Of a stretch of 64,000 bases of DNA, positions 1-64,000 are shown piece by piece (position 1 is the first letter of the stretch; each line of letters begins with the position of its first letter). The DNA comes from Chrysemys picta bellii. Lineage: Eukaryota. The stretch spans positions 1,860,001 to 1,924,000 of the forward strand of contig NC_088801.1 of NCBI RefSeq assembly GCF_011386835.1. Direction: 5' to 3'. Both the position numbers and the translations under genes were made by a program. The notes beneath the pieces are model-generated. The model was given only the letters and a program-made list of their open reading frames with translations. It was not told the DNA's origin and did not search any database.

Positions 1-197
1 AGGGACAGGGCAGCCCCTGGTGTCGGTGCCCCAGACTTGTACCAGCCGTGGCCCCGCATGTTGGAGGTTGGGGCCACCCCCCCCCGACATGCCCAAGGGG
101 CAGCTCCAAGGTGGGCATGGGCCTGCACCGTGTGCATCTCTTGTGGGGCTTGGTGCCACCTCCCCCGCGGCGCTGCCCCCCCGCCCCGCGGACCCAC

Positions 198-3100
198 CTG
201 CAGGAGGTGCTGCAGCAGGCACTGGTCGGGCTGCAGCCGAGCCCAGAACTCGCTGAAGGCCGAGCCCCGGGCGAAGTCAGAGCCCCGCTGGCCGCTCACC
301 AGCACCACGTTCCCGTGCCGCCCGGATGCCAGCAGCTTCTTGGCCAGCGGGCCCGGGTAGCTCTGGTCGAGGAAGAGGAAGACCCTGCGGGCGCTGCAGC
401 CCTCCAAGTCGGCCAGGAGCTCGGCCACAGGGTAGCGCTCCTTGGGGTCGGCCTGCGGGGGGGGGCAGAGTGTGCCCGTCAGTGCCCTTCCCCCGCCTGC
501 TCACAGCACAGAGGGGAGGGCCCCCCCCCCCAAACACCAGCTGCATGGAGACTCCAGGCAGGAGATCAAGGGAATTCCAGCAGCCCAGCACTTGAAAGGG
601 GGGAATGGGGGGGGGTTTCCCACCCACCCAGCGCAGATGAAAGCGCCAAGCCGGGGCCTTTGAAGTGCAGCAGATCAGAGGCAAGGGGGGAGGGCAGCGA
701 GCTCACCTCCACCTGGAGATCAATGGGGGGGCACCTGGTTCTCTCAGCCCCGCCGCGGGGGGCAGCCAGCTGCCGTGGGAGACGCCCAGAGCCACGGAGT
801 CACCCCACATCCCCTGGCTGCAGAGAGACCCACTGCCCCAGGGAGCCAGGCGAGGGCACAGCCTGGCAGTGGGGGCCGGGAACCCAGCTGAGGGGTGCCC
901 GCACAGCGCCCCACTCACGATGCCGTTCTTGTTGGTGTCCCACAGGAGCATGGTGCCGTCGCTCCAGGTGGGGCTGTTCAGGTAAAGCACCAGCGAGTCG
1001 GCGCAGTGCCGCGTGCGGCACACCAGCGCCAGGTGGCTGCGGATCACCAGCTTCTCCGTGGCTGGATACACGTCGCCCACCTCCGCGGCCACTGGGGGCA
1101 GAGGGCACAGACACCCGTCAGTGAGGCCTCGGGCAGCGCCCGCCCAGAGCCTCCGCCCCGTCCCCCCGGCTTCCTGGGCCTCCCCCAGCCACCTCCTGCC
1201 TGTCGCTACAGGCCCAACCCTGTCACCACACCCTGCATCATGCCTCTGGCCTGGTCTCCTCTCTGCCCATATCCCCGCCCAGCCCCCTGTGCTCATCCCC
1301 CTGCGCCTGGTACTGCCCCACCTCGCCCCTGCCCTGCGGGGCTGAATGGGGGAGGGAGAAGGCTGGTGCCAACTGCAGGAGAGGGGGAGGGGCTGTGCCA
1401 ATCAGTGCCCTAAGCCTTGAGTCACTTGGGCCCAGTCCACGGGGTCTCCACCCCACACCTGGAGGCAGCGCAGAGACCCGGCGTCGGGACCAGCGCTGGT
1501 GCCCAAAGCCCCAGTTAGCCCCTGCTGGAGGGGTCGGGGGGCGACTCACAGGAGTTCCCCATGGCCTGGTACCCCCCCCCGGGGAGTCACTCGAGCCCCC
1601 AGCCGCCCCCGGGGCCGCAGGCCCTGACCTGGCGCCTGGCCATCGCCCGCGAAGAAGGCCTTGATGTGCTCCTGCCGGAAGCCGTTCCGCCGCAGCATCT
1701 GGGCGAAGAGCCGCAGGTTGCGGGCGTGGTGGGGGTAGGTGATCTGGTCCTGCCAGCCGCCTGGGGGGGGGCACAGCGTTAAGGGCAGCATGGGGCTCGG
1801 CCGGCTGGGCAGGGAGGGGGCACCAAGGCCAGTGTGTCTGCAGCCCTAAGGGAGGGGCCAGAGCCTGGCAGCACCCACCAATGGGATGTGGGGGAGGCAC
1901 CATGCCACTCGGGCTCTGATGGGGCACCCAGCTCCCAGCAGCAGGACTCGGCCCCTCAGCGCCAGGAGAGGGCAAGGGCAACCCCCGTTCAGCCCCAGGA
2001 AAGCCAGAGCCCGGGGCAAGCCGCCCTCCAGCATGGCCAGGGGGTGAGCCCCCACTCAGCCTCGCGGCCTGGAGACACCCCAGCCCAACCCACTTCCCCC
2101 AGGGCCCTCAGCTGGGAAATGCCTTTAACCCCCAGTCTATGGGGCTGGAGCCAAACTGACGGCCCCGTGTCCCATTCCCCGACCCCCTGAGCCAGCCAGT
2201 CCCCTGCCCTGGGGCCGGGTCAGAGCCAGCGCCCCCTAGAGGGGAAGGAGCGTGTCCCATCCCCCACCCTGGGGCACACCTGAGAGGAGCACGGCGTGGT
2301 CACAGGTCTGGTACATGCGGCAGGACTTGTGGGCGGGCAGCTGCTGCCGGTGGCACCGGCGGGTGTTCTTGTCCAGCTCGCAGCGAGCGGCCATGGGGCT
2401 GGGGCTGACCACGGGGAGCGGCTGCGGACACGGGCCGAATCCCGGCAGCTCTGCCAGGAAAAGCAACAGGTGATATGTGGTAGGACTGGCAGACAGACAG
2501 AGGGGGGCAGGGCCCACAGACAGACAGACAGAGGTGGAGTGGGGCCCACAGACAGATGGGGCAGGGCCCACAGACAGTCAGACAGAGGCGGGGTGGGGCA
2601 CACAGACAGACAAAGGCGGGGTGGGGCACACAGACAGACGGAGGCGGGGCGAGACCGACAGACAGAGGTGGGGTGGGGCACACAGACAGACAGAGGTGGG
2701 GTGGGGCCCACAGACAGATGGGGGCAGGGCCCACAGACAGACAGACAGAGGCGGGGTGGGGTACACAGACAGACAGACGGAGGCAGGGCGGGACCCACAG
2801 ACAGACAGACAGAGGTGGGGTGGGGCACACAGACAGACGGAGGCGGGGTGGGGCACACAGACAGACAAACAGAGGCAGGGTGGGGCACACAGACAGACAG
2901 ACAGACAGAGGCGGGGCAGGACTGACAGACAGACAGAGGCGGAGTGGAGCCCACAGACAGATGGGGGCAGGGCCCACAGACAGACAGATGGAGGCGGGGT
3001 GGGGCACACAGACAGACAGACTGAGGTGGGGCGGGACCCACAGACAGACAGACTGAGGCGGGGCGGGACCCACAGACAGAGGCGGGGTGGGGCACACAGA

Positions 3101-6100
3101 CAGACAGACGGAGGCGGGGCAAGACCGACAGACAGAGGCGGGGTGGGGCACACAGACAGACAGAGGTGGGGCACACAGACAGACAGAGGTGGGGCGGGAC
3201 AGACAGACAGACAGACGGAGGCGGGGTGGGGCACACAGACAGACAGACGGAGGCGGGGCGGGGCACACAGACAGAGGTGGGGTGGGGCACACAGACAGAC
3301 AGAGGCGGAGTGGGGCCCACAGACAGACAGAGGCGGGGCGGGACAGACAGACAGATGGAGGCGGGGTGGGGCACACAGACAGACAGACGGGGGCGGGGCA
3401 CCCGCAGGCTCATGACAGCTGCCATGGCTGAGTGAGAATGGGGCAGAGGAGTGATGGGGGCAGAGCGCCGGGGTGCCCAGGGAACAGCCTCCTGCACTAG
3501 CAGGGCGGGGCCAGTCCCGGAGGGCCCGGGAAGACGGGGGCCAGTCAGCTGCGGGCAAGGCCCCGGGCCGGTAACCCCGGGTGGGCCCCAGCCCCAGCGG
3601 CCATTCCCTGGCCGAGGAGTGGAGCTGAGCCCTGGTCTCCGGGTGCCAGAGCTGCCCCTCGGTGCCGCCCCCCGGGGTCCCCGCGCACCCACCTACGCAG
3701 TGCAGCCTCTGCTGGCGCTTGGGGTCCTGCGCCGCCACCACCAAGGGCAGGAAGTGAATCTCACAGACCCCCACCAGCGGCTCCTCCCGGCGGGCGCGCC
3801 CAGCCTCGGCGGCCTCCCGCGTGCCCTGCCCGCCGCGCCCTCGCCGCTTCGTCTGGTTCTCGCAGCGGCTCCGCAGGGCCAGGGTCAGGCACTCGTAGCT
3901 GCCTGTGGGGCGAGCAGACGCTGTGGGGGCCGGTCTGAGCACGCCAGGACGGGGAGCCAGAGCTCAGGGACACGGTGACCCACGCGGCCAGAGCCCGGGA
4001 CGCATCGCGCCAGTCACGGTGTGGGGCAGAACCGGCCACTTCACACCTAGTGCTGCAGAGCGCCCCCAACTGAGCCCCCGGCCCGCTCCCCGCACCCCCT
4101 AGCGCCCCCCACGGGCACTGGGGCCAGCCCTGACTGCCAGGGGAGAGCCCCCACCCGCTCCCCATGCACAGCGCCCCCTAGCGCCCCCCACGGGCACTGG
4201 GGCCAGCCCTGACTGCCAGGGGAGAGCCCCCGACCGCTCCCTGCGCACAGCGCCCCCTAGAGCCTCTCACGGGCACTGCGGCCAGCCCTGACTGCCAGGG
4301 GAGAGCCCCCACCCGCTCCCCATGTACAGCGCCCCCTAGCGCCCCCCACGGGCACTGGGGCCAGCCCTGACTGCCAGGGGAGAGCCCCCACCCGCTCCCC
4401 ATGCACAGCGCCCCCTAGCGCCCCCCACGGGCACTGGGGCCAGCCCTGACTGCCAGGGGAGAGCCCGCCCCATCGCTGCGCACAGCGCCCCCTAGCACCC
4501 CCCACCGGCACTGGGGCCAGCCCTGACTGCCAGGGGAGAGCCCCCACCCGCTCCCCATGCACAGCGCCCCCTAGTGCTCCCCACGGGCACTGGGGCCGGC
4601 CCTGACTGCCAGGGGAGAGCCCCCTACTGAGCCCCCACCCGCTCCCCATGCACAGCGCCCCCTAGCGCCCCCCACGGGCACTGCGCCAGCCCTGACTGCC
4701 AGGGGAGAGCCCGCCCCATCGCTGCGCACAGCGCCCCCTAGTGCTCCCCACGGGCACTGGGGCCAGCCCTGTCTGCCAGGGGAGAGCCCCCACCCGCTCC
4801 CCATGCACAGCGCCCCCTAGCGCCTCTCCCGGGCACTGCGCCAGTCCTGACTGCCAGGGGAGAGCCCGCCCCATCGCTGCGCACAGCGCCCCCTAGCGCC
4901 CCCCACGGGCACTGGGGCCAGCCCTGTCTGCCGGGGGAGAGCCCCCGACCGCTCCCTGCGCACAGCGCTCCCTAGCGCCCCCCACGGGCACTGGGGACAG
5001 CCCTGACTGCCAGGGGAGAGCCCGCCCCATCGCTGCGCACAGCGCCCCCTAGTGCTCCCCACGGGCACTGGGGCCAGCCCTGACTGCCAGGGGAGAGCCC
5101 GCCCCATCGCTGCGCACAGCGCCCCCTAGCGCCCCCCCACGGGCACTGGGGACAGCCCTGACTGCCAGGGGAGAGCCCCAACCCGCTCCCCATGCACAGC
5201 ACCCCCTAGCGCCGCCCACGGGCACTGGGGCCGGCCCTGACTGCCAGGGGAGAGCCCCCTACTAACACAGCGCCCCCTAGCGCCGCCCACGGGCACTGGG
5301 GCCGGCCCTGTCTGCCGGGGAGACCCCCCCCAAGCCCCAGGGGGAGGCAGCCGCCGCAGGTTGCGCACCCCCCGCCCCTGGCCGGACCCGGCTCCCAGGG
5401 CAGGACACGGGGCCATGTCTCGCCTTGGCCCCAGCCCCTCCGCAGACGCCGGGGCTGCGGAGCCGGGACCTGTCCAGGCGGGCCGGGGGCAGGCGCAGCC
5501 TCCGGGGTCCGGCTGCCCCACGCCAGACAGGCGGGGTAAGGGGGCTGCGCCGGCGGCTCTAGCGACCCTCCAATCCCCGGGGCCACTTACTGGAGCCGGG
5601 GCGCGCCCGCCATCTGCCCCATCGCTCCGAGACTGGGGGAGAGAAGAGGCCGCGGGCGCTGCCGGGACGGAGGGGACCGGACCGGACCAGGCCGGGCTCC
5701 GGGGCACGAGGGGGGCTGTGGCGGGGACCGGGGGCGGACGCGGGCCAGGCCGGGCTCGGAAGGGGACGGGGAGCGGGGCTCGGGGGCACGAGGGGGGCCT
5801 GGGACCGGGGGCGGACGGGGAGCGGGGCACAGAGGGGACATAGGGGCGGGGACCGGGGGCGGACGAGCTCGGGGCGGGGAGCGGGGCTCGGGGGCACGAG
5901 GGGAGGGGGACCGGGGGCGGACGGGGAGCGGGGCACAGAGGGGACATAGGGGCTGGGCCGGGGGCGGACGGGGAGCGGGGCACAGAGGGGACATAGGGGC
6001 TGGGCCGGGGGCGGACGGGGACCGGGGCACAGAGGGGACATAGGGGCTGGGGCGGGTACCGGGGGCAGACGGGGAGCGGGGCACAGAGGGGACATAGGGG

Positions 6101-6767
6101 CTGGGCCGGGGGCGGACGGGGAGCGGGGCACAGAGGGGACATAGGGCCGGGGGCGGACGGGGAGCGGGGCACAGAGGGGACATAGGGGCTGGGCCGGGGG
6201 CGGACGGGGAGCGGGGCACAGAGGGGACGTAGGGGCTGGGCCGGGGGCGGACGGGGAGCGGGGCACAGAGGGGACATAGGGGCTGGGCCGGGGGCGGACG
6301 GGGACCGGGGCACAGAGGGGACAGAGGGGCGGGGACCGGGGCGGCCGCGGGCCGGCCGGGCGCTCACCCAGGTAGACGCGGTCCGGGCCCCGGCAGCGCC
6401 GCGGGCTGACGCCGAAGTCCAGGTGGAAGAGCCGCAGCGGGTGGCCGAAGCTCGCCCCGGGGCTGGGGTCCAGCAGCAGCAGCGCGTCGTGCGCGGGGGG
6501 CGCCCCGGGGCCGCCCCGGGGGGCGCCGCTGGCCGCGGCCGAGCCGTCGGGGAGCAGCGCCCGCAGCTTGTGGCCGGGCCGGGCGGGCTCCGACACGTAG
6601 AGCGCGGGGCACTCGGGCTGGGGGCCGCCCCGCGGGGCGCACGGAGCCGCCTGCAGGTGCCGCAGGGCGGCCGCCCCCCAGCGCCGCAGCCGGGGCTGGG
6701 CGAAGCGGCCGGAGCCGCCCAGGGGCTGCGGCAGGGCGGCCAGGAGCAGCAGCAGCAGAGGGGCCAT
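198..6767 (-). CDS. Uncharacterised secreted protein with a C-terminal peptidase C13/legumain-like (clan CD) domain, predicted catalytically dead; 3' end unresolved
   Basis: Hand-spliced exons 6767-6368, 3902-3693, 2450-2280, 1760-1629, 1091-919, 452-198. All are GT-AG with phases 1,1,1,1,0,0 and give 447 stop-free codons. Starts MAPLLLLLLAALPQPLGG (signal-peptide-like). Later motifs HAVLLSGG, YPHHARN, LRRNGFRQEHI, DSLVLYLNSP, RRVFLFLDQSYPG, NVVLVSG, FSEFW fall in the same order as the legumain core motifs. No stop codon located; the last exon(s) may lie near or beyond base 1. Confidence 0.8.
2483..3405. repeat. Complex micro/minisatellite of (ACAG)n blocks alternating with GGGGTGGGGC/GGCGGGGC blocks
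   Basis: Recurring cagacagacaga and gaggcggggtggggcaca units in intron 2 of the unnamed gene. Explains the TDRQ/SVCL low-complexity ORFs. Confidence 0.95.
4085..5330. repeat. ~79-bp minisatellite, about 16 copies, each with a CTCF-like motif
   Basis: The CCCCTAG anchor recurs near 4100, 4179, 4258, 4337, 4416, 4493, 4572, 4663, 4739, 4818, 4894, 4973, 5050, 5127, 5207 and 5278. Confidence 0.95.
5780..6340. repeat. ~47-bp G-rich minisatellite
   Basis: Unit ggggcacagaggggacataggggctgggccgggggcggacggggagc repeated in intron 1 of the unnamed gene. Confidence 0.95.
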
Positions 6768-7084
6768 AGAGGGGACCGGGCTCGCGTCCCGCTCCCCCCG
6801 GCTCTGCCCTCCCGGGTCCCGGCCGGTCCTGGAGGCGGGAGCCCCGGCTGGAGGGACCCTGGGCTGAGGCGCGGCCGGGAGCCCCGCTGCTTACCCCGAC
6901 CCTGCCAGCGCCGGGCCGGCTGGAGGCGAGGGGGGAGCGGGCGGAGTCAGGCCCCCCTGGGCGCCGGGGAGGAGTCGGGCGGATGCAGCCTCGGTCCCTG
7001 CTAGAGTCATGAGCGGGATGCTGAGGGCCCGCCCTGGGAGCGAGTCACAAGTGACCCAGGTCTGGGGCGGGAGGGGGTGCGCGG

Positions 7085-7745
7085 GGAGGGGGGGGAGCCC
7101 AGGGCTGGTGTGGGAGGAGATGGGGGGGAGAGCCCAAGGCTGGGGCAGCAGGGGGCTCGGGGGGCAGGGAGGAGAGCCCAAGGCTGGGGCGGCAGGGGGT
7201 GCAGGTGGGGGATAGCCCAGGGCTGGGGCAGGTGGGGGGGCAGGTGGGGGTGAGCCCAGAGCTGGGGCGGGAGGGGGTGCGGATGAGGGGACAGCCCAGG
7301 GCTGGGGCAGGAGGGTGTGCGGATGGGGGGTGAGGGGACAGCCCAGGGCTGGGGCGGTGGGGGGTGCAGATGGCGGTGAGCCCAGGGCTGGGGCGGTGGG
7401 GGGTGCGGATGAGGGGACAGCCCAGGGCTGGGGCAGGAGGGGGTGCAGGTGGGGGACAGCCCAGGGCTGGGGCAGGTGGGGGTGCAGGTGGGCGGGAGCC
7501 CAGGGCTGGGGCAGCAGGGGGTGCAGGAGGGGGTGCGGATGGGGGGTGAGGGGACAGCCCAGGGCTGGGGCAGGAGGGGGTGCAGGTGGGGGTGCGGATG
7601 GGGGGTGAGGGGACAGCCCAGGGCTGGGGCAGGAGGGGGTGCAGGTGGGGATAGCCCAGGGCTGGGGCAGGTGGGGGTGCAGGGGGGGACAGCCCAGGGC
7701 TGGGGCAGGAGGGGGTGCAGGGGGGGACAGCCCAGGGTGCGGGTG
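7085..7745. repeat. G-rich minisatellite (agcccagggctggggcaggagggggtgca-type unit)
   Basis: Many degenerate copies of cagcccagggctggggc just upstream of the unnamed gene's ATG. Confidence 0.9.
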
Positions 7746-9144
7746 CAGGTCAGCCTTGGCAGTGGTTTCCCCTGCTGGACACCAAGCGGCCGGAGCCCCG
7801 GAGCCAGGCAGCCACTGGCAGGAAGGGCAGGAGGTGTTGGGAAGCCCCGTGCAGGGGCTGCAGGAGGTGGCATTCCCACGCCCTGGAGGGGCAGTGAGTG
7901 ACTCAGTTTGGCTGCCACTAGCCGGGGTTCTCTGCCATGCCGCCAGTGCCCTCCCGCGCCAGGTTCCCAGGGGCAGGCGGCTGTTCGCTGTGCGGGGCCT
8001 AGCAGTGCGGGCTGGGGCCCCAGGGGCACCGCACTCCAGCAGGGGCAGTTCGGCAGCAGCCGTAGCGCTTGCCAATGGGGTCAGGAGCAGCCCCCCTGTG
8101 GGTGATGGGAACAGGCCCGACCTGAGGGGTCAGCTGCCCATCCCCACAGCCTCCTCCTCAGACCCGATTCAGGCTCTGTCAGCTGCAGCCACACAAGGCC
8201 TCTGGGGCCAGCTGGGCACAGGGCCCTGATCAACTCAGCGCTCCCTGCCCGCTGTGCGGGGCCTGGCAGTCCAGAGCCTTGGCACCGCTTCCACCCGGGC
8301 AGGGACTCCCCCTGGGGCTGAAGCGCGTGGGGCAAGGCCCTGACTTGTGCAATGCAGGCAGGGGAACAAGGCTGCAGTGCGGAGCCAGCGCTCTTAGCCC
8401 CAGCCCAGGCAGGAGATCCGCTGGCACCGACTGCCAGGAGAAAGTGGGCAGAGGCCCTGCCCTAGCTCTGGGACCTGCTCCTGGAGAGGCCCCCAGCCCT
8501 GCACACAGCAAGGGCCGCCCCACCCGGGGGGAAGGCTTGCGCTTGCCCCTGCAGCCCTAATGGGAACAAGCTGCTCGAGGGGCTGCCTGGGTCCCCTCCT
8601 CCCTCCCGGCCGCCGCAGGGCAGGAAACGCTCCCGGGGGCATTTCCTGAGCACCAGCCGCCGGAGGCTGCACAGACCAGCACCAGCTTCGCTTGAACCGA
8701 ACGCAGGCGAGGCCCCAGGAGACAAAGCGACTCCAGTGTGGGACCCGGGGGCGGCCCCTGGCAGGCCAAGGATGGCACCCACAGGCCAGGGGCAGCGCTG
8801 TGCACTCACCAGCAGGGGAGGGCTGATCTGGGCCCAGCCCCTTCCCTGGCTCCAATGGGGCATTGCCCGCAGCCACCTGGGCCCCTGCTGGTGTCAGGCT
8901 GGGAGCCGGCCCGGAGCTGGGGCAACAGGAGGGGGACAGAGCCCAGAGCTGGGCCCACAGCAGCTCTAGCAGCCTGCAGAGAGCCGGGGGCTCAGGCCAG
9001 TTCCTATTGGCCCCTGGGCCCTGGCACTGCTTGTGCGGTACCTGTGCCAGGCCAGAGGAGTCAGGCTCTTGGATGGTGAGCGCAGCCAGGGCAGGGTCCC
9101 CCCCCCAGGAAAGAGACCAAGGACACCCCGCTTTTGGGTAGGAC

Positions 9145-9150
9145 TTTATT
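9145..9150 (-). terminator. Polyadenylation signal AATAAA, probably for ZFAND2B
   Basis: tttatt on the plus strand about 1.5 kb past the ZFAND2B stop codon. Confidence 0.6.
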
Positions 9151-10690
9151 TCCCTCCAGGCAGCACGTAGTAGCCAGACAGCCCCAGCCCTGCAGAGAGC
9201 TACCTTTCGCCCCCCCCCACTCCTGAGTGCCACAGCCGGCCCAGGCCCAAGCTCAGGGCACAGGAAGAGACGCCGCCCGCATGCGCTGGCCTCCTAGACG
9301 CCCAGCTGCAGAAGGTGCAGCTGTTACCCACTACAGCAAGACCCAGCCGCACCCGGAGTCCTGTGCACGCAGAGCTGGAGGGGAAGCAGCTTCCAGCGTG
9401 TCCAAGGGGCTGCACTGAGCAGGCAGCAGATGCCGGCACAAGGCCCGAGCGGAGGAGAGCCGCCCGCACCAACCCAGGAGCCTGGTGGCAGGGCACTGGC
9501 CCTGAATTCAGCAGGACTAGAAGGGGCTGCTCTGGGGAAGACTCCAGGGGCCTGGTCCCTATCGCCACGGGAGACGCTCCACCAGGGCTCCCCTTTGAGG
9601 TCAGGTGATGCCTTAGGGCAAGGGCTGGGTTTGGGGGGGCTCTTAGCAGAGGCAGTGGAGCGGTCTGTGATCACTGCGTGGAGGGGCTGTGTTCCCATGG
9701 GAAACAGGGCAGCTGCTTTTCCCGGCTTCCTGCCCCACATCCAGCACCCCACGAATTAAAGAGAGGGGCTGAGAAAGGCTGGCCTGGCCCCCCAGCTGAG
9801 CCCTGCCTGGAGGACGGGGGGGGGGAGTCACTCACAGGGGCAGGTGCCAGGCCTTGCAGGGCAGGGGGTTCTCCCACATAGCGTGGCCAGCGCAGGGAGC
9901 GCAGCTGCAGGGCCCATGGGTGGCTAACGAGGACAGGGCTGAGTCCCCATGGGGGGAAATGAGCGTTACCCAGCCATTACCTGAGGCTACAACCCTCCCT
10001 ACCCCCCGGGCACCCCAGGGAGCTGACCTGGTGCTTTAGCACCGGGGGGGAGGGGGAAGAGGTGAGGGCAGTTCCGGCCCAGGGCGACGTGTGTAGAGCA
10101 GCCCGTCTCATTAAAGCATCCAGCAGGCCCTGCGCGGGGCTGGGCAGCGCTGAGCGGGGGTCTGTCCTTGTCCCTTTGTAGTGTGTGGGGCAGGGGACTG
10201 GACATGACCCAGCCTGGGTCAGAGCGCAGGTATTGGGGTCAAGCCACCCCCGGGTGTAACACTCCACCTCCAGGAGAGGTGCCCCCCCATTTCACCCCAC
10301 TCTCGGCACTGTGGCAGGTGGGTGAGGGACCGAGGCACGATGCCCACCAGCGATCCCAAGGCCCACGGCTGCTGGCGTTGCTCCTCCTCCCCGGCTACGG
10401 CCGGCCTGCTGGCGGCTGCAGATCGCTCCTCCCACGCGGCTGCAGCCGGCTCTGGTCTGTGAGAACGGGGCGTGGCGCGAGGCGGCCCCATGCAGCTCAA
10501 AGCGGTTCAGCTACGGTCTATTGTCCAGGGAGCGGGAGCAGCCAGCGTTTGGTCAGTTGGTTCTAGCTGTGGAAGAGGCAGGAGAAGCCCCCGCCGGCCC
10601 TCTGCAGGTGGCGCTCGGGCAGGGCCTGGCAGAGCTGGGCGATGGTACCCGGCCCTGTGGACAGGCCCTAGGCATCGTGGTGCTCCCAGC

Positions 10691-13600
10691 CTAGAACATG
10701 CTGCAGTCTGATGGCCTCGAACTCCGGCTCTGGGCCTGTAATGTGAACACACCAGGAGTGAGCAAGCGCCCCCCTGCCCCGCCCCCCCGCAGCACTCAGG
10801 GGCCTCCAGGGCAGGGATGGGGCAGACTGGCGAAACCGGCCTGGGGTTGCTGCAGTCATCCCAGGCCTCGCCCCAGCAGGGCTGAGCCCTCCCCTTGGAG
10901 CTGGCAGGGGCTCGGCTCCCCTAGCCCGTGGGGTCTCTGCACTGCGGGAGGTCAGGCCGCCCCCGGGGACAGTCCTGCCTCGGCTCACGTCAGCCTGGGA
11001 ACGGGGGTGCAGAGCTCCAGCCCCCGGTGCCGAGGAGTGGGGAAGAACCTGGTGAGAGCCGGGCCTCAGCACGGAGCCTCCAGCAGCTCAACTCAGCTCA
11101 CCTGCTGCTGCTGCCGCCTCTGGTACTCCTCCTCGCTCGCAGCAAGCGCCCGCGCCAAGGCCAGGTCCTCCTCCTCCTGCGCGCTGCTGGAGACAGCCTT
11201 GTTCAGGGCCGGGAGACCCCGCAGCCCAGCCGCCCCAGGGACAGCTCCCAGCAGCGGGGTACTGAGCCCAGCGAGGCTGGGGGCGCCTTGGGGACTTGGG
11301 GAGCCAGGCTGCAGGCGTCCCAGCTGGGACGGAGCCAGGAGAACCAGGCCGAGGCCTGTCCCAGAGACACCCCTCTCCCCCCACATACAGAACCCCTGGA
11401 ACCGGGCTCAAGAGGGCGCCACCTGCTGGACTGCACCACTCCCTGCAGCAGCCTGGCCCTTCCCAGTCTATTCCTGCCTATTCGTTGGCAAGATGCGAAG
11501 GGATCACAGCCCAGGCCAGTTAACGCACCTCGGCCCCTCCCCAGCCAGTCCCCTTCCGGGACAGGCCCCCACAATGGTGCCCTGTGCAGGCTCGTGGGGT
11601 GCGGTTCTCAGGTGAATGTCAGCGTGTCACATGCCCTACCCAGCACGCCCTGCTGCGCCAGCCCCGTACCGTACCTGAGCGCCCGTGCCGAGCCGGGCAC
11701 CGATTCTGCCAGGGACATCTCCAGGGCTCGCTGCAGTGCCTCCTCTTCGCTCTGAAACGAGAGTGGGGTGTGCCCACGGCACTGCCCGGCTTAGCCACCC
11801 CCTGGAGAGAGGGCAGGACCAAGCCCAGAGGTCACGTTGCGGGGGGGCAGTCCTACCCTGACCCCCAGCCATGGGGGGGGGGGTCTGGCCCCCTCCCACC
11901 CTAGGCCCAGCTGTAGGCCGGGGAGTCGGACACGGTCAGAGGGAAGGCGCCCGGATTCAGAGCCTCCCCCGCAGGGAACAGGCTCACCGAGCAGCTCCTG
12001 GCGCCCCTCTGGCCTGTGGCAAGGGGCTGCTGCTGTCGCACGGCTCCACGTTCACACAGCAGAGCGAGGGAGGCTCCAGCAGAGGCCAGGCCTGCCCTGG
12101 CTCTCACGTGCAGGCTCTGTCATAGGGTCACTGAGCCCATCGCCGAGCGCCAGCCCAGGCGTCCTGGGGAGCGCTGGGCCTGGTCCTGCCATGTAGGAGG
12201 TGGGTGACGGAGCTGGCTCCAGAACAGGGCTCCTGTGCCTGGCTCTCTGCCCCCTCTGGCGGGTACCTCACACTCAGGGTGTACAGCCGGGGAGCGAGGG
12301 CACCCGGTTCGCCGTGCCAGGGCACCCACTGGGCAAGGTTCGCGCCGGGCCACTCACCAGTCCATTCTGCAGCGCAACGGCTGGGGGCGAGGTGCTGCTG
12401 GGCTGCCGTGCCGCCATCACGCCGCCTCTGGGTGCAAGAGGAGGAGCAGGGTTAGTGCTAGCACGCGGAGCAGCTCGGGGGGCCAACACCCAGGCAGGGA
12501 GACACACACCCCGGCTCCGTGCCCCTCCCAGCAGGCCAAAGGGGTGTGCCAGCCCCCCAGGGTGGGCGGGGCAGATTTCGACACACCGGCTCTCTGGAGG
12601 GGCTGCTGGGTCTAGCCACCCGAGCCAGGCCCTGGGGGCGAGAGGAGGGGTCGGCATCATCCTACCTGCTTGGGGCTGGAGCAGGGGGGCTGGCTGCCGG
12701 CCTGGAAGCTCCTCTGCTTGACGTCCCGGCTGCCACAGAGGAGGATGCCTGGGCTCTCGCGACCGCAGCATGTCTGCGACAGACACCGTCCGTCAGTAAC
12801 AGCTTCCCCTGAGGCCCCCCCCCCAGCAGAGCCCTCTGTCTCTGCATCCCTGGAGGTCCCCCGCCCCTCCCTCGGGTACTCAGCCCCAGCTGTGTGCCCT
12901 GAATCCTTCCTGCTGTCCTGTGTGCTCCCTCACCCCCTGCTCTCTGTGCAGTCACTCAGTGCCACGCGCCCCTCGGGCAGACCCGCTACGAACAGCAGGA
13001 GCGGCGGACGTGCTAGCGGCTTGCACCGCAGACCAGCGTCAAGGGATGGGGCACTTACTCCTCTGTACCTTGCGGCTGCAGCCCTGCAAGGGGGTCGCCT
13101 GGCACCAGAACGCAGACCCAGCCAGCGCGGCGCGGGGTGTGTGGAGCCGGGGCGCCCGGGGCAGACCCAGCCGGCGCGGGGCGGGGTGTGTGGAGCCGGG
13201 GCGCCCGGGGCAGACCCAGCCGGCGCGGCGCGGGGCGGGGTGTGTGGAGCCGGGGCGCCCGGAGCAGACCCAGCCGGCGTGGGGTGCGTGTGTGGAACCA
13301 GGGCACCCGGAGCAGACCCAGCCGGCACAGGGCAGGGTCCGTGTGTGGAGCCGGGGCGCCCGGGGCAGACCCAGCCGGCGCGGGGCGGGGTGGGGGGTGG
13401 AGCTGGGGCGTCTGGGGCAGACCCAGCCGGCGCAGGGCGGGGTGTGTGTGTGGAGCCGGGGCGCCCGGAGCAGACCCAGCCGGGGCGGGGGGCGTGGAGC
13501 CGGGGCGTCCGGGGCAGACCCAGCTGGCGCGGGGCGGGGCGGGGGGTGGAGCTGGGGTGCCCAGAGCAGGCCCAGCCAGCATGGAAGAGGCGGGTATGTG

Positions 13601-16600
13601 GGGGGGGGGGGGGGAGCTGGGACACGAGGCAGCGTGAGCGCAGATTATGCAGTTCTCCTGTCATCACCACTGTGGCGGGCATGGCTCTGCCCTGGCGAAG
13701 CACTTCCCCCCCCCACCACCGTCCGTTACCCGGCTCTGGAGAGGGGGCGCCCCACCCCATTGCAGTCGTGATCCAGGGGGTGCCGGTGCTTGAGGCAGAA
13801 GTTCCCGTGGCACTGGTCACAGATCACCTTCATCATCTCCCTCTGCTTGCAGCCAGGCTTCAGACACTTATTGGTGAAAATCTAACCAGAGACAAGGCAC
13901 CCGGTGAGCAGCTGTGAGCTCGCGGCCGTCCCCGACCGGCACGGAGCAGCCCAGCAGCAGAGTCCGGCCCCACTATGGGGTCACTACGCGGCCGGAGCCC
14001 TGGCAACGTACGTTCCAGGAGCTCCAACGCCAGCAGCAAGGCTGGGTCAGACCCCAGGTCTCCGAGTCCCAGCTCCAGCCCCCAGCCCCCAGCCACGCTG
14101 CTCTCTGGGGAATTCAGATCTAGCGCCAGGGTGGCTGGCAGAGACCAAGTGCTGCAGCACGAAGGGGCTTTGCCAGCTTGTAGATTCACGGGGGTAAGGC
14201 CGGAAGAGCTCACTTTGCCCCCCTCATCTGACCTGCGTGGCACAGGCCAGAGCGCCGCACGCTGGCACTCCCACAGCGAGGACCTGTCCTCTCCTATGCC
14301 GTACGGGGCACTACAGAGCGCAGCAGCTTGTGGCTGAATTGGGGTGGGTCCAGGCTCCTGTCACGGCCTCCAAGGGACGGTGGTTCCCATGGCAAATCGC
14401 CCCCCCGGGGGGAAAGTTGCTACTTCAAAACAAGATGCACTTTAGCTTCCATTAGATTTTGTGACGCCTCCCTCAGTTCCTCTCACAGCAGCAGCACCCC
14501 AGGCCCTGCTGTTCCAGGCCTGGGCTCCCTGCACCCAGCTCTCCTGGTATCCCCCAATCCCAACCCACAGCCCCCCACAGCTATTCCAGGCCTGGACACT
14601 GCCTGCCCCCCCCTCCTGATTTCCAGCCCCCAGCATTTCCATCCAGACCGTGCTGCAACCTGCTACTCATGTGGTTCAGCCCAATGCCCACTGGGGAGTC
14701 AGCGGAGAACAGCAGACTTGGCTCAATGCGCCCGGGCAGCATCGGCGAGTGCCAACCGGAGACCCCCCCTCCAAGCCCCGGAGGCACAGGCCCCTAGGCC
14801 AGGCGGAAGCGAGGTCGCAGCCTCCTACCTTGCGCTTGCGCTGGGCGGGGTCGGATTTGCAGTCTCGGTCGATGTGCTGCCCCACCACCACATCAGGCAT
14901 CTCCCCCTTTCGGACAGGGATGGGGATGTTGCAGAGGGGCACACGGGGACCTGCACGTCCTGTAACACAGCAGAGGCCAGGCTGAACACGCTCCCCAGGC
15001 CTGTCTGGGCCGTGCCGTTCGCCCCAGGGGCAGGAGCTGCCTTGCAGATGATGGTTCTCTCGTGATATTTTCTAACCCTTCGGATTATTTCTGCCTTTGC
15101 TAAGCAAGCAGTCTGGGGGCCCAGGCACACCCTGGGAACGCTGGCAGCTTGTGCTCGGGGCCAGGGAAAGAACAGGTGTTAAAGTGCAAAGGACGGTTCT
15201 GACCATCCTGAGCCCCTGCACACCACAGGCCACAGAACCGCACCCAGCCACGTGAGCGGAGCTAGGACGGAGCCTGCAGAGCAGCTGCCAGGCTTGGGTT
15301 AAAGCCGCTACCCCGTCCCTTGTGAACCGCAGCTCAGGCCTGGGCTGCATGGAGGAGTGACACTAAACGCCCAGGGTGTACAAACCCAGAGCCAAACACC
15401 GCAGCCACATCGCCCGAGGGAGCTCCAGCGAGGTCAAGGAAAGAATGCTGTGGGGGGGGGAATGGAAAACCCCTTCCGCTGCTGGATGCTGCCTCTACTC
15501 TCTAGGGTCACAGCTAAACCCCACAGCTTTACGGGTCACGCCCCCGGCCTGAGACCAGCGCCCCCCCGGAGCCCCTCTGCTGAGTGTGGCCTCGTGGGCA
15601 GCGCTCTGAGCCAAGCCCGTGCGAATTAGTTCGGCAGAGATGACGTGGCCACGTGCACTAGCCCTGCTGTGATCCCTCCGTCCCCGAGCGTTGGGGTTCT
15701 AGAAACCGTTCAGCTGGCCTGGCAGACGTCGCCACCTCGTGTTCTCCACCCCACCGCTGGGCTTGGCTGCGGGAGGATCGCCACAAGGATTCCAGGGCCG
15801 CCCAGTGCCCTACTGTCACTGGCCATGCTCGCCTCGCTCTCGGGCTAGCCAGACAGAGCTACACCTCAGGCAGCCCCATGGCTCCACCTGCCCCTCTCGT
15901 CCCAGGCTTAACTTGCACATGTGGGGTCTGATCCTGAGGTTTCGCCGGGAGCTGCCAGGTAGTCCCAACTCCGCTGGGAGCACGGTGCTAGGAGCCACCC
16001 CCAGCCACCGCTCCCCACTTACCTTCTTGTAGGCAGAGGTGCACTGGTGCTGGGTGTAGGTGATGTGGTCGGTGCAGAATATCTGCTCGCACGCGTCGCA
16101 CTTCAGAGGGAGAAAGTCTGGCAAGACAGGAGAGACAGCAGGCAGGTGAGGGGCCAAGGAGTCGGCGCTTCCCACTGCACAGCCCAGGGGCCAGCCCAGC
16201 CACGCACTGCCTGGGACAGCCAGCCTGCAGGGGCACAGGGCTGCAGCAACTGACAGACTGAGCCATTCCAGACTACCGCTCCCAGCATGCACCGCTGCAG
16301 CTTAAAAACAAACCCCACCTTTATGGCCTACGCAAAACGTTTGTAGCTTTTCAAATTTGTTTAATTGATCCGGAGTATTTCCTAGCAAGCCAAAGGGACC
16401 GCTTCTTCAGGGATGCCAAGGACTCAACCCCGAAACAGTCACCACGGTAGGAGAGACAGCAAGAGACTCTTGACAACGAGGGTTTGTAACCTCAGTGCCC
16501 GCCCTTCCCCTCCCCATGAGGAGACTAATGATGCCAGTCACTGAAATCCGAAGGGGGAACCGACCGAAGAGAAGCAGCAATGGGATCTGCAGGTCTCTGT

Positions 16601-17844
16601 GCAGGAGACAAGCCATTGAGAAATCAGTACACAGCACCCGTGAGCAGTACGAGCGAGAGGAGAGAGCAAAACTGAGCCAGCTCCCGCAGCACAAGCGATC
16701 CCACCCCACAGCGAGCTCTGGGACACAGCCAGGTGCCATGGGAGCAAGCCCTGGACTGGCCAGTTAGCACCCGTGGACAGCCATTGCACGTTCTCTTTGG
16801 CAGGGAGACCCCAGACACTAAGGTGGAACTTCTGCTCCTCACACGCACTTGACAAGCTGTGCGGCTGAAGCGCTCTGGCACGTGACGATGCTCAGCACTT
16901 GCTTGCCGACCATCACCTAACAAGCCCTAGAGGGACCGGGACACCGTGCGCAGGAATCAGACTGATCATTTGTCTGGTCCCCACCATCCTCCAACAGTCT
17001 GAACACTTGGGACACAGCCCACAAGAGAGACACGTGGGTAACACACAAGGGCTGTGGCTGGTTCGTCAGCATCAGACCACTCCTGAGAAAGACACTTGTT
17101 TACCGGCTTTGAGGTGGGCATGCCAACATCTCCAGCTCCCCAGGCACGAAGGGCTCCAATCACCCCCTGCTCCCCTAGGGGGTTGCAGTCTGACTGGACT
17201 GCATGGGTCGCTGCCCCTCGCTCCCACCCCAGAACGCACTGCGCCCCTCACTGTAACAAAGCACGGGGCCCACAGTCTGTCAGGAGGATTTAAGCACTAA
17301 GGCACCAAGTAAGCAAAGGAACGTGATTTAGAAAGTCACGGCTACTGCACCACAAATCATACACATGATCCCAACACCACTGCAGAGAGTGCACCCCCGC
17401 TGCAGGTCCCCGAGCCGCCAGCTACAACGGCAAACTCCTTGGGGAGTTCAGTGAGCTGCAAAACCTGCACAAGCACAACGCGCCGTAAACAGCGGCAGCA
17501 TATTTCACAGTCACACCAAGACAGGGCGGTCCTGCAACTGGCACAAGGCCCCAGGGCAAGTCAGTGGCAGGGCTAAGGAGAGAACCCAGGAGTCCTGGCT
17601 CCCAACCCCCCTGCTCTAATCACTAGACCCCCCTCCCAGGGTGGGGGAGAGAACCCAGGAGTCCTGGCTCCCAGCCCCTCCCACTCCTCTCTCAGAGCTG
17701 GGAGAGAACCCAGGAGTTCGGGGGCAGAGGTGTCCAAGGGGAGGCAAGTGGTTCCAGGCTCTGCCCCACCAGCAGGCTCAGGGCCTCACCCAGGCGCTTG
17801 CAGGTCGGCTCGGAGCAGTGCGCGCCCAGGTCTGGGAACTCCAT
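10691..17844 (-). CDS. ZFAND2B: AN1-type zinc finger protein 2B (AIRAPL); apparent 1-nt deletion in coding exon 3
   Basis: Coding exons 17844-17790 (MEFPDLGAHCSEPTCKRL), 16117-16023 (DFLPLKCDACEQIFC), 14959-14829 (131 nt, one short), 13881-13730 (IFTNKC...KHRHPLDHDC), 12773-12666, 12427-12358, 11751-11675 (UIM-like SEEEALQRALEMSL), 11186-11102 (UIM-like EEEDLALARALAAS), 10735-10691 (AQSRSSRPSDCSMF*). Kozak context gccgccATGg. Total is 818 nt, not a multiple of 3. Confidence 0.95.
11416..11429 (-). promoter_or_regulatory. CTCF consensus match CCAGCAGGTGGCGC in ZFAND2B intron
   Basis: Exact match to the CCASYAGRKGGCRS consensus. Motif only, no binding evidence. Confidence 0.45.
13130..13565. 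repeat. ~48-bp minisatellite in ZFAND2B intron
   Basis: Repeated gtgtggagccggggcgcccggggcagacccagccggcg. Confidence 0.9.
17575..17725 (-). mobile_element. Tandem tRNA-derived (MIR/CORE-SINE-like) head fragments
   Basis: Minus strand reads GGTCTAGTGATTAGAGC...GGGAGCCAGGACTCCTGGGTTCTCTCC (A-box and B-box-like). The B-box part occurs three times. Confidence 0.6.
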
Positions 17845-17899
17845 GGCGGCGGGGCCGGCACCGGGTCCCCTGCAGCAGCGAGAGGGAGAGAGTGAGTGG

Positions 17900-18770
17900 G
17901 GCGGGAGGATGGGCACCTACTGGGGGTTGGGGGGCAGCTATGGGGTGGGGTACCCAGTTATGGGGCAGGATGGGGGCACCCAGGGGGTGGGGGGGCGGGA
18001 CAATGGGCACCCAATGGGGGTGGGGGGGCAGCTATAGGACGGGACACCCAGCTATGGGGCAGGGGGACGGGCACCTACTGGGGGTTAGGGGGAAAGCTAT
18101 GGGGCAGGATGGGGGCAAAGGCACGGGGCAGGCACCCACTGGGGGTTGGGGGAAAGCTATGGGGCAGGGCAGGGGGCAGGATGGGGGCACCCAGAGGATG
18201 GGGGGCAGCTATAGGGCTGGAAGGGGTTCGGGGGGCGGGGCACCCAGCTATGAGGCGGGGAGATGGGCACCCACTGGGAGTTGGGGGGCAGCTATGGGGC
18301 GGGACACCCAGCTATGGGAGTTGGGGGAAAGCTATAGGGCGGGGGGCACCCACTGGGGGTTGGGGGGAAAGCTATGGGGCAGGGCGGGGGGTACCCAGGG
18401 GGTGGGGGCACCCGGCAGGGGGGCGGGACAATGGGCACCCACTGGGAGTTGGGGGGCAGCTATGGGGCGGGACACCCAGCTATGGGGGTTGGGGGAAAGC
18501 TATGGGGCGGGGGGCACCCACTGGGGGTTGGGGGGAAAGCTATGGGGCAGGGCGGGGGGTACCCAGGGGGTGGGGGCACCCGGCAGGGGGGCGGGACAAT
18601 GGGCACCCACTGGGAGTTGGGGGGCAGCTATGGGGCGGGGGGCACCCACTGGGGGGTGGGGGGCAGGATGGGGGCACCCAGGGGGTGGGGGGCGGGACAA
18701 TGGGCAGCTATGGGGCTGGGAGGGGCTCGGGGGGCGGGGCACCCAGCTATGGGGCTGGGGGGGGGCGGGG
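17900..18770. repeat. G-rich minisatellite filling the ZFAND2B 5'-UTR intron
   Basis: Repeated gctatggggc and gggcacccactgggggttggg modules between a minus-strand donor at 18779 and acceptor at 17870. Confidence 0.9.
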
Positions 18771-18779
18771 CGAACCCAC

Positions 18780-19030
18780 CCGGCGGCCGATGTGGGCCCG
18801 ACCCCGCCTGAGCCCGGACTCGCTCCTACTTCCGCGGGGCGGACGCGCAGACGCGATGACGTCAGCGGTACGCAACAACGCGTCCGCTCCCGGCGCTGAG
18901 CGGGTGGGCGGGGCTAGGGGCAGCGGGCTCCCTGGCCTCGCCCCGGGTCCTAGCGCCCGCCGCTCTTCGCCCCGCCCGGCAGCGCTGAGCCCAGCTGCTG
19001 GGGGCGCGGAAGGGGGGACTCGAGACCCCT
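18780..19030 (-). promoter_or_regulatory. ZFAND2B CpG-rich promoter and non-coding first exon
   Basis: CpG-dense. Palindromic CRE TGACGTCA at 18857-18864, ETS-type CGGAAG on minus at 18829-18834, and donor GG|GTGGGT after 18780. Confidence 0.65.
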
Positions 19031-19087
19031 TGTCACAGAGACCAAAGCCGGGCGGGACCAGCCTGGCCCGGCTAGGGAACGTCCCTT

Positions 19088-19800
19088 CAGTCCAAAGCAG
19101 AGTGCGAAGAGCTACAAAGGGATCTCACAGAACTGGGTGACTGGGCACCAGAATGGCAGATGAAATTCAATGTTGATAAATGCAAAGTAATGCACATTGG
19201 AAAACACAATCCCAACTATACATATACAACGATGGAGTCTAAATTAGAAACAAACATTAATAGGGTGTGGAACAGCTTCCAGATGAGGAGAGATTAAAAA
19301 GACTGGGACTGTTCAGTTTAGAAAAGGGACAACTAAGAGGGGGTATGGTAGAGGTCTACAAATCATGAACGGGGTGCGGAAAAAGTGAACAGGGGAGTGT
19401 TATTCACCCCTTCACCTAACACAAGAACCAGGGGTCACTTGATTAAATTAACCAGCAGCAGGTTTACAATAAACATAAGGGAGTATTTCTTCACACAACA
19501 CAGAGTCAACCTGTGGAACTCATTGCCAGGGGATGCTGCGAAGGCCAAAACTGTAACTGGTTTTAAAAAAGAATTAGATCAATTCATGGAGGATGGTCCA
19601 GCAATGGCTAGGGACAAACCCCCTGCTCTGAGTGTCCCTAAACCTCTGACTGCAAGAAGCTGGCTCTGGTTGACAAGGAATGGATCTCTTGCTAAATGCC
19701 CTGTTTATTCCCTCTGAAGCGTCTGACACTGGCCACTACCAGGGACAGGACACGGGCTAGATGGACCATTGGTCTGACCCAGTATTGCTGTTCTTGTTCA
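19088..19800 (+). mobile_element. CR1 LINE 3' fragment (end of ORF2 plus 3' UTR), degenerate
   Basis: Encodes CR1-type ...WQMKFNVDKCKVMHIG... and TRGH.KL...RF...[17 protein letters not shown]; ends with the CR1 tail atggaccattggtctgacccagtat. Confidence 0.92.
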
Positions 19801-19939
19801 CCTGATAGTAAATTAATCTAGACCGCATTTCCCTTGTTTGTGTCTAAGAACATGGGACTGTGTCGAGACTTACTGACATCAAAACATGATGTCCGCTGCT
19901 TCCCCCCTCCCCTAAGCCTGTATCCTGTCAAAGAAGGAA

Positions 19940-20170
19940 ATCAAGGTAGCTTGGCATACTTTGTTCTAGACAAAGCCATGCTGACTATTCCTTCTAAACC
20001 GGTTAGCCTCAAGGTGCATACAAACTGTTCATCATTTGTTCCAGGATCTCTCCAGGTATCAAAGTCAGGCGGACTGGTCTATAAGCCCCAGGTCCTCTTT
20101 GTTCCACTTTTTAAAGAGGGGGCTATGGCTGCCCTTCTCCAGTCCTGAAGAGACCTGTTCTTGCCCTAAT
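19940..20170 (-). mobile_element. Older CR1 reverse-transcriptase-region relic
   Basis: aaagtcaggcggactggtctataagccccaggtcctctttgttccactttttaaaga resembles the antisense of CR1 ORF2 (recalled consensus). Confidence 0.55.
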
Positions 20171-20435
20171 CTCTCAGCAGGCCACCATCAGAGCTAGTAG
20201 AATCCAGGTCACCTGGGTCCCACCCCCCCTCTACCGCTGTAAGTTAACTAGCCAGGTTCCCTTAGCTGCAAGGGGAGAGGGCTGCAGTACTGGAGTCTGA
20301 TCCCATCAGCTCTAGCCTTGCTCCTGCCTGTGCCCAGCAGGCCCAGGGCCCAGATTCCAGACAGTAACAGCTGTCCTGGGGATTTCCTGGCCAGCAGAGG
20401 TCAAAGACTGGGGAGGTGTCAGTAAAGGAGGGACT

Positions 20436-20559
20436 TGGGGTGACCAGACAGCAAGTGTGAAAAATCAGGACAGGGGGTGGGGGGTAATAGGAGCTTATAT
20501 AAGAAAAAGACCCCAAAATTGGGACTGTCCCTATAAAATCGGGACATCTGGTCACCCTA
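20436..20559. mobile_element. 124-bp hAT-family MITE
   Basis: TIRs tggggtgaccaga / tctggtcacccta; perfect 8-bp TSD GAGGGACT at 20428-20435 and 20560-20567. Confidence 0.9.
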
Positions 20560-21036
20560 GAGGGACTTGACACTAGAGCATCTTAGGCCACTGCAGAGTA
20601 GAGGCTGCCGAGGTTTCCAAGAAGAGCGATGCTGAACGGACAGCCAGAGACATCAAAGTCACAGCTGTGAGTCCTCCATATTCACCCATCTCCTCATTGT
20701 CATTGCAACAACTCTGCAAGGCTGCTGGCTGAGCAACTGCACCAGACAGGGGGTTTTCCGAGCATGAGTGAGCTGGGCAGGAGAGGAGAATCCAAGCTGG
20801 CAGCCAGCCGGCTCTGCCCCACCCCAACACGTTACCTCCCTCGGGGGGCCTGCTCACACCACCCGGCAGCTGATCCGAGCCTCGCTGCTAGCTCTGCTCT
20901 GCATGTACAGACATCTCCCGCCAGGGTGAAAAGAAGTGATTTCTCCCCCCATGCCTGGCACTGAATGTCAGACTGGCACCCCACACGAGGAGAGCAAGAC
21001 AAGCTAGAAAGACTCCATCACATACAGCCAACAAAC

Positions 21037-21042
21037 TTTATT
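21037..21042 (-). terminator. Polyadenylation signal AATAAA, probably for RETREG2 (about 3.3-kb 3' UTR)
   Basis: tttatt on plus, next to a stretch that is A/T-rich on the minus strand, downstream of the RETREG2 stop. Confidence 0.6.
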
Positions 21043-24000
21043 GCCCAGAACTTTCTCCTCTAACATTTTTTTGTTTTTATTTTTATTACAAATTCTACAT
21101 TTTGCTTTTAAATATAGCCATAGAATGAACACTGGTTACAAGGACCCCTCCCCCTTTTCCTGGATGTTCTTAGGAAGAGATTAACACATTTTTATTACCA
21201 GGTCTCCTGCAGACCTACCAGCAATGAAAAGCCACCCACGGCTACCAGCACTGGTGCCTCAAATTCTCTTGCGGACATAGTGCTCAGGGAGAGAGTGGGC
21301 ATATGAGCACAAGCATACAAGATCCCTTCCCCTCCCCCCATCCTGAAAGAAAATTTGGGGTCCAAATTGTTGTGACCCATTTGTGCTCCTACCGTGCAAC
21401 AATGCCTTGGTGAGCGATATGTGGCAGCCTGTTCACTGGATACGTTGGCGGGGGCTTTTTGGAACAACGTTAGCACCATTTGAACGTGGGCGGCTGCCAC
21501 GTGGGCCATGCACACAACCCTGTAGACCGCAGGACGCTGCGCCGCGCCTGGGATTCCCAATGCAATGCAGGACAAGGAGGCCGACATTTTGCTTTGGCAG
21601 CCTACCCGGGGCTTATCTAATTTACATCCAAGCAGACTGCAGCCACCCTCATGAGACATGGTGTTCTCCGAGGAAGGGCATTGCTTACTAGGGCTACACT
21701 GCTGTGGTAAAGGGGGTGAGAACAGGCTCCATTTGGGCCAGTTTGGCATTCATTGGGCTAGGAGGAGGTTTTCGGGAAATGCCTCTATATTATCTACTCA
21801 ATAAATAATTGAACGCTTCCCAAACCTGGGATTTGAAAGCAGATCGTCCTAGCTCGAAAGAGGCCAGGAGGGGCCACCATTAAAGAATTCATAGACCCAC
21901 AAGCCACCACGCCCATGGAATGTTCCATTGAGCAGGGAAGTCATACAGAGTGTAGAAGTGTCCATCTAGTCCATGCTTTGAACAGTCAAACAGTGACAGA
22001 GCTACCAACGCCTCTGGAGTCTGCCCTGTCCCACACAAACAGGGAAGGGCGGGGGTGGGGGGAGATCAGCGCACACACAATACAGGGGGACAGCCGAAGC
22101 CCAGCTTCAACTGCGGTCGTGGGGCCAGAGAACTCTCCAAAATGCTCTGCCCAAGGGGGGTAGCAAAGACGTCACTGGGCCTCTGCTCCCATCCCCTGGT
22201 TATCTCAGCCCTCTGATCTCAGGAGAGTTTTCTGAATTTAAAAGCTCTGCTGTCAGTTATGAGAAATCCAGTCAAGGGGCTGCGCCTGGGTGCGTGACGA
22301 GCTGACCGTCTCAGCTCTGGAAGAGAGAGTGCTGGCTGGGGGCAGGGAAGCACAGCAAGGCATCCTGCCTCTGCACTCAGGCTAGACAGACTCTCTCCCT
22401 GGGCCCATATTCCGGGGACTGGTGGCTACGGGCAGGCAGCCTCTCACTTTCCATACGCTTCTTGACTGCAGCACCCTAAGTAAGAGTTGATAGGAGAGGC
22501 TGCAACAGCCCTGTACATACATAAAATTCCCACTCCTCCACTTCCGCTAGCCAAGGGCCCTCACGCTGCAGGGTCTACGTGCAATGAGGACACAGAGACC
22601 CTTAGCAGTCTCAGCCAGACCCCGGGGTACATTAAGACAGTACGGGGGTTACGAAAGTGAGAGGGATTGGACGTACTAGGTGCAACGACAGGCAGGACTC
22701 CAGGCAGCCTTGCTCTTGGGCGTGTTGGCCTATATGCCCGAGGCAGAGCCCGAAGTTCCACTGCCCACCATTTCACAGAGGCCTTTTGCACACACGCCTG
22801 CAGTGCTCCGCTGTCTGTGCGGACAGAGCTAGCCCGACCAGGCCCAGAACTGAGCCGTCACACGCTGGCTGAGCCATTTCTGCTGGGCTGTGCACAGAAG
22901 CTGCCAAGTCAGTTTACAGCTCCCCCCTTAGAGTCAGTAGAGCCTCTCCTGTTCCCCTGCCAGAGCTACGGCCAAGGACGCCCATTCCCTGCTCCAGGAA
23001 CACAACAGGAGCCATTCTGGGCAGGGACTAGAGCTAGGATGGCCTGTGGCTGCGATACAGGGAGCAGAGCCTCCTGCTGGAAGCGAGATCAGAACCTAGT
23101 CCACGGTGTACACTGGGACAGTCCCAGGAAGCGCTGGGGACCCAACTGGGCTAGAATGGGAGGTGCTTCCAAAGGCCCTGCTTGAGAGGACAAGATCTGG
23201 GGCAGCTCTTCCGTCCCTCACACTGCCCTGACAGCTCCCAGACCCAGCGAGGGCAGCCTGCCAGAGGAGGAGCAGGTTCACCGGGCAGCAGCGAATGATC
23301 CTGTGCTGGGACTGGAACGGAGATGCCAAGTGCTCACAGCAGGGACACTGGTTACGAGGGACGAGGTGGTAGAGCGAGTTGTATTGGCCCGGCCTTGGGC
23401 GTGGGAGGGGGCACTTGGGATGTAAAGTGCAGTAAGAGATTGCAGAACACCGCCTAAAAACAGCCTTTAGTTATCAAAAAAGTTAGATTGGGGGGGGGGG
23501 TCCTTCTCACACAATTACTGTCTGCGCAGCCCCTCGGACTAGAGCCACAAAACAGTCTCACCCATAAAACAATCAGACGCTTCTCCGCTGCACAAGCCAC
23601 CAGAAAGCCAGCCAGCTGCCACAGCGAGACACTAGACAAGAGGAAGCGGCACTCGGGGGTCTGGCTTGGTCACGCTTATTTAGAGCACGAGGGTTTGAGG
23701 AGCCGTCTGTGTGCCGCTCCGTTAAAGACAGGAGCGAACCGGGTCAAGGAACAACTGGTCCAGACTTGGAAGTTGCTCCATTCACAGCAGTGGTCTCTGG
23801 GCCAGACACCCAGGGAAATGTCCAACGCTAGGTTTGATGGAGAGGCTACTACAGTCTGCCATCTGCCTCACAGGCCCCTTCCTGCATCCACCCACCTTTT
23901 CCTTGCTGGTAGGAAGCGGCCTGCCTCTGCTCTTCCCCGCACCCGGAGATCTGAGCTGTATTTCCTTCCCCTCCCCCTATCCAGCTCAACCAAAGACAGT

Positions 24001-24380
24001 TAAAATTATTTACACTTTTAGCCATTTAAAAACCCAATAAACTACGCTTGCCTCTGTCCTGCTGGGGATGTGGGATAGCAGCAGCTACGTCTAGCTCAGT
24101 ACTCTGCGTGCACAACGAAAGCAAACAGAAGACAGACCAAAATACTGCACCACCACTAGGAAGCTTTTGCTGGGGTTGGGGTTACAGCTGCGGCCTGGTT
24201 CCTCTCCTCACTCAGACTGAGGAAGGCTGGGCTGGGCAGGATGGGTTATTCCGACAGCAAATGAACACAGCTGTTTTGCCATCCTGGTCAACACGAATCT
24301 CTCACTGCAGGAGTCCGTCCGTCCGTCCATCCTTCCGCCCTTCCAGGGAGGACGAGGAAAGAGGGGGCGACAGAGACGAC

Positions 24381-27300
24381 CTAAGACAAAGACGCCGCTG
24401 CCCCCGCCTCCTCTGCATCCTCTGGCTTTGGCAGCTGGGAGGAAGCTGGAACTGGAGGGACGGGCGATTCCTGCACTTCCTGCTCTCCTCCAAGCCCCAT
24501 CTCTACATCCATTTGCTCCAGCTCCCTCTGATCCAGTAGCTCAAAGTCATCCACTTCCCCCTCCTCCTCCAGGGGAGCTGCAGTCTCCGTCCCCACCACC
24601 TCGGTCTCCGACAGCTGCGCCTGGAAGTTCAGTCTCTCTTCGGGCTCAGTGGGGAGGAACTCGGAGAGGGAGGGCCCCTCACTAGCTTCAGAGGAGAGCA
24701 GCAGGGCCGAGAGGGTGTTCTGCACCACCGTGGTGATGGCAGTGGTGACAATCTCCTCGCTTAGCACATCGATGCGGATGCCCAGGCCGGGGGCAGCAGC
24801 CGTCTGCGGCTCTGCGCCGCCCGGCGCCACTTGCCCGTTCCCATTGAAGTGCGTATTTACAAAATGGAGAGGAGAAGCTAGATGGAGAACGGAGAGGTGA
24901 GAGTCCACAGCCTCCTTCTCCACAGAGTCCAGCTCGTGGGTAGCCTGGGCAAGCTCAGGGCCCAGTGGCACCCCGAAGGCATCGTCGTCGCTTTGTGGCC
25001 CCAGGTCTCTGGAATGATACTCTTCTACGGAGGGGAACTCTGCCAGGTCCTTGGCGAAGGACTCCTCCGGCTCACTGTGCAGGCTCTGCTGATCCAGGTC
25101 TGAAAGGCACAGCCAGGCAATGGCATTAGCAGCCGCTCTCGGGTGCTTCTCCCGCTCTCCAGTCCCAGGCCCTTAGGCCCGGGCTGCGCATCTGCCTGCC
25201 CCAGCTGATCTTTGCCCCCTGGGCTGCTCCATCCTGCTTAGTGTGGAAGCAGGGGGTGCCCTGCACTCCACGAGACGAGTGCTTGAAGGAACATGGGTTT
25301 GGATCCAAGCTCCTGCACAATTCAGCTCCTTCCTGCCTAGGAGCCACCTCCCTTCACTCTGCCCCACATGTGGGGTGTGCGGAGCAGGGGGCTCACCTGA
25401 CCATCCCCTTCTTGCCATCCTCCACCTGCCACGGGGCCTGTTCACGCCTAGAGCCCCTGTCACACTTCCACCTTCTCCCCTTTCAATCCCTCCTCCAACC
25501 CACCCCCACGTGTCTGACGAGCTACACTCCCAGTGCCCACAACTCCTCCTGGACACACCCAGCCAGCCCCGTGAGCCTGTCGTCACCACCACACAGCCCT
25601 CATGGGAGCCGGCGAGTGCTGCGGGGCAAGGCCTCTGCCTTTGTTTTGTACAATGCCACACACAGCTTGGGCACCAGAGCCCACGTCAGCACTTGCCTGC
25701 CTCTCTGCTCATTGGCAGAGCCTTTGAGGACCGTGCTGCCTCCCTCTCCAGAGTTACAGAGTGGTGCATGGCGCGGGATCATCCAGGCAGCAGAGATCAG
25801 ACAGCTGGAGCAGTCATGGATATCGGGGAAGCCATGACAAGCTGTGCTGTGGCTAAGGCCTCCCTCCCCGCCCAAGGCAGCAACTGGACACAGCCCATCC
25901 CCACGGGGGCTGGGCTAGCAGCCTGGCTAGGAGAGTTTCAAACTCCAGAAGTGACAACACAGACTCCCAGCCCAGTGATGGGGGAGATGGGGCATGCCAC
26001 CTTCACTGCCAAGTGAGGGTCTCCTGGCTCCCTTCTGGCCCTTTCCCCCTGCAAACAGCCTGGTTCTCCCCCTGCCCTCCAGGGGCCTGTCCCAGCTCCA
26101 GGGGCGGGGAAGGGACAGTGATGGCCGGTTCCTACCAGACAGCTGTTTCAGGACAATGCGTGGGGTGAGGGTGGGAATTACCTTCAGACACATCAGTCAG
26201 CTGCGGGGTGGTGGCCCTGGAGACAGAGAAGCCCCCGCTCTCCAGGATGGAAGCCTCCTCATCAGAGAGCTCAGAGTCGGTAATCGCCAGCGCTAGTGCT
26301 GTCTTCTTCACATCCACCTGTGGCGGAGGAGAGCAGAGGAGACAGTTAGCTTTGGGTGCCCGGCTGGCAGCACTCCCTGCTAGCTCCCCTGCACAGACCG
26401 GAGCCACAGGGGCAGAAGGTATCTGCCAGGTGAACTGTTACACGGGTTCTCACGCTGTACAGGCAGGGGGCTGGGCGGAATCCTCATGACACTGTCCAGG
26501 CACAGACTCACCCGTGCTGCTCCTGGAGTGAGCGCGGGTGGGTTTGCGTCCTGCCAGCGCCCAACATGGAGGGCCCAGTGGAAAGCACGGGTGTAACTCC
26601 TGCGAGCCCTAGAAATCCCCACAGCAGGGGATTCTCCCCCATCCTGCGGTGGCTACAGCACTGTCGCCAAGGGCAGGGACCCCTTTCACACCAGTGCCAA
26701 CAGGCCAGGCCAAAAAGGACATCCATACACACAGCAGCAGAGGGCGCTGCAGATACTTTCACGTGACCCAAAGCTTCCCACCTCCCAGCCCAGTTTCTCC
26801 TTCCACTGGCAGCTGCAGCAAAACCAGACGCCTGCCCTGATCACCCCATCAGCGTGGAAATAAACGGGACTACACATCTCCCATCTATTGAGCAAGAGCG
26901 AGTGGCGGGGAACAGCTCCATGACCCTTTACCCTGGGCGTGGTCAGGGTTCCAGGAAATAGCAAGCCGTCTGCACCACCAGCACCGCTGCCTGCAGGCCG
27001 GCAGAGACAGGAGCAGCGTGACTCCCTGCAGAGCCCATCGGGGCTACTCTAGTCACTGGCTCGAGGGGGCAGGGCGAGCAGGCAGAGCATTGCCTTACTC
27101 CAGCTCCCTGGGCTTTGCACTCCACCACACTGCTCCCGGGGCCACCTGACAAGCAGGCTCTCGGTGACAGCCCCTCCACAGAGGCAGCTCGCACCCCTCC
27201 CTTAGCACCCCCTGGTGACTTTCCAACCCCGGCCAGGGCCCAGAGGCCAGGGCCGACTTGCACTGCTCTGCTGCTGGTTACCAGTGTGGCTGCATTCTGA

Positions 27301-30300
27301 CCAACCCTCTGTTCCTGGCTCTCTGGGGAGGTGCTGGTGGGGAGGAGAGGGCTATCTACCGCACGGCTCCTCTGCAGCCCTTACCACCGGGGAGTAGCCA
27401 GACAGCTCCGCCTCGCTCTCACTCTCGGTCTCCGCCATTGGCTCATCGCCAGCCATGGGTTCACTCTTTCCTTGGCGCTCTGTGTGAGGAAATGGAAGAA
27501 ACGTCACCGAGCGGCACCGGGCTCAGAATCCTGGAAAGGGGAGGGAAGGAGCTGCGGGGTCCCGTCTAGGCCATCCCCACCCCAGGCCAGCTTTGTTCCC
27601 TTCAGCCCCTTCACTAGAGTTCTGCCCGGCCCAGTTAAGCATCCCAAGTAATGGGGCTCTCACCCCTCCCCCTAGGAACCCCTTTCACTGCTTGACAGGT
27701 CACTGCCAAGCAGTCTCTCCCCGTACTCCCAATACTCAGCCTACATTTTCCTTTGCTCAGTTTCCCCCCATCACCCCTAGGATGACCCTCCCTCCCCCCG
27801 CTATCCTCCCCTCCCTCGGGGATGCCATTTCTCGGGCGTTCCACACCGATTCCGACTTGCCAGTGCTGTTTTCCCAGCCGGCCAAGGCAGAGAGAACAGA
27901 GAAAAGGCATTGCCTTACTTCTCTTCTCGTGCTTCAGGTGCAGGGTCTCTGCTTTCATACTGTAGTCCAGTTTCATCAGGACAGGTTCCAGCCGCGTGTA
28001 CATCCGCTGGATCAGCTCATGGTAAACCACCAACGGCCACAGCAGAATGCTGAGCACTGGAAACGCAGAGAGAACCCGGAACACGTTAGCCATTCGGAAA
28101 GGGGTCAGTAAGACAGAAAATATCACAACATCACTACTATATAAATCCATGGCACGCCCACACCTTGAATACTGCAGGCACTTCTAGTCACCTGAGCTAC
28201 ACAAAAGATATACTAGAATTGGGAAAGGTGCAGAGAAGGGCAACAAAAATTAGGAGGGGTATAGAACAGCTTCCATATGAGGAGAGAACAAACAGACTGG
28301 GTCTGTTCATCTTGGAAAAGAGATCACTAAGAGGGGATATGACAGAGGTCTATAAAATCATGACTGGTGTGGAGAGAGTGAATTGGGAAGTGTTATTTAC
28401 CCCTTCACATAACACAAGAACCAGGGGTCACCCAATAAAATGAATAGGCAGCAGGTTTAAAACAAACATAAGGAAGTACTTCTTCAGTCAACCTGTGGAA
28501 CTCACTGCGAGGGGATGTTGTAAAGGCCAAAACTATAACTGGGTTAAAAAAAGAGAACTAGAGAAGTTCCTGGAAGATAGGTCCATCGATGGCTCTTAAC
28601 TAAAATGGCCAGAGGTGCAACCCCAGGCTCCCAGTGTCCCTAAAACCTCTGACGGCCAGAAGCTGGGACTGGATGACAGGGGGGATAGATCGTTGATAAT
28701 TGCCCTGTTCTGTTCATTCGCTGTGAAGCACCTGGTATTGGCCACTGTCCGAGACAGGATACGGGGCTGGGTGGACCTTTGGTCTGACTCGCTGTGGCCG
28801 CTCTTACACTGGGAAAGGAACAATAGGGCAATTCTCCCCGTAGCCAGGCCCATAAGCACCAGGAATGGAACCTCATGTCAGCTGAAGGGCAGTCTGATGG
28901 CACTGGCTTCCCCCTTACAGGTCTGCCAATGCACCTCACTCCTGATCTGCAGCACCGCCCTATTATTCCAGGGCTCCTTTCATCCACAAACAGCTTTGCC
29001 AATGCACAGCAGTCCTTCCCTGTGACACCCCTGCTATTACAAACCTGAGCTCTCTGTAGCGCAGTCCACACACCTCATTCCTGACCTCGGAGCTGGAGCT
29101 ATAGCTGGGGGTTAATTCAAGTGACCGACTTCTGAAAGGGCAGCAGCAGCCTAGGACGTACAAGCAAGGCTGTGCCCCAATTGGAAGCCAGTGTGCCCAA
29201 CACCTGAGTGAGCCGATAAGCTAACACGGCCACTGGAGCAGGGGAAGAGTAAACAGATCAGCATTCCAAGTTTCCAAACTGTGGTTCTGACTATATAATG
29301 AAGTTCTTTAGGGCGATCTTAAGAGAGCCAAGTACTTCCATTTCCTTCCGATTTTACCTCCTGCTGCCCGTAACGTTTGGGAAGGTTGAATACACATTCG
29401 CTTTCCCCAGCAATTTTTTCCTTTCAAACCTGGCAGACATGGACTTATTCTCTGTTGAAGTTTCAGAGTGACACTGCATTTCTCTGCTTCCCTGCAGGAA
29501 CACCTGCTTCACTGAGCATGTTAGAGAGACCGGGCGGGTGAGGAAATCTCTTTTATTGGACCAACACCTCGCCCACCTTGTCTCTCTAACACCATGGCCA
29601 ACACACCTACAACTACACTGCATATAATCACCGAGCACGTAGAACGGTGCAGATCTGGGAAGAGGGTTCACTGGTTGACCGTGGCTCCCTCTTCTGGCTT
29701 TGTGCAGTACTGCATCACACTGCAGGTCCTACATAAACAGTATGCTAGCAAATGACCTGAGGCGGCAGGGAGGTGAGGGGTTATGCATCTCACTTTATCT
29801 GGTATGGGCTGTGGGATATGAAAGAATCGTGAGCACACTTCTACCAGCGTATCAAATGACTCAGGCAAGTCATGACTAGTCTCAGTTGACACCAAGGGGC
29901 CACTTATACTCACAGATGATGGAGGAGATCATTATGCCCGGAACATAGTGTCCGACCATAGCCAGGATCAGGCACCCCGAACAGACCCTCGCACAGAACT
30001 GGGGAAACAAAGAGGTGAGGGATGAACAAAACAACAGACAAGAGGCAAAGACGCCATCCCTGCAGCTGGGGCAAGAGACGCGCTCGGCGCCATTTCTCAC
30101 CTTAAAATATTGTAACGCAAATTTAATAAACAAAAGCCTGATCCAACCCAATGGCTTATTCTGGCCTAGATTTGTGCTGAGCTCCCGGCACTAATGGTCA
30201 GAACTCAAACTTCCCAGCCCTGGGGGAAGCCGAGTGAAGTGCAAAAAAGCAAGTTAGTGTAGATGAGACCTAGGGAAACCTAAGAACCTGTGACCACCCC

Positions 30301-33300
30301 TCCGCCCCCCGACCAAAGAAGCTTTATGGGAATGTCCTAAACTGTCTCACTTCTGAAGTTCAACAAGGCCTCCTGGAAGTAAGATAGGATAGATTATAAT
30401 TAGGCATTAGATAGTGCTGTTCATTTGTAGATTAACATTGTATAGAGGAGTCTATACTGTCCCTCCCGTTACCCAGATGGGGAAACTGAGGCATGGAGCA
30501 GTTAGATGATTTGTTCACAATCCAGGGTGCCCTGCCCACCCCCTGGTATGGCTCATCTGGAGTTGGGGTGTGTGTGACCGTCCAGCCCAGACTCTTCTGC
30601 TCTTTGCAAGGGGCACAGGCCCGTCTCCCGGGTTAGATGACGGTTCTAGTGTCCTGGAGGTCTGTCAAAGAGACCAGGGCTGGAGAGACCGGTGCTCAGC
30701 GTGAGCGGAAATGCTGGTTGGCCAAGTAAAGGAAGCCATATAGGAGAGTTTGGGGCACTCGGAGTCTCATCTTCTAACTAATTCAAGCTCAACACTAGAG
30801 GACACCAGACTAAGTTTATGGCATCTGTCTTGAGTTGCTTTCGCTCCCTCTTCTGGCTGAATATTGTAACTGTGGAGTCACCTGTCTGAGAAGCGGGTAT
30901 AGCCAGCAGTGGAAATAAATATAGTAAAACCCCACTTGTTTCTATAACTTGAGCGCACTGGAGTCTGCCAAGTCTGCTGCAAAGGTAGCCTCGGTGGATG
31001 TCATTGATCTTCGGTGATGTTGAGGACCTAATACAGGCCAGGACCAAGACCTGGCTACGAAGAGGTAATTCCTCTCCAGACGACATCTGGCACATCCATC
31101 AACCCTTAGGTTTATGCCAGATTCTTTCACGCATTCAGGAGCCCTGAGCACCACTGCACGATGGGTGTGGAGAACAGCAGCTTGAGGGTGCTGCTTGCAA
31201 AACAGCTTCCAGCGCTGAACGGAGCCTACGACAGGGCAAAAGCCATAATCGGACGAACTTCCGACTCGGACTATAACTCAAGGAACAGAGAGCTGGCCAT
31301 TCCCAGAAGGGGTTACGCTTGGCCCCAGCTCACAGGTGCTGGGAACACAATTATTCGTTAGCAAAGCTTCCCTTTCCTGAAGTCCGGGCAGGGTGGGATG
31401 CAAGAAGGACACCCGCAATCATCAGTGAAGGGCTGGAACAGTGAAAATCTTGCCCTAAGATTCCTCCCACCCCCCAGGTCATCTGAGGAGCCCCTGACTA
31501 CAAGAGGAACACCTCCAGCAGAGGGGGAGTGGCATGGCCCAAGTTACCTTGGCAGGGTTTTGCCTCTTGTACTGTAGCAGCTCCAGCAGGTACAACCGGA
31601 AGGTGACCCAGCTCTCCGCCAGGCAGTAGCACAGCTCGGGGACGCTGAGGAGATGGGGCTGTGCTCCGGCTGTCACGCTCTCACTAGAGAAACAGATACC
31701 AGTGTAAGAGGACAAACCTTCAACGCACCCCACTTCACTTGGGGGTACAGCAGCCATAGGGAACAGGGCTCCCTATCCCGGGCTTCATAATACTGGGGTG
31801 CATCTCAAATTTAACTTCACTAATGACGCCTCTCTGCTTTGCCCACCCTACTCCAACCTCAAACAGGGTCTGACGAGGGACAGCTGAACCATGCTGAAAG
31901 AGCAGGGGCCCAGGCACCTTGCTGCAAAACACAGCACCTCCTTGCAAATAGCAACATCCCCATGTCACAGGTCAAGAGGCGAAACCATCAGAGCTGGGAT
32001 TAAACCTCAGGGAGCTCCTAGCAGCCAGTCCTGGGTAACAAACGCCCTGCAATGCTGGGTGACCGTGCTGCCCATAACCAATGGCTAAGCACTGGGGGCC
32101 GGAAGCATGCAATTACAGGTGGTGCATGTACTCTACAAAAGCCAATCCCAGGGATTTCCTTCTCTCTGGGGATTCTTAAAATAGCTTGGGACAGATCTGC
32201 TTTGCCTGAGCGTCAGGGAAAAATCCTGGACATTCCAAGTGCCAGACGCACGCAGACATCTGAAGGGGATCAAGGTTTCCTGGAATCTCAAAATGCTGTT
32301 CCTGCGCAAATGAAGCCAATGGCTGCCACTGCGGGAGCATTGCAAACCCTGCTGTGTGTCAGCTAAAGAACAGGTATTTCAGGAACCATGCTCACAAACA
32401 CACTGCAGTGTGAGTGGGGAGCAATCCTGAGCATGGGCAAAGGAGGGGGGCCAGGCAGAGAGAAGGACAGACAAGATCACCACGCTGACCTCACCACCCC
32501 CGCTGCCCCCTGTCCTCAGAGGGCACAAGCGAGCCTACCTGTCCCCTCCCGGCTCCTCCGAGGGCTGCGCTGTAGGGACAGAGCAAGAGAGACTCGTTAG
32601 CCAAGTGAAAAATAAGACACGACAGCTTAATTGCTAGGAGCTGAGCAGAGAATTAGCCAAGGATCTCCCTGCACGTAGGAACCAGGCTAGAGTTGGCTGT
32701 TGGGTTTGTACGTGTTTACGTGCAGAGAGAAGCGGGAACGCTTCCTGGTAAAGGTTCGCTTTCAACACCAGAGTGGCTGAACATTGCACACAGCCCAGAT
32801 TCAGCCCCCAGAGGTCTCTAATGGGGCCAGTGGCTGCGCTTGTCTCAGACCCCAGCAGGAAACGCAGTCAGGCCACAGATTCCAATACAGACTGACCTGG
32901 AGTCCTGAATGCTGGGCCTGTCGCTTCCACAGGCTGCAAGCCCGTATTAAAGACGGGAGCAGCTGCACTCTCAGGTGCGTCCCCTGAACTCCTCACAAGG
33001 CACCAATGAGCTCCCGAGCTGGGCAACATAGGAGCTCAGAGGCTGTTTGAAAACCGAACAGCGAAGTCCCTGAACACGGTTCCTAGGATGCCCTGGGCTG
33101 TCAGCTACGTGCTGCATTTCCGTTAGCACCTGCCACCCTAGAGTCCTCTGTGGAGAGTGTTCCGAGTAGGCTCCTCTCTGCAAGTCATGGCAGGATGTTT
33201 GCAGGGAGGGGGGTGTTTTTAGCATGCAACTGGGTACCAAATAGCACAGACCTGCTGTATAATTCATGAGTTGCGGGTTCCTGGGTGTAACTATGTCCTG

Positions 33301-36300
33301 CTGGCGGCACTGACCCCACTGGGAAATCGACATTATTTACTATTTGTCCTACCAAGGTGCCCAGGGCCCCACTGTACTGATGCAAGTCAGGCTACTGGAG
33401 GGCTCGGGAATCTGACAAATGCTGACTGCCCGAGACATCTCTCCAGCCCAGTTTGGGACACAGACTCAGGGACAACGAAGCAGGGCTTCTGTGCAGCGCT
33501 GAAGGCATTTCCTGATGCTTGCACAATTCCAAACCCCGACGGGATTTTTTCCCTCAAACATCCAAAAAGTGCAATACAAATAAAGGGCCGTTGTCAGCCG
33601 AATTTAGGCCTGGAATTCAAGCTGTATGCAAAACACAGGTTCCCAAACCCTGTATGAACAGAAAGGCTTTGGAATCTCTCCCTGGAGTCTTGTCAACCAG
33701 GAAGTGGAAGTGGCTGGTCTAGTCCAGTCTCACTCAGGGGCGGCTCTATGTTTTTTGCCGCCCCAAGCACGGCAGTCAGGCGGCCTTCGGCACCACGCCG
33801 GCGGGCAGTCCGCTGGTCGCACGGATTCGGCGGCATTTCTGTGGGTGATCTGCCGGTCCTGCGCCTTCGGTGTACCCGCCGCCGAATTGCCGCTGAAACT
33901 GTGGCACCGACGGACTTCCCACAAGCATGCCGCCGAAGACTGCCTGTCTGCCACCCTCACAGCAACCGGCAGGCCGCCCCCTGTGGCTTGCTGCACTGGT
34001 GCCCGGAGCCGCCCCTGGTCTCACTCCCCAGCCGAGTGAGATGCAAAAAGGAAACAAGCATTCTTCCCCGTGGTGAATGCTAAGTGAGACTTGGACTTCT
34101 CAGACTTAACTCTCTCAAGTGGTCTTGACGCAGAGATGGAAGCTGTTCTTTAACAGATTTGTTTGCTGTACACTGTCCCTAGCAATGACAGCGGTGGGCA
34201 AGTCAGTCAAACTCTTCCCTTTGCTGTAAGTGCCAAACTGACAGGCTCCTGAGCGGTGCACTGGAGCGGGAGACAGCGTGCAGAGGCGAGGAGGCAATCC
34301 TTTCAGTCTGTGACCCAGATTCCTGTAATCAGCCCTGTCAACTGTCCCGTCACTCTCCTTGCCGGTCTGCATTCTGGCGGCTATTTGATCAGCTCAGCGG
34401 TCACACACCGAGAGCCATGGTTTTTCTGCCACAGCATGAGATGTAAGCATCATTCATTCAGCCGTTTTGCTGTGCTGGGCGTCTACCTCTCTCTTGTAGT
34501 GGAAGCAAAAACGCTTGCTGTCTATCCCATCTCCATGCTGAGACGTCTCAAAGGTGCTGCTGCATCAGCACAGAGAAATCCAGCTCTCGGAGGTGCAGCT
34601 GCCACCTGCACTATGCCAAGATCGCTCTGGAAGTTGTGTTTGGCACCGGCATTTTTTGTTGTTTGCTGCATTAGGTGGTAGCGCCTGCACGGTTATTGTA
34701 CAAGTGATAGTGCGCTGCCACCTGTCCTATTTCCTGAGGCATAGCACCAGGGCTGTGGAATTCCCCAGTGCCACAAGCAATGGTAGAGTGCCAATCTATG
34801 GCAATGGAGGGTGTGACAGGTTCCCCCTGGGGTGCCACATGACTGTGGTGAATATTGGGGGGCAGGGTGTCACAGAGGGAATGAGAAGACTCCTTCCAGA
34901 ACTGCTGACTCCAAATGATTTTGAAATCAGCTCCAAATCAATGGTGGCTCTGGGAGATGCAGAACGGCAGCACATTTTGGGTGTCTACCGCAGCCGACCA
35001 GAGCGCAACCGAAATCCACTGGTAGAGAACAATCAGCACGTCGCACAGAGTTAGGATCTTCTGCAGATATTGCCATATTTGGCAAATTCAAGCTCTCGTT
35101 TAAAATTAGTACACCAGACCCTCGCTAGAATGCGGGATTTTGGATCCATGCGCGGTCCCGTGTTCCTACGGATTCCAATTAAGGTAATTAAATTTGGGAT
35201 TCCCACGCTATAAGCGAATTCGCGCTATACAGACGCACGTTCTAGCGAGGGTCCGCTGTAGTTTCCATCCCTTCTTACAGAAGCACAGTCTGCGTGCTGC
35301 CCACCCCGATGCAGTGCAGAGCCTAGAGAAGGATTACATTCTCCACAAAGCTGGAGAGAGCTTCACACAGGAGCTGGGACCACTCAAATGAGCAAGTTTT
35401 TAAATCCCCACTCTCCTTACTGAGCTATCATCCGCCATCATCCCACTTAAATCAGTGGGAAGTTAGAGAGTGTATTCAGGACAGCCAGCTGGCCTTAAAC
35501 ATCTGTCCAGAACAGTAATGTCTGCTGACATTTCACGATAAACATTTATATACATCTACAACCCAGTGTAAACACAGCTTGACACACCAGATTGCATCTA
35601 AGAGACGCGACTGCCAGTATTCAGGTCAGGTGATGGCGCCTGCGGTTCTCAGCTCTTAGAAATTCCCAGTGCAAACTCGGCTAGAAAGCAGGTCCCCTTT
35701 TTAAAAGAGCACCAGGCATTCATTTGTGTCCCAGTTATTGTCCATACAGAATGCAGCTACTGAGCCAAGCCTCCACCCTGGTGCTGGAGTGTGACTTGAG
35801 GGGTTTTCCAGTCACAAGAAGAGCTGGACCCTGGGAGAAGTGAACTTCATGGGTGGAGGCAGAGGTGTTAACCCCCAGATGCAGCTCCTCCTACTCCCAG
35901 CCAGTCACGTACTCTATTCAAATCCCTCCTTGTACACTTACGCATAGAGTTTAAATATCAAGACAAAAAAAAGAACGTGGGAATGATCTGCACCTCCTCC
36001 GGCTCTACCTGCTGTCTGGTCAGCCAGCGGATTGTGGTTCCAGCGTGTTTGGTCTAACAGACCACAAGATCCTCGGGGCAAGTGTCTCTCTCGGTTTCGT
36101 ACAGTGCTCCAGTAATGATCCTTATTTGATCCTCATTGCAGGAAGCACCTTCGTGTTACTGGGACATTCCAAGAGTTAGTTTTGAATGGAAAGAAGGGGA
36201 AGTGGCTATGTTTGGCGTAGGTACATGGCTACAGAGCACAGCATGCACCCATTCCATTCGGATACGACTCCTAACATGCTGTGCTTCTCTGTGCTCATGT

Positions 36301-39300
36301 TGTGGTCCATGACTGTGACGGGTGAGTCACTGAAGAATAAAAGCTGATGTTTCGTACCAGCTTTCATCCACAAGTGGAATTACTGAGGACGTTCAGTCTC
36401 CCATGATGCTCCAGACTGAGACCTACTGGTTTTGAGGAGTGTGTGTATATATGTCGAAACTCTTCCAGGTGCCGTACTGACCCGTTTCTTGCTCTGCAGG
36501 AAATACGAAGCATGAAGCTCGCAGGCTGCCATTCGGTGTTTGAACGGGAGGCCAGACTCCGACAAGAGCCGTTACTCGCTCAGCTGTGGCACATCGCACT
36601 AGGAGGCCCCTTGGTGCCAGAACATGGCTCTTCCCTTGCAGGATGGACTACACTGAAATCCAGGTTGTGACCTAAGTGGGTAAATCAGGAAGGTGATTTG
36701 CCCTTTGCTGGCAGCACAGAGACCAGCGAGGGGACAGAGCAGCCCAGGGACTGGTTTTAGATGAAACCGGTGGGGAAGAAAGCAACTCCGAGAGAAGCAG
36801 TTCTGTCCAGCAACAGGCAGCACAAGAGGACAGCGGATGTGCATCAGGCTATGGCACTGAGAGTCAAGGACATGGGATCAATCTTTGGCTCCCGCACTGC
36901 TTCGTGTTCTAGAACTATCCCAGCATTGCTTTCTGTTTGCCTGGGGAGAAGGTGATGGCTTTAGTTCTGGTCTTTGACGGAAAAAAGACTTCCCCTCTCC
37001 CACCTCTGCAAGACCATTATAAAGGGCAGCCAGAATTCTGTAAACAAAAGGATTTAACAAGCCTAATGCAAATAGGCATTTTGGAGGATTGGGGGGTATT
37101 TTAAACATTTAAACTCTTCCCTGCAGTGTTGGAAAAACAGCATCACGCTAGTGTTCGAGAAACTGGCCAGTCTCGTTTCACTGCCCAAGCTGAACGAAGT
37201 GCACAGAGTAAACAAACAGCATCAAGAATGAAGAGATTAATACAACTGAAAGAATGTTTACACAGCCTAGATAATCTTATCAGGGCTGCATGTGAGAGCT
37301 CTTTAAGTCACCACCCTAGCAGGTTACATCTAGCCCATCTTTCTCTCTCTCTCTCTCACACACACACGCGGGCCCCCTCTCGTACAAAACAGTTTCCTAA
37401 GTCTATTCGTTTAATAAATTTAGCTGAAGGAGGAGCTCAAACTAGATGGCAACCAATCACACCTTGTTTGAATAGTCTTCCTTGCTGCTACTCTGAGGCC
37501 TGGGGTACACCTAAAACTTAGCTCAACCTAGCTACCTTGCTCAGGGGTGAATTTTCCACACCTGTGAGAGACATCGTTAAGCCCACCTTAGCCCTGGTAT
37601 AGACATCTCTATCCCAGTAGAATTCTCCCGGTGACCTACCCATCGCTTCTCGAGGTTGTGGATTTATTGCAGCAATGGAGACACCTCTTCTGTCACTGCA
37701 GCGAGTGTCTATACCACAGCGGCATAGCTGCAGCAATTGTAGTGTAGTCCTAGCCTGAGTCTGATGTTGACAGAGTCCCCATAATACATTGGCCAAGATG
37801 TGCAAGATGGTCCCTGTTACCTACTAGCTGGAAGCCAGACGTTGGTTCGTACAAATACAATAACCTAGCCATAGGTCATACAGCTGTGTTCACTGCCATT
37901 GTCCTCTCCGCTACCCTGTTGCGGCCGGAGATGGCTGTATCCAGTTTTGACTGTTCCTGATGGAGTGCAGGCCTATCTCCTGGATAACGACAATGAGGTG
38001 ATTGTGACTCAGCCGGGGATAAGCACATCGGTTTTGACTGTTATGTTATTGGCAGTGTACACTCGTGTCTGGAATCTGCCTCTCACCCTCTGCATTGTGT
38101 TTAGAAGGAACCATTAGGAAAAGGCTAGATAATAAGACAGAAAATATCATAATGCCACTATATAAATCAATGGTACGCTCGCACCTTGACTACTGCATGA
38201 AGTTCTGGTCACCCCATCTCAAAAAAGAGGTATTATAATTGAAAAAAGGATAGAGGAGAGTAACAAAAAACAGTTAGGGATATGGAACAGCTTCTGTATG
38301 AACAGAGATTAAAATGAATGACCGGGACTGTTCAGCTTAGAAAAGAGACAACTAAGGGGGGATACGATAGAGATCTATAAAATCATGACTGATGTGGAGA
38401 AAGCGAACAGGGAAGTGTTATTTACCTCTTCACATAACAGAAGAGCCAAGGGTCACCCAATGAAATTAACCAGCAGCAGGTTTAAAACAAACATACGTAA
38501 GTATTTCTGCACACAACGCACAGTCAACCTGTGGAACTCATTGCCAGGGGATGTTGTGAAGGCCAAAACTATAACTGGGTCCAAAAAAGAATTGGATAAG
38601 TTCATGGAGGGAAGGTCCAGCACTGGCTATTAGCCAAGACGGTAAAGGTAACAACGCCATGCTCTGGGTGTCCCTAAACCTCTGACTGTCAGACACTGGG
38701 ACTGGACAAGAGTGGATGGATCACTCGCTAATTGCCCTGTTCTGTTCACTCTCCCTACTGATCTGGCACTGGCCACTGTGGGAAGACAGGCTACTGGGCT
38801 AGCTGGACCATTGGTCTGACCCAGGATGGCTGTTCCTATGGAAAGGACAGTACCGCGCACTGTTTGACACAGAGCCCTGGAAGCTGAAGAACTCTGTTCA
38901 GAAAAAGGAAGGATTAACAAAGTGACGTTGGTTCAGAGAACCTGGGCTCTGAGGAGTTTCCCATCTGAATTGGCGGAGGAGACCCAGAGTCAGAATAATC
39001 CTAGTGTTGAGCAGAAACACACTGTACCACCCCAGTCACTGTCCTTTTGACATGCGTATCCAAGTTAGCTGGGCCTCGCCAGGCCCCATCAAACTGAACG
39101 GCTGTCAACAGTTCTATCAATCCCCAGACAGACATTCTGACTGCACCAGCCATCGTTGCCTCCTATTTGCACACGCTCCAACCCGCCAAGGAGCCTGCCC
39201 AAGCTGGTTTGTGGATTTGAGCACTCTCAATGCAACGGAGACAGTAGCTGCAGAACAAGGCCCTGAAGGAAGGGAAGGAGGGGACCTACAGTACCCATAA

Positions 39301-42300
39301 CGGTCAGGGAATACCAGCATTTGTCCACGACCTGGCAGTTGTAACCTCATCCCATGATTTCCCAGTTACAGCAATATGCATCACCTACCAGAGAAGTCAA
39401 ACAGGAACCTGGGCTTCCACCTCTCCAGCAAGAGAATTCCAAGCAGAGAGATGCTGAGGAGAAAGAGAGGCCGCAGAGAAGTGGAGGAAAACAACCTGGG
39501 AAACCAAACAGAGCCGTTATTAGCTGGTGCACTGGGAAGAAAGCTGCGAGCCCCTGTTACTAAGATGAATCCATAACTGCGGCTTTGTGGGCAGACGGAC
39601 TTCCCCCTCTGTGCCAGAGTTCCTTCCCCCACTGTAGAATAAGGAGAGCTGCACAAGTACAAATCCTCACAGCGCAACACACTGTACATGCAAATTGTTA
39701 TAACTGACTCTTTAGGAGGTGCGCTGGGAAGACCAGCTCAGTTTTGAAAAGAACTGCGGTGACAGATGATACATCGGTTTCTAAACCATTGTCAGAGAGC
39801 ATCAGATGGCAACAGAAACAGATCCAGAATCTGCTTCCAAACATTAGTTCTTTTGCTGGTCCTCTCCCCCACTGATCTGAGCATGGGTCACATGCAGCAT
39901 GTGGCCCTGCCACTCACCTGATGTAGATGGATTGGAACCCAGGCTCTTCCGTCTCCCTCACTGACATTCTGGCCTGTACCCAACAGCCCCAGAGATCCAT
40001 GCTCATCCCTAGCTAGAGGGGCTGTCTCCTCCCAACACTTCATAAATTCAACAGTAAAAGCTGCTCATGAAACATGCCACCCCCCCAACTCCAGCCCCAT
40101 TCGTCTTGGTTTCTCACCTCCCAGCAGCAAGCAAAGAAAGGTTAACCAGAGCCCGTCAACCCCATCCTTGGGCCAGCCACGGGCTGAAGAGGGAGCGATA
40201 CACTCCTCGCCCACTATGCTTTCAGGCTGAAAGTGCTCTCAGCCCAGGGAGCACAAAACCGCACTTAGCTTCACCTTGCTAGAAACACTTATCAAGAGAC
40301 TAACCTCAAATAGGGAAGTGCACTAGAAATACAGACTAGATAACCAGGAGGTGCACGCATCTCACCGTGCAGAGCGACAGAGAGCTGAACTCCAGGGTAA
40401 ACCAAAGAATCAGAAGTTAGAGAGCTCAGAAGAGAGATTAGGTCTTATCAAGGGCCACGCAAAACAACCTCCCTTTCCCTTCAGTGGGGCCAAGACAGAA
40501 CTGTTCCCATCTCTTCCCTTGCGGTGAGGATTCTACGGCTAGAAACATACCAGCTCAGGAAGCTTTTCCTACAGTTCACCTTCAATGTCTCTTTTCTGAA
40601 TTTCAGCTCATAATCTCCAATTATAGCCCCTGTGGGACTATACTCAGGCCTTCCCCCACCTGCGGCAATTAAACCATTCTGTGTCCCACACCCCATTTTA
40701 ATCCACTGTAATTGTTACTTAGCCAAACTAGACACATTTAGCTCCTTTAATCTTTCCTCATACATCAGTCTCCCAAACACACCAGCGTCACAGCACAGCT
40801 CCAGCTTCAAAGCTCTGCTCTGGATTTACCCTCTAAATTCAGCACATTAGTTCATAGTCATTTAAGGAGATGCATATGATGCAAGTTTCCAGGTGGGTAA
40901 TTTTAAGGAAGAGGGAACAGTAATAGAAGATGATTTAAATGAGTGACTGGTCAAGTATCTTTTTTCTTCCCATAATTTTAGATTCAATTGTTCATTGTTT
41001 TGGCATCTAAAAAAAAAAAAAAAAAGATTTTCTGACCAATTTTGCCCTTTTCTGTCTGGAAGACCACAGACTGAACATTTTGCCAAAAAAACGGACTCAC
41101 TGTTTACATGAGTAAACAGGATGTTTTTCATTCCAGTCCACAGCTTGGTTCTGCCACTCATCCTCCAAATTTGTTAATGCTGCTGCTGTAAGTGTGGGGG
41201 AGGAAACAGGCAGGCACAGGGCGGGATGGAAGGAATGTGCCAGGACAGAAATACAGAGCAGCTATTGGCTTAGCAAGAGATCAAGGTCCCCAAACACTGA
41301 GATCAATTAGTGGAGGGGCCGAGGTGGAATGTAGCACCTCCTCCCAGCCCAGAACATGACTAGGGTTACTAACCTACTGTGACCATGGGATGAAGTGCAC
41401 TAATTTAACTAGAAACATGCCTGGGCGAGGCTCCAATTAGCTACAGCTGCCAACAGGAGCAAGCACTTTATCATCATAGGCCAAATCCTGTAGAACCCCT
41501 TGGCACCTCCCTGGTAGCAGGGAGAGGCCTGTTTGTGCTTGTCAAAGGAAAGCAGCAGGGTTACTCCAGGCTAAACACAAGCCACACAATTCTGTGTTAT
41601 GGACTGTGGCTGACCTCATCTTGAATACAGAAGTGTAGCCCATGGACCAAGGGGGCATTAGACAGACAGAACATCTGCGCAGGGGTCTCCTCTTTGGACA
41701 AGATGGAGTACTGTATGCTGGGACCCCTACTACCAATGGTTTGCACCTCCATACCCAGGGCAGATGCAAAGGACTGTTTTATGCAAGCTAGATGCCAGCT
41801 GGTAAGAGGTCAGTGTAACTCCTAGATGGACACATCTTGGATGTTCCCATAGTGAAGGGTATTTGCTGCTTCATCCTCCCTCCCTGCCTCACGATACCGT
41901 TGATGTTTTACAGTCTCCCACATTAGGTACATTCCCCCTGTGCACTTCTCTTGGGATTAACTAAAAAATGGCAATCACACCAGCTATTAAACACATGCAG
42001 TAGGGACAGAGAAGAGTCTTGTACTTTGGTTTTTTAAAAATATTTTGGAGAATTTTAATTCTCAGAAAAGATGAGGCTTTGTACTAGGAAAGGTAGTATA
42101 AGCTCTCACCACCCCACTCTAGCAGCACCTCTCCAGGGTGACCCACAGACACCATTAATTAATTCTGGAGTCCTCAAGACAGCTTGGCTAATGCACCTCA
42201 ATCCTAACCTGCAGCATCGTCCATTAATGCAGCCCTGGATCATTCTAGCTCAGGGGTAGGCAACCTATTGCATGTGTGCCAAAGGTGACACGCGAGCTGA

Positions 42301-44619
42301 TTTTCAGCGGCACTCACAGTGCCCGGGTCCTGGCCACCGGTCCGGGGGGCTCTGCATTTTATTTAATTTTAAATGAAGCTTCTTAAACATTTTAAAAACC
42401 TTATTTACTTTACATACAACAATAGTTTCGTTATATATTATAGACTTATAGAAAAAGACCTTCTAAAAAAAGTTAAAATGCATTACTGGCACGCGAAACC
42501 TTAAATTAGAGTGAATAAATGAAGACTCGGCACACCACTTCTGAAAGGTTGCTGACCCCTGTTCTACCTACTGCTAACATTGCTAGACATGGCAATGATT
42601 TTGCGGTATGGCAGCAACTCAATTTCCTTTCCCTTTCCCCTGCTCGCATTATCTTGTAAACATCTGCATGCAACTGCCCACAATGGTTTTCTAGCTTTGC
42701 ACTTTACCCACTGTTCTCACACACTTTCTGCTCTGAGACAGTCATGAGATTTGCCCTGGGTTTAGCCTGCAGGATGCTTTGGGGAGAGCGGGTCACTCTA
42801 GGCTTTGTTTTAGTCTCCCCTCAAGCCTCCCTCACATCAGACCATCCAGGTTCTTGGAAGACGTCCCAAAGTGTGTTTAGAAACGCTTTTCTGTAATGAG
42901 GTTCTACAGAACATCACTTGACATTCCATCTGCACTTCAGAACAGGAATTGTAGATTTCTTTAAAGATCATGAGGAGAATACACCCTGGCAATCGATGCG
43001 TGAGAGAATTATAGAACTGGGCACTGAACTGCTCACACCCAGCTTTATACTGGCCAGGAAGCCAAAGGAAACTGGCTCATTGGCCTCGAACTGGGGACAT
43101 GTGAACTCTGCCCAACTCACATAGACAACTTGCCAGGAGTTCCAAGGATCCCCTAAATTTATATAAAATGGATCAGCCCTCTGAGACGCCCAGTGACATC
43201 ACAAGATACCTTATCTTGGGCTATGCAGCCTGGCTGCAGTTTGAGATCTACAGCTCCACTAGCTGCACCTTAGAGAAGAGGGCAACAGCAGGGCACAGTG
43301 CAGAACTCCATGGACCACATTTCTTTCTGTCCTACAACAGGGTTGCACTTGTCCCTGTGCAGAAGTGATACTGCATTCAGTCCCCTAGGGAGAAGGTGAA
43401 AAACACTCGTTTCACCCAGATCTAAAGCAACACCAGTTTTTCCTGAACAAGTACAGTAGCACTGACCAAGCTCCGGAGAGAATTCCAACTCTCCCACCAC
43501 AGCAGCATCACCATGAGATGGCATATGTGAGGAAGGGACAAGAACCTACATTGAGGCAGAGAGCCCCACTCTCCACAAATGGACAAGATTTGTAACACAT
43601 CTCCTCAGAGAAACAGTCTGAATGCAGCATCTGGTTTTCTGGGCAGTTTCTGCTGCTTTCCGTCCTACGGAGTGCAGATTTCATTGCGTTCCAATGGGAA
43701 CAATCAACTGAGGTACCAGGAGACAAGGAAGATGAGAACAGCACTGCGTGAAATCCTTACAAAACAACTCAGAAAATGCACTTCAATAGAAGCATCACTG
43801 CGGGGCTGAATTCCCCTACCCACCTTCCCTCCAGAGCTAGAGTGTGAACGGCCAGGCACCGCAGCTCACAGCAACACTGACCTGGGCAGGAACCAGGGAC
43901 CCCGACATCAGCATCACCCCTAGCAGCGTTTAGTGCCAGTTAGCGGGGATCTCCCCCGCTCACACTGCGGGGGCCCCCAAATCCCCAGCGCCCTAACCCC
44001 CCCTGGCCCCCCCAGCCTCAGATCCCCCTCGCCCCCCCCCCAGGCCTCAGACCCCCCCCAGCCTCAGATCCCCCTCGCCCCCCCCCAGGCCTCAGACCCC
44101 CCCCAGCCTCAGACCCCCCTGGCCCCCCCAGCCTCAGATCCCCCTCGCCCCCTCCCCCCGCCCCTCCTCCCCCAGGCCTCAGACCCCCCCCACGCCTCAG
44201 ACCCCCTTCTCCCGCCCCAGTCTCAGACCCCCCTCGCCCCTTCCCCCCGGCCTCAGCCCCCCTCCCACCCTCCGCCCCGGTGCCCCTCCCCCCCAGGCCT
44301 CAGACCCCCCCCCGCCCCTCAGACCCCCTTTTCCCGCCCCAGTCTCAGACCCCCCCCGCCCCTCCCCCCCCCGGCCTCAGCCCCCCTCCCACCCCCCGCC
44401 CCGGTGCCCCCGCGCCCCCGCTCACCACAGGGCCCCCCCGAGCCCGCCGGCCGTGACCAGGCTGTGCAGCGGCCTCTCCCAGACCAGGAGCCGCTGCGCC
44501 GCCGCCAGCGCCGCCTCCCAGCCCCGCAGCCGCTGCCTCAGCGCCGCCGCCAGCCGCTCCATGGCCTCCTCGTCCGCCTCGGGCCCCGCCGCCTCCTCCG
44601 CCCGGCCGCCGCTCGCCAT
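24381..44619 (-). CDS. RETREG2: Reticulophagy regulator 2 (FAM134A), ER-phagy receptor
   Basis: Exons 44619-44426, 39495-39389, 32569-32539 (31-nt micro-exon), 31683-31548, 29998-29914, 28056-27919, 27479-27385, 26317-26182, 25099-24381. Total 1641 nt = 546 aa plus stop, phases consistent. Motifs [67 protein letters not shown] and LIR DDFELL match FAM134A. Confidence 0.97.
28105..28810 (+). mobile_element. CR1 LINE 3' fragment, degenerate
   Basis: [47 protein letters not shown] peptide, followed by the CR1 3' UTR and tail. Confidence 0.92.
29520..29625. mobile_element. Penelope-like inverted-repeat remnant
   Basis: ttagagagac..ggcgggtgagg faces cctcgcccaccttgtctctctaa as an inverted repeat around cttttattggaccaac. 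Family assignment is from recall. Confidence 0.5.
30460..30520. mobile_element. MIR/CORE-SINE core fragment
   Basis: cagatggggaaactgaggca core motif. Confidence 0.55.
33735..34017. mobile_element. 283-bp hAT-family MITE
   Basis: 12-bp perfect TIR CAGGGGCGGCTC / GAGCCGCCCCTG; perfect 8-bp TSD GTCTCACT at 33727-33734 and 34018-34025. Confidence 0.92.
34812..34874. mobile_element. 63-bp internally deleted solo-LTR-like element
   Basis: Ends TGTGACA...TGTCACA; 5-bp TSD GAGGG at 34807-34811 and 34875-34879. Confidence 0.7.
35112..35258. mobile_element. 147-bp Tc1/mariner (Tigger-like) MITE
   Basis: TIR caccagaccctcgctagaa / ttctagcgagggtccgctg with TA on both sides. Confidence 0.8.
37497..37755. 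mobile_element. PIF/Harbinger-like MITE
   Basis: Degenerate TIR ggcctggggtacac / gtgtagtcctagcc; 3-bp TGA on both sides. A related, probably truncated copy lies at about 48416-48660. Confidence 0.6.
38128..38840 (+). mobile_element. CR1 LINE 3' fragment, degenerate
   Basis: [41 protein letters not shown] peptide and the CR1 tail ggaccattggtctgacccagg. Confidence 0.92.
40700..40785 (-). mobile_element. Short old CR1 relic
   Basis: ttagccaaactagacacatttagctcctttaatctttcctcata resembles the antisense of the CR1 ORF2 end (recalled). Confidence 0.4.
42251..42561. mobile_element. 311-bp hAT-Charlie-like MITE
   Basis: TIR CAGGGGTAGGCAACCT / AGGTTGCTGACCCCTG; 8-bp TSD TTCTAGCT / TTCTACCT (one mismatch); AT-rich interior. 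Confidence 0.85.
43975..44420. repeat. C-rich minisatellite in RETREG2 intron 1
   Basis: Repeated cccccaggcctcagaccccc units. Confidence 0.9.
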
Positions 44620-44814
44620 GGCTGCTCCGGCTCCGGCTCCGGGCCCAGCTCCGGGGGGAGGGGCGCCTGTCAGCCGCAGGCGGAAGGAGCCGCGCGCTGA
44701 GGCCGGCCTGGGCGCGGAGCCATCACGTGATAGGGGCCGGAGGCCGAGGGGGGGCGCTCCCCCAGCACGTGACCCAGGACATAGGTGTTACGCGCGCTAG
44801 CTCACAGCTCTACA

Positions 44815-44946
44815 TCACGTGTTCCCGCATGGCTCGCCCTCTTCACGTCACGTGTTCCCGCATGGCTAGCCCTCTTCACGTCACGTGTTCCCGCATGGCT
44901 AGCCCTCTTCACGTGACGTGTTCCCGCATGGCTAGCCCTCTTCACG
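44815..44946. repeat. 33-bp x4 tandem repeat carrying E-box/CLEAR-, UPRE- and E2F-like motifs
   Basis: Unit t(c/g)acgtgttcccgcatggct(a/c)gccctcttcacg starts at 44815, 44848, 44881 and 44914. Confidence 0.95.
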
Positions 44947-45192
44947 TGACGCTAGTCACTGCACTGCGCGTGCTCCAGTTTAGCTCTTCCCAGTCCTTCA
45001 TAGGGGGTAGCGGCGGCGGGTGCACCCTTAGCCAAATGCGCATGCGTGCTCCTTGCTGCTGGGCGGGGCTCATAATGGGCAGTGCACAGGACAGGTGGTA
45101 GCTGGTGGGGGGGGGCGATGGTGGGTTCCTAAGCCCCGCCCCCTTGCGTGGCCTTTAGCATGGGGGGGGGAAGCAGGGACAACACCCCAGGG

Positions 45193-45314
45193 TAGGGTGA
45201 CTAGATGTCTCGATTTTATAGGGACAGTCCCGATTTTGGGTCTTTTTCTTATCTAGGCTCCTATTACCCCCCACCCCCATCCCCATTTTTCACACTTGCT
45301 GTCTGGTCACCCTA
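45193..45314. mobile_element. hAT MITE, same family as 20436-20559, opposite orientation
   Basis: TIR tagggtgactaga / tctggtcacccta. The interior is the near reverse complement of the 20436 copy. TSD is degenerate (ccccaggg / ccccggga). Confidence 0.85.
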
Positions 45315-46114
45315 CCCCGGGAGTCCCTGCAGCCCAGGCTGTGTGCATTGTGTTCTGCTGTGGGGTCCGCACCCCCTGTGTGCCTTTCCCTGGGGCCAAA
45401 CTCGGGCTGCTGGGGCCTGTCTGCCAAGCCCTGCAGCCTGCCGACCCCACGAGTAGGGACGTTACAGGCCAAATAGCTTGGGCCCAGTCTCTCTCGCAGG
45501 GCCATCCATCGCGGACTTGCTGTCCAATCTCTCCGGCATGTCTGTTATCACCAGGGTCCCCCAGGCAGAGCGGTTCCCTCAATTACTCCTTTCCTGGGCA
45601 GGGGGTGAACAGTCGGGCCACCACCACCCTGCTGCTGTTTCTGGGCGTGTCCCAATTTCCTCCCTGCAATCTCACCGGACATGGGGGTTGACAAAATATC
45701 ATCTCGCTGTGGCAGGCCGGGATGTTGTTGTGACAGAACTCACAATGGGTGAGTTTGTCCCCAAAAGACGGCAGCTTGGAGAGGGAAATGCTGTTCCCCC
45801 CGGTTCCTGGACATCTCTCAATCACTGGGGTGACGCCTGCCCCGGGCCCAGAATGTGGCATTTAATCCCTTGGTCACTTCCCTGCACATGCCAAGGAGAC
45901 AGTTTCTCATCACGTTTGTACCTACAAGCAAGAATGACCCCAGGGTCAGATTTGTCCTGGCAGATAAACAGGCGAGGATCTTAACCTCTCAAGTCCTCCA
46001 GCTGCTTATAAGCTGCCCGGAGGTAATAACGATCCATCCTTTACCCATCCAGAGGAGCCGGGAGCATTTCACACACATTGATCAGTCTGCGCAGTCCCCG
46101 AGTGGCGCACTGCT

Positions 46115-46235
46115 GTCCCCAGCTTGCAGAGAGGGGAAACTGAGGCCCAGAGGGGGAAGTGACTCAGCCAAGGTCACAGCCCTGGGAGCTGGAGGTGCGA
46201 ACAGAACCCAGGCGTCCTGGCTCCGAGCCCAGTGC
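46115..46235. mobile_element. MIR/CORE-SINE fragment
   Basis: gaggggaaactgaggcccagagggggaagtgactcagccaaggtcacag...gaacccagg matches the MIR core pattern. Confidence 0.7.
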
Positions 46236-46560
46236 TTGACCCGGCCCATCCTGCTTCTCACTCAGCTGCCCGGTGGGACCGGGGCTCGGCGCTGTACCTC
46301 GCGGCTCCCCCAGCTGGCTCCGCCCCATCAGACTCACGGCCCCAAGCAGGGAGCGACCCATCCCCGCGGTAGCCGGGCGCTGGGGAAGGAGGCCGCGGAC
46401 GGGCCCAGAGCCTCGCTGGCTGGTGAATCGCCGCCGGGAGCTTCCGGCCGGGCCGCGCTGAGACACTCCCCCTGCCCCGGGAAGAGGAAGGGCGAGAGAC
46501 CGACCCGACCCCACCCCCGCCCCGGTACGGAGCGGGCACCCGGCACCCCCCGCCCGCGGG

Positions 46561-57866
<11,306 letters not shown>

Positions 57867-58538
57867 GGCTGCACAGTGACCCCATGGCCCAGCTCGGCCC
57901 CTAGGGAGGCCCTGGCCTGTGGGGCTGGGAGGGCCAGGCCGCCACGTTAGTTCCAAGCCAGCGTTTGGACCCCGTGGGTCGGGCTTCTCTTTGCCAGACT
58001 CTTCAGGCTTTACTGGGCGGGGGCAGCTGTGGGCAGGGTCTGGCTGAGTGCAGGGGTGGTGGGGCTGCCTGGGGCTGGCATGGGGGCTTGGCGGCTGTGG
58101 GGTGCAGCGGCTCTGCTGGGGGATTAGGGTGCCCCAAAGCAGGGGTGCCAGTCTGGGGAGGGCACTGCTCACCCGTGCCCCATTGGTGCCTCCCAGTGAA
58201 GCTGGGATCTCGACCCCCTGCTGCATTGGGCAGCGTGGAGGGTGGGGGGAGCAGGGCTGGCACATGAGGCTCTGGGCCCTTGGGCTGCACGGTGGAGGGG
58301 CCGGGTGTGTGTGTGTGGGGGGGAGGGGCGGCAGGGCACTCTGTGACGGGGCTGTAAGCTCCAGAGGGGAGTTAGGGGCCTGACGGCCTGGAGTGGATCT
58401 GCCGGGCGTGGGGAGAAGGGGCTGGTTCTGCTGCCCAGCCTCACCCGCCGTGCCAGCTCTCGCCCCGCCCAGCACCAGCTCTTTTTACGCTGGATTTTAA
58501 ATCCGTTTTTCACTCTTTTGTAGATGAAAATCTCTTCC

Positions 58539-58544
58539 AATAAA
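58539..58544 (+). terminator. Polyadenylation signal AATAAA, probably for CNPPD1
   Basis: About 670 nt after the CNPPD1 stop, preceded by a T-rich stretch. Confidence 0.65.
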
Positions 58545-60310
58545 GGTAGCTCTGGCTGTGCGCCCATCTCGCCCTTTCTCCCGCCGCCTCTCGCCCCAGC
58601 GGGTCCCAGGCCAGGGGCTCTTCCCCCACCACTGAAATGCAGCCACCTCTGGGCCGGGGCACGGCAGCTGGTTCACAGCCCCCCAGCAACGCAGTGCGGT
58701 GTGTAAGGAGGAGCCTGCTGAAGGGGGAGGGGAGGAATTGCCCCAGCTGGACTGGCCCGGGCCCAACATCTCTGCCATGCAGAAGGCAGCAACACTCCTC
58801 CACGTCCTGCCCCGGCCCCGGCCCCCTAGAGACCTGCAACATGATTGCTCCTTATCTCCCCAGGCTCACCCCAGCCCCCATCCTAGGTGTGTTCTGCGCC
58901 CAGCTGCCTCCGACAGAAACGCCCCCACATCCAGCCACGCTTCACCCCTGCCCCGGCTTCCCCAGGGGAGAGCAGGAGAAAACAGACGTGCCCTATGAGA
59001 GTCACATCACCTACGGCCCCGTGGAGGGGCTGTCCCCACCATGGCACAGCCTGCCAGCCCCCCTCCTTCCTCCAGGTCTGGGTCAGCAGGGCAGAGCGAG
59101 CTGGGTGCGTTGCACCTGGCCCCTGGAGAGGGATTGGCCCTGTTCCATGTCTCTCGTGCAGGGCGGAGCATATTGGTGCTTAACAGCTAGTAATAGTGAT
59201 CCTAAGGGAGAGCCCCCCCCCCCGCCTGCAGCATAGTGGCCCCTGTGTCCCTTCCTGCTGTGCTGGGGGCAGCACGCTGCGATCACTGACTGGAGCCCCC
59301 ACAGCACAGCGCCACCTAGAAAGTCCCCCAGCCGTTCCCTGCAGTACGGGGCTTCTGGCATGACTGCACCATGATCCCTGACTCGGAGGGTGCCCCCTAG
59401 TATCCCCAATGAGCTCACCTCCCGCTCCCTGCAGTCCCACGTCCCCAGCAGCAGCGTACCGCAATCGCTGACTCAGAGAGCGCCCCTTCCTGAATCCCCA
59501 GCGGTACTTTCTGGAGTCACGGGGAGGTCCCAGGAGGTCTCCCATCCAAGCACAGTCCCTGCTGCCCCCTGCTTAACATGAGTGATCAGGACAGGTCCCA
59601 GTGGTCAGGACTCCCATGGCCTGGTCCCCTCTCACCAGCCCAGGAGACTGCCCCCCTCCCCCCCCCGGTGGGGGTACCCAGCAGCCTGGCCCGGTTTGCT
59701 CTGGTTTTGCTAGCAGTGCTGGGATGGCTGGTGTGGTGGCAGGGGAGAGGAGCTGCCGGTTGCCCCCTGAGGAATGTGGGGAATGCATGGCTCCCCTTTG
59801 CCCTTTGCTCCCTTCACAGTCTCCAGTTAATAAGTGAACTCGGACCGAGCAGGGGCTGGGTCTGCAGCGCCCCACACAAGGAAATCGCCAGCCCCCGGCA
59901 CGGTGCCCACCCGGGGCTGGGCACAAGACGAGGCTGTTGCGAAGGGGAGGGCGGGACCGGTGAAACAGGGGGCTGGTTTAATCTCAGTGGAATAAATAGG
60001 CCCAAAGAGACACTGGTGTTACTGTGACCCAGGCACTGTCCAACATTAACCCGCGTTAGCCACATTGGGGCTTGGTTGCCAGGACCTGAGCCGGGCTAGC
60101 ACCCGGCAGACAAAGCTGCCAGTCTTGCGAGCCCCGCACTGAGGATACGGAAAAGGAGGAAAAGCCGTTCAAGCCTTTGGACTAGATGGGTGTGAATGAG
60201 GCTCTCCTGGGAACAGCAGCCCTGTCCCCTTTCCCTGGAGCTGGGGAGAGAAAGCCCGTGTCTGACAGTCTGTTAGATGGGTGGAAAGATGGTGAGAACA
60301 ACAAGGAATC

Positions 60311-60438
60311 CAGTGCAACTTGAAGAAGTGGGGTTTTTACCCACGAAAGCTTGTGCCCAAATAAACCTATTATTCTTTGAGGTGCCACCGGACTCCTTGT
60401 TGTTTTTGTGGGTGCAGACGAACACGGCTGCCCCCTGA
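60311..60438 (+). mobile_element. Penelope-like terminal fragment with a degenerate hammerhead-ribozyme motif
   Basis: gca-act-TGAAGA-a-gtggg-gttttt-acccac-GAAA-gcttg-tgc, followed by ...ggtgccaccggactcc...aacacggct, the same family ends as at 49129. Confidence 0.6.
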
Positions 60439-61304
60439 TCCTGGGGGGAGACGTTAGCTGAGATGGGGGCGGGGGCTGTTGGTGCTGTTTACCCGTTCCT
60501 CAAGGACAAACCAAGCCGCAGGCACGCCCAAGGGGAGACGCAGCATCAGTCTCAGGTGTGGACGTTCATTTGCAATGTCACTGCGGGCAAACCCCAGGCC
60601 TGGTGCTCGGCAGATTCATAGCAGCATCGGGCTGTTTAGGGCCTGGCTTTCTGGTGCCACCTTGGTCCCAGGCTCCGGCAGCTGCAAGAGATGCCGTCGT
60701 GGTCAGCTGAGCCAGGCTCCTGTTCGACAGAAGGCGAAAGGAGAGAGAGAAGAAGGAGAATCATAAGGGAGGGAAGAAAAAGGGCCCCTGGGAGTTTGGG
60801 GGCGTGTTTGGGATTCAGCCAAGGCCAGGGGAAGTGGCAGTGTCGTGTGGGTCCCTCTTGGCCCAGTCTGCTCCAACACCTCTCGGGATCCAGACAGCAG
60901 AGGCCCAAGGATGTCTCGGTGGCTCCTGGGGGGTAGCCAGGCTGGGCATTCGCGTCTGGCCAGCTTTTCTCCAAAGTCTCTTCTTGTGAGGATCCCAAAA
61001 GGCTGCGCTGGGCGGCTTGGCCCGCCCCCTCCTAAGCTGGGCTGCTGCTGGGGGCACCCCGGGCTGTGGGTGGGGAGCACCAAGGCCTGGCAGCTGGGCT
61101 CTGCCACTGCCTGGGGGGGCGTTTGGCTCCAGGCGGCTGGGAGGGTCCTCAGCCAAGGGGGGCAGAGAGCCGTTAGGAGGAGCCGTCTGCAGCGGTGCCC
61201 GTCCCCCAGCCTGGCACAGGGATGGGTGATTCCTTCCGCCGGCTGCGTCCAGCATCTCCCCTGCACAGGCGCTGGGGGAGCGGGTGCAGATCGGACCAAG
61301 GGCT

Positions 61305-61365
61305 GGGGCTCAGACCAAGGGCTGGGGCTCGGACCAAGGGCTGGGGCTCGGACCAAGGGCTGGGG
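61305..61365. repeat. 19-bp x3 tandem repeat
   Basis: gaccaagggctggggctc(a/g) repeated three times. Confidence 0.85.
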
Positions 61366-61466
61366 CTCGTGCACCCTGGGTGTGGTCCCACGGCACTGCC
61401 TAGAGGTCACAGCACCAAGTCTGGGAGAGGGGGGAAGGAGGCAGTGAGCGGTTCCTTGCAAGGCCG

Positions 61467-61505
61467 GGTTAATGGCTAACCGGCCGGGGGCTCGGGCAAA
61501 GGTCA
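61467..61505 (+). promoter_or_regulatory. HNF1-like plus HNF4/DR1-like sites in the putative SLC23A3 proximal promoter
   Basis: GGTTAATGGCTAACC at 61467-61481 and GGGCAAAGGTCA at 61494-61505, 115-155 nt upstream of the ATG. Confidence 0.55.
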
Positions 61506-61620
61506 CCTCCACTCAGCCTGAACTCCCAGCCCTGCTCTGGCCCCCGCGGGGGCAAGTGGCCCTCCCCCGGCTGCCATGCCCTGGGCCAGACGGAAGCAGG
61601 GAGCATAGGGAAGGGGCAGC

Positions 61621-63763
61621 ATGAATGGGGGCTGCTGCAGGAGCGCTGCCTCCCGGAGCCCTGTGTGCGCCTCCTACTCCCTGCTGAAGACGCCCCCCTG
61701 GGGCCTAAGCTGCTGCTTCGCCCTGCAGGTGAGAGATGCCGCAGGCATGCCGCTGGCAGGGGATGGGCTCGCTGCCTGCGGTGGGGCAGGGACAAGCCCT
61801 GACACCCCAGGGCCCGGGATGGGCGGGGGGTGGGATGTGACCGTGCCTGGCGGGACGGTCGAGAGCTCCGAGGGCGGGAGAGCACCGGCACCATGGCACG
61901 ATGCCCAGACCCTGGAGTATCTAAGGGAAATCCTCAGGAGGGATGAGGAGCCGGGCTCGGCTGGGGGCAACTCCGAGCCGGTTCTCTGCCCGTGGAGGGG
62001 GCTGGGGCAGCCGTTCGGGAATGGGTCTGGCCTGGCACTTCCTGCGGCTCAGCAGGGCAGGTGCCAGCGTGGTGCTGGGATCCCCGTCGGCGCTGGGGGA
62101 AGGATGTGGTCAAGATAGAGCTCCCCCCAGCCCTCCGCTGCAGTGCCGAGAGTCCCAGGGACCGTCCAGCCCCTCCCTGGCCGCCGGCTGCACCCTCAAG
62201 GAATGAGACGGGGCTGGCTGGTCCCCCCAGCCCAGCCCTGGCACCAGCCTGGCGTGATCAGGCCCCCAGCTCTGTGGTACATGTTCCCCCAGCGTTTCAC
62301 TGAAGCCTCTTGCAGTCCGGCCGCCTGCAGCTGGGCAGCTCACCCTGTTCCAGGAACCCCCCCTTCCCCTGGGGCTCGGCCCCTCAGCCCCATTTTGTGG
62401 GGGGAAACCGAGGCACAGGGAGGGGCTGGCCAGATTTTCAGTCCCCTGGGGTCTGGCCCTATGTGAGGGGCTGTGGGTCTCGCAGGGCTGGGACCTGGTG
62501 CTCTGCCTTGCCGGCTGCTCTCGCTCCGAGCTGGCTCTTGGGGTTACAGCCTCGGTTTCTACCAAATGGGAAGGTTGAGTCTCTAGCAGGTGATGGGAGC
62601 GTTAAAGGGGCCAGCACAGGGCTGATGGAGCCAGTTGGGACTGAGGGGCACCAGCACAGCAATGGCGGGGGGCAGCCCAGGGCTGGGCTGGCAGGGGGCT
62701 GCGGGTCGGGAGTGAGGGGCACCGGCAGAGCTGGGGGTGGGGGGAGCCCAGGGCTGGGCTAGCAGGGGCTGCGGGTCGGGAGTGAGGGGCACCGGCAGAG
62801 CTGGGGGGAGCCCAGGGCAAGGGTGACAGGGGGCTGCGGGTCGGGAGTGAGGGGCACCGGCAGAGCTGGCGGGGGGCAGCCCAGGGCTGGGCTAGCAGGG
62901 GGGCTGCGGGTCGGGAGTGAGGGGCACCGGCAGAGCTGGGGGAGAGAGCCCAGGGCAAGGGTGACAGGGGGCTGTGGGTCGGGATTGGGGGGAGCAGAGC
63001 TGCAGGGCAAATCTGTGGGTAGGAGGGCAGAGCTGCAGGGCTGGGGGCAAAGCCCGGGGACGGGGCAGAGCCGTGGGGCAGGGGCAGGGGCAGAGCCGTG
63101 GGGTGGGGGGCAGAGCTGCAGGGCAAAGCTGTGGGGCGGAGGGCAGGGGCAGAGCTGTGGGGTGGGGGGTAGAGCTGCAGGGCAGAGCCCCGGGACGGGG
63201 GCAGAGCCGCGGGGCGCCCTATGCTGCACAGTGGCACAAGCCGGTGCCTGCAGTGACTCCCCCTGGCCTCGCTCTCTCCAGCACCTGGCTGTCCAGGCCT
63301 CTCTCCTCTGCATCTTCCACCTGCTCCTGCTCCCAGCGCCCCCCGTCCGGGACCAGAACCGGAACTGGAACGAGCTGCTGGCCCGGAGCCTCTTTGCCTG
63401 TGGGGTCTCCACGGCGCTGCAGACCAGCCTGGGCAGCAGGTGAGTGACGGACCCTGGGGACTCCCACGGGTTGGGGGGGCAGGAGGGGGCCCCCCCTCCC
63501 TGAACCCAGGCACCCGGGGAGAGGGGAGCCAGCATCTGGGCCAAGTGGGTTTGTCTCCCTGCTCCCCCTCCCTCGCCGCTGGATCCTGCCGTGGGGGTGG
63601 GGAGGGGAGGAGCCCCAGCCCTGTTTGCAGCCCCCTCCCCACTTCCCAGCTGATCTGTCTTTGCTGTTGCCTGGCAGGTTGCCCTTGGTTCAAGCGCCAT
63701 CATTCGAGTTCCTGATCCCCGCCATGGTGCTGAGCCACCACATGCCCCACACGACCAGGAACG
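61621..63763 (+). CDS. SLC23A3: Solute carrier family 23 member 3 (nucleobase-ascorbate transporter family), 5' part only
   Basis: Exons 61621-61728 (...PPWGLSCCFALQ), 63282-63439 (HLAVQASLLCIFHLLLL...LLARSLFACGVSTALQTSLGS), 63678-63763 (RLPLVQAPSFEFLIPAMVL). Phases consistent and synteny fits. The start codon is uncertain and the gene runs past the window end. Confidence 0.88.
62660..63210. repeat. G-rich minisatellite/low-complexity tract in SLC23A3 intron 1
   Basis: Repeated ggggctgcgggtcgggagtgaggggcaccggcagagctggg, then ggcagagctgcagggca modules. Confidence 0.9.
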
Positions 63764-63824
63764 GTGAGCAGAGCCCCCGGCATATCGTCCCGGCCCAGCG
63801 GGGACCTGGGCACGCAGGAGCCGG

Positions 63825-64000
63825 CCTGGCCCGGGGGGGGATGTGGGAGCACGGGAGCCGGGCCTGGCCCGGGGGGGACATGGGAGCCAGGCCTGGCCCA
63901 GGGGGGGACATGGGAGCCAGGCCTGGCCCGGGGGGGACATGGGAGCCAGGCCTGGCCCAGGGGGGGACATGGGAGCACGGGAGCCAGGCCTAGCCCAGGC
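63825..64000. repeat. ~29-bp minisatellite running off the window end
   Basis: Repeated ggggggacatgggagccaggcctggccc. Confidence 0.9.

Follow-up and report, generated by a model that had tools for sequence, protein, structure and literature searches.

LOC135974104 of Chrysemys picta bellii is a real, expressed painted-turtle gene of at least seven exons, of which the first six lie on the minus strand of the 64,000-nucleotide stretch analysed here (the window). It lies next to ZFAND2B, and its product is probably a secreted or lumenal, disulfide-rich pseudo-peptidase, with a C13-like fold devoid of the catalytic pair, that would bind rather than cleave. The sequence-only reading that preceded this work had recognised no gene symbol for it. 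This holds insofar as the protein is "uncharacterized" in every source, with no informative name, and searches of the literature for the symbol of its zebrafish orthologue, for legumain pseudoproteases and for inactive clan CD/C13 homologues returned no paper on the family; however, RefSeq already has a LOC entry for the gene, which places the novelty in its characterisation rather than in gene discovery.

As first drawn, six GT-AG exons of the window splice into 1341 nt, or 447 stop-free codons, with a polypyrimidine tract and AG as acceptor and GT as donor at each exon (Table 1). Over residues 1-447, the spliced product shows 100% identity to P0082 (512 residues), the RefSeq "uncharacterized protein LOC135974104 isoform X2" of the same species, with exon 1 matching residues 1-134 at 100% identity; together with the splice signals in place, this bears out the six-exon structure proposed from the letters of the DNA. 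The joints between exons 6 and 5, 5 and 4, and 4 and 3 occur exactly, with CT..AC ends on the plus strand, in contigs labelled "RNA?" from runs X1, X3 and X8, which represent three studies, and one 1190-nt X8 contig spans exons 6-5-4-3 and runs on into exon 2. The exon 3/2 junction was recovered by loose end, X1 and X8 contigs at position 2452 continuing with window position 3695 onward, while the support for the exon 1/2 junction (6368|3902) is the identity to P0082. Between exons 1 and 2, a further candidate exon of 43 nt (about 5592-5632) proved unneeded, since the two exons join directly in phase and the product matches P0082 exactly.

Table 1. Exons of LOC135974104 and tandem arrays of its introns, in window positions
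Feature	Position	Strand	Details
Exon 1	6368..6767	-	400 nt; ATG 6767-6765; GT donor 6367-6366; signal-like residues 1-19, start of N-terminal domain; residues 1-133 plus one base
Exon 2	3693..3902	-	210 nt; AG acceptor, GT donor; end of N-terminal domain and basic disordered loop
Exon 3	2280..2450	-	171 nt; Cys-rich connector and strand 1 (DHAVLLSG) of the C13-like domain; joint 1760|2280
Exon 4	1629..1760	-	132 nt; invariant W263 (1755-1753), helix 1, strand 2; joints 1091|1629, 1760|2280
Exon 5	919..1091	-	173 nt; YPATEK helix, strand 3 (SLVLYLN), S344-P345 (975-970), LLWD; joints 452|919, 1091|1629
Exon 6	185..452	-	268 nt by spliced contigs, 255 nt (to 198) in first drawing; joint 452|919; strand 4 (RVFLFL), D-Q-S393-Y (S393 = 362-360), H408-x-N410, strand 5
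Intron 2 minisatellite	2490..3401		unit 28-32 nt, about 32 copies; Tandem Repeats Finder
Intron 1 minisatellite	4095..5331		unit 79 nt, about 16 copies; Tandem Repeats Finder
Intron 1 minisatellite	5801..6344		unit 47 nt (5911-6344, about 9 copies) within a looser G-rich array; Tandem Repeats Finder

For exon 6, the end first drawn was revised, as spliced contigs extend it by 13 nt beyond position 198 before passing to an off-window exon that encodes AAGSSPGATL. Because this peptide matches residues 452-461 of P0082, the donor used is probably a non-canonical GC at 184-183. At codon 448 the window encodes Val where P0082 has Ala; the final 61 codons of the gene fall outside the window. The locus has a GC content of 70-78% and is laden with repeats; the repeat-filled introns described earlier were confirmed as three tandem arrays. 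Ten long ORFs elsewhere in the window had no Pfam match and probably arise from the high GC content, and Rfam returned no match on window positions 1-16000.

A caspase/legumain fold, nearest to family C13, is supported for the C-terminal domain by the predicted model (pLDDT 77.9, pTM 0.81; strand 1 at residues 255-260, strand 3 at 337-343 and strand 4 at 385-390). This model displays the caspase-haemoglobinase alpha/beta fold of MEROPS family C13, which is also the fold that clan CD shares with caspase-1-like families. Its best Foldseek matches were legumain, PIGK, caspase-7, CED-3 and MALT1, and all 50 structural matches listed were clan CD or caspase-like (legumain, metacaspase-4, PIGK, caspase-6, MALT1, GSU0716), the nearest folds being legumain, at 14% identity in the structural alignment, and PIGK. 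The nearest named language-model neighbours were all Peptidase_C13. The Pfam Peptidase_C13 profile matched 15 of the 46 relatives at E <= 0.1, with 3.2e-5 as the lowest value, all below the cut-off: the highest bit score, 21.3 (P0023, E 2e-4), lies under the PF01650 gathering score of 22.8 bits, and neither P0082 nor the six exon translations taken singly gave anything above noise. Searches of family profiles against PDB sequences yielded no significant legumain match, with the full-length (A1) and domain (A2) profiles reaching plant legumains at no better than E 0.3-1.1 over the strand 1-strand 2 stretch, and the strand 4-5 profile (A4) returning zero matches, so that the case for C13 homology rests mainly on the predicted structure. 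These Foldseek and sub-threshold Pfam matches agree with the legumain/C13-like clan CD domain that the sequence-only reading had proposed.

In clan CD and family C13, the catalytic pair consists of a His after strand 3 (His-Gly) and a Cys after strand 4 (Ala-Cys) (PMC12445089). In the turtle protein, the strand at 337-343 is followed by S344-P345-T, and that at 385-390 by D-Q-S393-Y. With equivalences drawn from strand topology, the earlier motif alignment and approximate Pfam coordinates, not from a superposition, and with a register of plus or minus one residue for the His (S344 or P345), the catalytic His position is a Pro (Pro345) in 195 of 196 relatives, and the catalytic Cys position (S393) is Ser in 183, Asn in 9, Thr in 2 and Cys in 1 of these same relatives. 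Local Pfam alignments of two relatives place the S393-equivalent Ser at about profile position 160. No His occurs in the loop after strand 3 except for N343H in 6 of the 196 relatives, and neither this loop nor the one after strand 4 contains a conserved His. Asn at the S393 position was found in spider, tick and Daphnia orthologues, in which the rest of the loop stays conserved, and the sole relative with Cys there is P0227. Overall, 93% of members keep a Ser where clan CD enzymes have their nucleophile.

The product thus lacks the His/Cys pair of C13 and clan CD, which makes it a non-peptidase homologue rather than a peptidase. With this qualification, the previous proposal of a clan CD family member distinct from LGMN, PIGK, caspases and MALT1 is supported. 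The loops of the former active-site cleft (W263, NSP345 and DQS393Y) are nevertheless conserved far above the family average, with W263 present in 196 of 196 relatives, suggesting that the cleft may still bind a ligand.

The turtle gene is the orthologue of zebrafish si:ch211-67e16.11. Earlier described as a vertebrate gene, it is indeed present in turtles, fishes and squamates, but the family extends across Bilateria, with members in molluscs, annelids, nemerteans, a bryozoan, arthropods, echinoderms and hemichordates. The 447-residue product shares 89-95% identity with other turtles, 69% with a lizard and 55% with a shark over aligned stretches, and 35-37% with chiton and amphioxus (amphioxus 37%) over more than 400 residues. 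All family-invariant residues (W263, K318, C329, C334, P345, L354, D356, E367, E373, C381, A383, S393 and N410) are present in it. No family member carries a Pfam domain above cut-off. Two proteins from the first search, P0031 and P0045, were rejected as relatives because they are low-complexity repeat proteins, and when 185,579 prokaryotic genomes were scanned for the pattern of the domain alignment, 14 stretches matched, but none was confirmed as a bacterial or archaeal relative. Among the best 120 of 162 matches listed, there was no orthologue from mammals or birds, nor any annotation of the gene in birds, crocodilians or amphibians, and the family appears to be missing from mammals and birds.

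In the window, ZFAND2B-like exons are found at 11671-14900, on the same strand as LOC135974104, and in Astyanax the orthologue has an ABCB6-like and a TTL-domain gene as neighbours, the neighbourhood having been checked in these two species. One squamate gene model (P0008) fuses the family gene with ZFAND2B, and broken or chimeric models of relatives occur in other species (P0007, P0008, P0028). We take the corresponding human interval to be ZFAND2B-ABCB6, from which the orthologue was presumably lost in mammals.

The signal peptide previously proposed is plausible, given a mean Kyte-Doolittle value of 3.4 over residues 4-12 of P0082 and the same hydrophobic feature in 153 of the 167 relatives whose N-terminus is complete; no second membrane-like hydrophobic stretch was detected in P0082, and no membrane anchor was seen. 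An N-terminal alpha+beta domain (about residues 24-141), for which no recognisable fold was found and which retrieved only animal family members when searched alone, is followed by a basic disordered loop (residues 150-178, window 3769-3855; pLDDT below 50 at 156-177). A Cys-rich connector then leads to the C-terminal C13-like domain, which covers about residues 250-493 and starts near window position 2313. In the turtle, the basic loop bears RARR at residues 169-172; among 46 relatives, 43 have dibasic motifs and 25 have R-x-[KR]-R, so that proprotein convertases probably cut the precursor there. Across family models 17 Cys are conserved, and a sequon for N-glycosylation at N465 is shared by 37 of 46 relatives. 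Judged from these sequence features, the protein would be secreted, glycosylated, disulfide-bonded and cleaved by convertases.

Given the absent His/Cys pair, a pseudo-peptidase that binds rather than cleaves is the best reading, this being the default one for a homologue without the dyad. The precursor would enter the secretory route to give a disulfide-bonded, N-glycosylated product, convertases would cut it at the basic loop (RARR) into two chains that stay together, and the former active-site cleft would still hold a ligand but leave it uncut, the simplest candidate being a stretch of peptide or protein; in mammals, the gene would have been lost from the ZFAND2B-ABCB6 interval. More tentatively, and with rather low confidence, the family could form a new bilaterian-wide clan CD branch in which the cleft has been re-used non-proteolytically, as a secreted receptor, a carrier or a signalling ligand for one given peptide or glycan, or for some chemistry so far unseen on this fold, and in which the N-terminal fold is one absent from the PDB.

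An active hydrolase or transpeptidase, in which Ser393 replaces Cys as nucleophile and another residue acts as general base, would be of serine type, built on a clan CD scaffold, and catalysis may on this account occur in most lineages of the family. Such an enzyme would be consistent with the Ser that 183 of 196 relatives carry in the strongly conserved loop D-Q-S-Y-x-G, with the nearly invariant neighbouring loops (W263, N-S-P345) and with the Cys of P0227. We nevertheless consider it unlikely, as nine spider, tick and Daphnia orthologues have Asn and two relatives Thr in an otherwise conserved loop, the canonical His is Pro in all but one of the relatives, and the loops after strands 3 and 4 offer no conserved His; nor is any active clan CD enzyme with Ser in place of Cys known to us. 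Equally doubtful is a lumenal regulator or decoy of true C13 enzymes (legumain, PIGK), acting in the ER, Golgi or lysosome instead of binding an extracellular ligand. Legumain, itself a lysosomal protein bearing a signal peptide, and PIGK provide the nearest folds, and two entries bear the names "GPI inositol-deacylase" (fragment P0052) and "PIG-X" (AlphaFold DB); these names are however automatic, with no Pfam domain in the proteins behind them, the C-terminus of P0082 has no retention motif, and mammals keep both legumain and PIGK, yet show no orthologue among the best 120 of 162 matches.

That the clan CD likeness reflects a generic three-layer alpha/beta sandwich or a model artefact, with no C13 homology, would fit the lack of significant PDB sequence matches to the family profiles, the failure of every member to pass the Peptidase_C13 cut-off and the 14% identity to legumain; we rate this as very improbable. 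It is harder still to credit a decaying or mis-predicted, non-functional turtle locus: the extremely GC-rich and repeat-laden setting, the seemingly non-canonical GC donor of the last intron and the broken or chimeric models of relatives could suggest one, but the frame is intact across 447 codons, three studies yield spliced contigs, and the product retains every family-invariant residue along with its high identity to other turtles. The secreted or lumenal pseudo-peptidase is the favoured interpretation.

Clan CD, which comprises caspases, legumain, GPI transamidase, separase and gingipains, is central to cell death, antigen processing and protein anchoring. The present family would add a further branch, conserved from molluscs to turtles, with cleft loops almost invariant despite the lost catalytic pair. 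For protease biology, it would offer a natural example of a putatively secreted C13-type pseudo-enzyme, and for comparative genomics, an old animal gene apparently dropped from the ZFAND2B-ABCB6 interval in mammals. The zebrafish orthologue is directly amenable to knockout, and if both the re-use of the cleft and the loss in mammals and birds are true, a whole extracellular pathway would be missing from the usual model organisms and accessible in zebrafish.

Compared to human LGMN (legumain or asparaginyl endopeptidase, MEROPS C13; PDB 4n6o/4awb/7fql), to which the turtle domain is about 14% identical, the turtle protein has Pro (or Ser) and Ser in place of the catalytic His and Cys, no C-terminal prodomain (no match to PF20985), and a 230-residue N-terminal extension of unrecognised fold. 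PIGK/GPI8, the catalytic subunit of GPI transamidase (C13; PDB 7wld_K/8imy_K), is an ER enzyme that is anchored in the membrane and has an active His/Cys pair, whereas the turtle protein has neither hydrophobic anchor nor catalytic pair. The nearest named neighbours in shape, among predicted structures, are uncharacterised bacterial "C13 family peptidase" proteins of PF01650 (Bacteroidota, Pseudomonadota), which align at TM 0.50-0.55 over 311-331 residues, that is, over most of the query and beyond the C13 domain alone; AlphaFold DB clusters named "Peptidase C13" match at E 1e-8 to 1e-6, and unlike the turtle family, the bacterial proteins pass the PF01650 threshold. The c-FLIP pseudo-caspase and the cyanobacterial pseudo-orthocaspases also combine a caspase-type fold with a substituted His/Cys pair, and bind rather than cleave. 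In contrast to these intracellular C14 relatives, the turtle family is predicted to be secreted, is C13-like, carries an N-terminal domain of its own, and is found across Bilateria.

Both the gene and the clan CD fold assignment of LOC135974104 are sound. In all six exons that the sequence-only reading had drawn, the acceptor is an AG behind a pyrimidine-rich tract and the donor a GT; the phases are compatible, and the lengths sum to 1341 nt, or 447 stop-free codons within the window. Once spliced, they encode a product that matches P0082 (RefSeq "uncharacterized protein LOC135974104 isoform X2", Chrysemys picta bellii) at 100% identity over residues 1-447, so that the model agrees with the RefSeq one. 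Because P0082 is 512 residues long, 61 to 65 more codons lie past the window's left end. G+C is 70-78% in this region, and the introns carry three large minisatellites, which is why an open reading frame view fragments the gene, as that reading had anticipated.

Features in and around LOC135974104 (window coordinates)
Feature	Position	Strand	Remarks
Exon 1	6767-6368	-	rebuilt from sequence-only model
Exon 2	3902-3693	-	rebuilt from sequence-only model
Exon 3	2450-2280	-	rebuilt from sequence-only model
Exon 4	1760-1629	-	rebuilt from sequence-only model
Exon 5	1091-919	-	rebuilt from sequence-only model
Exon 6	452-198	-	rebuilt from sequence-only model; end as drawn there
Minisatellite	2490-3401		intronic
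Minisatellite	4095-5331		intronic
Minisatellite	5801-6344		intronic
Short-contig pile-up	2169-2219		intron 3
G-rich tandem array	7124-7737		unit ~39 nt, 118 nt higher order, ~14 copies; just upstream of LOC135974104 start, before ZFAND2B-like gene
ZFAND2B-like exons	11671-14900	-	directly upstream; three tblastn pieces

Between 20 and 43% of sampled words of window 198-2460, a stretch of which exons make up 32%, were present in fourteen small sequencing runs. Contigs from four of these (X1, X3, X8 and X11) were compared with window 150-2470. Runs X1, X3 and X8, which belong to three studies, supplied contigs with the joints 452|919, 1091|1629 and 1760|2280 as drawn. A single 1190-nt X8 contig joins exons 6, 5, 4 and 3 and then runs on into sequence found in the window from 3695 onward, in exon 2; X11 yielded unspliced stretches only. 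Contigs without introns derive from RNA, even though the runs are labelled only "RNA?". The joint of exon 6 to exon 5 was thus placed correctly, but exon 6 runs past the donor drawn at 198: spliced contigs extend to 185 and then carry letters without counterpart in the window, encoding AAGSSPGATL, residues 452-461 of P0082. Hence a GC at 184-183, 13 nt past the obvious GT (197-196), is the probable donor of the last in-window intron. At codon 448 the window has GTG (Val) where P0082 has Ala; the two may differ by allele or by assembly. Separately, many very short contigs (31-51 nt) from all four runs pile up within intron 3, with a depth of up to ~980 in X1 and X3 and a 1-nt deletion at 2201. 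This segment has no Rfam match and a 32-mer of it occurs only once within the window; it is probably a piece of a dispersed, transcribed repeat.

The predicted signal peptide is plausible, given a hydrophobic N-terminus (residues 4-12 of P0082, mean Kyte-Doolittle 3.4) that recurs in 153 of 167 complete relatives, and P0082 contains no further hydrophobic stretch. Seventeen cysteines are each shared by 85% or more of the relatives, and a sequon occurs at N465 in 37 of 46. The stretch flanked by the conserved cysteines C147 and C180 holds a basic loop, modelled as disordered (pLDDT <50 at 156-177). Of 46 relatives, 43 have dibasic motifs in it and 25 have R-x-[KR]-R; this last motif, RARR at residues 169-172 in the turtle, is a probable proprotein-convertase site.

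Exon 6 alone matched 72 relatives among 1.84 billion representative proteins (HMMER), and the full-length lizard protein P0004 retrieved turtle, squamate, lungfish, bowfin, gar, shark, ray and many teleost proteins (best 120 of 162). Within these 120, every name was "uncharacterized" or the zebrafish clone name si:ch211-67e16.11, none was informative and none carried a precomputed Pfam domain, in line with the earlier failure to recognize a human gene symbol. Relatives were found in molluscs (chiton, gastropods, bivalves, octopus), nemerteans, annelids, a bryozoan, arthropods (crustaceans, spiders, ticks, horseshoe crab, a scorpion, insects, a springtail), clade I nematodes, echinoderms (sea stars, sea cucumbers, a crinoid), hemichordates, amphioxus and vertebrates (cartilaginous and bony fishes, lungfish, squamates, turtles). 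No mammal, bird, crocodilian or amphibian appeared among the matches listed (best 120 of 162 for P0004); one "Mustela" label clusters with tilapia and looks like contamination.

Several public models of the family (P0007, P0008, P0028, P0057) are broken or chimeric, with defects including a frame-shifted Caretta model, a squamate-ZFAND2B fusion (P0008), an internal duplication and a La/RRM fusion, probably because GC-rich, repeat-rich introns mislead predictors. Two family fragments, P0052 (Soboliphyme) and AlphaFold DB A0A4Z2CJQ4, bear the automatic names "GPI inositol-deacylase" and "PIG-X", which no Pfam domain backs; these are probably mis-annotations, a curious coincidence given the fold kinship with PIGK.

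The ZFAND2B-like exons upstream match the AN1 zinc-finger/UIM part of P0008, in which the squamate orthologue is fused to ZFAND2B, at 67-81% identity, and in Astyanax the orthologue has a TTL-domain gene on one side and an ABCB6-like one on the other. We take human ZFAND2B and ABCB6 to be direct neighbours on 2q35, in a block presumably ordered RETREG2-ZFAND2B-ABCB6; on this assumption, absence from mammals would be gene loss. The gene itself is already annotated, and no literature on the family was found; its nature, range and apparent mammalian loss are not on record in the sources searched.

Pfam matched neither P0082 nor the exon pieces, and sub-threshold Peptidase_C13 matches in 15 of 46 relatives (best E 3.2e-5; top bit score seen 21.3 vs a cut-off of 22.8) bore out the proposed domain in part. 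An AlphaFold2 model of P0082 built from 46 relatives (mean pLDDT 77.9, pTM 0.81) retrieved human legumain first from the PDB with Foldseek (E 6.8e-6), followed by PIGK, caspase-7, CED-3 and MALT1. Named neighbours in a language-model search, which serve as leads only, were exclusively Peptidase_C13 clusters (0.85-0.86), and against the PDB a domain-only profile gave weak matches to legumains of plants (E 0.3-1.1) that extend from strand 1 through helix 1 to strand 2, pairing HAVLLSGGW...MLRRNGF with WAVLIAGS...ILRKGGV. Taken together, these results point to a clan CD fold, nearest C13, in the modelled residues ~250-493, as the sequence-only reading had proposed.

In the clan CD fold, a His directly follows strand 3 and a Cys directly follows strand 4. 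The corresponding strands of the P0082 model, 337-343 (SLVLYLN) and 385-390 (RVFLFL), are followed by S344-P345-T and D391-Q392-S393-Y394. The His position would be S344 or P345, neither of them His; with the equivalence drawn from strand topology, its register is uncertain by one residue. Across an alignment of 196 relatives, P345 is Pro in 195, and S393 is Ser in 183, Asn in 9 (spiders, ticks, Daphnia), Thr in 2, Cys in 1 and Arg in 1; the non-Pro and the Arg belong to the same broken model, P0007. The loop that follows strand 1 holds W263, which is Trp in all 196. Pfam local alignments of two relatives place their Ser near profile position 160, which presumably corresponds to the legumain Cys site. 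The Asn substitutions fall among chelicerate and Daphnia proteins P0242-P0249, P0255 and P0259, and the single Cys is in P0227 (DQCF), a relative whose His position is nevertheless Pro. Catalysis in clan CD relies on a His-Cys dyad (PMC12445089), and judging from the model this catalytic pair is absent here. That S393 instead acts as a conserved Ser nucleophile is unlikely, since several lineages have Asn in its place within an otherwise conserved loop. From its sequence, the product is best described as a C13-like pseudo-peptidase, secreted and rich in disulfides, that belongs to an undescribed family of bilaterians. Because the pair is lost and the cleft loops are near-invariant, we infer that the former active-site cleft may have a binding function.

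On the suggestion that the protein is closer to bacterial C13 peptidases than to legumain, the evidence points both ways. Against it, the N-terminal domain as sole query returned no bacterial proteins, and no relatives emerged when prokaryotic genomes were scanned with a pattern. In its favour, among named neighbours in shape searches of predicted structures, bacterial PF01650 clusters came nearest, with E 1e-8 to 1e-6 in AlphaFold DB clusters and TM 0.50-0.55 over 311-331 residues.

What the first reader, a model, noticed from the sequence alone, without database searches (positions are those of the whole stretch)
360..975. Both catalytic dyad positions are Ser: a predicted pseudo-protease
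Known: clan CD proteases use His in (D/S)HG after one core strand and Cys in (E/D/Q)AC or DQC after a later strand. Seen: the equivalent positions read LN-S-P (Ser codon 975-973) and LDQ-S-YPG (Ser codon 362-360), while the flanking strands are intact. Inference: the fold is kept but proteolysis is lost, as in cFLIP-type pseudo-caspases. Possible roles are a secreted substrate-binding decoy, a cystatin sink or a scaffold. A less likely alternative is a re-engineered Ser nucleophile.
Basis: partly seen in the sequence, partly recalled or inferred. Interest (0 to 1): 0.82.

Follow-up and report, generated by a model that had tools for sequence, protein, structure and literature searches.

The report
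Ancient secreted legumain-fold protein without catalytic dyad
This turtle gene encodes a secreted protein that keeps the three-dimensional fold of the protease legumain but lacks its catalytic cysteine and histidine. It belongs to an unnamed family conserved from molluscs to reptiles that also carries a predicted calcium-binding loop next to the dead active site.

Summary
They lie in a spliced, transcribed gene of at least 7 exons. Its product matches Chrysemys picta LOC135974104 (P0082, 512 aa) exactly over five exons and through …LLQ of the sixth.

The His148 position is resolved only to ±1 residue. It is Ser344 or, more likely by my reading, the invariant Pro345. No His and no following Gly are present either way, so the cysteine-protease machinery is gone.

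Instead, N-S-P and D-Q-S are conserved in 135 and 142 of 146 members, from vertebrates to amphioxus, molluscs and arthropods. The loss is therefore ancient.

New here: a 12-residue EF-hand-like Dx[DN]x[DN]G…E loop sits in the loop that normally carries the His, with its metal-ligand positions conserved in 145-146 of 146 sequences. The N-terminal domain has no known fold.

Most likely this is a secreted, non-proteolytic, possibly Ca2+-binding pseudo-legumain. Its function is untested.

The parts
6368..6767 (-). Exon 1. ATG at 6767-6765. Encodes a signal-peptide-like N-terminus (MAPLLLLLLAALPQPLGGSG) and most of the N-terminal domain, including the invariant DPSPGASFGH hairpin (P0082 aa 1-134).
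   Evidence: donor G|gtgagc read at 6367-6366
3693..3902 (-). Exon 2 (aa 134-204). Cys-rich end of the N-terminal domain (CLTLALRSRCEN...CEIHFLP).
   Evidence: tblastn 100% identity to P0082 134-203; ORF text
2280..2450 (-). Exon 3 (aa 204-261). Cys-rich linker and strand b1 (CDHAVLLSG) of the legumain-like domain.
   Evidence: RNA joint 1759|2279
1629..1760 (-). Exon 4 (aa 261-305). GGW, helix a1 and strand b2. His271-His272 (codons 1731-1726) align with legumain Arg44-His45.
   Evidence: RNA joints 1091|1629 and 1759|2279
919..1091 (-). Exon 5 (aa 305-362). Helix a2, strand b3 (ADSLVLYLN), the N-S-P motif and the first seven residues of the EF-hand-like loop.
970..978 (-). Asn343-Ser344-Pro345, the start of loop L3 where clan CD proteases carry His-Gly. 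Pro345 (972-970) is invariant and is my preferred equivalent of His148.
198..452 (-). Exon 6 (aa 363-447). End of the EF-like loop, helix a3, strand b4, D-Q-S-Y-P-G, helix a4, H-x-N-V strand b5 and the variable loop L5. The gene continues off the left edge of the window (about 65 aa missing).
360..368 (-). Asp391-Gln392-Ser393. Ser393 (362-360) occupies the position of legumain Cys189, and Asp391 that of Glu187.
   Evidence: hhalign; motif counts; DSSP
919..939 (-). First part of the EF-hand-like loop: Asp356-Thr-Asn358-Lys-Asn360-Gly361-Ile362 (loop positions 1-7).
438..452 (-). Second part of the EF-hand-like loop: Ala363-Asp364-Pro-Lys-Glu367 (loop positions 8-12). The loop is split by the intron 453-918.

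Best explanation
The finding lies in a real, expressed gene for a secreted (or ER/Golgi-lumenal) soluble two-domain glycoprotein. It has a signal peptide, no transmembrane segment, 18 Cys and a conserved NVT sequon.

The C-terminal domain (about aa 247-500) has the legumain/GPI8 (clan CD, family C13-like) alpha/beta fold. The nucleophile Cys is replaced by Ser393. The His-Gly pair on loop L3 is replaced by Asn-Ser-Pro-Thr. By a non-significant local alignment (E about 1), Tyr269 falls at the place of the third triad residue, Asn42.

The general base is absent. The protein therefore cannot work as a cysteine protease or transamidase, and most likely does not cleave peptide bonds at all.

The former active-site loops are the most conserved part of the domain. 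This argues that the site is still used, most plausibly to bind a ligand or partner.

Inside loop L3 the family has acquired a 12-residue loop, D-x-[ND]-x-[ND]-G-x-A-[DESN]-x-x-E, that meets the sequence rules of EF-hand/Dx[DN]xDG calcium sites. I infer that the site binds Ca2+ and that Ca2+ shapes or stabilises the pseudo-active site.

Shown: gene structure, transcription, fold, absence of the dyad, conservation pattern, purifying selection. Inferred: no proteolysis, Ca2+ binding, ligand binding.
For: Gene and expression. The exons match P0082 at 100%. Spliced contigs occur in four runs from four studies.

Dyad. The nucleophile position is S in 142 and N in 4 of 146 members, never C. The L3 motif is NSP in 135 of 146. 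hhalign pairs DQSYPG with EACESG.

Conservation. Entropy is 0.38 for 343-346 and 0.66 for 391-396, against a domain mean of 1.44. Pro345, Asp356, Gly361 and Glu367 are invariant in the 42- and 71-sequence alignments.

EF-like loop. Position 1 is D in 146/146, position 3 N/D in 146/146, position 5 N/D in 146/146, position 6 G in 145/146, position 9 D/E/S/N in 146/146 and position 12 E in 146/146, while positions 2, 4 and 10 vary. These are the rules given for Dx[DN]xDG sites in PMC3123361.

Selection. dN/dS is 0.32 against Mauremys (p = 3e-4) and 0.49 against Dermochelys (p = 2e-3).

Secretion. The only hydrophobic peak is at the N-terminus.
Against: No biochemical data exist, and no paper mentions the zebrafish symbol.

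Near-invariance of Ser393 and its neighbours would also fit a catalytic Ser.

Residue-level equivalence to His148 is unresolved.

The EF-like loop is not a canonical EF-hand. It is preceded by a strand, has Ala at position 8, and Pfam EF-hand models touch only 1 of 71 members weakly. Most vertebrates have Asn rather than Asp at positions 3 and 5, which lowers the expected Ca2+ affinity.

Whether the loop faces the former active site could not be checked without coordinates.

dN/dS of 0.3-0.5 within turtles indicates only moderate constraint.
Confidence: 0.68

Rival explanations
1. Ser393 is a working nucleophile. The family would then be a serine hydrolase or transferase built on the clan CD scaffold, with a base supplied from elsewhere. 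Candidate bases are the invariant His109 of the N-terminal FGH hairpin, His272, or, in trichinellid nematodes, the His in I-H-G-P and D-H-S.
For: Ser393 is kept in 142 of 146 members, and the L3 and L4 loops are the most conserved parts of the domain. Asp/Glu391 is kept at the position of legumain Glu187. Trichinellids carry extra His residues in both motifs. His109 is invariant in the N-terminal domain.
Against: Four arachnid-type members have Asn instead of Ser. No conserved His or Lys lies on L3 or L4 outside trichinellids. I know of no Ser-nucleophile enzyme with this fold (from memory). The domain-domain docking test gave no verdict.
Confidence: 0.15
2. The alignment is wrong. Other His and Cys residues of the protein sit at the dyad positions, and the protein is an ordinary active C13 peptidase.
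For: The protein has 18 Cys and several conserved His (His255, His272, His408). Sequence similarity to C13 is too weak for a confident residue alignment in the His region.
Against: By the model's secondary structure, the domain's conserved Cys (247, 253, 329, 334, 381) lie just before strands b1, b3 and b4, and His408 just before b5. That is the end of the strand opposite to loops L3 and L4, which carry the dyad in all clan CD enzymes (PMC4357240). The loops after b3 and b4 contain no Cys or His in 134 of 146 members.
Confidence: 0.03
3. The Ser residues are a species-specific change, an assembly error, or belong to a decaying pseudogene.
For: dN/dS of 0.3-0.5 among turtles is higher than for many housekeeping genes. 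The family was not seen in mammals, birds or amphibians among the hits listed.
Against: The same residues occur in 130-140 sequences from sharks to molluscs. The reading frame is intact and spliced transcripts exist. dN/dS is significantly below 1.
Confidence: 0.01

Closest known systems
Legumain / asparaginyl endopeptidase (MEROPS family C13, clan CD)
   Different: No Cys189, no His148-Gly149 and no Asn42. No C-terminal LSAM prodomain; instead there is an N-terminal beta-rich domain of unknown fold and a short conserved Cys-containing tail (GAPC...GCQNLPT.LW). It has an extra EF-hand-like loop in L3, a hypervariable L5 loop, and falls below the Pfam PF01650 threshold.
PIGK / GPI8, catalytic subunit of GPI transamidase (family C13)
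   Different: PIGK keeps the His/Cys dyad and has a C-terminal transmembrane helix. This protein has neither. No evidence links it to GPI anchoring. The GPI-related names attached to two database entries (PIG-X in AFDB, GPI inositol-deacylase in UniRef) are not backed by any Pfam hit.
Pseudo-caspases such as cFLIP (family C14 pseudoenzymes)
   Same: A clan CD fold that is retained while the catalytic Cys is lost.
   Different: cFLIP is a recent vertebrate paralogue that acts by pairing with active caspase-8. This family is of C13 type, extracellular or lumenal, at least as old as bilaterians (with a possible placozoan member in AFDB), and shows no evidence of pairing with an active paralogue.
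Ca2+-dependent clan CD enzymes (metacaspases) and Dx[DN]xDG calcium loops
   Different: From memory, metacaspases bind Ca2+ through scattered Asp residues, not through a contiguous EF-like loop, and they are active Cys proteases. Here the loop is a family-specific insertion, and Ca2+ binding is only predicted.

Membership tests
Peptidase family C13 (legumain/GPI8), clan CD | Caspase-haemoglobinase alpha/beta fold with a central six-stranded sheet | tested here: met
Peptidase family C13 (legumain/GPI8), clan CD | Match to Pfam PF01650 above the gathering score (22.8 bits) | tested here: not met
   The window's protein gives no hit. The best member shown with a bit score is P0023 at 21.3 bits. 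18 of 71 members hit below or near threshold, best E 6.9e-6.
Peptidase family C13 (legumain/GPI8), clan CD | Nucleophile Cys on loop L4 after strand b4 (E-A-C) | tested here: not met
   Ser393. Across 146 members the position is S in 142, N in 4 and C in 0.
Peptidase family C13 (legumain/GPI8), clan CD | Catalytic His followed by Gly on loop L3 after strand b3 | tested here: not met
   N-S-P-T follows b3. There is no His in 134 of 146 members. Trichinellids have H-G-P or H-A-P with the His at the Asn343 column.
Peptidase family C13 (legumain/GPI8), clan CD | Asn-specific S1 pocket (Arg44, His45, Ser216, Asp231; PMC4357240) | tested here: inconclusive
   R/H-H aligns with Arg44-His45 only in a non-significant local HMMER alignment (E about 1). 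The L5 region is hypervariable and shortened in teleosts.
cFLIP-type pseudo-caspase | Inactive paralogue that heterodimerises with an active caspase through strand b6 | not tested
   No partner is known. The family is C13-like rather than C14, and legumain acts as a monomer (PMC4357240).
Dx[DN]xDG / EF-hand-like calcium-binding loop | Asp at position 1, D/N/S/T at position 3, D/N at position 5, Gly at position 6 | tested here: met
   146/146, 146/146, 146/146 and 145/146. The criteria are from PMC3123361.
Dx[DN]xDG / EF-hand-like calcium-binding loop | An additional acidic ligand later in the sequence (position 12 Glu in EF-hands) | tested here: met
   Glu367 is present in 146/146 members and lies at the start of a helix in the model.
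Dx[DN]xDG / EF-hand-like calcium-binding loop | Characteristic loop conformation with bound Ca2+ | not testable with these tools
   No coordinates are returned by the structure tools. No experimental structure exists.
Canonical EF-hand (helix-loop-helix) | Entering helix, hydrophobic residue at position 8, match to Pfam EF-hand models | tested here: not met
   The loop is preceded by strand residues 352-355. Position 8 is Ala in 131 of 146 members. EF-hand_1/5/6 models hit 1 of 71 members at E 0.15-0.29.

The most novel reading that the evidence does not exclude
The family is not dead but repurposed. A Ca2+-gated site would be built from Ser393, Asp/Glu391, Asn343-Ser344 and the EF-like loop. 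It might be completed in cis by the invariant Phe-Gly-His hairpin (His109) of the N-terminal domain, whose fold is unknown. The result would be a new Ser/His-type hydrolase or transferase, or a Ca2+-dependent ligand receptor, on a clan CD scaffold.
Probability: 0.1. Interest if true: 0.85.

Novelty: new variant of a known kind. Interest (0 to 1): 0.6.

Why it matters
Pseudo-proteases of clan CD are known from the caspase side (cFLIP and the like). I found no described C13-type pseudoenzyme family. These proteins carry no Pfam domain, no informative name and no literature hit.

The family is conserved from molluscs and amphioxus to reptiles, with a possible placozoan member. It was not seen in mammals or birds, although its neighbours ZFAND2B and ABCB6 are present there. 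This makes it a clean case for asking what a protease fold does once catalysis is given up.

The strongly conserved former active-site loops and the EF-hand-like insertion give two sharp, cheap experiments: Ca2+ binding and probe labelling. Zebrafish offers a genetic model.

Tried and rejected
Searches that found nothing useful:
- Pfam on single exons gave nothing.
- phmmer of exon 6 against the PDB gave nothing relevant.
- Family profiles against PDB sequences gave only non-significant local hits to plant asparaginyl ligases at the b1-a1-b2 region (E 1.2-1.6).
- A literature search for the zebrafish symbol found no paper. Searches for legumain pseudo-proteases found nothing on this family.

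Attempts to resolve the His region:
- hhalign of the family against a single legumain fragment was uninformative.
- hhalign against a 35-sequence legumain alignment was reliable only around the Cys motif.
- Forced or trimmed alignments of the His region gave mutually inconsistent registers: b3 matched to b2, b3 matched to b4, or the His-Gly pair deleted. I do not use them.

Domain docking:
- Complex prediction on the N-terminal domain against the C-terminal domain gave no verdict (score 0.04). The N-terminal domain folded poorly without an alignment. This is no evidence either way.

N-terminal domain fold:
- The top AFDB entry is named 'PIG-X' at 35% identity. It is probably a misnamed family member, because no member of the N-domain alignment hits the PIG-X Pfam model.

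A first dN/dS run used two wrong reading frames and was discarded. The corrected run is.
Full report
**The observation.** On the minus strand, window 1092-919 translates to VAAEVGDVYPATEKLVIRSHLALVCRTRHCADSLVLYLNSPTWSDGTMLLWDTNKNGI. Window 452-198 translates to ADPKERYPVAELLADLEGCSARRVFLFLDQSYPG….

**Gene model.** The two stretches are exons of a multi-exon gene on the minus strand. The exons are 6767-6368 (ATG at 6767), 3902-3693, 2450-2280, 1760-1629, 1091-919 and 452-198. At least one further exon lies beyond the left edge of the window.

The exon translations are 100% identical, up to …LLQ, to P0082. This is 'uncharacterized protein LOC135974104 isoform X2' of Chrysemys picta bellii, 512 aa.

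**Transcription.** Contigs of four public runs, from four studies and four coded organisms, were laid on window 150-2460. They skip 452-917, 1092-1628 and 1760-2278, with GT..AG ends on the minus strand. The gene is therefore transcribed and spliced as modelled. One run also carries a joint 1091→2280 that skips exon 4.

**Family.** An exhaustive HMMER search with exon 6 found 72 relatives. A word-indexed search with a lizard orthologue found 162. Named members are all 'uncharacterized', 'hypothetical' or, in fishes, 'si:ch211-67e16.11'.

Members come from:
- squamates and turtles;
- lungfish, bowfin, gar, sturgeon, teleosts, sharks and rays;
- amphioxus;
- a chiton, octopus, snails and a brachiopod;
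- a mayfly, a scorpion and a spider;
- trichinellid nematodes.

AlphaFold DB clusters add entries that appear to be a water flea, a flatworm and a placozoan, all unnamed. No mammal, bird or amphibian appeared among the rows listed. Only the best rows are shown, so I could not test absence.

In turtles the gene lies between a ZFAND2B-like gene (window 14900-11671, same strand) and an ABCB6-like gene.

**Fold.** No Pfam model reaches threshold on the window's protein. PF01650 (Peptidase_C13) is nevertheless the only family that recurs among members: 18 of 71, best E 6.9e-6. Language-model features of exon 6 point to bacterial C13 clusters at 0.93.

An AlphaFold2 model of P0082 195-512, built with a 71-sequence alignment, has mean pLDDT 79.9 and pTM 0.81. 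Foldseek's best solved matches are human legumain (E 6e-6), PIGK, MALT1 and caspase-7.

The clan CD fold, nearest to family C13, is well supported.

**The Cys position.** In clan CD enzymes the dyad sits on the loops that follow strands b3 and b4 (PMC4357240). In the model, b4 is RVFLFL (385-390). It is followed by Asp391-Gln392-Ser393-Tyr-Pro, and helix a4 starts at Gly396.

I obtained real legumain sequences by baiting the protein database with a 60-residue legumain stretch. The hits carry PF01650. Profile-profile alignment of the family against 35 of them pairs L-F-L-D-Q-S-Y-P-G with F-Y-M-E-A-C-E-S-G, and Asn410 with the N-V start of b5. The overall score is weak (E 0.085), but this block is the confident part.

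Ser393 therefore occupies the Cys189 position and Asp391 the Glu187 position. Among 146 family sequences this position is Ser in 142, Asn in 4 (arachnid-type sequences) and never Cys.

**The His position.** Strand b3 is ADSLVLYLN (335-343). Ser344 and Pro345 are in coil, and Thr346 forms an isolated bridge. I could not obtain coordinates, and the profile alignments of this region contradict one another. Residue-level equivalence is therefore inferred only.

Two arguments favour Pro345:
- Matching the five-residue hydrophobic runs (legumain V-F-[IV]-Y-F then T-D-H-G; family L-V-L-Y-L then N-S-P-T) places Asp147 on Ser344, His148 on Pro345 and Gly149 on Thr346.
- The isolated bridge at Thr346 fits the small L3 strand that carries the Gly after His in caspases (PMC4357240).

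The motif-level conclusion does not depend on the register. There is no His and no His-Gly pair. In mine, the Pro replaces the His itself.

The motif is N-S-P in 135 of 146 sequences. Pro345 is present in every motif variant recorded among the 146 and is invariant in the 42- and 71-sequence alignments. Eleven trichinellid sequences read H-G-P or H-A-P, and their other motif reads D-H-S or D-Y-S. I cannot explain this variant.

In a weak local alignment (E about 1), legumain Arg44-His45 pair with His271-His272 (Arg-His in fishes). Asn42 then pairs with Tyr269.

**Could other His or Cys residues serve?** The conserved Cys of the domain (247, 253, 329, 334, 381) lie just before strands b1, b3 and b4, and His408 lies just before b5. 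That is the edge of the sheet opposite to the active-site loops. With 18 Cys and a signal peptide, they are most simply disulfide partners.

**Conservation pattern.** That is not what is seen: the N-S-P and D-Q-S state is shared by vertebrates, amphioxus, molluscs, a brachiopod and arthropods. It therefore predates the bilaterian radiation.

The former active-site loops are the most conserved part of the domain. Column entropy is 0.38 for 343-346 and 0.66 for 391-396, against a mean of 1.44. The L5 region, which supplies Ser216 and Asp231 of legumain's S1 pocket (PMC4357240), is the most variable at 2.79 and is shortened in teleosts.

Within turtles, dN/dS is 0.32 against Mauremys and 0.49 against Dermochelys. 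Both are significantly below 1 (p = 3e-4 and 2e-3), but constraint is only moderate.

**A new feature.** Relative to legumain, the family has about nine extra residues in L3. They form D356-T-N358-K-N360-G361-I-A363-D364-P-K-E367, split by the intron between exons 5 and 6.

Across 146 sequences:
- position 1 is Asp in all;
- position 3 is Asn or Asp in all;
- position 5 is Asn or Asp in all;
- position 6 is Gly in 145;
- position 9 is Asp, Glu, Ser or Asn in all;
- position 12 is Glu in all;
- positions 2, 4 and 10 vary freely.

Amphioxus reads DKDGDGQASKSE and the scorpion DADGDGKVDPDE. This is the ligand pattern of EF-hand and other Dx[DN]xDG calcium sites, including the rule that a further acidic ligand follows the motif (PMC3123361).

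It is not a canonical EF-hand. A strand precedes it, position 8 is Ala, and Pfam EF-hand models touch one member weakly. I infer a Ca2+ site in the loop that carries the catalytic His in true proteases. This is a prediction, not a result.

A test of whether this domain docks on the legumain-like domain gave no verdict. There is no transmembrane segment. There are two N-glycosylation sequons, and the NVT sequon is conserved.

Three corrections apply:
- The His equivalent is probably the invariant Pro345, not Ser344.
- The state is ancient and family-wide rather than vertebrate-specific.
- The legumain-type S1 pocket is not conserved, which weakens the decoy and cystatin-sink ideas.

The best reading is a secreted, non-proteolytic pseudo-legumain whose conserved former active site, flanked by a predicted Ca2+ loop, binds something still unknown (confidence about 0.68). 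A repurposed Ser nucleophile remains possible (about 0.15).

The family appears undescribed. I rate it a new variant of a known kind, with interest 0.6.

Noticed in passing
window 2490-3401, 4095-5331, 5911-6344 and 7124-7737: GC-rich minisatellites lie in introns 2 and 1 and upstream of the gene. Their sizes are 28-32 bp x about 32 copies, 79 bp x about 16, 47 bp x about 9 and 39 bp x about 14. They create long spurious ORFs on both strands.
   Followed up: partly
window 2161-2255 (intron 3): A short element reaches very high depth in all four RNA-type runs (up to about 3,500 against 20-75 for the exons). It has many loose ends and back-joints, so it is a high-copy interspersed repeat transcribed from many loci.
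   Followed up: no
window joint 1091->2280: One run (X1) carries a contig that skips exon 4 (132 nt, in frame). The product would lack helix a1 and strand b2 of the legumain-like domain. Depth is 19 against 44 for the full form.
   Followed up: no
window 11671-14900, minus strand; L002 1-444; L001 8709-9368: A ZFAND2B-like gene (AN1 zinc fingers, UIM-like EEEALQRALEMSLAE) lies directly upstream on the same strand. In Dermochelys an ABCB6-like gene flanks the other side. One lizard annotation (P0008) wrongly fuses the ZFAND2B-like gene with this gene.
   Followed up: partly
P0057, P0052, P0060 and relatives (Trichinella, Soboliphyme, Trichuris): Trichinellid nematodes replace N-S-P with H-G-P or H-A-P plus a 3-4-residue insertion, and replace D-Q-S with D-H-S or D-Y-S. 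This puts His residues next to both former dyad positions. Trichinella entries are fused to a La-protein gene model.
   Followed up: partly
window 185-200: RNA contigs align down to 185, not 198. After ...LLQ, P0082 reads A-G-P-R where the window read-through gives V-G-P-R. Either the next exon begins with a near-copy of the intron start, or the donor is a GC site at 184-183. The canonical GT at 197-196 is my preferred donor.
   Followed up: partly
window 966 (codon 966-964): Trp347, two residues after Pro345, is specific to the window. All four runs and the other turtle proteins read Arg, which corresponds to A>G at 966 on the plus strand.
   Followed up: no
P0082 93-125 (window about 6491-6393, minus strand): The N-terminal domain has an invariant hairpin, L-D-P-x-P-x-x-x-F-G-H. 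It has no detectable relative in the PDB, in Pfam, or outside its own family in AlphaFold DB.
   Followed up: partly
teleost members such as P0094/P0166, P0104/P0189 and P0107/P0175: Several teleosts carry two paralogues. Many teleost copies read V-E-Q-S instead of V-D-Q-S and have a shortened L5 loop.
   Followed up: no
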